Assembly: GCF_003918875.1 (NCBI RefSeq)
Contig: NW_025767412.1
Coordinates: 2,790,001 to 2,854,000 of the forward strand
Origin: Haliotis rubra
Taxonomy: Eukaryota
DNA length: 64,000 bases
Direction of reading: 5' to 3'
Shown here piece by piece: positions 1 through 64,000 of this stretch (position 1 is its first letter; every line of letters starts with the position of its first letter). The notes below the pieces were generated by a model. That model was not told the origin of the DNA and searched no databases. It saw only the letters and a program-made list of their open reading frames with translations. A program made the translations under genes and the position numbers.

Positions 1-1452
1 GGGTCCTCGCGTTGATTACTCACTATTCTAATACTGGCCGTGATTTCATTTTCATACACGCGTATACCCTAATTACACGCTACATATAGTTGCTAAGAGT
101 ATCACACATCGTGTTTACGTTACAGCAATGGATCATATTATCGTCACACAAGAGTTGACCATATCGCTAACACGGCGAATGGAATCAGCTCAATACAGCA
201 TTCAGCATTCCAGACAAGCTGTGTGAAACTCAAGTCGGGACTATAGTGGAATTCCAGGGTCTAATGAGTCGTGGGCGATTAGCAAGGAGTATTTGTTTAT
301 ATTCCATAGAGACAGTCGCTGTGATCTCGTAGTGTGCAGCATTTCCGGGTTGGACTGATTGTGATCACTAGGCTGGACAAGGAAAGCCGACCGACGCTGA
401 TCGATCGTTGACGTGAAGTCTATATGTGTGTATGTATTTGTTGATGAACCATGGGTACTAATTACTCCGCGTTGTGGAAACGTATTTCCCGACTGACTTA
501 GTGCGCAGTGAATCATTAATAGTCGTAAGGAGAGCCAGATTGCGTGCTGTAATTGAAGCCTTGCGAAAAACTGTCATATTCACTACAAATGTAACATAAA
601 ATGGTTTCTTTTTGAAGTTTCTTCAACATTTAAAGCAATACAAAAGACAGATTTACGCCACCAGTAATATTTATTTTTAGTTTAGCAAATATGAAAGGAT
701 TCTTTAACTTTAAATCCTAAAAAGGCGGAATACGAAATGGGGGAGCAGGAAAAAGAAGACTAAAACTATGGCGAGCATCTTTCTTAGACAGCAATTGATA
801 CGTTTCGGTAAAGATCCGTGGATATAAGTTAGACTACAGAGTTAATACAGTACAGAAATATACATAGTTGACAAGGATCTACCGTTCCGACCGTTCCAAC
901 CGTGAGGGGGATAAACACGGGTTAACTGATAACAATAGAAGGGAGGTATTGTCACAACATAACGGTAGATTACACGAGATGAAGCCAGTTAAACCAGATT
1001 AAATTACTAACCTCCGCGATCGGAAAACGATGTTCAATACAACTTGTATATTTCTGAGAGAAATCACCCACGACGGTACTTGATGTACAATTTTATAGCA
1101 GTTTTCAGGAGGTACAAAATGGCATCCTTTAATATGAGTTTAGAGAATAGAATGCATAGATACTAAATTCATTTTACTAATTGTGTTATACACATCATTA
1201 AGGAATTCAGAGACGCCGTTTGGATCTCTTACACTGTTAGTGGTCATACGATTCTTAAACAGCCTTCATCTCTGCTGATGGAAGGCTTGTGGCTGCGAAT
1301 ACGACCTCCTTCCGATAGTTTTCTTATTGTGAAGTTGACTAGTTAGTTTGAGAGGATTTGGATGGGATTTTATTCATTTGATGTTGTGATGAAGTTGAAA
1401 TCTCAGCGTGCATTATACAGTTGTTACTCCCATGTTTGTGAATGTGTCAATG

Positions 1453-1703
1453 CCATTATAAGATCCGAGATAGAATTGGTCATCAGCACCCCATGCTTGA
1501 CGTGAGAAGCGACTAACGGGATCGGGTGGGCAGGCTCGCTGACTTGGTTGACACATGTCATCGTATCTCAATTGTGAAAGTCGATACTCATGATATTGAT
1601 CACAGGATTGTCTGGTCCAGACTCGATATTTGTACATACATCCGCCGTATAGCTGGAATATTGCTGAGATTGCTTCGTGAAACAACAAACAAACAAACAA
1701 ACA
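1453..1703 (+). mobile_element. SINE family C (no tRNA head; structured head; (AAAC)n tail)
   Basis: Matches the copies at 4717, 10386, 33450, 58850, 61855 and 62190. Confidence 0.85.
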
Positions 1704-1801
1704 ATGGCACTATGAAACCGTTTGTCTGTACCAAGGATATTTTAAAAGACCGCGGATTCCTGTTTAGGCTCACATATGTATGCCTTCATGTGTGTGTACA
1801 G

Positions 1802-1880
1802 GTGTTCCCATATTTTTGTCATATTCAGCTGAAACCTTCTCACAAATACACACTGGCTGGAGCATTAGTTCGTCTTCAAG
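1802..1880 (+). CDS. Candidate internal coding exon (VFPYFCHIQLKPSHKYTLAGALVRLQ)
   Basis: acAG acceptor at 1800-1801 and AAG|GTATTT donor at 1881; the phase-1 end is compatible with the 5776 exon. Confidence 0.25.
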
Positions 1881-2696
1881 GTATTTGATAATCACCGCTA
1901 ATCCAGTATCTTTGACCTAAACGGCTTGTGTTTAAGTCAGCGTTGCTAATGGGCAAGCCGAGCGAAAATGTGTTCACAAATTGATCTTTTTTTACTTCTG
2001 TATATGAAAATGTTAATGGACAATCGATTTGTAACAACAATAATACCGATGGCTCAGAAATGTTTCGCAAACGTTGTGAATAGGAACGATACTTGACCCG
2101 CTTCCCACAAAGCGACAGGGATACTGGTTGGCAGATAAAGATCCCTGCAAGGTTTTCATAGAACTATTATGTTTAAAGATTTGGTCTTGAAGACAGTGTC
2201 CGGCTGATGGTGTATCTGAGCTGTCCGCGGTGTTCAGCGTGTTAAATACGGCGATACACCCCATACATTTACAACCTAACAGCTTCCTCATGCATGTAGA
2301 ATGTCCCTCTAGAAGAGATATCTCACACGGAAAGTGTTCATGCGAACATTACAAGGCTGATGGTTGACACATAGCCATATCGCATACCTATATCAGACAC
2401 CTATATCACATGGCTGCATCACATAGCTATATCACACAGCATATGGCTTTTTTAAATGTGCAATGTATATGACGTTTTGCGTACATGTGTTTATATCACA
2501 TGGCTGCAGAGATATATTCGGTTAAAACACATGTCTATATGGTATTTATAAGTTATAAATAGCCGATAAAAAAAGAGATAGTCCCACGGCAATAATTGCT
2601 TCTGTGCCATTTGAATTGGTCGTAATCAGTCAGTCTATACCACTATCTGAGGTAGGAGAATGGCCCATTCGTCTTAAGCGGCCATTATTGTGCAGA

Positions 2697-2860
2697 GGGG
2701 CGGTGGGGTAGCCTAGTGGTGAAAGCGTCCGCTCGTCACACCGAAGACCCGTGTTCGATTTCCCACATGGGTACAATGAGTGAAGCCCATTTCTGGTGTC
2801 CCCCGCCGTGATATTGCTGGAATATTGCTAAAAGTGGCGTAAAACTAAACTCACTCACTC
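2697..2860 (+). mobile_element. SINE family A (tRNA-Asp-like head, (ACTC)n tail)
   Basis: A-box TAGCCTAGTGG, GTC anticodon-like arm, B-box GTTCGATT, shared 3' core; many copies in the window. Confidence 0.88.
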
Positions 2861-3612
2861 TACTCTTCTGGAAATAAGCCGGTTTTGGAGTACTAGCTCA
2901 CTCAAACACCAACCCGTATTTAATAAATGGATGCAGCATCAAAGATAATATCACAGTATCCTGACTACGTGCCTACCCATAATGAATCCCGATTCGACCC
3001 AGTTATGTTTGTGGGAGCATCCGCACCATGCCCGTGCTCTATCAGGACCGTAACATCGACTGTCACCAAGGTGGTCAACGTTTAAAGGTACATCACTACG
3101 AGCTTGAATGCAGACATTCCAAATGGATATTCTAGTAGCAGCAGCACTGGTAGGTGTAATAGTGGTAGGTGGTAGTAGTAGTATTTGTGTTTGCAGTAGT
3201 TGTGGTAGCTGTAGTTGTAGCAGTAAGCAATATTCTAGTTTGCAAATAATCCAGTGATTGACATCATGAGCATCTATCCGAACCCGAACCCCTCCGAACC
3301 CGTCCCCCCGATCGATTCCCCACGTTTCAGGTGTCCTCCGTTGTGACGTTTCCAGGATGTTGCTAAACGCTCTCACTTACTCTCGTCTATACCCTATACA
3401 CGAGGAAATGAATATTATAACTAGAGATTCAAGTGTAAAATTATTTGGCACATCTAGGGTTGGACTCCATGTCAATTGTATTTTAAGGTTGTTTTTTTAT
3501 AGCATAGTCTTTTTTTGTTGTTGTTTTTTATTCTCTTTATTTGTTTATAGTTTGTAGATAGTAACCTCTAGAGGTCACCACAGAAATTATTACAGGACTA
3601 ATTTTGGATTGA

Positions 3613-3677
3613 CAGTGGACTCACTCTAAACCGACATCCCTCTAAACCGACATTTTTCACCGGTCCCGAGTCCACTG
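3613..3677. mobile_element. Tiny Tc1/mariner-pogo-like MITE remnant
   Basis: Perfect 10-bp TIR CAGTGGACTC/GAGTCCACTG, TA on the right, internal repeat CTCTAAACCGACAT x2. Confidence 0.55.
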
Positions 3678-3769
3678 TATAATGTTTCAGATAAGATAAA
3701 CATATTTCTGGGACTAATTGTAAGGCCTAAGGATATCAGAACGGCTGTACACGCTGTATATGTTCGCAT

Positions 3770-3900
3770 GGTGTTCAAATAGTTTGCTCGTCACACCTAA
3801 ATCCCGAGTTCGACTCCTTACGTGGGAACGACGGTTAAAGCATATTTCAGGTAAATGTAATTACATGTGTATTACTAACTGTAACGTAAATCCATACTCA
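3770..3900 (+). mobile_element. Highly degenerate family A SINE
   Basis: GCTCGTCACACC...GTTCGACTCC...CGTAAATCCATACTCA. Confidence 0.5.
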
Positions 3901-4716
3901 TTCTGTAATAGGAACAATAATAGAAATTGGAGCTGAACTAAATGATCAGAGATAGTTCATTACTAAACCCAACTATTTATGTAACGGAATGATCGGTTAC
4001 CGCGACCCCTGTTAACTGTGTTCAGCCAGATTGTGGAGGGTTCAATCAGATCCCCACACAGTTGTGTGTGAAGACTCATGCAACAGGTTAACCCGACCCT
4101 TCCCCGAATGTGACCGCTGTCGAGGTAGACGTGCACGGACCCGCACATATTTCCTTCTCTGATGCAATAAACGCATTTCCTGGCCATAGATTCATTCATG
4201 AACACACCTCGACATAAACATCGGACATAGATATCGGAGATCTGATTGGTTAAAGAGATCGCTGCCTGATTGGTTTGTTTCACATCCCACGTGCGTTGAT
4301 CTGCGACACGTCACAACATGCTATCATTCATAACCTGCTGTTCATTCACTGACTGCTGGAAAATTGCGCCAGTTTTCTATTTCACAATCAGAATTTCATT
4401 ATCAGCTTCAAACAACAATCGATCATGTTATATGTCACCGGCACTGTAAATTAATTTGATTTTCATCTAAAATTCGATAAACGAAACAGGTGTCTTTGAC
4501 AACATATTGACGTATTCATTGACGTATTCATAGTTGCCTTGACACAGTTTGGAAGATCGTTCAGAAGAACACCTTTACGGAGACTGTTACGAACAATCAT
4601 CAGGTATTCTTGATTCCGTGAATGCTAAAGCACTATGTTTTTAACTACAATTTAATAATAATGATATAACGTGTCTGGGAATAGAATCAATCAAATGTTT
4701 CTCCATTTCACACTGT

Positions 4717-4936
4717 ACCCATCAAGGTCCGGGTAGAACTGATTTTCAGCGACAGATGTTTGTTAGAAGAGGCGGCTAACGGGATCGAGTGATCAGGCTC
4801 GCTGACCTGGTTGACATATGTCATCGTGTCGCAGTTGCGTAGATCAATGCTCATGGTGTTAATCACTAGATTGTCTGGTCCAGGCTCGATTATTTACAAA
4901 CCGCCGCCGGATAGCTGGAATATTGCTGAGTGCGGC
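4717..4936 (+). mobile_element. SINE family C, lacking its tail
   Basis: Similarity to family C. Confidence 0.8.
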
Positions 4937-5384
4937 CTCTGGTCTCATTGGGGCTCCTTTTCAAATGGCCTATTTGTTACCATCAAAATTATATATATTC
5001 AGAGACTAAGCGTTCGTCTACACTGGTCAATGCAGTGTCGACTTGAATATAAGTTCGGAATGTAGACGTTCCTGATTATCAGGGTTCCATAGCCGTCCTG
5101 TATTTCTGTTATATTTGTAAAGGGGACAATGAATCGAATTTATCGATCGACATGTGTATGATCTGGATGAAGCGACCGACAATTCTGGGTGGAGGTTACC
5201 CGCCGATGTGTGTGACATACCCCTCAAGTGTGGGGCGTCATATGACATACACATTCACATGTACAATAACTCACTTGCAAGGCACATTCAAATGTAAAAC
5301 CTCATAAAGCAACGATGTTCACAGGTAAGACGGCATTCACAGGTAAGACAAAGTTATTGACGTTGCCCACTCATGTAATACGAA

Positions 5385-5620
5385 CAAAACCATTCACCCC
5401 ACATTCACGTGTAACAAAAAAACATTCACCCCACATTCACGTGTAACAAAAAACATTCACCCCACATTCCCGTGTAACAAAAAACATTCACTCCACATTC
5501 ACGTGTAACAAAGAACATTCACCCCACATTCCCGTGTAACAAAAACACATTCACCCCCACATTCACGTGTAACAAAAAAACATTCACCTCACATTCACGT
5601 GTAATACAAAACCATTCACG
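5385..5620. repeat. Minisatellite, 31-32-bp unit
   Basis: ACATTCACCCCACATTCACGTGTAACAAAAAA, about 7 copies. Confidence 0.9.
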
Positions 5621-5775
5621 CCTGTTCTTGCTGTCATCCATAGGTTTTCCTCACAAATGCCGCCGTGAAACAGATATTGCTCTTTCGGGCGTAAACATCC
5701 ACTCACTCGGCATGCACACAATATATCCACATACTATTTACACACAATTTATCTGTGTCCTAATGGGGTTTGCAG

Positions 5776-5993
5776 TCCAGATCGTGTTCGTGACTCGCCA
5801 TGACCTCCGACACTGTGAAAGAAAGTGTTCCGCATGGGCACACCAGTGCTTCCGAGAAGCCATTTCCTGCAAGCTGGTGAATGTGCTGTGGAAGCTGGGA
5901 GTGCGGCAGTCGAGGCCGTGTGTAGGATACACTGGCCGCCGTGTGACCAGTCACCACATCAATGCCCGCGTACTGGCCGTGTACTTCCACTGA
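5776..5993 (+). CDS. Candidate terminal coding exon of an unrecognised gene, possibly spliced to 1802-1880
   Basis: GC3-rich codon usage (CTG GTG...CTG TGG AAG CTG), branch-like CCTAAT plus tttgcAG acceptor, ends in TGA. No family recognised. Confidence 0.35.
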
Positions 5994-6233
5994 CCAGGGA
6001 GGATGGTGTTGTCCTCACGTTTTGACGCTGGACCGTGGGAGAGGATACCCTCACTATTTACACAACCACAGTGCCCGTTCTGTAATGAAGAAGACGTATA
6101 TGAAGCAAGTCTAGATTTTCCTTAGTCTTCCAGTTCACTGAACTCCTTCTCAATTAAAATGAACTTCTATCAGAATTACATATTTTCAGAAACTAAGCGC
6201 TCGTCTACTACCGACACTTTCCTCTTCCTTCGA

Positions 6234-6748
6234 GGGGCGGGGACCGCCTCCGTGGTGTAGTGGTTAGAGCGTCCGCCCGGAGAGCGGAAGGTCGCGGGTT
6301 CGATCCCCGACCGCGTCATACCAAAAGACGTTAAAATATGGTACTTGTTGGTCCCTGCCTGGCGCTCGCCATTAATGGGTACAACAAGGACAGGTCGGCT
6401 CGGAGTCGGTATAATGTGTCTGAGTGGGGTATTCATGCTTCACTCCGGCATGGTATCTCAGTGGTCTAGCACTCTAAAAAGTCTGGGCTAGTACAAGCAG
6501 CCGCACATACACATACACACGCATGCACGTTGTCATATGAGCGAAATATTCTCAAGCACGACGTAGAACCCAATTTCACCTCACCTCACCTCGAGGGGCG
6601 GTGGGGTAGCCTAGTGGTTAAAGCGTCTGCTCGTCACGCCGAAGACTCGGGTTCGATTCCCCACATGTGTAAAGCATTTTTGGTGTCCCCCGCCGTGATA
6701 TTGCTGGAATATTGCTAAACGTGGCGTAAAAACATATTCACTCACTCA
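6234..6748 (+). mobile_element. SINE family A interrupted at its 5' end by a family B SINE
   Basis: TSD CTCTTCCTTCGA at 6222-6233 and 6749-6760; the body resumes at 6595. Confidence 0.88.
6240..6590 (+). mobile_element. SINE family B (tRNA head, Meta/Deu-like body, (TCACC)n tail)
   Basis: Near-identical to 27232-27590; TSD TCGAGGGGCG at 6230-6239 and 6591-6600. Confidence 0.9.
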
Positions 6749-7125
6749 CTCTTCCTTCGATACTAAGTTAGTGAATGTCACATACAACCACTGGCCTATC
6801 TCAGCGGTATTCTGCATTATTCAAGGGACTTAGTATGACTTAACGTGCCTTTCAAAAATATCTTAACAATACCACGGGGCCATTGGTGTCATCTTCACTC
6901 ATAGTACCCCTCCGAAACTATAACCCAGACAGTGACGTGATAACCGAACACCCTTAAAACAAGACCACCTTATCTCCCAGTTATATTCTGCCCTCATCCC
7001 AGCAAACCAGGGGCTGATAGTGTGAGAGTCGGTCAGTGGAATGAGGCCTCAGCAGCAGCAGCAGATGTGCTGGTGCACTTTCTAATGGGACATCCAATCC
7101 ACAATTTAGTGGACGGTGTACTCTT

Positions 7126-7359
7126 CAGGGAAAGAAACCTTTCAAAATTTCCTACTTGACAACAGGACCAGTGAGTGGACAATAATTAGTGGCCCTGTCT
7201 GTACTTCACTGGTCCAAAATAACATTCGTATAGATTTCGATACAAAGACTATCGATTCAAAATCCACTGGCGTCCAGGACCACTGCAAATTTCATTTAGT
7301 GGTCCTGGTGAATTTGTACTAGCCAGGGACCACAGGACCAGCGTAAATTTCGCACACTG
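7126..7359. mobile_element. hAT-like MITE with 5-bp TSD
   Basis: Imperfect TIR CAGGGAAAGAAA / TTTCGCACACTG, CTCTT duplicated on both sides, repeated GGACCA/TGGTCC subterminal motifs. Confidence 0.5.
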
Positions 7360-8129
7360 CTCTTTCTGAAAGACGCCATTATACCTGAGTCAGTCTTTGT
7401 AATATTCGATCTCGTTATACAAATAACGAGTTGTGCAATGTGCTAAAAGCGTTCTTAATTCGTAAAAATAAGATTGAGAACCTCTCCTTCTTGAAGGTAT
7501 TATACCTTGAATGACTGACGTGTGTGTCGCACACAGCAATGTTCCAACTGTATGGAGAGTGTCACCTACCTATATACACTGTAGTTGTTACACGACTATT
7601 TCAAACCATTTTGGTTCAAAATAATTATTTCTTAAACAATATCCAATTCAGGCTGCAACTGACCTCCGTAGGTTTTATTTTTTCATTGAAATTAGTTTTT
7701 CGCATCAAGATGTGTTTATCATATGGTAATTACTGTGTTCTGAAGCTGTGTTTAGGGAACACTCGGCACTGAGCTACCGACAGAACCTCCGCGTTCGTTG
7801 CACGGAAGAAAAACGCTTGGGCACAATTTCTTTTAAAACATTCACGTCATTGTCGAAGGCAACATGTTTCTCGGGATGATCCAAACGTGACCAGTACGAC
7901 ATCTTAATTTTGTTGTCATGGCAACACGTCGACAATTGTGAAGACTATTTTAACCTAGTTTTCCATAACAGTAAGCAGCAACCCAGTAAACGACATGGAC
8001 CACGACTGAACTACCAAGATATAAACTGCCCAACAGCCACGATAATAATGATAAACAAAGGACTTGCCACAGTCATATGATATGTTTGTCTGACGTCGCA
8101 CTCTGCAGTATAACAGCTACATGAGTTTA

Positions 8130-8826
8130 GACCAGATAATTCAGTGATTACAAACACAAGCATGTAGATATACTCAACTGGGATCAAATGACAATCATCA
8201 ACACAGCGAGGCTCACCGCCAATCCTGTTAGTCGCCTCTTGCGACAATTATCGGTTAATGAATACAAATTGTAACCCTGTTTTTTGCGGCCCATGGTCCT
8301 ATGAAGTCCCTGCTTGAAACAGAACCACTTGCACAATTCCGACTGCATTGAATGCATTGATTATGAATAAACTAATATCATACTTTGAAATTTCCAATTG
8401 CGTAGATCGATGTTCATGCTGTTGATTACTGGATTGTCTGGTCCAGATCCGATTATTTCCAGACCGCCGCCATATAGCTAGAATATTGCTGAGTGTGGCG
8501 TAAAACTCAACTCACTCACTCACTCACTCACTCACTTTGCTATTTCGTTCTTAATTAAAATTCATTTTTCAGTCAAATAAGTACATCAGTACACGTTTCA
8601 GTACATGAGTACGAGAGACTCGATTATTTACAGACCGCCGACATACACTCACTCACTCACTCACTTTGCTATTTCGTTCTTAATTAAAATTCATTTTTCA
8701 GTCAAATAAGTACATCAGTACACGTTTCAGTACATGAGTACGAGAGACTCGATTATTTACAGACCGCCGACATACAGCTGGAATATTGCTGCGTGCGGCG
8801 TAAAACTAAACTCACTCACTCACTCA
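8130..8826. mobile_element. Cluster of family C fragments: reverse degenerate 8130-8295, forward 8395-8535, 5'-truncated 8746-8826, with a 129-bp local duplication
   Basis: Family C core motifs; TSD ACATGAGTACGAGA around the last fragment. Confidence 0.72.
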
Positions 8827-10385
8827 CATGAGTACGAGAAGATGTTAAGAGATGCTACTTATTGTTTTCCTGCCTGTCGACTGTTACGAAAGGGATTTAA
8901 ACAGGACCGGTCGACGCGGGAACTGTATGTTTTAACTGAGTGGTATCCATTTTAAACTCACTTGGCACTATCGGTAGCAGTATACAGCCGACATCTGTCC
9001 GGATCGGTACAAGCAAGCACAAGCACACGCACATGCACATGCACACGCACGCGCGTACGTATGCATATGTCCTTAACACTGTACTCGACGTTAAACCCTG
9101 TTTCACGTATCTTCATCCAACAATGAGCGGCGGAAAGGTGGGGTTTTCGGATTGGCGGGGTTTTATTCATCTTCCCACCAACGCAAAGCCTATTTATTCA
9201 AATAAATGTCTATGCGATTTAAATATGAGTATGTATATTAAGGAGTACGGATGTCGGTATTGACCCCTGACCTCTGTCCACGACCTTGACCCGACAGGTG
9301 TCCTACATCCTGTCACCAGCCATTTAGCCACTTTACGGCCCAGCAAAAACCCAGACACGCTATAACGAAGGATGCCTTATAGCGGGTGCTTAGACATGAT
9401 AAAATTGCTTTTGTTAATGGCTAGAATTGCTTGAATTTGCCGGATATAGACGGGCTACAATTCACACCTACAAAGTCAACACGCCATGCCAGGACACCCA
9501 ATTCAACGTATATATGCCAATCGACGATAACACATACTGTGGACATTTGTTTCCACGAGGAATGTTTTTATTTTGACGTGACGTCACAGGCACGGAGCAT
9601 CAAAGTAAAAAATTCTATTTATAATCGTCGTATGTATATAAATAGCCGTGAATGGTGCAAGTTACGCGTGGTAAGCGTTTAAAAGGAGTAGATTTCCAGC
9701 GATAATAAAGCCCGCCTGGGAGTAGGTGTGGATGCAAGCGTAAATCTTTAAAGGGAATTATTAAAGCGACGCGAGTTTAATATCACTTGTGCCATGTGGG
9801 GATCGCTGCAGATTGGCTCAACCATTGATCCGTCTGAGACAGCATAACACGTCGCGACATAGTTGTCAAAAACGACATCTCAACAATATCAGCTCATTTA
9901 AACATGACCAGCTGCCTTTCAAATTGAAAAAATGTTGTTTGTTTATAATTGCTACACTTCAGTCGCGGAATGCTGATGAAACTTTTAAAAGATTAAAAGT
10001 ACCGTACCTACACAAAGCGATATACTAGACTTTACGGCAGGAATGCTACGTATTCGACTTTTAATGTACGGGTGCTACTCTTGTATAAAGAAGGGAGACA
10101 GTAAACATTAATTATAACTCTCCTCGACAACGTGTCATGAGACATTTATACCTACACCCATGTAAGAAATAACATACAGGTAACATGTCTTCGTGCCGGG
10201 TGCTGATTAACAGGTGTCGCGTGTACCGTGCACGTGGACATATGTTTCTTGTATAGTTGGATATGATGGACTCTGCTTTAAGCAGAGATTGTTTACCTTT
10301 ATGCAAATAGTTAGGTCGCAATTGCTTATTGATCTTACAGTGTATTTATAAGAACACATGTTTTACAACTATGAAACCTAGGAAG

Positions 10386-10663
10386 ACCGTGCAGATCCGT
10401 GTTAGAATGGATCTTCAGCAACCCATGCTTGTCTCCCCATGAAGATCCGTGATAGAATTGGTCTTCAGCAACCCATGCTTGTCTCCCCATGAAGATCCGT
10501 GATAGAATTGGTCTTCAGCAACCCATGCTTGTCTCCCCCATGAAGATCCGTGTTAGAATTGATCTTCAGTAACCCAAGATTTATTTGAAAGGCGACAAGT
10601 GGGATTAGCTTCTATCGATGCTCAAGTTGTAAATCACTGGATTGTATGGTCCAGACTCCAGAC
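10386..10663 (+). mobile_element. SINE family C with four tandem head units (50-51 bp period)
   Basis: G(A/C)AGATCCGTG.TAGAAT...CTTCAG.AACCC at 10391, 10441, 10491 and 10542. Confidence 0.85.
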
Positions 10664-11039
10664 TTTCATTTTAGACTTTTTCTAAATTATTTTGTGGGTG
10701 TTGGAGACTGATATGTCGCTTTTGGCTGGCTGTATTTGCTATATAGTCATGGAGAACAAACATACAACCATCTGCGTGTAGGAAGATCACATTGGGACTC
10801 GTGTGAAGGAACTGACGTATATTCCATGTCAAAACATGCATGATTAATATATAGTCAAGTAACAGGTTGAGGGGTCACCTTGACTTGACGTCTTCCTGAT
10901 TTGGGGACACACTGACAAACAGTATGTACCTGATTTGGAGTCATGTGGACACATGCCCTTTAACACGTTTTCTGGTCATTCATACTTTCAGGCCATAATG
11001 TAAAACTCAGGCTGGTACGTTGATGTAAAGTTTTTTAGA

Positions 11040-12055
11040 TAAATTGACACAACATGTTTGTAAGACACATTGACACATGACATGTAACATGTTAGTGGGA
11101 CATATTGACACATGACATGTAACCTGTGTGGGACATATTGACACATGGCATGTGACATGTTAGTGGGACATATTGACACGTGGCATGTAACCTGTGTGGG
11201 ACATATTGACACATGACATGTAACCTGTGTGGGACATATTGACACATGACATGTAACCTGTGTGGGACATATTGACACATGACATGTAACCTGTGTGGGA
11301 CATATTGACACATGGCATGTGACGTGTTTGGGGACATATTGACACATGGCATGTGACATGTTAGTGGGACATATTGACACATGACATGTAACCTGTGTGG
11401 GACATATTGACACGTGGCATGTAACCTGTGTGGGACATATTGACACGTGGCATGTAACCTTTGTGGGACATATTGACACAGGCATGTAACCTGTTTGGGG
11501 ACATATTGACACATGGCATGTGACGTGTTTGGGGACATATTGACACAGGCATGTGACGTGTTTGGGGACATATTGACACAGGCATGTAACCTGTTTGTGG
11601 GACATATTGACACATGACATGTAACCTGTGTGGGACATATTGACACGTGGCATGTAACATGTTTGTGGGACATATTGACACATGGCATGTAACCTGTTTG
11701 GGGACATATTGACACATGGCATGTGACGTGTTTGGGGACATATTGACACAGGCATGTGACGTGTTTGGGGACATATTGACACAGGCATGTAACCTGTTTG
11801 GGGACATATTGACACATGGCATGTGACGTGTTTGGGGACATATTGACACAGGCATGTAACGTGTTTGGGGACATATTGACACATGGCATGTAACCTGTTT
11901 GTGGGACATATTGACACATGACATGTAACCTGTGTGGGACATATTGACACGTGGCATGTAACCTGTGTGGGACATATTGACACATGGCATGTGACATGTT
12001 TGGGGACACATTAACACGTAGGATGTGACGTGTTTAAGGGACACGTTGACACATT
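11040..12055. repeat. Minisatellite, 33-bp unit, about 30 copies
   Basis: GGGACATATTGACACATGACATGTAACCTGTGT; explains the 11-aa periodic minus-strand ORFs. Confidence 0.95.
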
Positions 12056-12599
12056 TTCTCCCACGCATTGGTGGTACATATTTGAAACAGGTTATCGACA
12101 CACTGACACAATAATATGACACCCTGGGGGGCACTTTGACACTTGTCATGACATTTATTGTATGTCTACTTCAAACCACCAAGCCATAAGGGCTTCATAG
12201 AAACTACATCACTACGCTTGAGTTATTAATAATTTGTCGGTGTTATTTAACAGACGCTACCTTGGGCGTAAGGTGACAGGTGTATTGTGAATCTGGTTCT
12301 GTTCCATACCAAGCAACATTCTTCACAATTAAACAAATCGTCTCACACGTTGATAGGACTAAATCCTCGCGCCATTCACACCATATTTCCTGACTGGTGA
12401 GTTTGACGGAATCAATATTGGGAAGCACACGTGGTCCCCTAAATCGCTCACCTTACCTGACAGCGACCCAGGTGTCACAGCGGTGTCTCGTATTGAAACC
12501 ATATCGTGATATATACCTATATCCCTCTAATCTACCTTGTTCTTTAAATATTGCGCCACATTAACTAGCAGGATTGCCGTGCTTCTTTTATGTTTCCTA

Positions 12600-12885
12600 G
12601 GGGCGGCGGGGTAGCTTAGTGGTTAAAGCGTTTGCTCGTCACATCGAAGAACCAGGTTCGAATACCCACATGGGTACAATGTGTGAAGCCCAGTTCTGGT
12701 GTTCCCCACCGTGATATTGCTGAATATTGCTAAAAGCGGCGTAAAACTAAACTCACTTACTCAGTTTTGTGATTAATATCACCTATCAGGTAAATTTTGA
12801 TTCCCAACATGGGTAAAATGTGTAAAGTTCATTTTTGTTGTCGGTCGTGATATTGCTAAGCGGCGTAAAACGATACTCAGTCACA
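12600..12885 (+). mobile_element. SINE family A full copy (12600-12763) plus degenerate 5'-truncated copy (~12796-12885)
   Basis: Similarity to the other family A copies. Confidence 0.82.
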
Positions 12886-14594
12886 CCAGTGGAAGAGATC
12901 TCATCTAAGTAAAGACGGTGGCTGGTTGAGAAATGTTCATGACGTTGAAATCTCCAAACTATGCGTGTCTCATTACCCGGAAGCGGTGTTCATGCCTTCC
13001 CGCAATAAAATAAAATGAAGTGTCGGAATGTACAAGTCTCACTTTTATTGCAGACGTATTATGACTGACTTTAAATATTATAATTTACAAAGGGTGACAG
13101 TTATAGAAAGTAAAGAAAACGCCTAACTAGCTCCAGATACACCTGAATTCCCAAGACGGCATCGTTCCTGGAGTGCCACATCTGGCCGCTATATTAATCT
13201 TGCTGCAGCAGAGGCCGAGGGTCCCTCCTGCCTGTAGTCACCTATACTGGGGGGTCGTTTCCTTCCCCATATTTATTCAAGCATTTATAACATGAACAAT
13301 ACACATTGGTATGGATATAACAGACCCTGCTCCAACCCCAACCCCCATCCCGCACCCCCCTGTTCACTGCCGCTGGTATCCTTGGGCTGCTGTCTTTGAT
13401 CACAGGAACTTTATCGGGACTTTAATCCATTTATTGAATCTTACTTCCACGTTATTAGACACCGACAGTTCAATCCGGCAACAGTAACTGATTAACGTCC
13501 AGGAGAATGCAGATTACACCGTTAAAGAGCGCGAAGAGGCCCTCTCGAAAGTCACAGCCTGTTTAATAAGGGGACTTTTGGCCCAACCTACCCCCGGAAT
13601 GTTTAGCATTCCTGAAGGTGATAGATTAACATGGTTATAGGCGATTATGTTCATTCATGAGTCTTATCTGAGATTTATTTACATGGTATCGTCTTTTACA
13701 AACGCCAAGCGTGGAATATGCTCACACAAACACAGAGGACATGCGTATACCATTCAGGGAATGAAGTCCCGCGTGACTGAGGCCGCGCGCTCTCCCAACG
13801 ACAAGATCAAAGAACTGCTATAATATATATAAAATTGTAGGTGCCTGTCGACTGACGACACGCGACATTTTTGTACCTTGCATCACGCCGTTAGCGTGAA
13901 GAGTGCTGAATATGTCAAGAATGCTACATTCACACCTTCCCTTGATTCGACTTTTAAATGAAGAGTCAATTGAATATTCATAGCGTGTAGCTGTGTTTAG
14001 CTTTGTATGGATTAACTTCCACTTCGTGTAGATTGTTCGGATTCCTGTTACTTTAACGTGGAAAACTGGACTGTTGTTTGCCCCATTCAGCCCAGTCATC
14101 AAAGTGTCATTTCATCTTACAGTTTGCGGGCTTCCCTCAGCACAATATAACTATGTACAGTCATTTTCACTCGGCAGCTGCTAACAATTGTAGGAAGGTT
14201 GTTTGATCCCAGCTTTAACAATGTACGTTACTCGACAGGCCCTCATGTCTTTGCGAGGATTAAAGATTTTGAAAAAATATAAAAACTTTGAGAAGACCCC
14301 CGACTCGAAATGCCTCACACTGCAATACATTATGACAAGGCCGGACACTTCGGTGTACCCCACCCGCCTGGTTTGCCGATCGCTACGCTACCATCGCATG
14401 CAATCGATTAAAACTTAATGTAAACATAATCATGGATGATTGGACTATCGACCACCACTCATGACACCTACCAATTCTTTATTGTTATTTCTGCAAGTCG
14501 ATTGAAACCCGATTTTGACCCTCAACTAAACGATCTTGACACAAATGGATGACGATATGTCCGGACAAAACAGGGGTGTGCTCGAAGAAAGCTC

Positions 14595-15955
14595 TCGCCG
14601 TCCACATCACCACCCCACATCACCAACTCACCGTCCACATCACCACCCCACAGCACCAACTCACCGTCCACATCACCACCCCACAGCACCAACTCAACCT
14701 CTACGTCCACCTCCTCCCCACCCCCCCACACACACACCAGCATCAACTCAACTCACCGTCCACACGTCACCACCAGCACCAATTCAACGCCTACCTCACC
14801 ACCCTAGCACCAACTCAACACTCTCATCTCAACGCCCACCACCCTAGCACCAACTCAACGCCTACATCACCACCCTAGCACCAACTCAACGCCTACATCA
14901 CCACCCCCTAGCACCAACTCAACGCCTACATCACCATGCCTAACCTCACCACCAACCATAGCACCAACTCAACGCCTACATCATCACCACCCTAGCCCCT
15001 ACCAACTCTCCAACGCAATCACCACCCCTAGCACTAACACCATCACCACCTACATCACCACGCCTAGGCATTTAACCAACGCCTACATCACCGCCTTGCA
15101 CCCTTCAGCGCCTCATCACCACCCTAGCACTACTCAACGCCTACCACCACCCTAGCACCAACTCAACGCCTACATCAACCCCTAGCACCAACTCAACGCC
15201 TACATCACCACCTAGCACCAACTCAACGCCTACATCACCACCCCTAGCACCAACTCAACGCCTACATCACCACCTAGCACTAACTCAACGCCTACCACCA
15301 CCCTAGCACCACTCAACGCCTAATCACCACCCCCTAGCACTAAACTCAACGCCTACATCACCACCCCCTAGCACCAACTCAACGCCTACATCACCACCCC
15401 TAGCACCAACTCAACGCCTACATCACCACCCCTAGCACCAACTCAACGCCTACATCACCCCCTAGCACCAACTCAACCCATACCATCACCACCCCCTAGC
15501 ACTCAACTCAACGCCTACATCACCACCCCCTAGCACCAACTCAACGCCTACATCACCACCCCTAGCACCAACTCAACGCCTACATCACCACCCCTTGCAT
15601 TAATTCAACGCCTACATCACCACCCTAGCACCAACTCAACGCCTACTTCCTTGCACCACCCCTAGCACCAACGCCTACATCACCACCCCTAGCACCAACT
15701 CAACGCCTACATCACCACCCCTAGCACCAACTTCAACGCCTACATCACCACCCCTAGTACCAATTCAACGTCTACTTCACCTCCCCCAGCATCATCTCAA
15801 CGCCTACATCACCACCCCTAGCACCAATTCAACGCCTACATCACCACCCCTAGTACCAATTCAACGCCTACATCACCACCCCTAGTACCAATTCACCGCC
15901 TACCTCACCACCCCTAGCACCAATTCAACGCCTACATCACCACCCCTAGCACCAA
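14595..15955. repeat. C-rich minisatellite, 32-bp unit (left arm)
   Basis: CACCACCCCTAGCACCAACTCAACGCCTACAT, about 42 copies. Confidence 0.95.
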
Positions 15956-16159
15956 TACAAGCTGGACGCCGAGCTGGTCGGACGTGTTTTCTGGAGCTCC
16001 TATATCAAAGGGTTATGTAACCACATAAAGCCAAGAGCGATGACACCCAAACAAGGTGCGATACATACTACAGCACTGTTGTGAATCTGAATGACAATAA
16101 TTGCGAATTCTTGGATAAATGTGGATGTGCTGTCCTGTAGAAAGACCTGAAGGAACAAC

Positions 16160-17527
16160 ATGGTGAACCGACACATCTCTGATTCACCTGACCATGACAC
16201 TCTGCGAGAACTTTGAACTCCTTGAAGACAGACAAACATGTCAACAAAAGCTGCTTATCAAACAGACTATCAATGTACAATGTTGCGAAAGACAAATGTG
16301 CAGATTTTCCTGAAGGGATGCTTATCAAACGAGTAAAGCAATCGGGACAACTGAAAACTGTTCCAGAAAAGTACGCTTCTGATGTGTACCTGCTGTATAG
16401 ATACATACGTGGATCTGTGCCAGCTCATGTGATACAGAGTGAAGTCATGAGTAAACAGAAAACTCGATCAGATGATTATACTGATATAGAGAGCTCAGAC
16501 AATAGCTTGAATAATAGGGACACGTTAGCTCGTATGTTCACTAAACTGATGTGTTTTCATGAAGATATGCGTGAAAACTTCATGGATTTAATTGAGAACC
16601 TGCAAGATTTCAAGTCTCAGTATGAGAGCGACATGCGGGATATGATAGGGGTCCTTGAACACAAGAATGATGAAATCAAAATATACCACAGTGAAGTCCA
16701 GAAGCTCAAAGGCAATGTAGACAAATTGAAATCCGAAATCACTACATTAAAGAGTGAACTCGAAAGGAAAGATATTGACATTAAGGACATGAAAGACACT
16801 CTAAACACAGCAATAAATGGGATAAATAAAACAACTTGTGCAATTGATGGCAAAATTGACTGTATGAATACCAGAAATAAGCTGCTCTATTCAGAGGCAG
16901 TTAACAACCCAAGCTATGGTAAGACCACATCAAGGCCAGTCATTGCTGAAGGCCAATCAACTCCAAGCCATGATGTAACACACCGTGCAGTACAGCAGAG
17001 TCCCAGTCTGCGACGATATCCATCCACCACCAAGCTCAGAAGACAGCTTACTTCTTCTTGATGATAGTCCACCCCACGAACACGTGCCAGACACGGATGA
17101 CTCTTCCAGCACGAGATACAAGCCAACCTTAACCCAAGACAATACATCTAATCAATCTAAGAAACAACAGCAATCAAGGTCTGTGAGGTTTAACAATCAG
17201 TGGAGACGATCCTTCACAGGTGTGGCTAAATACAAAAACAGGAGACTCGTCATGTCATATGTGAGAGCAGACGAATCTTTTGACATAGTGAAAGATGCTA
17301 TCGTTGACTACGCCAAAGAACGGGGTGTGACCATTACGAATATAATTCTCCTGCGACATTGGGAAGGCTCTAACCCGACCTATACCATCCGTATTGCAGT
17401 CCCTGTACAGTGTGCCAAGATAATATTGGACGACAACACATTCTGGCCAGAGAACGTGAACTGCAGAGAATGGGTTCCCCGGAATACATGGTACTCTAAT
17501 GATAAACAAGGCGAGAGTGAATATTAA
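16160..17527 (+). pseudogene. LINE ORF1 (coiled coil plus C-terminal RRM-like domain), frameshifted
   Basis: Heptad-rich coiled coil in ORF 16213..17061; frameshift near 16990-17060 into ORF 16985..17527, which ends FWPENVNCREW, a motif typical of LINE ORF1 C-termini; further disruption near 16200. Confidence 0.75.
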
Positions 17528-17529
17528 CC

Positions 17530-20500
17530 ATGATGCCTTATCTTGCAAGTCTGACCATCTATGGATGTACACTGATGACCCTCGTTAACCTAGCGACATG
17601 GAACATTCGTGGTATCAAACATGGAACGTCTGAGCTGTGCAATAAGCTCGACATATGTGACGTCGTGCTTGTTACAGAGCACTGGCTAGACATGGAAAAT
17701 TCACAGTCTCTGGAGACACTACATGACAAATTTAATGTGTATTCTAAATCCAGTTGTGACTCTAACCAGCACCAACGAGGTTATGGAGGTGTAGCCATGT
17801 TTGTACGGAAAGGTGACTGGTGTAAAGCTACTCTTATTGACACCCACCACAGCCGCCACGTACTGTGTATCAAACTGCACATCTGTACCAGCCATGTGTA
17901 TATACTTGGGACTAGACTGCCATCGACAAATGTCCTTGACAGTATGTACTATGAAGAACTGTACTATGTTATGGAACTTTATGATATTCTCTCTCAAGAA
18001 TACCCAACATACCTCCTAGGAGACTTTAATACTGATATCAGTCATGGTATTAATATGAAACCCAGGGCTAGGTGCCTCTTACGACTGCTTAGCGAACGTC
18101 ACCTTTATTCTGTGGTTCCACTTGACGAGTCAAGGTACACTTTCCATAGTAAATGTCTTTGTAGACATTGATTCACTAAGCAGTGTAACTGGATATGTCA
18201 TTGACACTGGCATCCCATATAACATCTCAGATCACCTACCAATACTTGTCTGTATACTTCTTCCTGTACATGTTGGGTACTATCATGGAGAGAACTTAAA
18301 CTGGACTAAAGCAAGTGAAACTGACCTAATGTTATATCGATATGAAACAGAAAACTACTTTCGTGGAACTGAAATTAACAATGCTCACTTTGATAACAAT
18401 GTAGACTTCATCGAATACTATTGTGATTATATCACAGGCTCCTTACATGCTTCTGCTGCCGGAAGTATTCCATCCACACGCTTTAGGCCATTTCTTAAAC
18501 CTTACTGGAAGAAAGATGGTCTTAATAATCTGCATAAAGAAATGCGAAATTGTCGCCGTCAGTGGGTTGCAAATGGTAAAGTTAGAGATAAAAACGATGC
18601 TGCCTATGCAAAATATAAAGAAAGTAAACGGCTATTTCGTAAGAAACATCGCCATGCAAAACACCAGTTAGCTAAAAAAAGATTTGATGAAATCTACGAA
18701 GCAGCAGAAGTAGATGTTAAAGAATTTTACAAAACTACAAAACGTTACAAACGCTGCAAAGGTAATATTGAAAAACTTACCTATGATTCTCAAACTTGCT
18801 ACGAGGGAAAGGATATTTGCAGTCTGTTTGGACTTTATTTCCATTCACTAGCTACTCCTTCCCCTGATGTAAAATGTGACTATGTACATGCTCAGAATGT
18901 GAAAGAGCAAATTGCTAATATTGAAACAAGCGATGACATGCATAACGACATCGGTTCGCCATTGCACTGTCCAATCACTGAAGATGAAATCCATTGTTCA
19001 GTAAAACGACTTAAAGTACGAAAGTCGCCTGGTCCTGACGGTATAGTGAATGAGCACATAAAGAAGGCTGGTAGATCGCTGCTGCATCATATTGCCTTAC
19101 TATTCAATGCCATTATTACGTTTGAATACATTCCTAAATCATTTTCTATAGGTCAAATTCTTCCAATACACAAGGGCAACGGTAAACCAAAACATGACCC
19201 TGCCAATTATAGAGGAATAACCATGACTTCTGTATTAAGTAAACTCTTTGAAAGACTTCTCCTTAACAGAATAGAGTCCTGGATAGATACTAAGATAGAA
19301 TTTCCCCATCCTCTGCAATTTGGATTTAGGCGTCACTATGGTGCTGAAACCGCCGTACTGACGTTAAAAGAAAACATTGCATATTACGATGAAAGGATGT
19401 CGCCTGTATACTGTGCATTCTTAGATAATGAAAAGGCATTTGATCGGGTGTGGCTTGATGGCTAATTTATTTAACTGTATGATATTGGAATAACGGGTAA
19501 ACTATGGAGAATATTAAGGCTCTCCTATAGCTCCATGAAATCATTTGTATGCTTTGAAGGGTTTAAATCGGATACATTCCCCGTCAATCAAGGAGTAGGC
19601 CAAGGTAGAGTAATGTCCGCCTGGCTATTCACATTATTTATTAATGACCTCCTATATGAACTTGGGAATTCAGATTCTGGCTTAATTTTGCCATGGGGTA
19701 AATGCCCTGGGATTCTTCTTGCTGATGACACTACTCTGATGAGTTCCTCTACCAAAGGCCTGCAAAATCTTCTCGATGTCGCTAAAACCTATGCTCATAA
19801 ATGGCAGCTAAAATATAATGTAAGCAAGAGTGCGGTTCTACACTTTGAATGCTCAAACAATAACGTTAACATCAGTAATGTATTAATTGGTGATATACAT
19901 GTTCCACAAAGGAAATCTATTAAATATGCAGGTGTATATCTCAGTACAGATAAATCATCACTTGAACGTACAAAAACTGCATGTGAAAAGCTACGAGTAC
20001 TCATGAACACTAATCATAACAATGGGTTGTATTTTGGAGGTCTTAACCCGATATCTGCAGCCCGTATCTGGGAGAGGGTAATCTTATCATGTGGCCTCTA
20101 TGGATGTAACGTATGGGGTAAACTTCCTCTTAAAGAGTATGAAATACTTGAAGTTGTACAACGACAATTTTGTAAAAAAGTTCAGGGACTACACAAGCGC
20201 ACTCCCAGTATTGTTGTATTGGATTGTATCGGTATCATGCCAGTACAGTATTACATAGATAAAAGAGCCCTCTACCTATTAGGAAAGTTATGTAATGCAA
20301 AGTATAACTGTGTTTTTAAAGTAATGTTTCTAGTTCGCCTTGGTCAATTTATGTGTACAGATAGCTCTACATGCAATGTATATAGTAGAAAATCCCCGAT
20401 ATACAATATGCTGCAACTTGTACATAAGTATAACCTAAACGATATACTAGCTAACTATGTCAATAATGGTCAATTCATCAGTAAGAAATGCTGGTCCAAT

Positions 20501-21004
20501 GCCGTAAATGATGCTACTAAATCTCATCGAGAAAATCTATTTTATGTTCATCTTAATTCAAGACTTAGTCTGTCAAGATATATCAATATAAGATCCAGTA
20601 ATGAACACTATCTCTGGATGCTAGCTGCAGAGAAGAACGACCAGTTAACTGATATTGCAAGACTTGTATACTATGGATCAGCTGAAATTGTTTCAAGAGA
20701 ATGTTTATGTAAAACTGTCGCCAATGATATTGTAAAGCACGTGTTTATGTCATGTACGATAAATATGAATGACAGAAATGAACTTTTTAACTCCATATGT
20801 GATATTCTGGATGTAGAAACTTTTGTTAAGATCTGGGATCAAGATGATGATGTTATTCTTGCATTTTTACTTGGTGGATGTCCAATTGCGTGCATAATGG
20901 AACTAGAAAGAGATGTATGGGCAAAAGTAATAATTAATGTAAGCCATTTTATAAGGAAATGGCGATACTTGCTAAAACACTTGTATGTATATGAACATTT
21001 GTGA
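17530..21004 (+). pseudogene. LINE ORF2 (APE endonuclease + reverse transcriptase), disrupted
   Basis: EN motifs TWNIRG, TEHWL, GGVA, GDFN, SDHLP. RT motifs PGPDG, NYRGI, QFGFR, DNEKAFDRV, QG..S..LF, LADD. Frameshift/deletion near 18160 and two in-frame TAA stops at 19463 and 19472. Confidence 0.92.
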
Positions 21005-21100
21005 CTCTATCAATAATCTATCTTAATCATTTGATGTAAAATATATTATTACCACACATTGTAATCTTCATTCAGTTGGAGGAAATAAAGAATATCTATC

Positions 21101-21365
21101 ATCACCACCCCTTGCATTAATTCAACGCCTACATCACCACCCCTAGCACCAACTCAACGCCTACATCACCACCCCTAGCACTAACTCAACGCCTACATCA
21201 CCACCCCTAGCACCAACTCAACGCCTACATCACCACCCCTAGCACCAACTCAACGCCTACATCACCACCCCTAGCACTAACTCAACGCCTACATCACCAC
21301 CCCTAGCACCAACTCAACGCCTACACCACCACCCCTAGCACCAACTCAACGTGTACCTCACGCCC
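21101..21365. repeat. Same 32-bp minisatellite (right arm)
   Basis: About 8 copies immediately after the LINE tail. Confidence 0.95.
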
Positions 21366-21574
21366 CCATGTATCAACTCTATGTATGCCACCAGTTCGTC
21401 AAGCACCCTCCACCCCCTATGTATTCCTAATGGGCGTGGTCGTTCACTGTAACTAGGCTGAACTACGCACCGTTCGATGCTCCTACTTTCAATCACTAGT
21501 ACACTAGTACAGGTGCCACTAGTACAGGTGCCTAATAACCTATCGTAAAAGGCAATATCAAACGGACTCTGGGA

Positions 21575-21695
21575 CATATTTGATTGTCATTGTATCCTGA
21601 ACACATGGATCGATGCTCGTGCTGTCATTTACTGGATTATCTGGTCCAGATATGGTTATGGTCGCAGTGTCCACTCACTCGCTCACTCACTCACT
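21575..21695 (+). mobile_element. Degenerate family C fragment
   Basis: GATCGATGCTCGTGCTG...CTGGATTATCTGGTCCAGA...(ACTC)n. Confidence 0.55.
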
Positions 21696-23104
21696 ATCGT
21701 GTAAGTCATTATGACACAAGACCCGGACGCTATGAAGGAAGTACGTATCCTGTGTGCGTGTTTTGCATAAGTCTCGCTGTCCTTAATTCCAAGAATATTC
21801 AAATCCTGAGTGATAATCGATGAAGGATATCCTTACCACTTTCTGACCAGAGTGGTTGGTCAGTTTCCATCACGAGCTCTGAGTTTCATTCCCGTTATAG
21901 ATAAACCCAGCCATGACATCATTGAATGGATGTCACGAGTCTGTATTGAAGATGGCGATGTCACTCTCGCCAGGTGTCCCGGGCTGATCATTGCTATATT
22001 TAGCTCCCAGTATGTAGGTCAAGACATGTAATTATACCATGGTCGGAAACATGTGACGAGAACAATCAGTGATAGCACGACCTAGGCCCATTACAACATG
22101 CATCCTTAATCTAATTTAAGAAAACGATTTGATATAGTCGAATCATAGCATGATCATTTAAATTGGGGCGTGGCACAGTATGGGATTACGTGTCTGGTCC
22201 ATTAAAAATATATGGCTATCGTGTTTCAGTAATATGATGTAAAACTGTTTCAGCGCGTGTTGCTGGTTAATGATATATTTATATTTTTCGAAACTGCATA
22301 CATCATACGCGGATGAGGATGAAGATGACGAGAGATGTTCCTTTATTTATGTTACTATAACGACGGGATATTTCAACGTTACTCAGCGTGAAATTGAGAA
22401 GACGAGTATCCGGCTGTGTTAGTTTGAAACAATACCCAAACAACGCGAGTGACAATTTCACTCCGCGCTGTTACCACGCCCTTATATGTCACTCAATCCC
22501 TCACTCACCCTCAGGGCGGGACTGGTCAGTTATGTTTACCTTAGCAACGTGGGACAGAACGCTGTTGTCAGGACACAGTGGTGGTGTGTTTGTAAGCCTG
22601 TTGATAGATACAAGCATTACACGTCGTACTTCCTAGACTGGTCAGACTGTAGGCTAACAATGTCTACTCTCCACACTGTGAGCAACTCGTTGATACAACA
22701 ATTAATAATTGACTTCACACTTCGTTGTATCGCGATTTAATATGAATTAGAATTGACTGTGACAGTCACTTACTCATTTACAGGCCCTAAAGTCAATACC
22801 CCGTGTCACCGGAAACACCCGCTTCCGGACGTTTTTGCTAGGTGTTACATTACGTCGTAGGTATGTAAATCGTGACTAATGCTCTGTCCGGTACTTTGAC
22901 TATTTTTGGTGTGTTTAATTAAAGTCTCTTTAACTTTAGGTAAACATTCCGAATGTACTTGCCGATGTTTCTCGATTAACGAATTTCACTTTAAACCCAA
23001 TACTGAAGATTGGGATGAGGTGTGAAGCATACCTTAGACACCTACTGTATTGTACAACATTTTGTGCTACATCATCCTCTCGTTGATATCACGGGTTGGA
23101 ACTT

Positions 23105-23310
23105 ATCCCCACTACCTGTTGTAGTCGTAGAAGGCGACTAATATGATCAGCGAAGGCACATTTGCTTTTTTGATCGCTTGAGAACGCATCTCGACAGTGT
23201 AAATCACTGTTTAGAATCTTCAGTCACTAGATTATCTGATCGATTCTCGATTATTCACAGATCACCGTCGTATGGCTGAAATACTGCGGCGCTTAACAGC
23301 GAACAAACAT
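23105..23310 (+). mobile_element. Old divergent family C-related SINE
   Basis: GTCGTAGAAGGCGACTAA head motif and CTCGATTATTCACAGA...GCTGAAATA tail. Confidence 0.55.
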
Positions 23311-23327
23311 TATATAATATCGAGCGT

Positions 23328-24135
23328 CGCTCAACCCCGAGTGGATGTCGTTTTATGTCGTTATGTGACCCTCAACCCCGAGTGGATGTCGATATGTGCC
23401 CCTTAACCCCGAGTGGATGTCGTTATGTGCCCCTTAACCCCGAGTGGATGTCGTTATGTGCCCTTAACCCCGTGTGGATGTCGATATGTGCCCTTAAGCC
23501 CGAGTGGATGTCGTTATGTGCCCCGTAAGCCCGAGTGGATGTCATAATGTGCCCCTTAACCCCGAGTGGATGTCGTTATGTGCCCATAACCCCGAGTGGA
23601 TGTCGTTATGTGCCCCTTAACCACGGGTAGATGTTGTTATGTGCCCTTTAACCACGGGTAGATGTCTTCAGATGACCCTTCACCCCGTAGGTTGACCCTT
23701 TTTTTACAGGTGGACATCCCAATGTGCCCTTTGTGGATGATGTCATCTGACTGTTAAACCTGGGTAGATGTCTTCATCCGACTGTTAAACCTTGGCGGAT
23801 GTCGTCATGCGAATGTTAAACCTGGGTGGATGACGTCATCTGACTGTTAACCCCTGGGTGGATCTCGTCTGACTGTTAACCCTTGGGTGGATCTCATCTG
23901 ACTGTTAACAGCTGGGTGGATCTCATCTGACTGTTAACCCTTGGGTGGATCTCATCTGACTGTTTACCCCTGGGTGGATGTCGTCATCTGACTGTTAACC
24001 CGGGTGGATGTCGTCACCTGACTGTTAAACCTGGGTGGATGACGTCATCTGACTGTTAAACCTGGGTGAATGACGTCATCTGACTGTTAAACCTGGGTGG
24101 ATGACGTCATCTGACTGTTAACCCTCGGTGGATGT
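23328..24135. repeat. Two abutting related 31-bp minisatellites
   Basis: AACCCCGAGTGGATGTCGTTATGTGCCCCTT grading into CTGGGTGGATGACGTCATCTGACTGTTAAAC. Confidence 0.9.
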
Positions 24136-25262
24136 GTCACACGTGTCAGTCAGAACGTAAGCGCATTCCAGGCCATGAATGTAAGTGGGGAATCCCCGTC
24201 TACGATCGATACATGTGAGATCAGCCATATTCTTAAAGACGATGGTGGTCACTGCCTACGTCACTGTTACAACACCGCCGACCACTCCCAAATACGCAAT
24301 CAGTCCCGGAAGTCGATATCAGACAATTACAAAATCATTAAAAAAATAAATAATTCAGATGATGAAACGTGTATATAATTGATGAAAAGTTTCCTTTTTA
24401 AACCCCAACATATTTCTGAAGCTTTAATACAACTATGACTTAATAGTTTTATAGGGGTTATATATGTGACATTACTAATACATATTTCATCATAGAGAAT
24501 GTTCTATTCATTCATACTCAAAACTACAAATCTGTCATTGGTTACAACTGAATAGTGCAATACCCAAACCAGTTCATTCACAATCTACCTCTGGCCACGC
24601 CCACTTTCTGACTGACATGTGTGGAGGCGACCACTATCTAACAAGACATGTTGAGACGCGTGCTATACGTCATAGCTATTTATAGACCACTGCTGAATTG
24701 GTCGGTTGATAATTAAAGATTAGATTGGCGCATAATTACGCTGAATATTGAAAATTTATCGCCGATAATACACACGTGTTGGGTAGAAATAAATAGTGTT
24801 TTGTGTGTCCGTAAGCTGTTATAAATAGGTAACTAGTAAGGCAGGTGATACAAGATAACAGTCGCACAGATGTCTGATGACACAACAGGTCTCCAAATAA
24901 GGCAACATTCGCATCTATGTATGAGAAGTAAAAATATTATATCGATCAAAAACATTAACTTTGTTATTCGCAATATATTTACTAATGTCGGTGTCAAGGA
25001 GACCAGACTGTTTGTAAAAAAAGATTAAAAGGAGGACAGTAATTTCTACCCTTTTTTTGTTATTTTGTCATGACAATCTGGAGATTTATGACGATGCAGT
25101 AAGATGTCACATATACAGTTGTCATAACCCATAGAAAGGTCTGTAGTTCTGTAGTGAGGTTTTTGCTTTGTCTGGCGAACCTGAAAGTTTGATGTCAAAG
25201 ATATTAATCTTTCTAACCGTAGCAATGGCACTGGGAGACAGCCTCATCACATATAATATTCA

Positions 25263-25643
25263 CACTTTGCTAAGGTTCAAATCATTGATTCAACAGAAAA
25301 CTATGATGTGGGGTCTAATTTGGTTTAAGTATTTAAGCTTATTGTAAGCATGGATCCTAGGTTTCAGTATGTCACTGCATCTTGTGGATCCCATACCTGC
25401 TACTGACAGGTGTTGTGTACTTGTCAATGACTCGTTCCATGATTTGTAAAATGGTTGATTGATGCCATGAAAACCATTTTTATGTTTACTCATGTATCAG
25501 GTGCATAAGGTTAGAATAAAGTGACTGTTTGCCTAAAGAGGGGTTACCATATTATTATTTATCCAGTTTTAAATGGATACAATTACAGATAATACGTCTG
25601 TGTTTAAGTAAAGTTGGGAATTTTTGTGATCCTTAGCAAAGTG
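25263..25643. mobile_element. CACTA/CMC-like MITE
   Basis: 17-bp TIR CACTTTGCTAAGG(T/A)TCA with one mismatch; 3-bp TSD TCA (25260-62 and 25644-46). Confidence 0.65.
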
Positions 25644-25699
25644 TCAGTAGTATATATACGCTCTGTTGCTGCTCACTTTCGGTAGCCACGTCCGAATGT

Positions 25700-26051
25700 G
25701 TGTCGCTTTCTCTGTGCAATTCTCTCCTTTTTTGGTATATCCTTTTTCCCCATGTATATCTATGTGTTTGTGTGTCTCCTCTCTCTCTCTTTCTGTTTGT
25801 CTCTGTGTCTCTCTTTCTCTGTCTCCCATTCTCCGTGTTTGTTTCTCTGTCTCAGTTTCTCCTTTTCCCCGTTTACCCCTCTTTTATTGCCTGAGTCAGT
25901 GTGTCTTCCATGTGTTTGTCTCTCTATTTCTCTTTGTCTCAGTATGTCTCTTTCTGTCATCCTTCCTCCTTCCATCCTATGTATTTGCCTGTATTTCTCT
26001 CTCTCTCCTCCCCCCTCTTTCGGCGCGCACTCACACTCACAGAGATGACTA

Positions 26052-26122
<71 letters not shown>
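25700..26122. repeat. CT-rich low-complexity region ending in (CT)n(CA)n
   Basis: Direct inspection. Confidence 0.9.
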
Positions 26123-26125
<3 letters not shown>

Positions 26126-26959
26126 TCTTCCATTCTCTGTGCCTCTTTCACTGTGTCAATTTTATGTCACTCTTTTGTAGTGTTCATGTCTCTTTCAATG
26201 TGTGTCGAATTCTCTGTCAAGCCTCAGGCTGTCGTCCCTGCAGTGGATTGTAATGTGTTCGAATTCACATCGTTTATCACTATCTGTTGTCTTTACATTA
26301 ACTGTTGAAGACTTGTGTCCGTTATTATTTTTGTAATTCCGATCAAACTGATTTGGCCATTTTTATTTCGGTTTCTCAACTAAGTTAGATTTCGGTTTCC
26401 CGAGAAAGCCCCTGTATGGTGTACCCTTGTCGCTCTGAGTCAGTCAGACCATGCAGTATATTGGCATATTCCCGGGTAACACGTGGTAGTAGGTATAGCG
26501 AAGAGGAAGTACCAGTAGATATGGAACAAAAGCTATCTAGTAATCAGATTTATGATACACAAGGAAGTAGGCACCATGTGCTACTTAAACACGTGCATAC
26601 TTGATAACAGCCAGGCTGGGAATTATGATATAGTCTTACCAGCAAACTGTGCAGGTAGTCTTCATGCACCTACCAACTCTCTCCTTGTCACAGAGTTAAA
26701 CGCCATGACGGACAGATGGTAGAGTGAGTGAGTTAAGGTTGACACTGCTTTGAGCACTATTTAAGTTATATCACGGCGTGTCATGTTCATGAGAGTGGAA
26801 ACCCACAGTGATGCTGGTGTTCGACCTTTACCATGACGGACAGATGGTAGAGTGAGTGAGTTAAGGTTGACACTGCTTTGAGCACTATTTAAGTTGATAC
26901 TGGCCCAACTAAATTACGAAACATTGCACAGCGCCTTGAGGTTTTGGTTCCCCCGTCGT

Positions 26960-27830
26960 TATATTGCCCATGTGTCCTTTTAATGGGGTGGTCTCATCTT
27001 GGTGGTACCCGTGTCTTTCAAGGGATTGGTCCCCTTCTTGGTGGTACCAATGTGTCTTTTTAAAGGGTTGGTCCCCCCCACATTGGTGGTACCCATATGT
27101 CTTCGTAAGGGGATGGCCACATTTTGGGGGTACCAATGTGTCTTTTTAAGGGGTGGGTCCCCTTCTTGGTGTTACCCATGTGTCCTTTTGAGGGGATGGC
27201 CCCATATTGGGGTACCCATGTTTCTTCGTAAGGGACCGCCTCCGTGGTGTAGTGGTTAGAGCGTCCGCCCGGAGAGCGGAAGGTCGCGGGTTCGATCCCC
27301 GACCGCGTCATACCAAAAGACGTTAAAATATGGTACTTGTTGGTCCCTGCCTGGCACTCGGCATTAATGTGTACAACAAGGACTGGTCGGCTCGGAGTCA
27401 GTATAATGTGTCTGAGTGGGGTATTCGTGTTTCACTGCGGCGTGGTATCTCAGTGAGCTAGCACTATAAAACCAGCTGAAGTCTGGGCTAGTACAAGCAG
27501 CCGCACATACACATACACACGCATGCACGTCGTCATATGAGCGAAATATTCTCAAGCACGACGTTAAACCCAATTTCACCTCACCTCACCTCTTCGTAAG
27601 GGGATGGCCACATCTTGTTGGTGCCAATGTATCTTTTGTGGGCGATGGCTCCTTCTTGGTGGAACCCGTGTCTTTCTTGGGAATGGTCCCTTTTTAATGG
27701 TAACCATGTGTCTTCGTAAGGGGATGACTCCTTGGTACTACCAATGTGTCTTTTTGAGGGAATGGCTGTTTCTTGATCATATCCATTGGTTTTGTAAGGG
27801 GGGTTCCCTGTCTGGTGGTACCCGTCTCTT
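26960..27830. repeat. Degenerate ~41-bp minisatellite interrupted by SINE B
   Basis: GGTGGTACCCATGTGTCTTTTTAAGGGGTGGTCCCCTTCTT-like units. Confidence 0.8.
27232..27590 (+). mobile_element. SINE family B, second copy, inside a ~41-bp minisatellite
   Basis: TSD TCTTCGTAA at 27223-27231 and 27591-27599. Confidence 0.9.
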
Positions 27831-27882
27831 TGTCTCGATTGGTGTCACGTCTTCATTGGTATACTCACTTATTTCACCCACT

Positions 27883-28052
27883 GGGGCGGTGGGGTAGCCT
27901 AATGGTTAAAGCGTTGGCTCGTCACGCCGAAGACCCGGGTTCGAATCCCCACATGAGTACAATGTGTGAAGCCCATTTCTGGTGTCCCCCGCCGTGATGT
28001 TGCTGGAATATTGCTAAAAGCGGCGTAAAACCAAACTCAGTCAGTCAGTCAG
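27883..28052 (+). mobile_element. SINE family A
   Basis: Perfect 13-bp TSD TATTTCACCCACT (27870-27882 and 28053-28065). Confidence 0.92.
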
Positions 28053-29011
28053 TATTTCACCCACTTTATGGATGAACCTTGCGTCTTCCTCCGTTGCTTT
28101 CGTCAGCTGTCGTCCGTCAGAGGGTACCCCATGACAACGAGTAAACAGCAGCAAGGGCGTAATCGACCAGCAACGTCGCCGACACAGTGTTCAGGTACGC
28201 ATCGCTATTGGTTTACCTTGAAAACACTTGATGCATTTATTGATGACGTTGTCGAAGATGCTGACAATGCTGCTTTGACGCATGCGGATAAAATGGAATG
28301 AGCTGTTGAGATTTTGACCATCACTGGAGCGGAACGTCTAGCCGTCCTTGCCATGTTGTACACCAAACCTGCGCCCCTAGACAATGCCACCACGCAGACA
28401 AACACATTGATCCGAGCCAAAAAGTACACTTTATAGATTTTGTCTGAATTTAATTATTGATCTGGTGATCAATAATCGACCACACACGACGCCAGTCCGT
28501 TGTTGGAGACACCCGAGACTGAACTGTAAACCGTGTGAGGAGACGTACATGCAGAGGTCCCAGGTTCATGCTCACTTGGGTTGGCGCGATGTAGTTCAGT
28601 GGCTGGTGGACTAGTTTGAGAGGGTTTGGTTTGAATCCCAAATTGGTTAAAATATCACGATGTCTTTTGCACTGAGATTTGCAAATTGAAAACTTGACAA
28701 AAAGAATGTGCCCTCACTTGCTCCATTCTGGGGACGGAGAAGAGAGGGAGAGAGAGGACATACTATGAGAGAAAGGAAGAGTGCCTGAGCCACATTACAC
28801 AGTATTTCAGTTGTACTGCAGTTCGATGTGAAGGGGAGGGCCGAACCCCCACAGGTTTTGGATCTTTAGCACTTTGGTGAAAATCAGAGGGTACGGTGCC
28901 GATAGACCCTGGGGCATTATCAAATCTGGATCAGTAGTTTGTGGCGAGAAGGGAGAGGAAGAAAGTTACAAGAAGAGAAGAAGACAGGGTGTCACAGCTT
29001 CTGTATGTCTT

Positions 29012-29176
29012 GGGGGAGGTGGGGTAGCCTAGTGGTTGAAGTGTTCGCTCGTCACGCCGAAGACCCGGGTTCGATTCCCGACATGGGTGCAATGTGTGAA
29101 GCCAATTTTTCTGGTGTCCCCTACAGTGATTTTGCTGGAATATTGCTAAATACGGCGTAAAACTAAACTCACTCAC
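29012..29176 (+). mobile_element. SINE family A
   Basis: TSD TCTGTA(T/G)GTCTT with one mismatch. Confidence 0.9.
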
Positions 29177-30497
29177 TCTGTAGGTCTTATACACATCTTC
29201 AGTAACTGTACAACGAGAGATCCTCTGGTTAAATGGAATTGTTGTGAAATCGACTCGATGGATGCCTTTATAATACTGTATTCTTTTATTTCTATTTGAC
29301 ATTTTTCCATTTGACATATTGTGTTTGGTTGATATCGGTGTCCGAAGATTGTCTGATCTACCTTCCCGTGAACAGTGATAACGGGAGATTGTCGCGATAT
29401 TTCAGATACGTGGAAAAACACCCTTCCCTTCAGTTCATTTGAGACTTTAAGCTCTCCCAGCACTGTTAAGACCTGAAACTAATACATCATGAATTTGTCT
29501 TTTCCATAAATTGAGAACTAACGACTGCGGATTGAGACCCCGGCTGTGTTGGTGTGCCCCAGGTTAGCTAATACATAACCAGGCTTACAAGATCGCTGCC
29601 TACTTAGTCTTTTGACTAGGGAGATCACCCGCTCAAATTCACCCGAATCCCAAACACGAAACCTAAAACGGTGATATACAAAGATAACGCCTCGTGAAAA
29701 ACTATCCGCCATCTCTTTAGTTTCTCCCTCTAATTAGCTCCCGTAAACAATCCTACGGGTGACGACAATAAATGTGACATAAAAAGCAGTTACTTTTGAC
29801 GAGCGTCCCGAGCAGATATGTCTTCCCCGAATCACCCTCTTCCAGCACCAGCTGTAATCTTGAAGCTTGATCGTGAAGAGAGTTTTTGTTCACTTCAATA
29901 CCCCGAGTCATTAATTTGTAAACGACACTGGAGTTCTCGGACTCGCATGTGCCCTCTCTAGCTGATTGTCAAGCATTTTTGCGCCTGGGTCGTTAGGGTT
30001 GTTAGGTAGGGGGACATTGTCACCTGAGAATTTGGCTCTTACCTGTCAGTTCTATCCCCTCTAATACCGCTCAGATTACCTACAAAATAGCACAACCGGT
30101 GATTTCCGTGAAAGGGGAGCGGGACTTCCACAGCCACGCTGGAGCAGTCATAATTCTGGCTGAAGAAGACCTCGTTTGCTGAGCGCGTCACCGTCCGTCT
30201 CACTACCACAGAAACAAACACTAACACCGACATTTTGAAGACATCTTTATATACCGGGCACCGTTAATCCGAACCTTTGCTGAGAGAGACGTGTTTCTAA
30301 TTTTTATGGCTGGTTAATCCGAAAATACGGAACAGTTAGGTGGAAATGGTTGAACGAAATAACAGTGAAGGGTTGTGGTGCAAGCGGTGTACCAATCAAA
30401 GCAGCTTCATCGGTATTATGTGCCCATCGTCTGAAAACACGTCGGCTTGCTTTAAATGACATCAGTGTACCTATTTGCTGAAACTCATAAGTACCTG

Positions 30498-30740
30498 TTC
30501 TGGTGTCCCCCGTCGTGATATTGCTGGAATATTGCTAAAAGCGGCGTAAAACCAAACTCATTCACTCACTCATATAAGTACCTGGGGTAGCCTTGTGGTG
30601 AAAGCGTTCGCTCGTCACACCGAAGACCTAGGTTCGATTTCCCACATGGGTACAATGCGTAAAGCCCATTTCTGGTGCCCCCCGTCGTGATATTGCTGGA
30701 ATAATGCTAAAAGCGGCGTAAAACTAAACTCGCTCACCCA
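30498..30740 (+). mobile_element. Two tandem family A SINEs (5'-truncated 30498-30572; near-full 30584-30740)
   Basis: ATAAGTACCTG precedes each copy, and TACCTG follows the second. Confidence 0.85.
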
Positions 30741-33271
30741 TGATACCTGTGGTTGTGTAAACTTATCGATAAGTGAAGCCTAATAACAACAACTATATGG
30801 ATGATTGATCAGTCTTGTACGTTCACAGACCATTTTTACGCATACTGTGTAAAAACGAAAATCACACAGCAACGAATCCCGTAATTTTCGCAGGACAACA
30901 ATTAAATTTGTAAAATATATATTCAATTTATATACAGACGCCCAAAAGCTGGAATGTTGCTAAGTGTTATGTTAACCACAAATAGTATGTATACAAAATA
31001 TAATGAGAGATTCGTGTCTTACTTCGTGATGAAGCGGTGAAGCATACCAGCCGATAATCAAGAACATATATTTCAGAAAAAAAGAGTATCTATTGAATGA
31101 CTCATAAATGACTCATGAAAGTTTGTAAGTTTCTGTCAAAATAAACACTGTAAATATGACCTTGAACCACAATCGTTATGTTGAACGAAGTACTCACAAA
31201 CTCAAACACAATCTCAAACGCACACACACACACACACACACACACTCTCATACCCATTCGAGCGCGTGCGCCTCCACGTGCCTACACAACAAAATTGATA
31301 ACTGCGAATCTCTAACGTTCCACGAGTTTCCGCGAGAACAGAACGAGATCTCATTAAATATACATTTCTTGAACAAGCCTTTTGCGACATAACCCATGTC
31401 TTTTAGCTTCACATACAATACCAAGCAATATCCGTTTCAAATATTTCCTCAAAGAGCGCTAAAATTCCTGTTCTCGCTCGCGTAACAAGGAGATCAAACG
31501 CCAGAACGAATTGGCGAATTAATACCTGCCCGTAAGTCGGAAATAATGACCGACATCGTGTCCCCCACCCCTTTGAGGAGAGAGATTAGAATCCTGTCCC
31601 AATGCGATTCGCCCGTGTCGTCCCATGTGTTTGGTCCACCCATGGGACCTATTCCGTCGTCAAACAGAACACATCTCGAGTCAAGCCTGTTTCGTCTCTT
31701 TGTTGCCTTTTCGCTCTCTCTCGGTCTTCGTAATCGGATTTAAGTTGATCGGGCGCGGGCCTTAGCTACTACAACCAGATGCCGTACAATATGACTTCTT
31801 CAAGATATTGCGCCGTCACATTTGACTTGGAGCTTGTGTGTGGCCGTTTGTGTTATACAGCCCGCTTCAAACATTGCTCCAACACTAACGCTGGTGGTTC
31901 TCTCCGCCCAAAATACGTCAGGCTGTTGAGAAAAAATAACTTCAAAAGCATTTACACATTAATTTCTCTTATGATCTATCATGGAGTGTATATGTGTACA
32001 ATAATACCACCAGTAGACCATTGTAGGGAACTAGATTAATTTCAGTCGTCGAATTAAACGCTGAAAAGATCGTATGGAACCTCTACAGCAGTTTGCCAAT
32101 AGACTGCCCCTCTATTGAAGTTTACAAACATTAGGAATGTTCGTGTGTGTTACTTAATTGCTACGCTACGCCGTTTCTTTCTTGGATATTTGGCCCGTCT
32201 ACTGACATACAGCAAGGCTCGGACGTGATTGTTATTGGGATAACTTCCACGTGATTCACGGCTATTAGACATGCCGTATATCAATCATATCCTCAACACA
32301 GACCAGGGGGGTCGATTTCAGAAGTATTTGTGAATATCATAAAGTTAAATTAAATTACGTAAAAAAAGAAAGAGGTTTCCTTGTGAGTATACTCGCACCG
32401 CAATAAAGACGCAACTGAGATCGATATACGATTGAAATATGTATTGGGAAACTTTGTAACCCACATTCGATCGTTGCGAATGCAGTTAGTGGTTTTTCTA
32501 TGAAAGGTTACAGTACTGTTATTGGCTTAGGGATAGAGCAGAAACATTGGATGGTACACACGCAACATGGACAACAGTACAAGCTCTGGAGAAGTACATC
32601 ATCCAATAGAACAAGACTCCAGTAGTACAGTGGGAAGACGTTAAGGAAATGTTCTTCCGCTTGATTAAATAATCTTCATATTTCTTACACGATATGTACT
32701 GACGTGTGTTAATGTTTGTGCAAACACATGTCAAAATCCTTGCGGTGTCTAGTAGCTTCTGTGTTTTGTGTGCAGCTTCTCGTCGATATGATGCTAAACC
32801 TGGTGTAATGGAGTGCTCGACAACCAGCGCGTGGGTGTAAGATTCATATTTCCGTTTGTTTTTTTAAAACCTACCTAAATATATGGAACAATCTGACGGT
32901 TCCAGATACGCAATACCACCATCAGGGTCATTGACTCCTCCGCCGTGTTATGGTGAATATTAAAGTTAGATGGGAGTTTGTCACAATTGTTTTTACCTTA
33001 CTTGTGTTTGATGGGGGATTACTGCTGCCGAAGTATGACGTTTATTGCCTTGCACTGTCCATCCTTAAGTGCGAAGAAGAGAAAAATGGCACTCCCAGCA
33101 CGGTTATTGAACAAAATAGGTTTGGGGCTAATCTGACAACAAAACACCTTGTTATACATGTACTGCAGCGCACCAATAAAAGAAAGTCAAAGTTTCGTAA
33201 TTGCACAGAAAACGTTTCTTTTACTTCAAAAGGTAATGGTGTATTTCTGGGATAACTGCACTTGAAGTTAA

Positions 33272-33439
33272 AAGTGAATGAGTATGGTTTTACGCCGCTT
33301 TGATCACTATTCCACAAATTTTCGCTCCGGTTCGATTCCCTGAGTAGGTCTGCATGACGCTCTTTCAAGAACCGCGACATTGCTGGAATATTGATCGCTA
33401 AAAGCGGCGCAAAATGAAACTCACTCACTCACTCACTCA
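33272..33439. mobile_element. Degenerate family A-like SINE fragments in opposite orientations
   Basis: Reverse tail GTGAATGAG...TTTACGCCGC at 33272-33300; forward GGTTCGATTCCC...GCGGCGCAAAA(ACTC)n to 33439. Confidence 0.6.
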
Positions 33440-33449
33440 GGCGTACACT

Positions 33450-33745
33450 GGTTTGGTTGGTTTGTTGTTTAACGCGACATTCAGCAATATTCCAGCCATA
33501 TGGCGGCGATCTGTAAATTATCGAGTCTGGACCAGACAATCCAGTGATCAACAGCATGAAAATCGATCTACGCAGTTGGGATACGATGACATGTGTCGGC
33601 TAAGTCAGCAAGACTGACGACCCGATCCCGTTAGTCGCCTCTTGCGACAAGCTTGGGTTACTGAAGATCAATTCTAACCCGGATCTTCACGGGTACGACA
33701 AGCATGGGTTAATGAAGATCAATTCTAACCCGGATCTTCAGGGGT
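33450..33745 (-). mobile_element. SINE family C with duplicated head
   Basis: Full reverse copy; head repeated at 33655-33693 and 33695-33744; TSD-like GG(C/T)GTACACT flanks. Confidence 0.88.
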
Positions 33746-34576
33746 CTGGTGTACACTATTCAAATCAGTGAGACCCACATTTCGCGGTCGACTGTGTTGC
33801 CGTTGTGATCTTCATATTAACCTTGCTTGTTCAAGACGTTGATAATTATGTACTGCTCCTAATTGTAGGTTTTGTTTCATATTTCTTTTTTCAAAACTGT
33901 TGGTCATGTTAAGCTGATACTCACAGAATTCTACATATTTGTTGGAAGCAGTAGACTGTAGTACCAGCAGGATATGACATTGTACACATTAATTGATGAG
34001 CTATCGCCTGTGGCGTCTATCAATGGAGATACGCACCGAGCTACGTTACATCGTATACCGGCTTTATAATTTATAGTGCAAGGCCCGGCTAGTTACTAAA
34101 TGAAAAATGAACCAATATTGATACAAAAGAACAATCAGTCGATGTTATTACGTCATCGGTTGTTATCAATGTGTAATAATCGTTCATTCATTCCGCTCTG
34201 AGCCCAATTCATTGATACACGAGATAAATTAGTCCGTCAATTAAGATTTATTCTCAAACAATGCACTCCACAGCCTGTGATGAAGATGTAACTAAATATT
34301 GAAACAAGCCGTGGACGTTTACTAACGCTGTGACGTCATACTTTCGCGCGTATAATTCAACCTGTTCGGGAGGCTAGGAAACCAAAATAGAACTTTGCTT
34401 CGAGGCTAACACGACGGGTCGTACTCGTTTCAGAATCTCTGAGGTTTTAATTTTTCTATGAAACTGGTTCTTCCATATGTATCTGTCTCTTACACCGTAA
34501 CTCATGAAGCTTTAAGATTCAGTTCCAGGTGGAGCCATAAGGGTCTATCCCACCATAGCCACAAATAAGTTGTAAA

Positions 34577-34718
34577 GGTTAAAGTGTTGGCTCGTCACGC
34601 CGAAGACCTGGGTTGATTCCTCAAAAGGGAAAAATGTGTCAAACCCATTTCTGATGTCCCCCGCCGTGATATTGCTTGAATATTGCTAAAAGCGGCGTAA
34701 AACTAAACTCACTCACTC
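34577..34718 (+). mobile_element. SINE family A, 5'-truncated
   Basis: Similarity to the other family A copies. Confidence 0.85.
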
Positions 34719-36039
34719 GTTTTCTTGTTTTCTATTCAATTCGGTTCTTGACTCCTCGATAGGGTCAAGCGTTGAAGCCTCCAAGCCCGTCGCTGCAAGG
34801 AGCGTCATGGTTTGTAATTCGCTCAGAATCGACTACACCCAACAGATTGATATGAATGAGCGCCTGGATCGGGAAACTCTTCGGGCGTGTTAGACTGGGC
34901 CTGTGGTGCTGCTACGTCAGCGGCAAACATGCGCTACTACCGACACGGTATATCAAAACAAATCGAATTATGATACATAAGGCACGACTGCAGAGATTTG
35001 CGTGGAGGAGAATTACGTGGTATATTACGCTAGTCACCATGTCATCGGTGTTTGTTTGGGTTTTGTTTTCGGAAATAAAAGCTGGTGTCATTCAAAACTG
35101 TCGTGTTAAGAAATATGTGTGTGCTGAAGCCGAATTTCATCATATATTTTGAAAGTTTGTCTCTTTCGGGTAGGAATTTCATCACCAAGTTACAACTTAA
35201 GCCAACCCAGACTTCATCTGTAAATAGTATATGGTTTATATGATCGTTAAAACGCAGTATGATTTTTTAAATTTGAAATTCATTTCTTTTAATCAATGAC
35301 ACAGTTTGTATAGCAAAGAAGTCCGTTGTACCGTGTTTTCAGACAGAATCTTTAATGAATGTTGGAAGTACTATAAAAAAAAAATGTTATGTGTTATAAG
35401 GTCAACAGACGCATCTTATGTTCTTTGCCAAGTATCGCCAGTAGGTGTCGCTCTTCATACCTTACCAACAACGCGTTGCCACAAACTAAGACAGGACCTG
35501 ACGGCTGGCCTCCGTCAATATCATAAAACAACAGTGAAGATCCCATAATGTTTGTTATGGAATCTGGCAGCGTTAGAGGTATTAACGGCCTGAGTTGGGC
35601 GACTCGTCACGAGAGGTCGGGATTCAATGGATTAAGACTCGGCTGGGAACAAGTGTCCAGTGGCTGTGCTCGAGATTGCCGGGAGTGTGCGTTGGATGAT
35701 TATAGCTAAACAGCGACATTGTAATATTTCAAAAGGTGCTGTTTTATGATAAGCCAAAAGTAACACGTTCTCTTACAAGATCGCGAAACGCAATATGTAT
35801 TGTGAGTGATTGGTCTGGTTTGCCATGTGATTTTGTGAGTGTCTTTTATAATTTAAATACGTATTTTATTTCAAGAACGTTAGAAAGTTTTCTATTTTGT
35901 ATAATTGTAGCAATGCTTGGACTATTAAACACCATCATCGAGTTCGTGCATGATATATCACGAAAAAGAAGCTTCTAGTTATATCACATTCTTAATACCA
36001 AACAAATATCATCATGACGACTATTTGAGGACGTCTTCT

Positions 36040-36290
36040 TATCTAGAATGTGAATGTTCACCAATGGAGAATAGCCATTCGCGATTGTCCACCAAATGAG
36101 AATGTCCACCACACGAGAATCGCCATTTGCGGTTGTCTATCACAGGAGAGTGTCAACTACTCGAGAATGTCCACTACTTAAGAATGTCAACTATTAATAA
36201 ATGTCCATTATTCAAGAATTCCACCACTCGAGAATGTCCACTATTCGAGAATATCCACCCTCGAGCATGCCAACGATTGGATAGATATTC
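36040..36290. repeat. Degenerate ~20-bp tandem repeat
   Basis: GAGAATGTCCAC(C/T)A recurrences. Confidence 0.6.
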
Positions 36291-37055
36291 CATTAAGTTT
36301 TAAATTACTCATGTCATCTTAGCAACCGTAAAGAACAGATAACTGTCACATGTTAGACATGGCGCAAAGTTACTTATTATTTGAATGTCTTAATGTTTGA
36401 ATCCTTATCTCAAATACCACAGTAGCAGGGGCCAGAAATCCCCAACATTACATCGGATAAACTTGTTATCCCACCCAAATACCTCAGATTGTCTAACTTT
36501 CAAAAGGGAGATTGACTGGTTCCAGCTATGTGAAACGACATGTGTGTTTCCACCTAACCACTCTCCCACCTACAGACAGCTCGAGTGAGTTCTTCCGTGT
36601 TTTGAACGTGCAAGTTTCTAAATTTAAGTTTTAAAAACCCCTCAAGACATTTAAAGAAATACTTCAAGTTAATTGTTGTTGTATATTTCAGACATGTGAA
36701 AACGGGGATCAAAACGTGGAAATACTTGAGATTTACTTCGATCAGTATCTAAGTAAGCAACAAGGAAAAAATGTGTAAGTCTGAACTTGTATTCACTTGA
36801 GATCCTTAGAAATGACGTTGTTATCGTGACAGTGGACGGGGTGTGTGGTATATACTTTGATAAGTGTGAAGCAAGTCTTTGTTTGATAGCGAACAATAAA
36901 TACCAAAGATAATGAGTCTGAATTTGTGGGGAGTCCCCCCTTCTACCCAACAGTGCTCCACTCACCTGACGTCAAACAGTATATCTACCTGTCCACGAGG
37001 GGGACGCTGCAGGTTCCAACACTACCCCCACCCCCTCCCTTCCCAAACACGGGGC

Positions 37056-37078
37056 GCGCGCACACACAGAGATGAACA

Positions 37079-37156
<78 letters not shown>

Positions 37157-37164
37157 GCGCGCGT
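37056..37164. repeat. Compound microsatellite (CT)n(CA)n(CG)n
   Basis: Direct inspection. Confidence 0.92.
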
Positions 37165-39109
37165 GAGACTAATCTCTCCGCGATGAGAACCTAACTCCTG
37201 GGGAACGGTACGCCAATTAACTTCCCCAAACAGTTTCTAAACCCTCCTACATCCCCCGTGCCTCACCTGCTACTGGGAGGGGTGAAGGTGAGTGGGGTAC
37301 GCTCCCCTCCCTGGTCTGTCAGTGAATCATTAGGAACTGGTCAAATCACATCCGATGATGAGCTATTGATCTGACGCTCGCCCCCTCCCACGCCCCCTTC
37401 TATATCCCACCGGCCCCGTCCTCATCCCCAGCCTTACTGACTCACCCTGACAGAGGAGCGAGGGCTCCCCCTCCGCTTCATGGTTTAATATACTATCAAA
37501 GCCACTTTCATTTCCTTAACTATATAACTCTGAATTGGTTACAATGCGACTCATTGACGCGAGTAGGAGAGCCCTCCATTGCTCTATGGCTTCTTCCGAC
37601 GAAGCGAGGGCTTGTCGGCACAGGAGCCTGGGGCAGGACAATATACTGCTGAAACACCTTCATTAATCACATTAAGCTATTGATGAAGCGCTATTGGTCT
37701 TTCGTTTTACTCCTAACTCCGAGGGGATAGAGCATTGAATGTGCAGCTAGTGGGTATAGTTAGGTGTGCTGCCTTTGTAGCTATGGATATTTCTATACCG
37801 CATTTGTTAATGTACACCAACCCATACGGCCTACGCGAGGCATGTTATGTATTGTAACGTGTGTTATAATATTACCTGAAGGATTGCATTCGAGTATTTT
37901 TTCGTGTGGGTGAGGGTGTTTAAACTTCCTAATATACGGCATCAGTTCCAAACACGTCATTATGAAAACTTTACATACACTTCTCGGGTCTCAGTTTATT
38001 TGTTTTGGGAACTCATTTGTTAAGATCAACTTTCACTAATCAATTATATAAAGTCGGTAATGCTTGGGCTGTTATTCAGTTTCCTGTAGGGATTTTGTTT
38101 CGGAAGGTGACGAAGCCGATGTTATCAGATAAGCTGTAAAGTTTCTTAATCGGACTTTTTGCTTTGTGTTTTTTCTTAAGAAATACTTTTGAAGCTTATG
38201 ACCGGCCCACGATATGTGACTGGACGTTGTAAGGTTGTTAAAAAGAAAATATTACGCACATTACGTGATTTTTTAAAAACGTTTATCATATAACCTTATC
38301 AATATTTCCAACAATGAGCTGGTGTTATAGCCATAGTGGGGTCACACAAGAAAAACGTCAGAATATTGTTCATTAGGGAAAAAACTTTATATTAAAGAAA
38401 ATCATCGGAAAGGTTCTGTATTAATCTTTTTTAACTGTTTATACTCTTCTGTGTCTGAAGCTTTGAAGACACGAACAGAGAATAACCACCACCACCACCA
38501 CCCCACACACACAGACCTGAGCCCTGACACGTTGTGTCTGTGGAGAGACACACATTCACTGAAGAGCTATGGTTGGGCTCGCCTGCCATACGTTTTAAGA
38601 ACTTCTCAAATACGTCCCATTTCTACTTTGACAATTAGGTCTAAACTCACACATAAAGAGGTGCTCGTCGGCTGTTATATTAATTTTATTACAAAAAAAG
38701 ACGGAGTGTTTTTGCTCCCGGGTGGCCTCTGAAGAGGGTGGATGCGCTAAGTCCCCGACAGTACGATATTGTACCCTGACAGACAACAAAACACCGTTTG
38801 CCTCCTAATCTGTCCATGGTGTATAGCTTGCGGGGCTTGGGCGTTTGTGTGAATTTACTTTTCTCCACAAGTGGTGGAACTTTGTTTTCTGATATAATCT
38901 AATGTAAACATAATTTATTTGATTTCTGTCGGGTGTGTGATTGTACGATTAGAAACGGAACAGCGCCGATTCCCATCTATACGGGTAATATTTCTACCGT
39001 TCTCAACTTGTAAAATCTTAACCTTTTACCCAATATACTTCTGTAGCCAACGCAACATTAAATTTGAATTATTTACATTCAAATCAGGAATAGAAATATT
39101 GTGACAATC

Positions 39110-39815
39110 TTGAAGTGGAACTCTCTTTGTCTAGTAATGAAACTCCCTTTGTCCGGTAATTAAACTCCCTTTGTCTGGTAATGAAATTACTGTGTCTAGT
39201 AGTGAAACTTTCTTTGTCTGGATATGAAACTCTATTTGTCTAATAGTGAAACCCCATTTGTCTGGTAGTGAAACTCCCTTTGTCTAGAAGTGAAACCTCC
39301 TTGTCTAGTAATGAAGTCTCATGTCTAGTAGCGATACCCTGCTTGTCTAGCGAGACGGCCCATGTCTAGTAGTGACACTGTCCTTGTCTAGTGAGACGGC
39401 CCATGTCTAGTGGTGAAACTGTCCTTGTCTAGTGAAACGGCCCATGTCTAGTGGTGATACTGTCCTTGTCTAGTGAGACGGCCCATGTCTAGTGGTTAGA
39501 CTATCCTTGTCTAGTGAGACGGCCCATGTCTAGTGGTTAGACTGTCCTTGTCTAGTGAGACGGCCCATGTCTAATAGTGAGACTGTCCTTGTCTAGTGAG
39601 ACGGCCCATGTCTAGTAGTGAGACTGTCCTTGTCTAGTGAGACGGCCCATGTCTAGTGGTGAAACTGTCCTTGTCTAGTGATGAAACTGTCCTTGTCTAG
39701 TGATGAAACTCTCCTTGTCTAGTATGACCCTCCTTGTCTAGTGAGACGGCCCGTCTAGTAGTGAAACTGTCCTTGTCTAGTATGACCCTCCTTGTCTAGT
39801 GAGACGGCCCATGTG
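39110..39815. repeat. Minisatellite: ~22-bp monomer evolving into a 41-bp (19+22) dimer
   Basis: TGTCTAGT core in every subunit; ACTGTCCTTGTCTAGTGAGACGGCCCATGTCTAGTGGTGAA. Confidence 0.9.
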
Positions 39816-42657
39816 ATAGGAAATGCATCAGACAACCGCACAACTGGGAAAGCTTTCTCTCCACACACAAATCTCAACAGCCCAGACAATAAACAAATTA
39901 GATCTTCAACTTTCCGAGTAAATTTATACGTTTTGTTAAAATGGTCATAATTTCAAGTCATAAAACGACTCGGAAGCCACTTTTCAAACTTACATGCCCC
40001 CGTCATATGAGAGAGATCCTCACGGTTCATGATCATTATAGTCAAATTACATCAGTTGGTGCAAGTTAATGTCGCTGATTCTACAGCGGGCTCTATGTCA
40101 TTTCCTGACTCTCTATTACCATATATAGATACAATGCCCCGTTTCATTCATACAACTGTTTATAGATAATGATCAACATCCGAAATATAGTACTACAACT
40201 CCATAAAAGGAAACTGTCAGTTACCCATCACACGAACGTGAGAACAGTAGCTCGCGGCGGGCATGATCGGGGAAAAATGGCAATCATTTAATATTTGACA
40301 TTTTAATATTCCTCAAAAGAACAACATAGTTATTGATAGAATTGGTTTTGTCCGGACGTGGCTCAACAGGGCTAAATCTGTCTCTTCTGTTTCCACATCT
40401 AAACGCCGAAATAAAGATACGCGTTACATAACTCTTATTTATCCGTCTTAAGTCTTACATGTGGTACACTGACGCCGTGCAAGTCGTAAAAGCAAAGCAC
40501 CACTCAATTCATCCAATGAACAGTTGAATTCCTAATTGCATCGGTGTTTCTAGTGTCTAATACATAATCTGTAGTCTATCGGCATGATTTTATTTTTTGA
40601 ATAATTTTATTAATAATTCGAGGGGACATTTATAGTGTGTTAAGGACTTCACTCTGACTCCATCTCGACACAGGTTGATGTACACATGTGAATCTTTGTT
40701 ATCCGATATGGTTTTCGTTTCGTTTTATCAGATATATCGTTGTTAACTTGTTTTGTTATCGTCTCCAACTTGCTTCATCAACTGAGGATGAGCCAGAACA
40801 GACTCCACTTCCGATCCACTGTTTGAACCAGATTACCATAGTTAATTATTGTGACGATGCCTATCATATTAGCGTAATCTAAGCACTTGCCCAACAAATG
40901 GCGGAAAAAGGCGCAGTTCGTCAACACCTGTGATATTAATTCCGACAAAACCATCGTTACTTCCATGTCATAAAATCTGTTAAAAGTCACCGGAAGTAGA
41001 AAAAAGAAACTTAAAACAAATATACTTGATCTTCGCTTATCAAGGAACAAATGTTCTTGTGTGAGATGGAACTTAATAACTGACGGGTTGTTTTTTTCTA
41101 TAGCTTCAATACTTTTGGAAACCATTAAACTAATACAAAATCACTTTAAGAGTAAAATGCGTGTTTTTTCTGTAATAAAAGCGTGTCCGTTGGTGTTTGA
41201 TTAATTTGTTAGTCTGCAGATGCGCTGTATGTCGATGATAAGCTTAACCACAGTTTCCGGAAAACACAAGTGGGATTAGACCATAGAGATCGGGTTTCTG
41301 ATATGCCTCACGTGCTCAGCGGACTTTAACATACCCGCTGCTGTAGGCGTTCGTTTACACCAGACCTCGTTATTTCGTCGTTATTTTTTAAAAACTTCAA
41401 ACTAATGTCTTTCAGATGAATGTGTTGTAAAACTAAATCAATTTGACCGTATATTTAATATTTGTTATACATGTGGTGTATTTGTAAGCACTTCACTGCT
41501 TAGACTTAATAAAATGTTATATTGAATTATTGAATTATTATGACAAATATTGACGGAAGATGGGACGTGTAATGACCCTTAACGTGCCGTGGACTTTGCA
41601 CTCTTAAATACTCTGAATTGGTCTGTCTTTCCGCCAGAGTAAACTGTTTCCATATAAAGACAAACTATAGACCATATTGACTTAATTGCCCAATTTCCAA
41701 CTCTAAATATACACCAAAGTTCACTATTTAATATAATGATACTTCTGTACCCACCTGTTCCAAAGTTCACTAAAAAGTATTTCAAGGAAGTAAGTAAATT
41801 TTCATGATTACAATAGACGATAAAATCCATTGAAAGAACATTTACATGAAATTAGGAAACTGCAATAAATATATTTTAATGTGTTGATATGTTGAACATT
41901 GAAATTTCAGATTATTCCAGTCAAGCGCGAATTATTCCATATATGATACTGTATATATTGGATGATAGATATGACTATAGTATGATTTTGTCTTTATATA
42001 TGTGTATGTACAGACTTTACGGCATATAAACTGGTAAACACGGGTTAAAGAGTCCCATGATCACCATGAGCTAACACACAGACGCCCGGGGCGCGATCTT
42101 AACATTTGAATGTGTTTCATACTCGAACGAAACTACTTTTATTGTGATTATCAATATTTTGACAGCTCGTGGATTTCTGCTAAAGGCTGCTGGTATGTTT
42201 AACTCTGTGCGTCCCTTCCTTCCTAAGAAGCCTTATTCTGTATCCTCCCCCTTTTCCGGTTGAGTACTTGAAATCCTCAATTTGGTATATTTAGGTATTT
42301 GATTAAATAATTGACTGTCGTATGGAGGTTAATACTACCACGCTCCTGCCATCGCTACTCCCAGATTAATATAGACAATGGAAATCATCATACGCTTCCA
42401 TGTTATGTCTATCTAAAAATAAAACGTAATTTGATTTACCTTTGTTTTAATAGTTTCTGACGAATCATGAAATCGCCGGAATCCATTAATTACTTCCGAT
42501 TGTTATGGGGTACGAGATATCTGCATCCCGCATTGAAACACCGCCCATGTAAACAGTGTTTGCTGAATTAAGAAACGTATCTGAGATTGGGGTCCAAACT
42601 ACCTAAAAACCGAGATAATAAACGGTATAATTCGGGTATATGGTGACTTGCCGTTCA

Positions 42658-42814
42658 CATTGGCCAAAATGAGAAAAGCGAAGCGAGCTGATTGGCAAAC
42701 CCCTCGAGTTTGATTGACACTTGGCTCCGCCCCCCCAACGTATAAATATGGAGTTGACACAGAAAGCCGCTTCACATCCACTGCGACTTTCTAGCCTCAA
42801 CCCAGCTGTAAAAA
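42658..42814 (+). promoter_or_regulatory. Likely CYP core promoter and short non-coding exon 1 (~42772-42814)
   Basis: Reverse CCAAT box CTGATTGGC (42688), TGATTGACAC (42711), GC box CCGCCCCC (42727), TATAAATA (42741), pyrimidine-rich Inr-like TTCACAT (~42771), donor AAAA|GTAAGT (42815). A matching acceptor ttttgtttatttcAG at 44546 precedes an ATG-free 143-nt leader. Confidence 0.65.
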
Positions 42815-44689
42815 GTAAGTATATTACTTAATCCGTGTAGTTGGGCTTTGACAATGGTACTATTTCGTACGTTTGTCTACCATGGACTATCTCTGGGCGA
42901 TTGGGACACAGTTTACTCGTTTTTACTCTACAGCGAAACACGTCGGCTAGTAACCTGTTCATTGTACACACGTGTTCTCGGGTTTCGCTTTGACAGTTGT
43001 GTTACAGGGAGAATGTCATCGTTTAAAACTATTATCCTAGCTCGTAACATGTGTGTGGCAATTTAATCAATTTAGATCTCTGGATGTGGCAAATTGTTAG
43101 TGTCATCTTCTGTGATTCAGTGATAGCCAGTCGGACGGTCCGATCGAAGTGCTTTCATTCATATATCTGTTGACAAGCACGTTCTCCGGTGTATAGCGTA
43201 TTTCATGCGGTTGCGTATTCCTTGTGGGCTTTCCGGCGCGGACACACGCTAGAGCTATGTTTATACCATGATGTAAAGGTGTAACGGTATTTCTTGTAAT
43301 TGTGTACACACAAAGAGTCTGAGTGTGTAATACCGCTCGACCAGCTGAAGGATCCGGTAATAACTGGGTGGTCATTTCGCGGGGTATTTTGAAATTGTAC
43401 AAATTTATCGTCTGTTACTGCAGATGTCGTCTGCTCCACGTGCTACATGTCGTCTGCTACATCGTTGTCAGCTCAATAAGGTTGTCAGTTTTCTGTGAGT
43501 CATGGCTCGTAGACACTGTCACCTATCTCAGGTGTACTTCCGTCTACGCCGGCGGGACGAAGCGCTTGCTTTCAAGGTCCTGTCATTTGAAGAAAAAAAG
43601 AAAGTTGATATCATAAATGTCATTTCCTTTCCTGTTATACAATGTTAGCGCGATTTGTTAGAGGCCAGTTTCTACCGTTACAATCAGGGCCCCCTATATG
43701 TGTCGCAGTGCCTGTAACGGACGTCTTACCCCGCACGGTTAACATAATCAATGCGTTCCGTTTCATATGTCAACTTTGGCCCAGGTTTTCTTGGAGACCT
43801 AGAATAAACCACGGGCTTCCCAATGAGTGGAATCCTATTTCGGCTGTTTATGTCAGCACGTTGATGAGTAAAACGCTGGTGAGACACTATTTATGAATTG
43901 TGTGCATGTTGTGTCAGATCGATATATACTAGGAGTGATCATATAGGCTCTCCACCCACATACGGTATTCTACAGCAGATATCGGCTCTCGACGTCAACA
44001 CTTGTCCTGATAAGCAGTATCAGGCGTGATTCGCGTACTAGATGAGAAACTGTTTCCTCGCGCTGTAGTCAATGTTGCCGTATTCACGGCTCTTTTAACA
44101 GGTGGTACAAAGTTGCCATGTACTCGCTCGGGCACCTGTTCAGCACCTGCTAGGCAAGGCGCTCGTATTCGTGTGGACACACGGAAATTAAAAATTTCGC
44201 CGCCGTTTGTCTATCGCTACTCAGTAATAAACACATAATTACTCTTTTATTATGACCTAACAAGTTTAATATATAAGTTGAAAGCCGGCCATACTCTCGG
44301 CCAGTATGACGCATTGTCGGGTATCAGATGACATAGTATATATCAGGATAGTCACAGGTGCTGTCTCAAATGTCTATTCCAAGCACACATCTTTGAAAAT
44401 AGATTTCCTTTACGTGAACTGTTTAATATGGGAGCCAGTCTGATGATCTGTCTCAAAAGTCACCTGACAAGCTTAATTTTGCAATGTCATCGCTTCTCTA
44501 TAATCTATAACATCAAAACATACTCATCCCGTTTTGTTTATTTCAGCGTGTATTTACCTCTCTGGAGTACGTACCGACTACTGAACATACGGACTCACGG
44601 ATCGTCCTGTGACAGTTACTGCTTCTACTACTTGTGACTTGCAACACTGAGTTTCCATACCGCATCTTTGTATAAAAGAGATAGACGCA

Positions 44690-44769
44690 ATGGCCGCATT
44701 ATCGGTATACCTGGCCGCCTTAGTCGTTGGAATGACGGCGGCATACTTCAAATTTCTCTACAGGAGAAG
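44690..44769 (+). CDS. CYP coding exon 1 (ATG, membrane anchor)
   Basis: ATG at 44690, hydrophobic 20-aa stretch, then YRR and donor AG|GTACGT at 44770. The phase-2 join to 45598 gives RRRREGEPP. Confidence 0.88.
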
Positions 44770-47700
44770 GTACGTTGAAATACAGCTTGACATATATGAC
44801 AAATGTTGAATAACGGATTTGGGTTTTATATCATTTTTATTACCCTTTGCCGAATGACTATGTAACTTGAATTGAAATTTATGTTTTTTGATAATTCTTT
44901 AATTTGCGAACATAATTTAATGATTTTTTTACCGTAATTTGGCATTTGTATAGTATTTATTATAACCCACGCGTGATTCACATTTATCCAAACGTCACGT
45001 GCGGTTGAATATTTTTTTAGTAGATAATAAACTGCTTAGCTAGCTGGATGAAACTGCGATATCGTACCTTTATTGTCGGTAGGGGATTTCGCGGCCGGGT
45101 TATACCAGGCAGTTAACGATCGCTTAGACATTGGTCTGTAAATGCATAGTTCGATAATAAATGTAAATTCGGTAAATTTGCAAGTATTTTTCTGATTTAG
45201 TTTATTAATATATGATATGAACTGGATCTAGGACGTAAGGTTAAAGTTAGGTATGCCCTCTCCTCCCCGCGTTTCCCCCCGGCGTCTTGAGCGCTCCGAG
45301 ACAGGGGGCACGGGCCATATACAGTCGCTTCACTCCGGTACGACAGCGCGGCCCGTACCGAACGTTGTAACAACAGCCAGCACATCCCCCTTCACCCCAC
45401 CCCCTCATTGTCTCACGCTCGGCACATATGGAATCGTAAACCCTAACTGCCAAAGATACACTTACATTTTGATTCTATATGAAAGAAGATACGCTTTCAT
45501 ATCGTAGACGTCTTCCTATAGGTTTGGGGGGTTACATCCTGCTAACGTTTCACCGGTTGTTTCAAACGATTGATTTTATGCTTTTTCTACGTTACAGACG
45601 AGAGGGTGAACCTCCCCTGGTTCCCGGCAATTTTCTCCTGGGGTCAGGCGCTGAGTTTGCTCAGCACGCCGTCAAATTCCTCCACAAATGCAAGAAAACG
45701 TACGGGGATATTTTCACCATCCGGCTGCTCAACCAACACGTCACCATTGTCATGGACCCTCATTCATACGAAAACTTGACCAAGGAACGCCGATTTGACT
45801 TCGACCCTATTCAGAGACAGGTGAACCATAATGTATTTAGTTTCGAACTTGTCGATGCACGCAAAATGTTGAGCGAGGCTGGTAAAAAAGTCAATGGGCG
45901 CCACCTCCATGGCGGGATGAAGAATTTCTCGGACAATTTACGGAATGCTTTCGACAAAGTCACCAACTTGGATGTCAACGGTAACGTTGTGAAGACAGTG
46001 GGCGACCAGTGGGGCCACGACGGCCTCAGGACACTTACTTCCAAAACTATCTTCGCAGCTCTATTCTATACCATATTTGGACACGGAGAATCACAGGCTG
46101 AATTCGAGCCCCAAATGTTTCACAAAAGTTTTGACGTTTTCCACAAATACTTCAACTATATGTGGTTAGGCCTTCCCGCCAAACTGTTCCCCAAGGCAAC
46201 CAAAGCCCTACAGGTTCTGTGCCAGCAACCCAGCTCAGAGGATATGCTTATGAGGGAGGGGGTATCGGAGTACATCAAATTCGCCACGGGCTTCATGAAG
46301 GATAACGCTCAGAGCGAGCAGGACATCATCGGCCACAACCTCGTGTTCCTCCACGTCAACTACAACACCTTCCGCCTCGCCTTCTGGTGCCTCTACAAAC
46401 TACTAGAGAACAAGAAAGCTCATGCAGCCCTTGCTGAAGAAATCAGAGAGTTCGTGGAAGACAAACGAGCACTTACCACAGGACAAAAGGTGGAGATTCT
46501 CATGGAGGAATTCGACAAGCTGCCTCTTCTAGGTAAATATAATTTACGCTTAAAAAATTCATTTTATAAACGAATAATCATGGGTGATGTATACTTATTT
46601 TTGAAAATTACACTTGTTTTAATGCATTGTTTTCAATTAAGTTTACCTAAACTGACGAACTTATTTTTGTAATTACAGACAGTTTTATCAAGGAGACCCT
46701 CCGCATCACGAGTGGGGTGTTCATGGTCAGATATATTGCTGAGGATACGGATTTTACCTTGGAATCTGGAGGTACCTACCGCTGTCGACAGGGTGACCGT
46801 GTTGCCATCTACCCACCTGCAATCCATATGGATCCTGAAATCTACGAAGATCCTGAGGTATGTATTACCTTGTCCTCAGTAATTACAGATTAATTCTTCA
46901 AATTTGTATCGTGGTGTATCAAACTTAAAATATTATCTGGGGAAATGCTTGGGGTGCTGCCTTGTCGGGTTTCGTATAGCACGCCCTTAAGGAAATGGAA
47001 TTACATGTTTAGCTTGATTTCGAATAATTTGAAAAGTATTTGGGTCTGTGTAGTTAAACTTTTTGCCTCTTTGAAATTGATTTTAAAGGTAAATAAAGTG
47101 GCGACGAACTATTTAGAAAGAAACTCTTGTTAAAAATAGCCTCAGCTATACTTCCTAGAGTTTGTTATTAAAAAGCGTTTGCTTGCTGAACCAACACGGA
47201 TTTCGAGCATAGGCAGAAATGTTAAAAAAATTACACGAAATTTCTAACTTACCGGAAGTGCCATGCAGGAAAAACGTTATATTGTATTATTGCACGTGAT
47301 ATTGTTTTGGTCCAGCGAGTTTCAGAAGAGGGGAAGTGTTTAAATTCTGAGGGAAAGTCACACAAAACTCAATATTTGCAGCGCGATGTTGATACTCGGT
47401 GTAATTATAGTTGAGCAGCTCCCAACGAACTTTCACCTTAACCAATGTTTTGTTTAGGGATCCGCATTGCCTAGGGGCTTGTTGGGTCGGGGCAGCAGTT
47501 TGATAAACATGAACGCTAGGGGGAAAGGCGAGGGGGGACGAGGAACGCGCATGTGTACAAACCCCGTGTCATGCAAGGCTCTTCTAACAAGTCTTTATGT
47601 CTTTGTCTACAGGAGTTCAAATACGACCGTTTTGTCGATGCCAAATTCTACAAGAATGGCAAAGAGCTGAAGCACCCAATCATCGCCTTCGGATCCCTAT

Positions 47701-47915
47701 GTCCAGGAAAAAAGTATTCCCTTCTTCAAATCAAGTGGTTTTTGCTGAACCTTATCAACAGCTTTGAGATGGAACTCTTAGACGGTGAAAGCACTATCCC
47801 CGATGTGAATTTCTATGGACATGAAATATTGCCTCCCGTGCACGACGTCCAAGTTCGCTACAGGCTTCTGGAAAACTCCCATGAACTCGATTTGGTTTCC
47901 AAGAGATCATGCTAA
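44690..47915 (+). CDS. CYP7A1-like: Cytochrome P450, clan 7 (CYP7A1/CYP8-like); spliced CDS join(44690..44769,45598..46532,46679..46857,47613..47915), 498 aa
   Basis: N-terminal TM anchor MAALSVYLAALVVGMTAAYF; basic/Pro hinge RRRREGEPPLVPG; YGDIFTI; I-helix NYNTFRLAFW; K-helix ETLR; HMDPEIYEDPE-EFKYDRF; heme Cys in FGSLCPG; C-terminal G-x-x-ILPP. All introns are GT-AG with matching phases (2,1,0). Exon lengths 80+935+179+303=1497 nt=499 codons. Confidence 0.93.
45598..46532 (+). CDS. CYP coding exon 2
   Basis: Acceptor ctttttctacgttacAG, open P450 frame (ORF 45479..46672), donor G|GTAAAT at 46533. Confidence 0.93.
46679..46857 (+). CDS. CYP coding exon 3 (K-helix ExxR)
   Basis: Acceptor ttatttttgtaattacAG; encodes DSFIKETLRITSG...HMDPEIYEDPE; donor GAG|GTATGT at 46858. 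Not in the ORF track. Confidence 0.93.
47613..47915 (+). CDS. CYP coding exon 4 (heme-binding region, stop)
   Basis: Acceptor ctttgtctacAG; EFKYDRF...AFGSLCPGKK...ILPP...RSC*. Confidence 0.93.
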   Translation, partial: EFKYDRFVDAKFYKNGKELKHPIIAFGSLCPGKKYSLLQIKWFLLNLINSFEMELLDGESTIPDVNFYGHEILPPVHDVQVRYRLLENSHELDLVSKRSC

Positions 47916-49100
47916 TACCCACAAAGCAATGCGTTATACAAAGACACCTGTATTATATTCCTAATTTATTGAACACTTGTGAGTCAAAAGTATTTTTGTG
48001 AATGAACCGACTGAATGTTCAGCATGAATCTCAGTATGAAGAGCGCCATAGCGCAGGCAATCAACGCGGAGAAAATGTCGCTGAGATTTTTTGACTTTTT
48101 CTACCCTTCTGTCTGCATGAACAAAGACTGTAACAGACAGGCATTGTTGCTGGAGTTGCATTTATTGTACAGTATCTTACGGGTAAAAGTGCAAAAGTGA
48201 AAATGGACAAGGCTGTGGTTGACCAAAGAGACAGCGTCTACCAGAGATGCCTCGTTTTCGAAAATGGACACGTGATGAATGTGCTGGTTGTGTGGCGAGG
48301 ACCAAAGTGGTAAACTATAGCCTATCTAGTCTGCAGTAGTCAGGCGCAGTGATAACCACGCCCTTGTTTTAGCGTGGTAAAGACTTGAGTCCCCATCCCT
48401 CCCCCATCCTATGACTGTACAGACTTACTACATCACATCAGGAATCGAGATGAAGGCTTGTTTCATTGAGTTTGACAAACTATATAAATACCAAAATATG
48501 AATTTGTCACGTAAAAATATTTAATAGTTAATGTATAAAAATACGATATGAAATGCATTGCTAGGAGTCTTGACAAATTGTGTCAAGTTTGTTTATTAAT
48601 TTTCCAATTTGTTACTGTGTTTCATGTTTTTGTTGATGCAATGCGCGACTGCCGATTCCTGAAAATATGAACGAACAAAGCACGTGACTTTCTTGCGTCC
48701 AGATAGTTTCATTACCATATCTTTAATTATCACTTGTTTATTTCATTTTTACATAATCCGCGAAACATTCATTAACATATTTTTATTTATTGAAATTGAT
48801 TATGTTTACCCTATATCAAAACATTCAAAATGTTATACTGATTTTGTGATCACATACGTTGTGGAAATGTTTACAAGTGACAGATGTTAGAACCGATATT
48901 TCGTATATCAACAATAATGTGCATTTTTGAAAATGTTTTTTCTATCGATTTTCATGAACGTTGAACATCCTCTGTCATAATACCATATGTATAATGTAAC
49001 ATGTAATTTATTTTGTATATATATAAATTTATTTATCTTTCGTCTCACTACTTCTTCATCTGGTGCTGAACAATAATAAATAATTTATTGAGAAATGAAT
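47916..49100 (+). terminator. Likely CYP 3' UTR with AU-rich tracts and poly(A) signal AATAAA at 49075-49080
   Basis: AT-rich stretch with several ATTTA pentamers; AATAAA is followed by a U/GU-rich downstream segment. Confidence 0.5.
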
Positions 49101-52074
49101 GCTAATGTTTTTACTTTGAGTGTCATAACGCTTATCATACACGGAGGAGGCCATTACGACGGGCAGTTATTGCTGCCGTCCTTGATCGCGGCGGTAACGC
49201 CAGGTTTTAGCGAGCATGGCGTTTGTGAATATTTATCTTTAAGAGCGTCGCCGTCATTTCTTGTAATAGACATTTGTCATGCGTCTCTCATCTGCATTAT
49301 CTACCTGTAATTACACCTGGGAATGTTTACCAGAACCATATCTACCTGTCCGTGATCAGCTGATAACAATACCTGATACAGTCAGCATATTCCAGCTTAC
49401 GTACAGACAACGGTGGGATTAGCTGGTTAACGCGAACAATTACGACAGATCTACTAGGGTATATCTGGTTGTATTCAACCCTGTAGCAAGACCCGCTGTC
49501 TCGGAGTCGTACGCTGTAGAATAGGATATATTTCTCCGCGCCCGTAAACATCAGGGAATAACGTTTATAATGCTAATAAGAATAATAATAATAGTCTCTT
49601 AGACTAATGTTTACTGCTTTTTTAAATCATGAGAAGATAGCATAAATTAGCTGCCGGTCCATAGTTCTTCATAATATGTGAAACCGTTCCTCAGTAATTG
49701 ACAAATACGTAAATCAACAGCACATCTGAAATTTGTATTATTCTGTGCGTTCCAAAAATATATCTAGAACTAGTGTAAAATTCCCAGTATTTATGTTTCT
49801 ACTAGTGGAGCTGAAGGCCCGTTTTTTGTTGGGAACGTACGTTCTTGATACGTTTGTATTGCCTTGAATTGTCACGCGTGTCAATGTTTAGTTAATTCAG
49901 AAAATACGCTTTACTGTTCTGTACTGGAATGGAGTAATTTAAATGTTTGGAATATTCATGCGATCACTTCGGTATCCCAAATTTAGATTTTATAAAATTC
50001 AATAACGCGCATGTTTTAAAGATAAGTGTCACTTATAAGATGACTAGTACTGTGCCTCGTAAATGTCACGCTTTGGGAGAAATTCTCACAATTTAATCAA
50101 CTTAACAATCCCTAATAATTTGCAGTACACCTATCGCTGAACGTATGTTTAATCCATTTGTCACATTTGTTGAAACATAAATTATACGTAAGTAAAAACT
50201 ATCAATTTCAGAAAACGAGGGCAAAAATATAACTTTCGATTAAAACATTTTCTTCACCCAACTGTCAAATGCCGAGGTTGGCTGAGGATGCTGTTTGGTC
50301 CATGTACTCGGCATAATTAAGAAAAGTAGGCAAAGAAAGTTATATTTATATAATAGAGAATACAACTCCGTATATTTCAACACATGCATGTCTAGTTGTA
50401 AGGGCAGTATGAGTCATAAAGGCACATTTAGGTAGCCGTTTGACCAAGTCGGTGACCCAGGATGATCCTTCCAGGGACGTAGACAATGTCGGCAGAAAAC
50501 ACGATAAACAATCATCGGGATCACTGATTTTCTCCAGAAGTTGGTAAAATCGGCCTTTTCAATCACGTTATATATTCTGGTGTACTTGAAGATGCCAGAC
50601 AACACTCTTGGGTAATAGGGGGAAATAAATCAGTTTTATTATCATCCACTTCAGTATGTGTGATAATTTTAACATATTTTAATTTGACATTTCCTACGGG
50701 TTTTTATCATACTTCATCCTTCTCTATAAAGAAATACCATCAACAAAGAAATATATACGGTTAAGTTAAAACTGTTAAGAAATTACAAATCGGAGTTTGT
50801 TACTCTACTTTACTTGTTGTCATGCACGGTCAGAGAGGCAGCACCAAGAATATTCTTCTTTCAACGTAATGTTTATGCAATTTGTACAGTTTCTATTTGC
50901 ACTCGGCGTCAGCGTTGACAAACCTGTGGCGGAACAGCACCCTGTAACGACGACTACATTTCCACACGGTAGAGGGCGTGGTTCAAGATAAACATCACAC
51001 ACACTTCATATTCCAACTAATGCAAGGCTATCAAAAGAAGGACATAAAAACACGATTCTTAATTCTTTTGAATGAAGTAATAGGCTTAGAAATGTTTCAA
51101 ATGAAATCGGATTTGGATTTAATATAAAAATAGGAAGCTGATAATTCTGAGAGTTATAATCCTGCAAGTGGAAGAAATGAAGGATGTTTTTTATATGAAT
51201 GGCAGCCAGTGCCCGCCTCTTTCTCTACCACAGAACGGGCAACGCAGTCCGCCGAATGGATTAACTAAAATAACGATTGAACTACAAAGCCGACTTTGAT
51301 ATTGTTCAGGAAATGTCTAACTGAGCGATATTGAAAAATATTAATTTCCTGAAATGTACATGGTAAGATTGATATACTGGTGAAACAAACGGCCTGTTCA
51401 TTTCAAGAGAGGCCCCTACACTAATTCCCACTTTAGCGCACAAAGGACGCCTCGACAACGCGCGAAGCTATTGGCTTCTATTGTATGTGGCGGGCGAACG
51501 GCCGCTGTATTGGCTTAAATTCAGAGTTGTGTCGCTTACTGCTTTCCTATATGAGTTAAGATTAACGGTGGCTGTCTGTGTACCTAACACAATGTTCTTT
51601 TCTATAACGAGGAACGGTCTCACAGGAACTGATGCGATTAAGGTTTGTGTGGTCACGTGATGCGACCCCCTGCACTGTTGGGACAAAAGGGAGAAAGTTT
51701 ATTTCTCGATTTTATGCAACATTTGGGAACTGATTTGGTTTTGAAACAGTTTATTTGATCACAGGTCTTAAAACGTTTTAAAGCCCATTATGCTAAATGT
51801 TTAAATATTCCCTGATTGAACATCACGTGAGAACTGCTTTTCGCTGCGAAATTATTCATTTTGAGAACCTTTCCATTATTTCACATAATCTGCTACAGTC
51901 AACATCATGTTTATACGAAATATTGTGTTTTTTATTTTTCTAAAGCAGAAAGTGAAATGTGTCAGCAGAATATTTGATGATTCCATCCATCGGGTTCTTC
52001 AATGTTGTATATGATTAGAAACAGTTACATAATAGCTGGACACATTCACGTTGGATCATATTTTCGACCTTCCA

Positions 52075-55000
52075 AACTATGCTGGGTAGGATCACAATAC
52101 TGACGTACTTCATCTAGAAGGTATCACAATAATGACGTATCTCAGTTAAAGAATAGCACATGACTGACGTACGTCAGGTAGAAACTATTACAATTCTGAC
52201 GTACATTAGCTAGAAGGTATCTCATGACTGACGTTAGCTAGAACGTATCACATAACTGATATACATTAGCAAGTCGCTATCACATAGGTGACGTACATTA
52301 GCTAGGATATATTGCAAGACTAACGTACATTAACAAGGATATATTGCATGATTGACGTACATTAGCAAGAAGCTATCTCGTGACTGCCGTACATTAGCAA
52401 GGATATATTGCATGACTGACGTACATTAGCAAGAAGCTATCTCGTGACTGCCGTACATTAGCAAGGATATATTGCATGACTGCCGTACATTAGCAAGGAT
52501 ATATTGCATGACTGACGTACATTAGCAAGAAGCTATCTCGTGACTGACGTACATTAGCTAGGATATATTGCATGACTGACGTACATTAGCTAGGATATAT
52601 TGCATGACTGACGTACATTAGCAAGAAGCTATCTCGTGACTGACTTACAATAATTAGCTAGGATATATTGCATGACTGACGTACATTAGCAAGAAGCTGT
52701 CTCGTGACTGACTTACAATAATTAGCTAGGATATATTGCGTGACTAACGTACATTAGCTAGGATATATTGCGTGACTAATGTACATTAGCTAGGATATAT
52801 TGCATGACTGACGTACATTAGCAAGAAGCTATCTCGTGACTAACGTACATTAGCAAGGATATATTGCATGACTGACGTCCATTAGCAAGAAGCTATCTCG
52901 TGACTGCCGTACATTAGCAAGGATATATTGCATGACTGCCGTACATTAGCAAGGATATATTGCATGACTGACGTACATTAGCAAGAAGCTATCTCGTGAC
53001 TGACGTACATTAGCTAGGATATATTGCATGACTGACGTACATTAGCTAGGATATATTGCATGACTGACGTACATTAGCAAGAAGCTATCTCGTGACTGAC
53101 TTACAATAATTAGCTAGGATATATTGCATGACTGACGTACATTAGCAAGAAGCTATCTCGTGACTGACTTACAATAATTAGCTAGGATATATTGCATGAC
53201 TGACGTACATTAGCAAGAAGCTATCTCGTGACTGCCGTACATTAGCAAGGATATATTGCATGACTGACGTACATTAGCAAGAAGCTATCTCGTGACTGAC
53301 GTACACATTAGCTAGGATATATTGCATGACTGACGTACATTAGCAAGAAGCTATCTACTCGTGACTGACGTACATTAGCAAGGATATATTGCATGACTGA
53401 CGTACATTAGCAAGAAGCTATCTCGTGACTGACGTACAATAGCTAGGATATATTGCATGACTGACGTACATTAGCTAGGATATATTGCATGACTGACGTA
53501 CATTAGCAAGAAGCTATCTCGTGACTGACTTACAATAATTAGCTAGGATATATTGCATGACTGACGTACATTAGCAAGAAGCTATCTCGTGACTGACTTA
53601 CAATAATTAGCTAGGATATATTGCGTGACTAACGTACATTAGCTAGGATATATTGCGTGACTAACGTACATTAGCTAGGATATATTGCATGATTGACGTA
53701 CATTAGCAAGAAGCTATCTCGTGACTGACGTACATTAGCAAGAAGCTATCTCGTGACTGACTTACAATAATTAGCTAGGATATATTGCATGACTGACGTA
53801 CATTAGCAAGAAGCTATCTCGTGACTGACTTACAATAATTAGCTAGGATATATTGCATGACTGACGTACATTAGCAAGAAGCTATCTCGTGACTGACTTA
53901 CAATAATTAGCTAGGATATATTGCGTGACTAACGTACATTAGCTAGGATATATTGCGTGACTAACGTACATTAGCTAGGATATATTGCATGATTGACGTA
54001 CATTAGCAAGAAGCTATCTCGTGACTGACGTACATTAGCAAGAAGCTATCTCGTGACTGACTTACAATAATTAGCTAGGATATATTGCGTGACTAACGTA
54101 CATTAGCTAGGATATATTGCGTGACTAACGTACATTAGCTAGGATATATTGCATGATTAACGTACATTAGCAAGATGTATCTCGTGACTGACGTACATTA
54201 GCAAGAAGCTATCTCGTGACTGACTTACAATAATTAGCTAGGATATATTGCATGACTGACGTACATTAGCAAGAACGTATCACATGACTGACTAACAATA
54301 ATTAGCTAGGATATATTGCGTGACTAACGTACATTAGCTAGAATATATTGCGTGACTAACGTACAATTTAGCTAGGATATATTGCGTGACTAACGTACAT
54401 TAGCTAGGATATATTGCGTGACTAACGTACATTAGCTAGGATATATTGCATGACTAACGTACATTAGCTAGGATATATTGCGTGACTAACGTACATTAGC
54501 TAGGATATATTGCATGACTGACGTACAATAGCAAGAACGTATCACATGACTGACTTACAATAATTAGCTAGGATATATTGCGTGACTAACGTACATTAGC
54601 TAGGATATATTGCGTGACTAACGTACATTAGCTAGGATATATTGCATGACTAACGTACATTAGCTAGGATATATTGCATGACTAACGTACATTAGCTAGA
54701 AGGTATCACATGACTGACGTACATTAGCTAGGATATATTGCATGACTAACGTACATTAGCTAGAAGGTATCACATGACTGACGTACATTAGCTAGAAGGT
54801 ATCACATGACTGACGTACATTAGCTAGAAGGTATCACATGACTGACGTACATTAGCTAGAAGGTATCACATGACTGACGTACATTAGCTAGAAGGTATCA
54901 CATGACTGACGTACATTAGCTAGAAGGTATCACATGACTGACGTACAATAGCTAGAAGGTATCACATGACTGACGTACATTAGCTAGAAGGTATCACATG

Positions 55001-55675
55001 ACTGACGTACATTAGCTAGAAGGTATCACATGACTGACGTACAATAGCTAGAAGGTATCACATGACTGACGTACATTAGCTAGAAGGTATCACATGACTG
55101 ATGTACATCAGCTAGAACGTATCACATGACTGACGTACATCAGCTAGAACGTATCACATGACTGACGTACATTAGCTAGAAGGTATCACATGACTGACGT
55201 ACATTAGCTAGAAGGTATCACATGACTGACGTACATCAGCTAGAACGTATCACATGACTGACGTACATCAGCTAGAACGTATCACATGACTGACGTACAT
55301 CAGCTAGAAGGTATCACATGACTGACGTACATCAGCTAGAACGTATCACATGACTGACGTACATCAGCTAGAAGGTATCACATGACTGACGTACATCAGC
55401 TAGAAGGTATCACATGACTGACGTACATCAGCTAGAACGTATCACATGACTAACGTACAATAGCTAGAAGGTATCACATGACTGACGTACATCAGCTAGA
55501 AGGTATCACATGACTGACGTACATCAGCTAGAAGGTATCACATGACTGACGTACATCAGCTAGAACGTATCACATGACTGGCGTACATTAGCTGGAAGTT
55601 ATCACATGACTGACGTACAATAGCAAGAACGTATCACATGACTGACGTACAATAGCTAGTAGGTATCACATGACA
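52075..55675. repeat. Large minisatellite, 32-bp unit, about 110 copies, several variant types
   Basis: TGACTGACGTACATTAGC core followed by TAGGATATATTGCA, AAGAAGCTATCTCG or TAGAAGGTATCACA. Confidence 0.97.
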
Positions 55676-57449
55676 AAAGTACCCAAAGGATGTCATATCA
55701 TCACGGCATGTAAAAAGTATAACTTGATCAATCTGTTCATGTTACTAATGCATGCTATATTGCATATGGATACCAGATTTATACAAGAAGTGGTTCTGAA
55801 ACCTGTAAGCTTGTGTCAAGACATCAACGGTGATTCAAGAAGTAAATTAACTGCCCGTAAATGTTTAGAAGAAATTGTCAGGTGCCTTATAAAGCTATTT
55901 GGGTTTTCTTTTTTTAAACTGCTCCAAGTGAAGTGTATGTTTTATCTATAGTGTGGTTATCGTCTCCCAGCTGTCCTCGACGTCCTGCTCCCTCGGCACC
56001 TGTTTGTCAGACATCGCCACTGCCTCCATGACCCCCCTAGCTCGTCCCCTTCCCCCTCCCATGATCGTATCCCTACACCGTGCTAGCACGTAGTACCATA
56101 TTTATTACTTAGCCTTCACACAGAGGGAACTCAAATCACTTCAGCTGTTTCGGCCTTTATGTAAAATATCTTTGAAAAGACTTTTGATCTAAAGTTATTT
56201 TCAGATAACTCAAAATGAATTGACATCAAATATGGGAAATAAAATGTTCTCAAGTTGGCAAATAACCCATACCTGGTTCAGACTTTTCCTCAGATTGAAG
56301 ATGGATTTCATAATATGTTTTGTACCTTTATTGCTGTCCTTATGGTTTAATTATGACAAAACAGGTTTATAAATATCGGCTTCATTTGGTATCTTAAATT
56401 TGTTTATTTTCAAATATTTGTTTATTGAAATGTACAGGAACAAGCTTTGGACGAAGTCTCACTAATGTAAGAAAAGATTACAGTTTGAAAAATAGATACA
56501 GCGGTGGGTCGTCTCGGTGTTCTAACGCCACTCGCCGCCACATGTTCCTGCAAAGATGGACGGGGCCGTACTGCCGTCACTATTAACGGCGTTTTTATTG
56601 TGTGGTATAAAACACACGCAGCGCGATAAATGCACTTAATCAAGCAACGGTCTACGCTGCCCACCCCCGTGACCGAAGGTGAGCTTTGTACCTTTACGTA
56701 ATGTCGTAAAATTACATTCGGAAGTGCCGATTGTCGGAGCATTTCCGGTGGTAAGACCTCAAGGTTCATCAATCAAACATGGCCGAATTAGACAACATGA
56801 GCTTGGTCTGTGTCCTAATTAAGTAACATCAGCAAGTATCACGGCTCATATCCTCTAGGAAGTGGAGATGGTTGAGATCATCTTTAAAGAGGCAACAGTT
56901 TATTGGCGGAGGTAATAGGGAAACAGCTGATACACCGCTCAACGAATCGTTCAACCATCTTGCGGAAACTTCCATTGGGACAAGACACCGCTAGCACCCA
57001 ATACGAGCAAATCAACTGTGTAACGAACCTGTATAACGACAGCAAGCATGCACCGTGTGCAGGTGTTATAATTTAAATCAATAAAAGGGAGATAATTTCT
57101 CAGGAAAAGTGTTGATAATTTACGTAAACTCTTTACCAACACTGTGTATGAAAACTTATCTCTTGAAAGAACAGCAACAGAGTAAGTTGGACTAAAATAG
57201 CTTTTGACTACGTCTGCCCTGTGGAGGCCTCGTCCAACGGTACTAACGATATCAACTAGACATGTTACGTCTGGAAAGCAGACGATCAAAAAAGGCGGGT
57301 CTTTTCTCGCGCATGCACGACCCTCGAATGACGTTTCTGCCGTTGTCGAAATGTCTCTGTCGGTTTACATTGAACATCCCCTGTAAGCGAAACACAAAGA
57401 AAAGTGGTAGATGGTAATTAGCGTGGCTTCGGTGGCGTGACTGATCCAA

Positions 57450-57490
57450 CCACTAGATGGCGTTAGTTGTGTGCTAAGGTCAAGGTCACC
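57450..57490 (+). promoter_or_regulatory. CTCF-like motif next to a perfect nuclear-receptor DR0
   Basis: CCACTAGATGGCG (57450-62); AGGTCAAGGTCA (57477-88), containing TCAAGGTCA. Motif match only. Confidence 0.35.
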
Positions 57491-58849
57491 CTGTGTCATA
57501 AATTGGCGGCAGTCCATGAGACGGGCTAAACTAGATGCCGATGCCTGCAACGATAAGCATACTAGAGCAGAATTTGTAATCTTGTCACTAGCCATAATTA
57601 ACATACAGGCAAAGATAGGCGTGGAATCGTTGTTAATCAGCAATTATAATATCTACGAAACTGTCTATGAAGATAAAGACTGTAGTTTGTGTTGATTCTT
57701 TTCCCACGAAAAGTAACGTTGTCAGTAAAAGGTGCTATAATATAGGTCACCAACTACGAGTTATATTCACGAAACTCTTGAAGGAAAGGCGTGGCATTTA
57801 GTCTTTACAAGTCGTGGCGCTTAGAGTGCTAAAAGCAGGTAATGTGTTATAGTACGTTCGTGGGTTATGTGGAGTTTTAAGTGTAGCCATCTTTTTCAAT
57901 TTGTTGATACTCATTTTATTCACTTAAATCGAGCTGAAAACATATGAACACCCAGGTGGTGATATCTATCACGCATCACCATTCATATGTTGTAATTATT
58001 TCCATTGAACCGTAATTCTGGTTTACGTTCCAAGAACAACTGTGTTCAAGTTTAACCCGACTCATTGTGGCAATAGGGCGTAAATCTGCTCCTTGTGACT
58101 TGATGCAGAAATTGTTCCCTGAAATATATTTTTGATGGGATATTACACGGCAGGCATAACGGTCCTCCAGCCTCTTCTAAATCATGGACCGCATGTGTGT
58201 GATAACAGTGCGTGGACGACGTAATGCCTCTGTCATCATAGGTCTCGCTTCTACCTTGCAGACTCCCTACAGGGGCCACACAAAGGGGCAATGATGGAAA
58301 GGCCAGATTAAGTAGGGCCCAAACTTCACTGTACTTTAGCCTTGTCAGCCACAGGTGGTTCAACACAAACCAAAGCTCATCGGCGGCGGCTCCTACTGCC
58401 TTGACAGACACAGAATGTTCAAGAGTGGGGACTGACAACTTTGGGCCACTATCGTCCCTGTCATTTTCCTCGACTGTGACAAAAGGCTGAAATTATTTCC
58501 TTGACACACTGTACTTTTTGCTTGACTGACGCAGAAAGTTCGAAAACAGGCAAACTACTTTAGGGCTACTGTCCCCATTTTTCTGTAGCTTTAACGGACA
58601 GATACGACTGAATGGGAAGGGCAAAACAAAACCGGACCTTCCCTGCCTTGTTTCTATAACAGCTAGAAGAACAAGGGCAAAAATAAATAAATATTTAGTT
58701 ATTGCATCCATTGCTCTGGCAGTTGCAGAAACAAAGCGAGGAAGAATCGCAAAACTACCTAGGGTCAGCCCCTGCATTCGTTCCTTGCAAGGGCAGTCAA
58801 CTCAAAAAGGGGCTGACCGCTGGATCCACTGGAAAGAATCTGTGGTGAT

Positions 58850-59097
58850 GGTTGGTTGGTAGGTTGGTTGATTAACATCGCACTCAGCAATATTGCAGCT
58901 ATATGGCGGTGGTCTGGAAATAATCGAGTCTGGACCAGACAACCCAGTGATCAACAGCATGAACATTGATCTACGCAGCTGGGTTCCGATGACATGTGTC
59001 AACCAAGTCAACGAGCCTGACCACCCGATCCCGTTAGTCGCATCTTACGACAAGCATGGGTTGCTGAAGATCAATTCTAACCCGGATCTTCCCGGGT
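58850..59097 (-). mobile_element. SINE family C, full length
   Basis: Reverse copy; TSD-like GTGG(T/C)GATGGT flanks. Confidence 0.9.
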
Positions 59098-59729
59098 ATA
59101 GTGGCGATGGTGACTGTATTCATCAGCGAACACGACCAGGCATCTGGTCAATGTCAGTAACGTATTCGACCAAACATCTGCAACTACTGTAAATAAATAT
59201 GAATGATCGTTAACGTTCACACCGAGGTCAGGAACAGCAGATTCGTCGGAGGTGCTATCGTCAACGACCCTAAAAAATACCTGACAAAGTCAGCCCCGTT
59301 GTGAAAGCAAGCTAAACATTGACGGAGTACAAAAACTCCATCATGTAAGGTTCCAGCTAGGGGTTGCACAGAGACCGCGTGTAGCTCCTGTCTGTTTTGA
59401 GTAATGCACCATCGACCCTCAAACGATGTTCTGTGGAATCAAAGGAAAGGAAGACATCTGGCGCTTGTACCCGTAGCGATTGAGTTGAGGTGAGGAGGTT
59501 TCCAGTTGCCCTGGTCATTAGATGTGTCGGATTGTGAAGGTCGGTTATTCATCTGACAGGTACTTCGTGTTGTACTGACACCTTGATGCATGGTGATTGA
59601 CAGGAACAATCCCAGTGTACAGAACGTCGGCCACAATACCAACCCTCGTTTGTTGGGGACAGGATTTTATTGTCCACAGTGTTAAATGAATAGTGACGTC
59701 ATGATGAGGTGTGATTTGTCCACATTCTT

Positions 59730-59866
59730 NNNNNNNNNNNNNNNNNNNNNNNNNNNNNNNNNNNNNNNNNNNNNNNNNNNNNNNNNNNNNNNNNNNNNNN
59801 NNNNNNNNNNNNNNNNNNNNNNNNNNNNNNNNNNNNNNNNNNNNNNNNNNNNNNNNNNNNNNNNNN
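59730..59866. other. Assembly gap (N run)
   Basis: 137 N. Confidence 1.
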
Positions 59867-59874
59867 CATTTTAT

Positions 59875-60335
59875 GTAGCGTGTGTGCGTGGTGTGTGCGT
59901 GTGTGTGTGTGTGTGTCAGTGGTTCTGTAGGATATGTGATACATTTTCTGCAGCGCGTGTAGGTGTGTGTGATGAGTTGGAGGGGGGAGGGGAGTGTGTG
60001 TGTGTGTGTGTGTCCGTGTGTGTCTGTTTCGTTTCGGTATCTGTTGGTGTGTCTGTTGCCTGTCTGTCTATATGTCTGTCTCTTTATGTTTCTGCGCGTT
60101 TCTATGTGACTCTCTGTCCTCTGTCTGTCTGTGTGTCTGTGTGTGTCTATCTGCCTCCCTGTCTAACTCTGTTTGTGTGTCTGTGTGTGTCTATCTGCCT
60201 CCCTGTCTAACTCTGTCTGTTTGTGTATCTGTGTGTGTCTGTCAGCCTCCCTGTCTAACTCTGTCTGTTTGTGTGTCTGTGTGTCTGTCTGTGTGTGTCT
60301 ATCTGCCTCCCCGTCTAACTCTGTCTGTTTTGATA
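59875..60335. repeat. GT/CT-rich low-complexity region with ~50-bp repeats
   Basis: CTGCCTCCCTGTCTAACTCTGT x4 in (GT)n. Confidence 0.85.
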
Positions 60336-60861
60336 TATTTGTGCGTTTACTGCATGTGTTTGAATATCAATCAATCTTTATATTCAGTAGAATGACCACA
60401 TGGCCTAGAGTACAGTTATCCGAAGTATATATTACAGAGCGTCATCAGAAAGCTGGAGTATTCCTGAAGGCGTCAGTAAACAGCACACAACAAACTATCA
60501 CGATATGAGAAAGATTTTATGATCTATCCAATATCATTCTGAAGAATCAATATATTCTTTGACTTATCTGAACACGAAGTCCCCACAACCGAAAAGAAAT
60601 ATTGACTGACATTTAGAGTCAGTGCAGAAACTGCCATAAACCCGATATTTCAGTCAAAGGTGGTCAAGCTTACATTATACGGTAACATTTGATTATGTAC
60701 AACCCATGCGTGTGTCAGTGCCAGAGTTGGGAAAACCTGTAAACTTACCTGCAAATCTTAAAAACATTTGTTTCATTATATCGAGTCGGGAGCCAGTATT
60801 GCAAAAATCCGTGCAGAATTTATACACAGTGCATGGAGTTTTTAACAGACCACATGAAAGA

Positions 60862-61852
60862 CGTTGACAGATATACCAAAACGACCTGTCGACGGCAATA
60901 CGACACATATCTCACGACGGCCTGTTGTCAGCAATATGACAGATATAACACGACTAACTGTAGACGGCAATATGACACATATCTCACAATGGTATGTTGT
61001 CAGCAATATGACAGATATGCCACGACTAACTGTAGACGGCAATACGACACATATCTCACAATGGTATGTTGTCAGCAATATGACAGATATACCACGGTTA
61101 ACTGTAGACGGCAATATGACACGTATCTCACAACGGCCTGTTCTCAGCAATATGACAGATATACCACGGCTAACTGTAGACTGCAATGTGACACTATCTC
61201 ACAACGGCCTGTTGTCAGCAATATGACAGATATACCACGACTAACTGTAGACGGCAATATGACACGTATCTCACAACGGCCTGTTGTCAGCAATATGACA
61301 GATATACCACGACTAACTGTAGACGGCAATATGACACATATCTCACAATGGTATGTTGTCAGCAATATGACAGATATACCACGGCTAACTGTAGACGGCA
61401 ATATGACACATATCTCACAACGGCCTGTTGTCAGCAATATGACAGATATACCACGACTAACTGTAGACGGCAATATGACACATATCTCACAATGGTATGT
61501 TGTCAGCAATATGACAGATATACCACGGTTAACTGTAGACGGCAATATAACACGTATCTCACAACAGCCTGTTGTCAGCAATATGACAGAAAATCCACGG
61601 CTAACTGTAGACGGCAATATGACACGTATCTCACAACGGCCTGTTGTCAGCAATATGACAGATATACCACGACTAACTGTAGACGGCAATATGACACGTA
61701 TCTCACAACGGCCTGTTGTCAGCAATATGACAGATATACCACGGCTAACTGTAGACTGCAATATAACACGTATCTCACAACGGCCTGTTGTCAGCAATAT
61801 GACAGATATACCACGGTTAACTGTCGACGGCAAGGTGACATATATCTCACAA
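60862..61852. repeat. 72-bp tandem repeat (heterodimer of two 36-bp subunits), about 14 copies
   Basis: CAATATGACAGATATACCACGACTAACTGTAGACGG + CAATATGACACGTATCTCACAACGGCCTGTTGTCAG. Confidence 0.95.
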
Positions 61853-61854
61853 CT

Positions 61855-62058
61855 GTATTCAAGCTATATGGCGGCTGTGTGTAAACAATCGAGTCACGAC
61901 CAGTCAATCCAGATCAGTAACAACCCAGTGATCAACAGCATGAACATCGATCTACACAATTGGGATACGATGACATGTGTCAACCCGATTCCGTTAGTCG
62001 CCTCTTACGACAAACATGGGTTGCTGTAGACGAGTTCTATCCCGGATTTTCACGGGTT
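61855..62058 (-). mobile_element. SINE family C (internally deleted)
   Basis: Reverse family C motifs. Confidence 0.8.
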
Positions 62059-62189
62059 CATTGTATTTCGGAGGCCTGATATATATCTTTAACATTAATT
62101 CACATGGTACACAGATACTACGGTCGTGGATGGACATCGTGGTTAGAGACACAAGGGTATCCATAGCAACATATTACGACAGGTGCGCA

Positions 62190-62420
62190 TCCCATGAAGA
62201 TTCGGGTTAGAATTGGTTTTCAGCAACCCATGCTTGTCGTAAGTGGCGACTAACGGGATCAGGTGGTCAGGATCACTGACTTCGTTCACACATGTCATCG
62301 TATCCCAGCTGCTTATGTAGATCTTAATTATATCAAGCACTGGATTATCTGGTCCAGACTGGAATATTTACAGATCTCCGTCATAAAGCTGTAACATGTT
62401 TGCGTGCTCGTTAAACAACG
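62190..62420 (+). mobile_element. SINE family C
   Basis: Forward copy with intact head. Confidence 0.82.
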
Positions 62421-63369
62421 ACGGGTACGCCATATTCGTACGTGTGTACCAACATAAGTTGACTTTAAGGGTATTTTTTAAGGCTACAATTATGAAAATA
62501 TGAGTCAGCAATGAGCTCGACAAGCTTGCAGCTTCTAGATGTCCCCCTCCTTCTGTCACAGTAGGTTTCATCAGGACAATCGTTGGCTCGTGCCGTGAAA
62601 GCAGAAGATGCTCGTGTGTCATTAAATACGTCTTATGGGCACGAGACACGAGCAGGCTGTGTCGACATTGTCAGATGTATAAAGGATACATAAGCGATGG
62701 GTTCAACTGTCTGTAGAAAGCGGGGGACGCTGAGAGATAGAGAAGTGGAGTGCTTGGCTAGTCATGGGTGAATCTCACGTTCACAACAGCTGGTGTTGAA
62801 AGGACTGTTACATGTCCACTACATTACCTGGTAAAGTGTTCAGGGGACTTTCTACACGCCGGTGTCATATCAAAGTGAAATAATGTAATTCATTTCGCAT
62901 TAAACTGAGTTAATGGGAATTTGTCTATTAAATGATGTGGGAATGGAATCTGAAACCTAGATATGTTAGGTAAACATGATCGTGCGTTTAGAATTACTGA
63001 ACCGTTTTTACTTAGATAAAGCAAAACTTTACATACACGGCACTATCTAAAAACAATTGACCGACTGACAAGTAGGTAGAAGATAGCCTCAGCTGGCCGT
63101 GTAAGTGTTGTAACAGAACACCCACGTGATGCAAAGCCAGGTGATATTCAAACTGTACCTCCCACGTGATAAAAACATTGATGAAGTTCAGTGTATTCTT
63201 GTATCAATGCGAGACTTATCACAGGTATATACGGACTTGCTGATAACTATAAGGTACAGTTATATACAGGTGTATGCGTGTGTGTGTGTGTGCGTTTGTG
63301 CGTGTGTGTTTTCTGTGGTATGTTCAGTGTGTAATGTTGTAGTGTATGCAAGGCTAGTATTTTTGGTGA

Positions 63370-64000
63370 ATGTGATGTGTGCTCTTCGTATGGTGTGTAT
63401 TATGTGATGTGTGTGTTCTGTGGTGTGTCTGTATGTGATGTGATGTGTGTGTTCTGTGATGTGTGTGTTCTGTGGTGTGTCTGTATGTGATGTGTGTGTT
63501 CTGTGGTGTGTCTGTATGTGATGTGTGTGTTCTGTGGTGTGTCTGTATGTGATGTGTGTGTTCTGTGGTGTGTCTGTATGTGATGTGTGTGTTCTGTGGT
63601 GTGTCTGTATGTGATGTGTGTGTTCTGTGGTGTGTCTGTATGTGATGTGTGTGTTCTGTGGTGTGTCTGTATGTGATGTGTGTGTTCTGTGGTGTGTCTG
63701 TGATGTGTGTGTTCTGTGGTGTTCTGTGTGTTCTGTGTTCTGTGTGTGTCTGTATGTGATGTGTGTGTGTGATGTGTGTGTTCTGTGGTGTGTCTGTATG
63801 TGATGTGTGTGTTCTGTGGTGTGTCTGTATGTGATGTGTGTGTTCTGTGGTGTGTCTGTATGTGATGTGTGTGTTCTGTGGTGTGTCTGTATGTGATGTG
63901 TGTGTTCTGTGGTGTGTCTATGTATGTGATGTGTGTGTTCTGTGTGTGTGTCTATATGTGATGTGTGTGTTCTGTGTGTGTCTGTATGTGATGTGTGTGT
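63370..64000. repeat. GT-rich minisatellite, 31-bp unit, running off the window end
   Basis: CTGTATGTGATGTGTGTGTTCTGTGGTGTGT. Confidence 0.93.

Follow-up and report, generated by a model that had tools for sequence, protein, structure and literature searches.

The abalone Haliotis rubra carries an intact, transcribed and correctly spliced cytochrome P450 gene whose Cys-ligand loop is three residues short. The short loop is not new; it is an inherited trait of the CYP3067 family that has been in print since 2014, and the abalone gene adds a member to it. We describe the protein as the H. rubra orthologue of a single-copy spiralian clan-7 family that probably functions as a conventional, reductase-fed monooxygenase.

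Gene structure and the short Cys-ligand loop

The gene lies on the forward strand of the window, a 64,000-nt stretch of contig NW_025767412.1 (positions 2,790,001 to 2,854,000). Exon 1 (44690..44769) contains the start codon and the N-terminal hydrophobic membrane anchor, encodes residues 1-26 and two nucleotides of codon 27, aligns with residues 1-27 of protein P0001 and ends in the donor AG/gtacgt; in RNA contigs its last position, 44769, is joined to 45598. Exon 2 (45598..46532, residues 27-339) extends from the N-terminal domain to the I, J and J' helices and is 95% identical to P0001. It includes the I-helix segment H-V-N-Y-N-T-F-R (46352..46375, residues 279-286), which varies little or not at all in the family and aligns ungapped with the CYP7A1 I-helix. 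Exon 3 (46679..46857, residues 339-398) encodes the K-helix ExxR (E344-R347, 46693-46704), and the junctions of exons 2 and 3 are both found in RNA contigs. Exon 4 (47613..47915, residues 399-498 and the TAA stop) holds the meander FKYDRF (47616-47633), the Cys-ligand loop and the L helix, as read from the DNA translation and RNA contigs. The spliced coding sequence of 1497 nt yields 498 amino acids and a stop codon without internal stops, all three introns are bounded by GT..AG, and the product agrees at every residue (100% identity) with P0280, the RefSeq Haliotis rubra protein named 'cytochrome P450 7A1-like'.

The FxxGxxxCxG loop, the textbook signature of P450s, shapes the surroundings of the thiolate ligand. 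In the abalone gene, the codons GCC TTC GGA TCC CTA TGT CCA GGA AAA AAG at 47685-47714 read A-F-G-S-L-C-P-G-K-K, in-frame, mid-exon and 72 nt into the last exon. The loop itself, F-G-S-L-C-P-G (47688..47708, with the codon of the proximal Cys428 at 47700-47702), places three residues between Phe and Cys, compared with six in the canonical loop. HMMER alignments with the solved CYP7A1, CYP8B1 and zebrafish CYP8A1 all place a three-residue gap immediately before L-C (FGS---LCPG versus FGSGATICPG, WGSGVSICPG and WGTEDNLCPG, respectively), and the absent residues correspond to G-x-x in the canonical F-x-x-G-x-x-x-C. The preliminary description of a loop three residues short, lost in-frame and mid-exon from an otherwise intact 498-residue gene, is thus borne out by the codons, by the three alignments and by the open coding sequence. 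A generic Pfam profile is blind to the deletion because its exon 4 match covers as many positions in the protein as in the profile; comparisons with clan 7 alone reveal it.

An apparent loss of nine nucleotides could reflect an error in the assembly, faulty splicing or pseudogene decay, and we found no support for any of these. An independent DNA run is identical in sequence, with no indel in the loop. Three RNA-like contig sets cross the loop without insertion or deletion and confirm the predicted splice junctions; across 47611-48000 the RNA contigs are unbroken, with 2-18 substitutions and no indels. Spliced transcript contigs of two related abalone species have a loop of equal length and the exact predicted GT..AG junctions. 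The coding differences to a related species are mostly silent (35 of the 38 listed are synonymous), and the gene is under strong purifying selection. Together with the unbroken reading frame and the recurrence of the same loop length in 60 proteins from many species, these observations rule the artefact out, and we give it next to no chance of being correct. The preliminary description, which had judged decay or mis-splicing unlikely, listed, among the findings that would speak against its reading, nine extra nucleotides in reads or transcripts, and canonical orthologues with a dN/dS near 1. The extra nucleotides occur in neither the DNA run nor the RNA contig sets, the orthologues are short-looped, and the coding differences to a related species have the synonymous bias given above.

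The CYP3067 family and the origin of the deletion

A gene with the same loop was described in the annelid Capitella teleta by Dejong and Wilson (2014; PMC4229089), who grouped CYP3067A1 with the CYP7s, gave its loop in print as 'AFGS...LCPG', found the gap 'peculiar' and mentioned EST support. The same authors reported a 'gap in the I-helix', doubted whether CYP3067A1 is 'fully functional', and listed a Capitella clan-7 gene with a canonical loop, CYP39B1. The Capitella protein P0071 has ESFR at 344, FKYDR at 400 and AFGSLCPG at 424, which are the positions printed for CYP3067A1. The abalone protein and P0071 fall in a common clade (SH-aLRT 99) and are 48% identical along their full length, above the convention of at least 40% identity that delimits a P450 family. 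They have the AFGSLCPG loop, the HVNYNT I-helix, the ExxR and the FKYDR at corresponding positions, and expression is documented for both, by ESTs in Capitella and by transcript contigs from related species for the abalone gene. On this identity and clade, we assign the abalone protein to the CYP3067 family.

The I-helix gap was not recovered: the helix aligns with that of CYP7A1 ungapped, and its residues are unusual but its length is not. We attribute the reported gap to the generic AGxDTT motif having been forced onto the sequence. A literature search for further mentions of CYP3067, for work on mollusc clan-7 genes and for shortened Cys-ligand loops returned nothing beyond the Capitella paper, a weak negative with subscription journals mostly outside its reach.

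The two cases differ in that one is a mollusc and the other an annelid, and in that a second, canonical clan-7 gene was found only in Capitella. When the abalone genome was queried with the abalone protein and with an annelid canonical-loop protein, both searches returned only the CYP3067 gene and weak matches at 21-34% identity, with no second clan-7 gene and no canonical-loop paralogue; the search was run exon by exon and could have overlooked a paralogue of high divergence.

Among the sequences gathered here, 60 proteins carry the motif [F/Y/H]-G-x-[L/I]-C, all with three residues between Phe and Cys. The named carriers are gastropods, bivalves, Octopus, annelids, nemerteans, one brachiopod and one flatworm, and include Macrostomum and Aplysia. 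P0125 and P0130, the short-loop proteins that diverge most from the rest, are uninterrupted open reading frames on metagenome contigs. All 26 full-length orthologues, from five phyla, have the short loop, with F424, G425, C428 and G430 invariant, and its conservation is far above chance. Elsewhere in these orthologues, E344, R347, R404 and F405 are invariant together with C428; so are H279, V280, N281, Y282 and N283 of the I-helix, followed by T284, F285 and R286 at 90% or more.

In the tree, the short-loop proteins group in a single clade (SH-aLRT 99) that requires one change of state, a number reached by none of 500 shuffles, and every other clan-7-like match has a loop of canonical length. 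The branch leading to the clade is long (0.8). From this distribution, the three-residue loss is read as a single event at the base of the family, retained in molluscs, annelids, nemerteans, the brachiopod and the flatworm. The preliminary description had suspected an atypical subfamily and proposed examining FGSLCPG across Lophotrochozoa and building a clan-7 phylogeny; both analyses agree with it, placing the loop in a spiralian-wide clade inside clan 7 that already bore the name CYP3067 in Capitella.

Relation to known P450s

The protein keeps the P450 hallmarks, namely the proximal Cys, the K-helix ExxR and a PERF-like meander motif. Exons 2 and 3 match Pfam PF00067 at 43.9 and 28.9 bits, above the cut-off of 22.8, while exon 4 alone reaches 15.6 bits; the domain is also present in the full-length orthologues. 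The loop F-G-S-L-C-P-G departs from the spacing F-x-x-G-x-x-x-C-x-G, which is a P450 signature and not a requirement, and the short-loop family is still filed as P450. An AF2 model, built without haem, has the P450 fold (pLDDT 89.7, pTM 0.89) and a helix at residues 2-23. A Foldseek search with this model returned at least 500 P450 chains, headed by CYP7A1 (TM 0.82/0.86), and the best PDB matches are CYP7A1, CYP8B1 and CYP8A1 (TM 0.73-0.87). Sequence comparison ranks the relatives in the same order (CYP7A1, E = 2e-61; CYP8B1, 1e-53; CYP8A1, about 1e-44; 8e-44 at the weak end of the three), well ahead of CYP74 (1e-14) and CYP51 (about 1e-12). The earlier placement in clan 7 therefore stands on both sequence and structure.

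The best solved match is human CYP7A1 (PDB 3SN5, 3DAX and 3V8D; TM 0.80-0.86). The two proteins have in common the FGS that begins the loop, the CPG at the Cys, the I-helix N-T pair, the FKYDR meander, and an N-terminal anchor with R-R-x-GEPPL after it. They differ in the loop, which is three residues shorter in abalone (G-A-T absent), in the meander, which is six shorter, and in the I-helix (HVNYNT versus ASQANT). The abalone protein is not a CYP7A1 orthologue: its identity is 26-28% to the human enzyme in structural alignment and 32% to the lungfish enzyme, all below 40%, and in the tree the named lungfish CYP7A1, P0134, belongs to a different clade from the short-loop proteins. The name '7A1-like' in RefSeq reflects similarity only and should not be equated with cholesterol 7-alpha-hydroxylase; the family is a separate one.

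What the enzyme may do

We propose that the CYP3067 protein would still be a haem-thiolate enzyme and would be held in the ER membrane by its anchor. The deletion would cut back the bulge that the loop forms, from the packing Phe to the Cys ligand, on the proximal side that faces redox partners, and may alter the electronic environment of the haem. The enzyme would activate O2, draw on a reductase, and act as a monooxygenase on a sterol-like substrate or some other lipid, like its closest relatives in structure, CYP7A1 and CYP8B1. We favour this ordinary chemistry because the predicted protein retains the I-helix Asn-Thr, the ExxR, the meander, the Cys and the membrane anchor. The N-T pair is present in CYP7A1, CYP8B1 and CYP3067, with N283-T284 aligned to that of CYP7A1, and its retention is weak evidence of O2 activation. 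Alongside the short loop, the presence of H-V-N-Y-N in place of small A/G-G residues implies that both haem faces are remodelled, which may mean unusual chemistry. Low AF2 confidence in the loop was considered as a sign of strain and rejected: block 421-430 has a modest mean pLDDT of 73, but the canonical loop of lungfish CYP7A1, modelled alike, dips further (mean 56, with residues 443-447 below 50), and the dip is consequently not informative about the short loop in particular.

The preliminary description had raised the possibility of chemistry without a reductase. The short loop and the remodelled I-helix could on that view serve isomerisation or cleavage of a pre-oxidised lipid, for instance a prostaglandin endoperoxide or a hydroperoxide of a fatty acid, without a redox partner, as in CYP8A1, CYP5A1 and CYP74, which we consider unlikely. 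CYP8A1, or prostacyclin synthase (PDB 2IAG, 3B98), is a clan-7 enzyme without need of a reductase, and it has the same fold and is among the best structure and sequence matches (TM 0.73-0.87, E about 1e-44). CYP74, the allene oxide synthases and hydroperoxide lyases (PDB 3DAM, 2RCH), is the next-best solved family behind clan 7 and also has a Cys loop of non-canonical length. The same direction is indicated by the location of the loop, which lies on the proximal face used by redox partners for docking, by the invariant and atypical H-V-N-Y-N, and by the long family branch, which is consistent with a functional shift. However, the loss of the I-helix Thr, a trait of isomerases that is also seen in CYP5A1 and CYP74, is absent from CYP3067, where T284 is at least 90% conserved beside the invariant N283; the aligned segment of zebrafish CYP8A1 (...qgnagpaafw) has no Asn-Thr pair. 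The CYP8A1 loop, with Trp for Phe, is of canonical length. The preliminary description had likened the shifted loop to that of CYP74, an analogy that runs in the wrong direction, as the CYP74 loop is an insertion and the abalone loop a deletion; the CYP74 enzymes, which act on peroxides, are either soluble or targeted to plastids, and their sequence similarity to the abalone protein is weak. Among known cases, loop length does not predict independence from a reductase.

Catalysis might also have been lost altogether, leaving a protein that would bind haem or lipid, act as a sensor or have a structural role, and in which the deletion is tolerated because electron transfer is not needed. The hallmark loop spacing is indeed absent, and Dejong and Wilson (PMC4229089) doubted that CYP3067A1 is 'fully functional'. 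We nevertheless hold this to be very improbable, as the Cys ligand, the ExxR, the meander Arg and the I-helix are invariant over five or more phyla, and the whole pattern, with its strong synonymous bias, resembles catalytic constraint. Known P450 relatives that are catalytically inactive usually lose residues of this kind.

The deletion has been kept since before molluscs, annelids, nemerteans, brachiopods and flatworms diverged, and loop length is therefore not essential. CYP3067 offers a naturally occurring test case for the tuning of haem chemistry by the Cys pocket. The ancient single deletion and the invariant, bulky H-V-N-Y-N-T I-helix might even mark a mechanistically distinct spiralian haem-thiolate enzyme, a suggestion that we regard as speculative and rather improbable. 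If it were true, the enzyme could, for example, have changed in the electronics of its thiolate or in how it uses redox partners, or could take peroxidised lipids as substrates with no reductase involved, and the sole clan-7 P450 of abalone-like molluscs would make a lineage-specific signal derived from sterols or oxylipins. As apparently the only clan-7 enzyme of abalone, CYP3067 is relevant to the sterol, bile-acid-like and eicosanoid metabolism of molluscs, which is still unsettled.

Gene model and integrity of the short Cys loop

The P450 gene occupies four exons on the forward strand of the window (44690–44769, 45598–46532, 46679–46857 and 47613–47915), separated by introns that are all GT..AG, and its spliced coding sequence of 1497 nt, with no internal stops, encodes 498 residues. 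The translation equals the RefSeq Haliotis rubra protein 'cytochrome P450 7A1-like' (our label P0280) residue for residue, which identifies the window as DNA of the blacklip abalone, and the gene is therefore already annotated. PF00067 (Pfam) is matched exon by exon, with exons 2 and 3 above the 22.8-bit cut-off and exon 4 alone scoring 15.6 bits. The Cys loop lies in this last exon (AG acceptor at 47613, TAA stop at 47913–47915), where the codons starting 72 nt into it, at 47685–47714 (+), read GCC TTC GGA TCC CTA TGT CCA GGA AAA AAG, or A-F-G-S-L-C-P-G-K-K. When every solved clan-7 structure is aligned by HMMER, a 3-residue gap falls directly before L-C: abalone FGS---LCPG stands against FGSGATICPG in human CYP7A1, WGSGVSICPG in CYP8B1 and WGTEDNLCPG in zebrafish CYP8A1. 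Codons and alignment agree with the preliminary description of the loop, including its comparison with CYP7A1.

We aligned contigs from four public runs to positions 44600–48000. A DNA run from a second H. rubra sample covers the whole interval and differs by a single substitution and by a 20-nt deletion within an intron, with the loop unchanged; the 20 nt, absent at 46587 in intron 2, represent an intronic length polymorphism. Two related species contributed three small runs whose contigs are transcript-like, skip exactly 44770–45597, 46533–46678 and 46858–47612 (all GT..AG), and contain no insertion or deletion in the loop. Their RNA status was the tool's guess, and we take them as RNA because of these intron-less joints. 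Compared with the more distant species, 35 of the 38 listed coding differences are synonymous (40 of 97 differences shown). Given indel-free transcripts and this synonymous bias, neither transcripts with nine extra loop nucleotides, among the contigs aligned to 44600–48000, nor relaxed selection, in the listed coding differences, was found. The independent DNA run, the exact splice joints, the intact coding sequence and the synonymous bias bear out the earlier claim that decay and mis-splicing are unlikely sources of the short loop, and an artefact behind the apparent 9-nt loss is extremely improbable.

Distribution, origin and identity of the family

A word-based search with exon 2 as query returned 136 relatives, and all 26 full-length proteins fetched from these have the short loop. 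They come from gastropods (Haliotis, Patella, Lottia, Gigantopelta, Littorina, Babylonia, Nucella, Batillaria, Lymnaea, Pomacea), bivalves (Argopecten, Mytilus, Ruditapes, Mya, Sinanodonta, Dreissena), a cephalopod (Octopus), annelids (Owenia, Capitella), nemerteans (Lineus, Tubulanus) and a brachiopod (Lingula), and F424, G425, C428 and G430 are invariant across their alignment. Exhaustive HMMER searching against 1.8 billion representatives produced 3777 matches, and we examined the loops among the best 150. Short-loop proteins there were all recognisable CYP3067-group members or unnamed environmental sequences, and every other readable loop had canonical spacing; the canonical-loop matches begin at about 32–34% identity, with lungfish CYP7A1 and a protein from Owenia. 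Altogether, 60 of the proteins collected carry the pattern [F/Y/H]-G-x-[L/I]-C. Divergent named members include the flatworm Macrostomum lignano (YGVLCPA, YGVLCPG) and Aplysia (FGTLCPA), and His replaces the loop Phe in one unnamed protein that the tree groups with heterobranch gastropods (Lymnaea, Aplysia). The preliminary description had proposed checking whether FGSLCPG is conserved; it is exact in 36 of the 60, and the short loop spans at least five spiralian phyla.

P0125 (GFGTLCIG) and P0130 (SFGNLCIG), which diverge most among the short-loop relatives, are uninterrupted ORFs on anonymous metagenome contigs (L010, 3001–4353; L011, 3001–4353; L012, 229–1824), and P0130 is the deepest branch within the short-loop clade. 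Two clan-7 P450 units with canonical loops lie in tandem in P0122 (Owenia, 923 aa) and likewise in P0128 (1032 aa), each protein having two PERF and Cys-loop sets, and both are probably neighbouring duplicated genes merged by gene prediction; the loop region of the first unit in P0128 looks broken.

We computed a maximum-likelihood tree from 26 short-loop and 42 canonical sequences, in which a single branch (length 0.8, SH-aLRT 99) separates all short-loop proteins, which, together with the loop's presence in all 26 full-length relatives, supports the atypical subfamily proposed at the outset. One change of loop state suffices on this tree, and none of 500 label shuffles did as well. Because the search was quick and rooting was by midpoint only, the tree shows a single cluster and not the direction of change. 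To our knowledge all other P450 families carry the long loop, so that one deletion, and hence a family trait of single origin, is the economical reading.

The family already has a name. The Capitella CYPome annotation by Dejong & Wilson (PLoS One 2014, PMC4229089) includes a gene that clusters with CYP7s and that the nomenclature committee named CYP3067A1; its haem loop is printed as 'AFGS...LCPG' (Table 2), its gaps are termed 'peculiar' and its 'fully functional' status is questioned, with EST support noted. Our Capitella protein P0071 carries ESFR at 344, FKYDR at 400 and AFGSLCPG at 424, each precisely where the paper places it, and is therefore CYP3067A1. At 48% identity to P0071, beyond the 40% convention for one P450 family, the abalone gene is a further CYP3067 member whose loop oddity was already remarked in print for one annelid. 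The literature searched held no other paper on 'CYP3067' and no functional study of any of its members.

When the entire 1.38-Gb assembly was searched in six frames, the abalone protein and a canonical-loop annelid protein, used as queries, found no second clan-7 gene with a convincing score, although a very divergent copy could escape an exon-by-exon search. The remaining matches (21–34% identity, E above 1e-5) are probably P450s from other clans, and the CYP3067 locus seems to be the abalone genome's sole clan-7 gene. The window itself adds no categorically new feature; what is new is the short loop's breadth, its single origin as read here and this apparent sole-gene status.

Repeats elsewhere in the window

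A run of long ORFs resembling a LINE-type retrotransposon lies at 16213–21004 (+). A coiled-coil ORF1-like protein (weak Filament/HMMR_C matches) comes first, followed by an endonuclease/exonuclease/phosphatase domain (17530–18168, +) and a reverse transcriptase split over two ORFs (18122–19462 and 19535–21001, +), so that the pol frame is interrupted. The C-rich 32-bp unit CATCACCACCCCTAGCACCAACTCAACGCCTA is arrayed on both sides, upstream at 14594–15955 (about 42 copies, GC skew -0.59) and downstream at 21100–21351 (about 8 copies); the array may belong to the ends of the element, or the element may have landed in a satellite. A 3.6-kb satellite (52099–55674), in which a 32-bp unit recurs about 110 times with 82% matches, lies 4 kb downstream of the P450 gene. 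Further tandem arrays occupy 11064–12054 (33-bp unit, about 30 copies) and 60865–61853 (72-bp unit, about 14 copies), and the long ORFs running through tandem repeats at 10988–12149 and 60833–62029 most probably do not represent genes. The 137 N at 59730–59866 are an assembly gap or masked.

Predicted structure and chemistry

An AlphaFold2 model, built from the 26-sequence alignment with the H. cracherodii orthologue (95% identical) as modelled sequence, has normal P450 topology with an N-terminal helix at residues 2–23, and its overall confidence is high (pLDDT 89.7, pTM 0.89). Its best PDB matches are CYP7A1 (TM 0.82/0.86), CYP8B1 and CYP8A1, with CYP51 next, far behind. Confidence falls to 73 in residues 421–430. 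We rejected this dip as a mark of the deletion: canonical lungfish CYP7A1, modelled likewise, dips lower (56 in the equivalent block, below 50 at residues 443–447, the G-x-G-x-x of the loop), which marks low confidence here as a feature of clan-7 models built without haem. The lungfish control suggests that the stretch lacking in CYP3067 may match the bulge of the canonical loop, where the structure is determined least well.

The I-helix H-V-N-Y-N-T-F-R (46352–46375) is invariant or nearly so, with H279–N283 invariant in 26 orthologues from five phyla. It aligns ungapped with A-S-Q-A-N-T-I-P of CYP7A1, N-T on N-T, and is of normal length; the 'I-helix gap' printed in 2014 for CYP3067A1 is a product of forcing a generic motif. 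The haem-thiolate hallmarks Cys428, E344/R347 and meander Arg404 are invariant in the 26-sequence alignment.

In P450 monooxygenases the I-helix alcohol contributes to proton delivery during O2 activation; CYP8A1, CYP5A1 and CYP74, which need no reductase, are not known to have it. The Phe seven residues ahead of the Cys packs beneath the haem and tunes its potential, and the Cys loop forms part of the proximal face that the redox partner contacts. We think it reasonably likely that CYP3067 is an ER-anchored monooxygenase, which would receive electrons from P450 reductase and oxygenate a lipid substrate, whether sterol-like or of another kind. The deletion would leave fewer residues between the packing Phe and the Cys and take away the loop bulge, and may thereby alter the thiolate environment without abolishing function. 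Chemistry needing no reductase, as originally suggested, would fit the remodelling of both haem faces, the long branch leading to the family and the precedent within clan 7; we mildly disfavour it and rate it rather unlikely, since Thr284 is retained and known cases show no link between loop length and independence from reductase, the CYP8A1 loop being canonical and that of CYP74 carrying an insertion. Loss of catalysis is more doubtful still, to the point of being very unlikely.

CYP3067 offers a clean natural experiment for studying the Cys pocket of P450s, and the family is a candidate participant in lineage-specific lipid signalling among spiralians.
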